Positions 1-11,820 of a DNA stretch of 11,820 bases are shown here, piece by piece (positions within the stretch are counted from its first letter, which is position 1; the number at the start of each line of letters is the position of its first letter). Made by a program: the position numbers and the translations under genes. The stretch covers positions 1-11,820 of the forward strand of contig JALGVI010000086.1 of the NCBI GenBank assembly GCA_029838215.1, read 5' to 3'. This stretch comes from Candidatus Helarchaeota archaeon (GTDB lineage Archaea; Asgardarchaeota; Lokiarchaeia; Helarchaeales; RDOG01). The notes under the pieces are model-generated. The model was given only the letters and a program-made list of their open reading frames with translations. It made no database searches and was not told where the DNA came from.

Positions 1-54
1 TATTTTAATTCATTATGAAATTTCAAATCGAGAAAATCAAGCTAGTGAAACTAG

Positions 55-1209
55 ATGGGCAAGCAGATCGCAATCTTCAAATTCTCACTTATCTTGGCAT
101 TTCGCTCGATGACTCACCGACGTTTTCGGACGCTCCTTACCGTAGGCGGTGTGATGATCGGAATATTTACGTTCGTTTCCCTAATGAGCATAACGCTGGG
201 AATGAAAGAACAGATCTCAGGTATACTCGAGCAATTTCTGGGTGCTGGTATCATCGTCACGTCTACAGAAGGTGGGTCTCGACCGTCCGTTCCTGGAATC
301 ATGATCGATCAATTCGCAGAGATCGAAGGGGTTGATGCGGTTACGGGTTATATCATGGATTTCATGACAATCGGTGCTTCATATGCATCGGTAACTGGTG
401 TAGAACCCGAGAAAATGGAACTCGCGTTTCCCATTGAAGTTATAGAAGGAAGAACATTATTGCCCGATGATGAATATGTTTGCTTGACGGGTGCAGGTTT
501 TGTGGGTCATGACGTTGGAGATAAAATATATCTATCTGGTTCCTTGTTGGGTTCTACTGGTGCCGTCGAGTTGACGATTGTTGGAAAGCTTGCCAGCATG
601 GGTGATCCCATGGCAGATTCGGGAATTATAATGCCATTGGGAACGTTACAAGAACTCATGAATACTGAAAATGTTCAATTTGTCCTCGTTGACTGTTCCA
701 TAGATGTATCCGAGTCCGTGGCCAGATCAATTCGAGACAATTATCCCGATGCAATGGTAATCGAAAGTGCTGAAATCATGGACACGATCACCTACATTCT
801 GGATCTGATCAATGTCTTGCTGATGGTTCTTGCCGTCATTACATTGACCGTTGGTGCCATTGGCATAATGAACACGACCATGATGAATGTCCTTGAACGG
901 ACTCGCGAAATTGGTATTATCAAATCCATAGGCGGGACTCGAGCCGAAGTCGTCGAGATCTTCATAATGGAAGCCATCATAATAGCCATTATTGGAGGAA
1001 TATTGGGTTGCGTTCTGGCAGTTGTTGGTGTCAACATGCTTAGTCCCATGATCACGCCCTATCTAGGAATGCCAATGCCATTCTCATTTCCTCCATATCT
1101 CTTTATCATTGCAATGCTCATGGCAACACTCATCGGTTTTGGTGCCTCTTTATATCCTAGTGTACAGGCTGCAAGCGTTCGCCCTGTAGAAGCATTAAGA
1201 TATGAATAA
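55..1209 (+). CDS. ABC transporter permease, MacB/FtsX-like (type VII ABC) family
   Basis: 384 aa. N-terminal 'RRFRTLLTVGGVMIGI' TM1, then an extracellular domain and three C-terminal TM helices. Carries the family motifs 'ERTREIGIIKSIGG' and C-terminal 'PVEALRYE'. In-frame stops lie directly upstream of ATG 55. No ATPase partner inside the window. Confidence 0.9.
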   Translation: MGKQIAIFKFSLILAFRSMTHRRFRTLLTVGGVMIGIFTFVSLMSITLGMKEQISGILEQFLGAGIIVTSTEGGSRPSVPGIMIDQFAEIEGVDAVTGYIMDFMTIGASYASVTGVEPEKMELAFPIEVIEGRTLLPDDEYVCLTGAGFVGHDVGDKIYLSGSLLGSTGAVELTIVGKLASMGDPMADSGIIMPLGTLQELMNTENVQFVLVDCSIDVSESVARSIRDNYPDAMVIESAEIMDTITYILDLINVLLMVLAVITLTVGAIGIMNTTMMNVLERTREIGIIKSIGGTRAEVVEIFIMEAIIIAIIGGILGCVLAVVGVNMLSPMITPYLGMPMPFSFPPYLFIIAMLMATLIGFGASLYPSVQAASVRPVEALRYE

Positions 1210-1250
1210 TTGAGAACTTATTGCCGTTTATCTAAATCTATTAACAAGAA

Positions 1251-1275
1251 AATGAAAAAATCACTTTTTTTCTAA
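1251..1275. terminator. Putative bidirectional terminator between the convergent ABC permease and selD genes
   Basis: GAAAAAA-TCACT-TTTTTTC inverted repeat gives a T7 tract on + and a T6 tract on -. The same 12-mer TCACTTTTTTTC recurs at 9449-9460 after another stop codon. Confidence 0.45.
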
Positions 1276-1282
1276 TATTTTA

Positions 1283-1360
1283 CTTGGTGGTGCCATGTTG
1301 CGTGAGGCACGAAGTTTAAAAATGGTTGCAATCTTTGCCATTTTATCATCACTCACCAAG
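1283..1360 (-). promoter_or_regulatory. Candidate SECIS element in the selD 3'UTR (eukaryote/Lokiarchaeota-like, non-canonical core)
   Basis: Begins 3 nt after the selD stop. Outer stem CUUGGUG(1360-1354)/CACCAAG(1289-1283). AUGA at 1349-1346, followed by stem AAAAUGG/CCAUUUU with an apical CAAAGAUUG segment. The strand opposite AUGA reads UAAA rather than NGAN. Second hairpin GUGCC/GGCAC (1310-1289). Pairing found by eye, not folded computationally. Confidence 0.55.
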
Positions 1361-1362
1361 AG

Positions 1363-2400
1363 TCAAGGATATTTATCGATTTCGATAAACATCAGGTCTT
1401 TTTTAAGATGAACCTTTCCCGTTCCCTTGACGACCGAACCAATCTTCCAGAATGGTATTCCAATACGTGAAAACTCCTGTTCCAAAGCTCCTAATTGTTC
1501 TTCCGGAATCGATAAAAGCATTCCACCTGCCGTTTCCGAAGCATTTCCTTCATTAAGTCCGTGAACAAACAATTCCGAGAGTTCCAACGCACCTTTTATG
1601 ACTGGAAGCTCGCTTATTTTGATATCCACCTGACTCATTTTTGCGATGTTTAGGGCATGTCCTCGAATACCAAAACCCGTGACATCCGTGGCGGCACTTA
1701 CGTTCAAGTTTTCGAGTGCAATTGCGACTTTTTTATTACTTGTCAGCAAGATTTGTACTGCAAGGTCAACAGCACGTATTGCTTCCTTTCTAGGAAGAAC
1801 CTCGAATACCATTTCCTGAATGCTTTCTTCTTCTTTCAACGCCCTGTATGCTGCCATGCACGATTGGATTCCGAGTGGTTTTGTGAGAACCAACACGTCG
1901 CCAGGTCTTGCACCATGACTATATATGACCCTACTTGGATGCGACACGCCCGTGCATGCACCACCAATGATTGGCCATGGATTCTTAATCGTATGCCCAC
2001 CGATGACAGGAGCACCTTCAGCGTTACAAAAGTCCACGAATCCCCGTAACATTTGCTTCGCAATTGTTTTTGGCATGTCTTCAGGAAATGCCATTATTAC
2101 GAGAACGCTGATGACGTCATGGACTCCCATTGCATAGAGATCATTAAGGGAATTACAAGCACTGAGTTTCCCCTGAATCACGGGGTCATCGTGAAGTGGC
2201 GTGAAAGCATCTATCGTTTGCACCAAGACCATTTCATCGGAAATCTTTAATACTGCGGCATCATCACCCAGCTTAGACAAGATCTTCCGGTTCTCTATTG
2301 TTTCCATGCCTTCAAGCAAATTCTCGAGATCAATGCGGTCAATCTTACATGCTCATCCGTGAAAGGTTACTTTCTTCGTTAGACGATACTCATCTTCCAT
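1363..2400 (-). CDS. selD: Selenophosphate synthetase (selenide, water dikinase), selenocysteine-containing, 345 aa
   Basis: Manual translation from ATG 2400 gives MEDEYRLTKKVTFHG[TGA 2355-2353]ACKIDRIDLENLLEGMETIEN..., in frame with the tracked 1363..2319 ORF. TGA is codon 16 of the catalytic U/C-x-C-K motif. Downstream SelD motifs are present: GDDAAV, TIDAFTP, NSLNDLYAMG, GGHT, GDVLVLTKPLG and TDVTGFG. Confidence 0.95.
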
Positions 2401-2504
2401 GATGAAAGCTTCCTTTTTCGTATTAGATATGTTAATCAACAAAATTGAAGAAATCAACAATAAATATTTTTTCTGTTTTCAACAAGCAAGTTAGAAATGG
2501 ACGA

Positions 2505-3476
2505 TCATGACGAAAATTCTCTTCCGTTCTCACGGATGAATTCAATGATTTTTTTCTCTTTTGCCATTCCGGTTCTTGCTCCAACCTGCAGACAATTCAA
2601 TGCTCCCGCGGCATTTGCAAAAAGAGCAATCTCATCAAGGTCCCATCCCTTCAAATATCCCACTCCAAATGCTGCATTAAATGCATCTCCTGCTCCCGTC
2701 ACGTCTTTGGGCTGAATCTTAAAACCAGAAATGAATTTCTCCTTGATCTTATCATTTTCTCTAAAAAAAATCCTGCACCCATCCTCTCCTAGAGTTACCA
2801 CGATTACTTTTAAATTCACTTTCTTCTGCATCAATGCTCGAGTGGCTTCAATTGGATTGTTGATGCCTGTCAATTCCATTATTCCAAGCTTCTGCGGTAC
2901 TAAAATATCAACAAGATCCAAGAAATTCAGGATCTCATCTGCTCCATTATTGACAATTACTTGTTTCTCAAGATCAAATGAAATCAGTATCTCTGGATTA
3001 TTATCGCGTGCCTGCTTCACGAGATAACTCGAAACATCCCCATGAATATAAGAAGTATGAAGAAGACGGGCTCGCGCTATCTTGTCAAAATCCGCCTGAT
3101 TAAAATCATCGGGAACACTCACGCGTGTCTTGATAACGTACGGCGACTGAATGATGACTTTTTCACCAACCCGATTGATCAAGATGAATGTTTCTGCCGT
3201 TTTCTGCCCTTTCTTAATTCTAGTGAGTGACGTGTCTATCCCTTCGGTACTGAGATCTTTTAACAAGATCTGTCCTGCCTCATCATCTCCAAAAGCACCG
3301 ATGAATCCTGCTTGAACTCCCAATCTGCTTACTTGAGTCAAGTAATTACCAATCACTCCTCCACTGGTCAAGATATATTCTGAGGCATCGACTTTTTCGT
3401 CCGAACTTGGAAATCGGTCAATGAGAAGAACGTGATCCAAATTACAGCTCCCAATGCCGAAAATTTCAATCATCAT
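2505..3476 (-). CDS. PfkB/ribokinase-family carbohydrate kinase
   Basis: N-terminal 'GIGSCNLD' and 'GGVIGN' motifs, plus 'VVTLGEDG' and the PfkB signature 'DVTGAGDAFNAAF' (2705-2685). Start is probably ATG 3476 or 3473, after an SD-like GGGTG, rather than GTG 3482. Substrate cannot be assigned. Confidence 0.92.
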   Translation of the reverse strand: MMIEIFGIGSCNLDHVLLIDRFPSSDEKVDASEYILTSGGVIGNYLTQVSRLGVQAGFIGAFGDDEAGQILLKDLSTEGIDTSLTRIKKGQKTAETFILINRVGEKVIIQSPYVIKTRVSVPDDFNQADFDKIARARLLHTSYIHGDVSSYLVKQARDNNPEILISFDLEKQVIVNNGADEILNFLDLVDILVPQKLGIMELTGINNPIEATRALMQKKVNLKVIVVTLGEDGCRIFFRENDKIKEKFISGFKIQPKDVTGAGDAFNAAFGVGYLKGWDLDEIALFANAAGALNCLQVGARTGMAKEKKIIEFIRENGREFSS

Positions 3477-3569
3477 GTCCACCTTTTCAATTACGAATCA
3501 TTTCTAAACAGGATTTAAAAAAACATTCAGATTATCATGGATGAGTTTCGAATTAAATGATTCTGCAGG

Positions 3570-3577
3570 AAAAAAAA
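3570..3577 (-). terminator. Oligo-U terminator candidate after the Zn-ribbon gene
   Basis: T8 run on the minus strand, 7 nt after the stop at 3584. Confidence 0.4.
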
Positions 3578-3583
3578 TTCCAT

Positions 3584-4312
3584 TCATAAACTAATTATTC
3601 GATTTCCACACCTATTGCACGCAATGATAAAGCCTAATTCTATTCCTTCGACCATGTCTTTCGTTAATACTTGCCCGCAAAATGGACATAGTTTCTCTGA
3701 TGCGTCCTGTTCACTCTCTTCTTCCTTTGATGCCACGTATATCGGTTTTGGCGTGATAACATCTGGCACGACATTCTCGTTGACAACATCCTTTTTTTTC
3801 GAGTCAATGTTCAAAGAAATGACGTTCAAGACGCCTTTATCTGTAAATGGCAGGTCTTTATCATCTTTTGTATCAGCGATGGATTTCTCAATTCTCTTTG
3901 AAGATACTTTTTCTTCAATCTTGATAATTTCCTTTTCTGAAGATTTTTCTCTCGCAATTTTGACTGTCTTCGGTTTTGGCATTGACATGATTGCATTTTT
4001 TAATTCGGCACTCGCCTCCGTCTCGTTTTTAACATTTACTGCCTTTTTCGTCTTCAATTTTTTATGAGTGAATTGCAATGTATCGGGTAACTCATCTTTC
4101 GGGCTGGGTTGTTGCTCTTTCTTCGCCTTGGCTTTTTTTTCAACTTTTCGGGTCTTTGTTTTTATTGCGGCTTCCTCTTCTTCTTCCGCGGCTTCCTCAA
4201 TTGAGATCCCAAAGATATCTTGGAAGAGCTCTTCATTTTTTTTGCGAACGATCTGCTCTTGTTCTTCTTCTAAATCATTTTCATTGGGTTTTTCCTTTCC
4301 AGTTCGAACCAT
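3584..4312 (-). CDS. Hypothetical protein: long K/E-rich low-complexity region with a C-terminal Zn ribbon
   Basis: About 242 aa from ATG 4312 (track uses TTG 4318). Charged, disorder-like N-terminal ~200 aa. C-terminal CPFCG-x18-CNRCG. Confidence 0.75.
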   Translation of the reverse strand: MVRTGKEKPNENDLEEEQEQIVRKKNEELFQDIFGISIEEAAEEEEEAAIKTKTRKVEKKAKAKKEQQPSPKDELPDTLQFTHKKLKTKKAVNVKNETEASAELKNAIMSMPKPKTVKIAREKSSEKEIIKIEEKVSSKRIEKSIADTKDDKDLPFTDKGVLNVISLNIDSKKKDVVNENVVPDVITPKPIYVASKEEESEQDASEKLCPFCGQVLTKDMVEGIELGFIIACNRCGNRIISL

Positions 4313-4596
4313 TTTCAACCAATAATCATATCGAAATGATGTTTCTTAAAAATTATTATTTGCAGGAAGTGATAATATTTAGAGAACACGCGCTTTTTAT
4401 TGAGTTTTTCACGCAAACTTCATTGATCTCAAATAAGAGGTGCGTGGTAATGTTTCACGAATGCTTTCAACAACAACATGTTTTCATCATGGAATTAAAT
4501 CGAAAAGAATTGGAACAATGCGCAAGGAGATTTTTCATAAAAAGAACCATCACGATAGAAATGACCGATCTTTTCTCATGTTCATCTGGATTAAAC

Positions 4597-5100
4597 TCAT
4601 GAAAAATAGGTTATGGAAGACTTATCGAAATCTCGAACCATTTGGATCCGCATGGATGGCTTGATGTGGAAATTCGCAGAGAGGTGACGAAAACCATGAA
4701 AAAACACGTTAATTCCTTGGCTTGCCATGATAAATGCTGGATGATCTTCACTCTTGTATCTCTTTTTAGTAATATGAAGAGTTACTTGCTGGCAGATCCG
4801 CTCGTTTAAAAATCCAAGAGAATGCACGTATTCATGGAGAAGAACGTGATACAAATATGCAATTAAAATATCTTCAGAATGACTCTGTTCAGCATGGAGA
4901 ATCCTCAATGCCGTGATGTTTAATAAAATCATCGTTCCACCTGAAAAATACATCCCACCGATAAAACCATTATTGGAGTAACCCATCTCAGCAAGCCCTA
5001 GCGTTAGTCCAGCTCGATGTCTATGGATGACGTTTTCGACATCTCGTTTTACTTCTTCAAAGATATCTGGTATTTGCTTGATTAATTCTTGAAATTCCAT
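4597..5100 (-). CDS. Small HEXXH (zincin-like) putative metallopeptidase, conserved archaeal-type hypothetical protein
   Basis: 'HVLLHEYVHSLGFLNE' (HEYVH at 4836-4822), 'HRAGLTLGLAEMG' and C-terminal 'DFDKSSITY' resemble an archaeal hypothetical family I recall (not verified). Start is probably ATG 5100 (167 aa), because a TATA box lies inside the track's upstream extension. Confidence 0.8.
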   Translation of the reverse strand: MEFQELIKQIPDIFEEVKRDVENVIHRHRAGLTLGLAEMGYSNNGFIGGMYFSGGTMILLNITALRILHAEQSHSEDILIAYLYHVLLHEYVHSLGFLNERICQQVTLHITKKRYKSEDHPAFIMASQGINVFFHGFRHLSANFHIKPSMRIQMVRDFDKSSITYFS

Positions 5101-5123
5101 CACGTTAATAAAAAATGCGTTCC

Positions 5124-5131
5124 ATATATAA
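5124..5131 (-). promoter_or_regulatory. Archaeal TATA box candidate for the HEXXH gene (leaderless or short-leader mRNA)
   Basis: TTATATAT centred about 27 nt upstream of ATG 5100. No clear SD before that ATG. Confidence 0.45.
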
Positions 5132-5160
5132 TGACTGGGCACTAACAACATGCTTGCAAA

Positions 5161-6009
5161 TTAACCAATAAAATCCCGCATGCTTTGCACGACTAAAGCA
5201 GGATCATCGTGCAATATCCAGTGAGTTGATTTTTCACTTCGGATGATTTTTAGGTTTTCAACATAATCGGACATGTGAATCAATTGTTGTGGTAATAAAT
5301 AAATGTCTTTCATTCCCCAGATCACCAATGTCGGAACCTTAATAATGCCCGTGCCCTTATAGGAATAGGGAAATGCCCGATAATAATTTACTCCTGCGGA
5401 GATGGCTCCCGGTCGTGACCAAGCATCGAAATATCGCTTTCTGTCTTCTTTGCTAAATGCCTTTCGATTTCTCGGACCTGCAAACACGGCCAATTGCAAT
5501 CCTTGAAAATCATTCTCGAGCAGGAACTTCTCCCCTTCTGGTGTTTGGAATTTGAATATGTAAGCACTTGCTCGTTGCTGTTGTTTATCTACTTGCAAGC
5601 TGTGAAGGAATGCTTTTGGATGAGGCGCGTTTAAGATTATTAATTTCTCAATGAGATCTGGATATTGCTCGGCAACCGCCCACGCAACCAAGCCGCCCCA
5701 GTCATGACCCGCAAGATTTATCTTGTCAAATCCCAACTCTTCAAATAATCCAACCATGTCCTGAACTAGAATGTCAATTCCGTAATTTTCCATTCCTTCT
5801 GGCTTGTCGGAAGTATTATAGCCGCGCATATCTGGCAGGATTAGTCTAAAATGATCTCTTAATCCTGGAATGACACTTTTCCAACCATACCAGAAGTCTG
5901 GAAATCCGTGTAAGAGAACTAAAGGTTTGCCTTTCCCAATGAGTACGGTGTGAAGCCTTATTCCGTTTGTATTGACATTTCTTTCTTCGATTTCATCCAA
6001 AAACGACAC
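5161..6009 (-). CDS. Alpha/beta hydrolase, epoxide hydrolase-like
   Basis: HGFPD oxyanion motif, GHDWG Asp nucleophile (5709-5695), cap tyrosines (AYIFKFQ, NYYRA), WGMKD acid and THW His. GTG start preceded by GGGGA. Confidence 0.9.
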   Translation of the reverse strand: MSFLDEIEERNVNTNGIRLHTVLIGKGKPLVLLHGFPDFWYGWKSVIPGLRDHFRLILPDMRGYNTSDKPEGMENYGIDILVQDMVGLFEELGFDKINLAGHDWGGLVAWAVAEQYPDLIEKLIILNAPHPKAFLHSLQVDKQQQRASAYIFKFQTPEGEKFLLENDFQGLQLAVFAGPRNRKAFSKEDRKRYFDAWSRPGAISAGVNYYRAFPYSYKGTGIIKVPTLVIWGMKDIYLLPQQLIHMSDYVENLKIIRSEKSTHWILHDDPALVVQSMRDFIG

Positions 6010-6057
6010 GATAATTCCCCTATTAAGTCAATAAAAACAAAAGGAGATAAATTTTCG

Positions 6058-7536
6058 TCACGCATTTCGTAATAGGTAATTTTTATATTCAATGGCGTTT
6101 TTTAGGGCTGAAGCCATGGTTGCCACGTCATTCATTACCGGAATGCCGACAGCACGAAATCGATTTTCGAGCTCATTACGTTTTGCCACGATTTCCGCAT
6201 CACAAAATGTCTGTTCGGATATTATAATGACTGGCTTTTCGATTTTCCTTATATTCCGCACCAATTGTTTTACATTTGATTCCATCATCGCAGCAAAGTC
6301 CATCTTATTATCGGGATTCAGTTTTGTCATGAGCATCGTGTTCATTATCCCCCAATCCAAGCCCGGCTCAAATGTCATTATATCGATTCCGTCCATTTTA
6401 TCAAATATTCTGATGACTTCCAAGACCTTCTTTATGTTGAACATGTGAATGTTCATGTCCACCGGATTGCGCAATAACGTGCCAACTTCACCTATGACTT
6501 CTTTTATTCTCTCCATGTCTTCACGGTTTAAGTCAGGGAAACTCAACCCCATTTTTGAGCATAAATCTGCCCAGTAGACGTTGTTTCCACCGCCTCCCAA
6601 GACTGCTCCCAAATTTGGGCCAATCTTCATGAGTTTGCCATGTTCTTGAAGGTTAGAGATTAAAAGTGCCGTGTGAAGAAGGTCTCTTCCGCCTTCTTCT
6701 ACCAATATTGCCCCTGATTGCTTGAAAGCCCCTTTTATCACTCGACTATCTCCCGAAATGGAGCCAGTATGGCTGAGAATGGATCTCTTGCCCACTTGAG
6801 TTCTGCCTCCCTGCCAGACGATCACTGGTTTTTTCTTCGTCGTCTCTCGAAGAATCCTGAAATAATTACGACCCTGCTCGAGAGTCTTGAATCCTTCAAG
6901 ATATTCTATTATGAGTTTCGTTTCTATATCATCTTTAAAATATTCCAATAATTCATCTGCGTTTATATCGGCACCGTTGCCATACGATACTGCCTTGTTG
7001 AATTTCAAGCCAATTCCATTTCCATATATGATGAACGCATCAGCATTTCCTCCTGATTGCGAAATTATGGAAACGCTTCCTCCCCACTCATCACCTGACT
7101 TGAGTCCCTGGTTGAATGAGATTCGTCGTTTTGGCACGCAAAGACCGATACAATTCGGTCCAAGCAATCGAACTCCTCCTTTTCGTGCTATCTCGACAAA
7201 ACGTTCTTCATCTTCTTTTTGACCTATTTCCGAAAACCCCGAAGTGAAACAACATACTAATTTCACTTTCTTCTCGACGCAATCTTCAAGAGCTTTAAAT
7301 GCGTGTTTTTTAGGCACGGCAATGATGCAATAATCCACGGGGTGTGGAACTGCCTGAAGATTTGGATACGTTTTGATTCCATTCATTTCTTCATATTTTG
7401 GGTTGATTGGATAGATTTTATCCTTTGGATAGTTAGCGGCTAAAAGAGACTGAAGAAAAGAAGAGCCTCCTGAAAAATATCCCGGGCTCGCACCAATAAT
7501 TGCAATTCCTTCCGGTTCAAACAATGAGTCATCCAT
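6058..7536 (-). CDS. Acyl-CoA synthetase (NDP-forming) alpha-subunit-like, CoA-binding protein
   Basis: CoA-binding fold 'IAIIGAS...YPINPK', plus 'LLGPNCIG', 'SQSGG', 'VSYGN', phospho-His loop 'SHTGS' (His codon 6771-6769, about residue 256) and 'NPVD'. No ATP-grasp (beta) domain. ATG 7536 preferred over GTG 7545. Confidence 0.88.
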   Translation of the reverse strand: MDDSLFEPEGIAIIGASPGYFSGGSSFLQSLLAANYPKDKIYPINPKYEEMNGIKTYPNLQAVPHPVDYCIIAVPKKHAFKALEDCVEKKVKLVCCFTSGFSEIGQKEDEERFVEIARKGGVRLLGPNCIGLCVPKRRISFNQGLKSGDEWGGSVSIISQSGGNADAFIIYGNGIGLKFNKAVSYGNGADINADELLEYFKDDIETKLIIEYLEGFKTLEQGRNYFRILRETTKKKPVIVWQGGRTQVGKRSILSHTGSISGDSRVIKGAFKQSGAILVEEGGRDLLHTALLISNLQEHGKLMKIGPNLGAVLGGGGNNVYWADLCSKMGLSFPDLNREDMERIKEVIGEVGTLLRNPVDMNIHMFNIKKVLEVIRIFDKMDGIDIMTFEPGLDWGIMNTMLMTKLNPDNKMDFAAMMESNVKQLVRNIRKIEKPVIIISEQTFCDAEIVAKRNELENRFRAVGIPVMNDVATMASALKNAIEYKNYLLRNA

Positions 7537-7613
7537 GTATATCACGTCTCGGATTTACTTAAGATTGTCTGTGATCTACTTGATACTTTTCCATGATTTG
7601 AATTAAGAAGATT

Positions 7614-7665
7614 TTTTTAAAGTTTTTGTGAAATTTCGTAATTTCGACATATTCAATTAATTGAA
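7614..7665 (-). promoter_or_regulatory. Candidate BRE/TATA promoter of the acyl-CoA synthetase gene with an upstream 14-bp palindrome
   Basis: Minus strand AAAAAC-TTTAAAAA (7627-7614). Perfect palindrome TTCAATTAATTGAA at 7652-7665. Confidence 0.4.
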
Positions 7666-7683
7666 AAATAAATCCAATATGAC

Positions 7684-7922
7684 TCATCTCACGATTAGGT
7701 TTGCTTTTTTCTCGGCAACGCCTATTCTGGCAATCGTTCCTGAGTTGAATTGGACATAATCCTCTTCAATTCCGTCACTGAAGATAACTCCATTTTTGGG
7801 CATACTCGATGTGATGATCAATTCTTCTCCTTCTAGAATTTTGCCAAAAACGAGATTTGTCCTTGTAACGTTATGCCCTGATAGTTGTTTGTAATCTCGT
7901 TAAAAATAAAGTTAGAATCCAT
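7684..7922 (-). pseudogene. Degraded 3' remnant of an NAD-kinase-like ('sugar kinase') gene
   Basis: Stop-free, start-less frame 7899-7684 translates to RDYKQLSGHNVTRTNLVFGKILEGEELIITSSMPKNGVIFSDGIEEDYVQFNSGTIARIGVAEKKANLIVR*. I recognise this from memory as the C-terminus (MPxxGVIFSDGIExD..FNSG) of NAD-kinase-like proteins. Upstream 'DS / LYF*R' pieces are broken by a frameshift and a TAA. Missing from the ORF track. Confidence 0.6.
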
Positions 7923-8118
7923 CGTCATGGCAGGTATAGATACGATATTCGTTTTATATGCAAAATAAAAGAAACTAAGGCCCCTACCACTCTTTTTTTT
8001 CTTTCCAGAAATGTACTTAATGATGTACCGAGAAGGATCTCCTTTAAAATATTTCACCATTTTATTCACGATATTTTGTTTATATCTATTATATGACTAA
8101 CAAATTTCTTTTCCCGTA

Positions 8119-8161
8119 AAGATTTATAAGCTGTTTCAATAAGCTGTTTCGCAAGATTTAT
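8119..8161 (+). repeat. Nested direct repeats overlapping a TATA box upstream of the Fe-S gene
   Basis: ATAAGCTGTTTC at 8126-8137 and 8139-8150. AAGATTTAT at 8119-8127 and 8153-8161. TTTATAAG TATA box at 8123-8130, preceded by purine-rich AAAGA. Confidence 0.5.
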
Positions 8162-8241
8162 TGCTTCGGAGATGTTCTGATTTCTTGTATATGTGTTTTT
8201 TCAATCATTGCTTGTAGAATAAGAAAAAATTGCAAGACGTG

Positions 8242-9417
8242 ATGTCGATGACTCAAGCCGATCCAACCGAAACTGAGAAAACGGAAAAATATTATAAAAA
8301 AATTCGAGACGCCCTATTCATGCCTAGGGCTTTGAAAGAAAGTATCCAACTTCTAAAGGCGTGGTATTCACCTGAAGAAGCCCGTGTGGTTTCTGTTTTT
8401 AAGACCCCCATGATGGTTTCGATGCCCATTGAAAAAATTGCCGCAAAGACCAAGATGCCCGAAGAAAAAGTCAAGGAAATCGTTGAACGACTCGTGAAGA
8501 AGGGTCTTCTTTATAATTTCGTTAATAAAAAGGATGAGAATAAGCTCTATTATGCTCTTGCCTTCTTGTTTCCAGGTTTATTCGAATGGTACTTTGCATC
8601 TCCATTCGTTTCAATTGACGAAAAACGAAATGCCGCAAAGTTATTTGAAAAACTCGAACCCGTAATGGGTGCAATGATGGCATCGAAATATGAAACCGCA
8701 CGCGTGGCACCTGCAATGGATGCAAGGATTAAAACAATCAAGGTTGAAGAACCCGTCGAAGTAGGACAAAGTCAAGTCTTGCTTTTCGAAGATGTCGTCA
8801 AAATACTGGAGAATAGCTGGAGTATTGCAGTCATGCCTTGTCCTTGTAGGGTTTTCCACGGTACAATCCTTCGAGATGGTTGCGATAAACCAATTGATGT
8901 TTGCATAAATCTTAATTCTGTCTCTGAATATGTTCATCGGGTCGGAATCGGTCGCAAGATTTCAATCGAAGAAGCAAAAGCCATCCTTCACATGGCAGAA
9001 AAAGCGGGTTTGGTACATCTCGTGAATAATCTTTCAACCAAGCATTCTTTCATATGTAATTGTTGTTCCGACTGTTGTGGCTTCCTGAGCGTGGTGAACA
9101 AATTCAAGTTGTATGATGGTGTTGTCGCCCGATCTGATTATCGTCCTCGAGTGGATCTGGAAACTTGCATCAAGTGTGCAAAGTGCGTGAAAATTTGTCC
9201 TGTTGGCGCATTGCACATTGTCTACGGAAATAAAGAAGATCTATCCGATACCAAAATCATTGTTCGGGATGAATTATGCTTGGGATGTGGCGTGTGTGCT
9301 GTCAACTGCCCGAAACAAGCCATCAATCTCGAAAAAATAAAACAAACCCGTGCCGAAGACCTTGAAGATCAACTTTGGAAAGGCGGGATGCGCACGCAAA
9401 AAGAACGCCTCTTTTGA
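8242..9417 (+). CDS. 4Fe-4S dicluster domain protein with N-terminal winged-HTH-like region and extra Cys clusters
   Basis: C-terminal CIKCAKCVKICP and CLGCGVCAVNCP ferredoxin motifs. Central MPCPCR..C..C and CNCCSDCCG motifs. N-terminal 'IEKIAAKTKMPEEKVKEIVERLVKKGLL' is wHTH-like. Start is ATG 8242 or 8248 (track uses TTG 8230). Confidence 0.88.
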   Translation: MSMTQADPTETEKTEKYYKKIRDALFMPRALKESIQLLKAWYSPEEARVVSVFKTPMMVSMPIEKIAAKTKMPEEKVKEIVERLVKKGLLYNFVNKKDENKLYYALAFLFPGLFEWYFASPFVSIDEKRNAAKLFEKLEPVMGAMMASKYETARVAPAMDARIKTIKVEEPVEVGQSQVLLFEDVVKILENSWSIAVMPCPCRVFHGTILRDGCDKPIDVCINLNSVSEYVHRVGIGRKISIEEAKAILHMAEKAGLVHLVNNLSTKHSFICNCCSDCCGFLSVVNKFKLYDGVVARSDYRPRVDLETCIKCAKCVKICPVGALHIVYGNKEDLSDTKIIVRDELCLGCGVCAVNCPKQAINLEKIKQTRAEDLEDQLWKGGMRTQKERLF

Positions 9418-9423
9418 AAATTC

Positions 9424-9460
9424 AATGAAAACTGGACCAAAATCTCATTCACTTTTTTTC
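9424..9460 (+). terminator. Terminator candidate after the Fe-S gene
   Basis: AATGA...TCATT inverted repeat followed by CAC and a T7 tract. Shares TCACTTTTTTTC with 1261-1272. Confidence 0.45.
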
Positions 9461-9508
9461 GGGTGATTAAAAATTTCAGATGATTTAACTGAGATTGAAA
9501 TAGCGAGT

Positions 9509-9763
9509 TTGATTAAGCCGGAACTGATTCGTTCTCACGCAAAAAGACTCAATATCTCCGAAAACGGAAGCAGGAAATTTCTCGTTTTAGCAATCGAACA
9601 ACTAGCAAGTTCTACGTATCATCTTGATCTTGCCAAAAAAGGATTCATAAGAGGCAAAAATGACAAAATTCAGGAATTTCTATCTGAAGTTAGTGCCTGG
9701 GACGAAGACGAGTTTGATCTTGAAGATTTTGAAGTCATTGGCTATTGCAAGAACATAAGATAG
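9509..9763 (+). CDS. Small hypothetical protein with an acidic C-terminus; start uncertain
   Basis: 84 aa from TTG 9509, but the frame is open from 9467 with protein-like sequence (LKISDDLTEIEIASL). Non-overlapping and followed by a T-rich hairpin. No recognised family. Confidence 0.6.
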   Translation: MIKPELIRSHAKRLNISENGSRKFLVLAIEQLASSTYHLDLAKKGFIRGKNDKIQEFLSEVSAWDEDEFDLEDFEVIGYCKNIR

Positions 9764-9768
9764 ACATG

Positions 9769-9820
9769 TATCCTTGATCTTGATCGTCGATTCCAAGACT
9801 TTTTTTTGTCAAGATGGATA
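9769..9820 (+). terminator. Hairpin/T-tract terminator candidate
   Basis: TATCC(ttg)ATCTTGA (9769-9783) pairs with TCAAGATGGATA (9809-9820) and encloses a T8 run, just after the stop at 9763. Confidence 0.35.
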
Positions 9821-9925
9821 AAGTCGCGGTCTAATGATTGATAAACGATTCGGAAGAAACATTTTAATTCCTTCAAGCTCATTTTTAGTTTAATTTAGAT
9901 ATAATATCAAACATGGTGAATCTTC

Positions 9926-11131
9926 ATGCGTGCGTGGGTGAAAAAATTCATCCTTTCAGCATCAGTAATCGGAATGATCGTATTTCTCCTATTTTCAGGT
10001 AATTGGTTTGGTAGCTGGTATCTGAAGCTCAATTATAAGGCACCATATATTTCCATTACAACTGGAAATGCAAGCGAATGCATTGGCATCTCCTTTGAAA
10101 CTCCGTTACCTTGCATTGCGAATGTCTACATCGGAACAGATCTGACTTATTCTAATTTTACCAAGTCCGATACGAGTCTTACAACCGTTCATCATTTCAA
10201 TTTTACCGGTCTTTCGCCGGGCACGACTTACTATTACGTCGTTAATTCCAGCCAATATACTTGTGATTACATGAATAAGCATTACTCCTTTAAGACTGCC
10301 CCTGATTCTAACAACGCTCATTTTAAATTCGGAATAGTGGGAGACACGCGTCCTGATACGTTCGGTCATTCTGGAATGGAGATTACGATGACAGGCTTGA
10401 TGGCTCATGACCCTGATTTCATAATAAACGTGGGTGATATTGTCATGACATCGCTTCGCTTGGATCATTGGGCTCGATTCTTCCAGATGGTAACAATGAA
10501 CGACTATGGTTCGGAACATCCCTACATGGTAAGTATCGGAAACCACGAAACCATCGAGTATGGTGGCGATCACGGACTCACGTTCGATCGGCTCTTTTAC
10601 TTTCCAGATAGAAATCTATACTATGCTTATAATTACAGTAATACATGCTTCATCTCTCTAGATCTGGTCATAGACAGCTTTTTGAACCCAGACCCTGTTG
10701 GTGTTTCACAAGCACAGCTTGATTGGTTGACTGAAACTCTTCAAGAGGCAAATGCAAGTTCTGAAATCAATTGGATCATTGCTTCTTGGCACGTGCCAGC
10801 ATATTCGAGTGCTGGTGATAGTGAAACCGTAAAGGAAAAAATCATGCCAATATTGGAGCAATATAAAGTCGACTTGATCTTGGTCGGACATCATCATTTC
10901 TATGAACGATTGAGCATCAATAACATCCCTCACATCATTTCGGGTGGAGGCGGTGCTGAGATAGACCCATTCGTTTCAAGTCTTTCCCCATATTCTCAAA
11001 TCAGTAAGTCTGGCTATCAATATTGTACCGTTGAAATCACCGATACTGTACTCTCATTCAGTGCATTTGATCAGAACGGGATTCAATACGACACGTTAAC
11101 ACTTCAACAAAATAACCCTTGGAGGCTCTAA
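9926..11131 (+). CDS. Membrane-anchored/secreted metallophosphoesterase, purple-acid-phosphatase-like (FN3-type N-domain plus calcineurin-like domain)
   Basis: N-terminal hydrophobic helix. 'HHFNFTGLSPGTTYYY' FN3-like domain. Metal motifs GDTR, GDIV, GNHE, WHVP and GHHH. GGTGA SD at 9915-9919. Confidence 0.9.
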   Translation: MRAWVKKFILSASVIGMIVFLLFSGNWFGSWYLKLNYKAPYISITTGNASECIGISFETPLPCIANVYIGTDLTYSNFTKSDTSLTTVHHFNFTGLSPGTTYYYVVNSSQYTCDYMNKHYSFKTAPDSNNAHFKFGIVGDTRPDTFGHSGMEITMTGLMAHDPDFIINVGDIVMTSLRLDHWARFFQMVTMNDYGSEHPYMVSIGNHETIEYGGDHGLTFDRLFYFPDRNLYYAYNYSNTCFISLDLVIDSFLNPDPVGVSQAQLDWLTETLQEANASSEINWIIASWHVPAYSSAGDSETVKEKIMPILEQYKVDLILVGHHHFYERLSINNIPHIISGGGGAEIDPFVSSLSPYSQISKSGYQYCTVEITDTVLSFSAFDQNGIQYDTLTLQQNNPWRL

Positions 11132-11132
11132 A

Positions 11133-11789
11133 ATGGTTAGTAACATTTTATTCGATTATCGGGCTTGGTATTTCCTTATCGGTACTCTCTTATTTTTGGT
11201 TCCACGATTCATGAATTCCATTAGTGTCTTCGGACTTGAGCCAAACGAAACACCCCGAAACAACACTTCAACATTCATGTATTTCATTGTCGGTGCAATT
11301 TTTTACATGTTCATGATCGAAGACCTAATTACTGCGTTTTTGTATACAGGAAGTGCTGCTGCAAGTGCCATTCTACTTGAAATTGTCCCGGTTGTCCTGA
11401 TCTTTCTTATTGGATTTGTCTTTTCCTCCGAAGCGTTCGTCAAACCAACTAAAAATACTCTAATTACATTGTTAATCATTAGCGTGATTGGTCTTCCGCT
11501 TTCGTTCCTATTATTTCACAACACGTTTATTGACAATCTCTTTTCGTATTCTTATGTTTTAGGTCCTGTCATTGCAATCGTAATTGCTGCCGCTGGTGGA
11601 TATGGAATTCATAGAATACTTCGAAAGAAGTTGCCCGATTTTAACCAAGACCTTTGGAGCGTCAATTCTCTTTGGAAAATAACAAATAACCCCTATTTAT
11701 TAGGCACTATTATAATCGTATCTCTCCTTGAAATCTTCATGCAATTAAACGGCTATTCATTCGCCTATCCACTCGTTTATCTCCTCTAA
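11133..11789 (+). CDS. Hypothetical integral membrane protein (about 6 TM)
   Basis: 218 aa, multiple hydrophobic helices. ATG lies 1 nt after the upstream TAA, with GGAGG at 11121-11125, indicating translational coupling. Confidence 0.8.
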   Translation: MVSNILFDYRAWYFLIGTLLFLVPRFMNSISVFGLEPNETPRNNTSTFMYFIVGAIFYMFMIEDLITAFLYTGSAAASAILLEIVPVVLIFLIGFVFSSEAFVKPTKNTLITLLIISVIGLPLSFLLFHNTFIDNLFSYSYVLGPVIAIVIAAAGGYGIHRILRKKLPDFNQDLWSVNSLWKITNNPYLLGTIIIVSLLEIFMQLNGYSFAYPLVYLL

Positions 11790-11794
11790 TTCTC

Positions 11795-11803
11795 TTTTTT
11801 TTT
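11795..11803 (+). terminator. Oligo-U terminator candidate
   Basis: T9 run 5 nt after the stop at 11789. Confidence 0.45.
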
Positions 11804-11820
11804 AGTTTACCGATTTCGGA

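Follow-up and report, generated by a model that had tools for sequence, protein, structure and literature searches.

A selenocysteine-type selD gene in a Helarchaeota archaeon and a candidate three-way junction in its SECIS element

Sec-type selenophosphate synthetase (SelD or SPS) is already documented in Asgard archaea. Mariotti et al. (2016, PMC4989117) describe Loki-like SPS genes that have a single UGA, at the selenocysteine (Sec) position, and a distinct, type-II-like SECIS element, and Huang et al. (2024, PMC11227280) report that i) Sec-SelD occurs in more than 90% of the Asgard archaea that use Sec and is the most widespread Asgard selenoprotein; ii) 85.9% of Lokiarchaeia/Helarchaeales genomes use Sec; iii) multiple selD copies are found in Loki and Thor lineages; and iv) some hdrA, frhD, and frhA genes have AUGA...AA cores. 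According to a 2026 review, SelD is one of the families that almost every Sec-using archaeon has. The Sec-type selD gene that we describe here adds to the known Asgard Sec-SelDs.

Our gene resembles the published Asgard Sec-SelDs in its single catalytic-site UGA, in a eukaryote-like SECIS element located in the 3′UTR near the stop codon, and in an archaeal/eukaryal-type machinery, but differs from them in that the elements of this selD and of its order-level relatives are type I hairpins, here with an AUGA...AA core. The SelDs of Methanococcales and Methanopyrus provide the closest curated model (NF010705) and share both the Sec residue in the N-terminal loop and the location of the SECIS in the 3′UTR; their SECIS elements, however, are described in PMC4989117 and PMC11227280 as having a GAA...A bulge and a GC-rich stem, as against the AUGA...[G/A]A quartet type seen here. 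Human SEPHS2 (Sec60) and SEPHS1 (Thr29; PDB 3fd5, 9hjt) have the same fold and the same motifs, and SEPHS2, itself a selenoprotein that its own synthesis requires, has a kink-turn SECIS in its 3′UTR; but eukaryotes require SBP2, which PMC11227280 reports to be absent from Asgard genomes, and the eukaryotic SEPHS2 SECIS is a type II element with a GA...GA quartet, unlike the element of our selD. E. coli SelD (Cys17, Lys20; PDB 3u0o) belongs to the same family and has the same catalytic loop position, but it uses Cys instead of Sec, and bacterial Sec genes carry an in-frame SECIS that is bound by SelB, rather than one in the 3′UTR.

The window, by which we mean the whole 11,820-nt stretch of DNA analysed (contig JALGVI010000086.1 of assembly GCA_029838215.1, here also C55), belongs to a genome of 3.62 Mb in 170 contigs with 38.6% GC and a completeness of about 94%. 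The archaeal marker CGI-121, a KEOPS subunit, is present, and the gelsolin domains of this genome, which are absent from 14 control genomes, fit its Asgard (Helarchaeota) assignment. Our main reading, to which we give a probability of roughly 0.93, is that 2400-1363 on the minus strand is the only SelD/SPS gene found in the assembly, and that the UGA at its codon 16 is decoded as Sec under the direction of a type I SECIS element set in a three-way junction in the 3′UTR.

The selD reading frame and its in-frame UGA

When TGA is translated as U, selD is a single 345-codon frame on the minus strand, running from ATG 2400-2398 to a TGA stop codon at 1365-1363; its sole internal stop is the TGA at 2355-2353, codon 16, and the product reads MEDEYRLTKKVTFHG-U-ACKIDR... 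An ordinary ORF list gives just a 318-codon part of this frame, from TTG 2319 and without the SelD N-terminus, as a sequence-only reading of the same DNA had noticed; the upstream extension proposed there, to ATG 2400 with the TGA falling at the catalytic residue, proved exact in both coordinates and sequence when we read the frame again. The features of the gene are as follows.

1363..2400, minus strand: selD coding sequence, 345 codons plus the TGA stop, with predicted Sec at codon 16 (profile matches, SPS1 alignment)
2353..2355, minus strand: in-frame UGA, predicted to be read as Sec in HG-U-ACK (TGA in relatives, Cys in the distant homologues L012 and L013)
2398..2400, minus strand: predicted true start ATG (the N-terminus aligns with relatives, and with the SelD profile from position 3)

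The identification of the 345-aa translation as SelD, made at first from the sequence alone, is borne out by the NCBIfam SelD profile NF010705, which the full-length translation matches at 363.9 bits (cut-off 291) with residues 2-341 on profile positions 3-345, and by TIGR00476 (251.9 bits, cut-off 125). The two domains of the PurM-like fold are found as PF00586 (AIRS) at residues 45-152 and PF02769 (AIRS_C) at 165-329. The best relative of solved structure is human SPS1 (E 9e-49), with U16 aligned to Thr29 and K19 to Lys32, and the catalytic loop of the product accordingly has Sec followed by Lys three residues on (HG-U-ACK). The GDDAAV, QTxD, NxLxDLYAMG, and ATDxTGFG columns are conserved between the product and SPS1, and we take these motifs, as the literature does, to serve in ATP and metal binding; the U16/Thr29 position is the site known to hold Sec in SPS2 and Cys17 (with Lys20) in E. 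coli SelD. Judged by its sequence, the gene product is SelD, a selenophosphate synthetase whose enzyme activity is predicted. AAGGAAG lies 8-14 nt upstream of the ATG, an AT-rich spacer of 104 nt separates pfkB from selD, and the N-terminus of the product (M..EYRLTK) is alignable with those of relatives. Since ThiL (294 bits) is the one remaining AIR-synthase-like gene of the genome that shows any resemblance, selD appears to be single copy, and of the Sec type, in this 94%-complete assembly.

Forty related genomes of the same family, order, and class were searched for selD. A match was found in 38, each with exactly one TGA within it, and the extra tandem selD copies of many sister-family genomes likewise have one TGA apiece; in the genes extracted from relatives the TGA always falls in HG-U-[S/A/N]CK, and it is preserved in about 50 selD copies with protein identities of 33-49%. 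A related-locus search in genome contigs returned only L012 and L013, distant homologues (44-46% identity) with Cys at the UGA position (HGCSCK), which we used both as the Cys side of a Sec/Cys comparison and as negative controls for SECIS elements. On sequence grounds, Cys in these two and UGA in selD form a classical Sec/Cys pair. The in-frame TGA is therefore non-random, because it occupies the same alignment position in relatives and stands opposite Cys in two distant homologues; selD thus has the mark of a selenoprotein gene, an in-frame UGA that faces the Cys of homologues and is conserved among orthologues.

UGA is nonetheless a normal stop codon in this organism and has not been globally reassigned, because TGA terminates 585 of the 1525 open frames of at least 300 codons in the genome (38%) as well as six genes of the window: selD, pfkB (2505-3482), and the genes at 3584-4318, 4597-5151, 6058-7545, and 8230-9417. 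The sequence-only reading had rested the same point on these six genes, and all six do end in TGA. The window also holds ORFs at 3584-4318 (minus strand), 4597-5151 (minus strand), and 11133-11789 (plus strand), of 244, 184, and 218 codons, for which Pfam gave nothing at E 1e-3; two of them had been read as a Zn-ribbon protein and an HEXXH protein from the sequence alone.

The public gene calls for this selD are 305, 314, and 326 aa long and all start downstream of the UGA, the kind of mis-start that had been foreseen for automated annotation; the 305-aa call is on contig JALGVI010000086.1 itself, and the 314-aa product is on record exactly. Every public call for this selD is N-terminally truncated and mis-annotated, and because the calls drop the catalytic N-terminus, the organism appears to have a defective SelD.

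Structure of the selD SECIS element

The selD SECIS lies 13 nt past the stop codon, and the RNA element is 1,006 nt downstream of the UGA. Its parts, with the sequence that follows it, are listed here.

1283..1360, minus strand: whole SECIS region in the 3′UTR, predicted three-way junction (minimum-energy fold, descriptor match, identical in a diverged strain)
1354..1360, minus strand: 5′ strand of helix 1, CUUGGUG, pairing with CACCAAG at 1283-1289 (7-bp closing helix)
1346..1349, minus strand: 5′ side of the SECIS core, AUGA (sequence, descriptor)
1338..1344, minus strand: 5′ strand of helix 2, AAAAUGG, pairing with CCAUUUU at 1319-1325 (fold, descriptor)
1326..1337, minus strand: apical loop CAAAGAUUGCAA, 12 nt, A-rich, with unpaired AAA (fold, descriptor)
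1316..1317, minus strand: 3′ side of the SECIS core, AA (sequence, descriptor)
1290..1310, minus strand: third helix, a GUGCC/GGCAC hairpin with an 11-nt loop, between the 3′ core and helix 1 (fold)
1249..1260, minus strand: T6 and T4 runs 3′ of the SECIS (sequence)

In the sense of the mRNA, the 3′UTR runs from the stop codon through CU, CUUGGUG, AG UG, AUGA, U, and AAAAUGG to CAAAGAUUGCAA, and onward through CCAUUUU, U, AA, ACUUC, GUGCC...GGCAC, and CACCAAG to the T-runs. The minimum-energy structure given by RNAfold for the selD 3′UTR is the three-way fold, an outer stem with two hairpins. Archaeal transcription terminates at oligo-T, and the T6 and T4 runs are probably such a terminator, as predicted from the sequence.

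The type I eSECIS-like model of Huang et al. (2024) has a 5′-GA...[G/A]A-3′ core, an upper stem of 7-15 bp with no more than 2 mismatches, an apical loop of 8-20 nt, and no ministem. The selD element agrees with this model in its GA...AA core, its stem of 7 bp (8 positions if a U-U is counted), and its 12-nt loop, the 7-bp upper stem being at the short end of the published range; its AUGA...AA core, of kink-turn type, contrasts with the GA found on the 3′ side of most SECIS elements. It does not agree with the type II model (a ministem of 2-8 bp above a 4-12-nt bulge), no ministem being predicted. Nor could we find a Methanococcus-type archaeal SECIS (GAA...A bulge, GC-rich lower stem, short GC upper stem) in 1210-1362, and Rfam returned no SECIS or other meaningful family, either for the window at gathering thresholds or in a permissive scan of 1100-2500.

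We also considered a canonical two-helix SECIS with a lower stem formed by GUGAG (1356-1352) and CUCAC (1306-1302), a pairing that is incompatible with the third hairpin and that agrees with the lower stem G[A/U]G...C[U/A]C described in PMC11227280. We prefer the three-way fold, itself a structural prediction, over this two-helix fold because six other elements of the genome and the covarying elements of a sister family, both described below, show the three-way layout.

SECIS elements across the genome and its relatives

The 3′UTRs of mvhD (contig C110), hdrA (C144), and vhuU (C49) carry elements of selD-like design in unrelated sequences: AUGA, 1 nt, a stem of 7-8 bp, a loop of 11-12 nt starting G(U)AAA, 1 nt, GA, a small hairpin, and an outer closing helix. 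For a genome-wide survey we used a structural descriptor consisting of UGA, 1 nt, a stem of 7-9 bp, a loop of 10-13 nt that has AAA within its first five positions, 1 nt, and GA or AA. The two strands of the genome contain 23 matches, whereas the reversed genome gives 3 and genomes shuffled locally give 6-9; seven of the 23 are located at or just past the stop codons of UGA-containing ORFs, namely selD, mvhD (C110), hdrA (C144), vhuU (C49), the hdrA of C12, which had no part in the design of the descriptor, and the two small ORFs on C111 and C132 described below. The chance of a match per 100-nt stretch is about 1e-4 to 2.5e-4, a somewhat optimistic figure because the descriptor was fixed after the selD element was known. 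The selD mRNA is therefore predicted to carry a SECIS element, and other UGA-containing frames that we examined carry elements like it. A 3′ hairpin of at least 5 bp together with a closing helix of at least 5 bp is present in all seven of these elements as against 2 of the 16 other descriptor matches; the three-way layout occurs at 18.5% of random positions when the thresholds are 4 and 5 bp.

The descriptor with shuffled controls was adopted because a covariance model failed to discriminate: built from the selD SECIS elements of five relatives, it scored the selD element at 12.5 bits (E 0.8), among similar chance matches, and a genome scan with it gave nothing significant, the AT-rich primary sequence having dominated the model. 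A MAFFT alignment of eight SECIS hairpins from different genes came out of register and was abandoned.

Several other loci touched by the survey deserve mention in their own right. The best SECIS candidate of the di-Sec hdrA on C12 (C12:26233-26170, minus strand) overlaps the stop codon and reads A-UGA, C, CUUCGUGA, a 10-nt loop, UCAUGAAG, U, and AA, ending with a CCCCU/AGGGG hairpin and an 8-bp outer closing helix. At C111:41416-41856 on the plus strand (L063:217-657) an ORF of 146 codons contains two in-frame TGAs side by side (..PDAGC-U-U-DPFEDR..), and its stop codon makes the AUGA of a SECIS three-way junction; the ORF is without a Pfam match and absent among published archaeal selenoprotein families, and its homologues, found in 35 of 41 related genomes, almost all have two TGAs. 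A 95-codon predicted membrane protein at C132:51-335, plus strand (L064), again without a Pfam match, has an in-frame TGA in U-P-L-C and a SECIS three-way junction about 30 nt past its stop, at about 368-403; homologues with an in-frame TGA were found only in the close relatives G004 (one) and G001 (two), and we regard this ORF as a candidate small membrane selenoprotein. In vhuU (C49:15831), the C12 hdrA (C12:26233), and the C111 ORF (C111:41854), the termination codon lies inside the recoding signal, since the stop UGA and the A preceding it form the AUGA of the SECIS core.

Under a relaxed rule, nearly all Sec-type selD genes in the class have a SECIS starting 4-48 nt past the stop codon, typically 11-15 nt. 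The order-level relatives G004-G006 have type I selD hairpins, the sister family has type II selD SECIS elements with a ministem, and AA cores occur in G004, G008, G023, and G036, three members of the sister family being among those with such cores. The Cys-type homologues L012 and L013 gave no SECIS-like match. In G001, the only genome of the same family, selD (L015, on C11) keeps the UGA, and we were unable to find a type I or type II SECIS within 400 nt under relaxed rules; an outer GCGGC/GCCGC helix and a second hairpin are present in its 3′UTR.

In the sister family (f4, L020-L043), many genomes have two tandem Sec-type selD genes, each with its own type II three-way junction, and the selD SECIS elements of this family lend themselves to a count of covariation. 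In an alignment of 24 of them, under a four-helix structure, 94.7% of cells are paired and two-sided changes occur in 12 of 20 pairs, values that were reached by none of 500 shuffles and that collapse in slid controls; compensatory changes affect 3 of 5 pairs in the outer helix and 4 of 5 in the 3′ hairpin, and all four helices are supported.

A k-junction is a kink-turn whose non-bulged strand carries an additional, third helix (Wang et al. 2014, PMC4005666). At the level of secondary structure the selD SECIS fits this topology: helix 1 is followed by the loop, G-A/A-A, and helix 2, and the third hairpin separates the 3′ AA from helix 1. The main texts of Mariotti et al. (2016, PMC4989117) and Huang et al. 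(2024, PMC11227280) make no mention of a three-way junction, and a literature search for SECIS elements with a k-junction or three-way junction returned nothing relevant, figures and supplements aside. We therefore offer only tentatively, and at somewhat less than even odds, the proposal that the Sec signal of selD would be a three-way k-junction, common to six other SECIS elements of this genome and to selD SECIS elements across the class and previously undescribed, and that the selD genes of this order would use a type I form (here with A-A in place of the quartet's canonical A-G) rather than the published type II. Little about the gene itself is new; the RNA architecture may be moderately so, and the junction may just lack a prior description.

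Selenocysteine machinery, alternative explanations, and selenium economy

The sequence-only reading had expected Sec machinery elsewhere in the genome, and had reserved the verdict of pseudogene for a genome that lacked tRNA-Sec, SepSecS, and a SelB/EFSec factor. All three are present in the approximately 94% complete assembly, which thus holds tRNA-Sec, SepSecS, EFSec, and SelD together with a PSTK-like gene. EFSec, SepSecS, and tRNA-Sec form a co-oriented cluster on C165 (C165:46149-48994; L062 250-3095; tRNA at L001:1501-1612), in which the EFSec and SepSecS genes overlap by 4 nt and tRNA-Sec lies 36 nt downstream. EFSec scores 283 bits with TIGR00475 (cut-off 242) and matches Pfam aSelB_III, and SepSecS scores 498 bits with TIGR03531. 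The tRNA-Sec (Rfam RF01852, 52.9 bits, cut-off 47) has a UCA anticodon, a 9-bp acceptor stem, and a 4-bp T stem, and the 25-nt insertion in its anticodon loop is most likely an intron at or near 37/38; ARAGORN missed this intron-bearing gene, which the Rfam tRNA-Sec model recovered. The published Lokiarchaeum tRNA-Sec is arranged differently: its intron, of 31 nt, interrupts the T loop, and the gene is 6 kb away from EFSec and on the other strand. The PSTK-like kinase, on C112, has TIGR03574 as its best family over the full length, at 161 bits, which is under the 290.5-bit cut-off. As to other users of the machinery, two UGAs at Cys positions are found in each of hdrA and mvhD on C110, the hdrA genes of C144 and C12 likewise contain two UGAs apiece, and vhuU on C49 is a UGA-containing, Sec-type gene; a peroxiredoxin gene on C74 is truncated by the contig end and falls outside a Sec/Cys reading.

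From these parts we infer Sec insertion, with the selD RNA as its signal, and autoregulation by selenium supply. Sec-tRNA(Sec) would be made by SerRS, PSTK, and SepSecS from the selenophosphate that SelD itself provides, and EFSec, which delivers it, would be recruited with its Sec-tRNA(Sec) through the 3′UTR SECIS to decode the UGA at 2355-2353. Because the synthesis of SelD would then need selenophosphate made by SelD, the loop would be one of positive feedback that collapses under selenium starvation. The notion of such feedback is a long-standing one for Sec-containing SelD/SPS2 and for archaeal SelD.

The same locus can be explained in other ways. Were the UGA simply to terminate translation, the working product would be a truncated SelD starting at the ATT of codon 20, at ATG 2307, or at TTG 2319, or the gene would be a pseudogene; this has on its side the public calls of 305, 314, and 326 aa that begin past the UGA and the ORF list that begins at TTG 2319, but throughout the class the protein sequence is conserved on both sides of the UGA, over 15 codons ahead of it and 4 behind (EYRLT..V..HG-U-xCK), this stretch matches the SelD profile from position 3, and the shortened product would be without the catalytic loop of Sec/Cys and Lys. 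Decay, moreover, would not leave a single stop always at the same place, and the frame intact before and after it, in some 50 copies at 33-49% identity, so that we consider termination or a pseudogene very improbable. An error of sequencing or assembly, the TGA standing for a Cys codon (TGC or TGT), was named as a danger by the sequence-only reading and is a general possibility in any metagenome-assembled genome, with nothing further to recommend it here. Two independent assemblies, GCA_054384155.1 and GCA_054383755.1, hold the same locus with identical ATG, TGA, and 3′UTR, and one of them differs at about 11 other selD coding sites and so comes from a distinguishable strain; since both carry the identical TGA, error is excluded as far as assemblies show, and as every related genome with a selD match has its TGA at this position, we give error hardly any weight at all.

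Mammalian cells can insert Cys at UGA by means of the Sec machinery under selenium deficiency. By that precedent, the selD UGA might be read through as Cys or Trp, by near-cognate decoding or by misinsertion through the Sec machinery, in the bulk or even the whole of the protein made, for example under selenium shortage; indeed, a cell whose only selD is of the Sec type must restart Sec synthesis after selenium starvation. Against this, a complete Sec machinery and a SECIS element are present, other selenoprotein genes use the same signal, and we see no sign of a dedicated non-Sec mechanism, which leaves read-through as Cys or Trp a slim prospect. Sec insertion at codon 16 is the reading that we retain, and the site-specific recoding proposed from the sequence alone finds support in the conserved UGA, the Cys homologues, the machinery, and the SECIS element.

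Taken as a Sec-containing protein of 345 aa, and considered alongside the clustered machinery and the hdrA, mvhD, and vhuU genes of Sec type, this SelD points to a working selenium economy in an Asgard lineage. It would be one more lineage in which synthesis of the selenium donor falls to an enzyme that itself needs that donor, and no Cys-type backup was found in the 94% complete genome. If confirmed, the three-way SECIS would bear on how kink-turn SECIS elements are recognized in archaea that lack SBP2, and on the origin of the eukaryotic SECIS.
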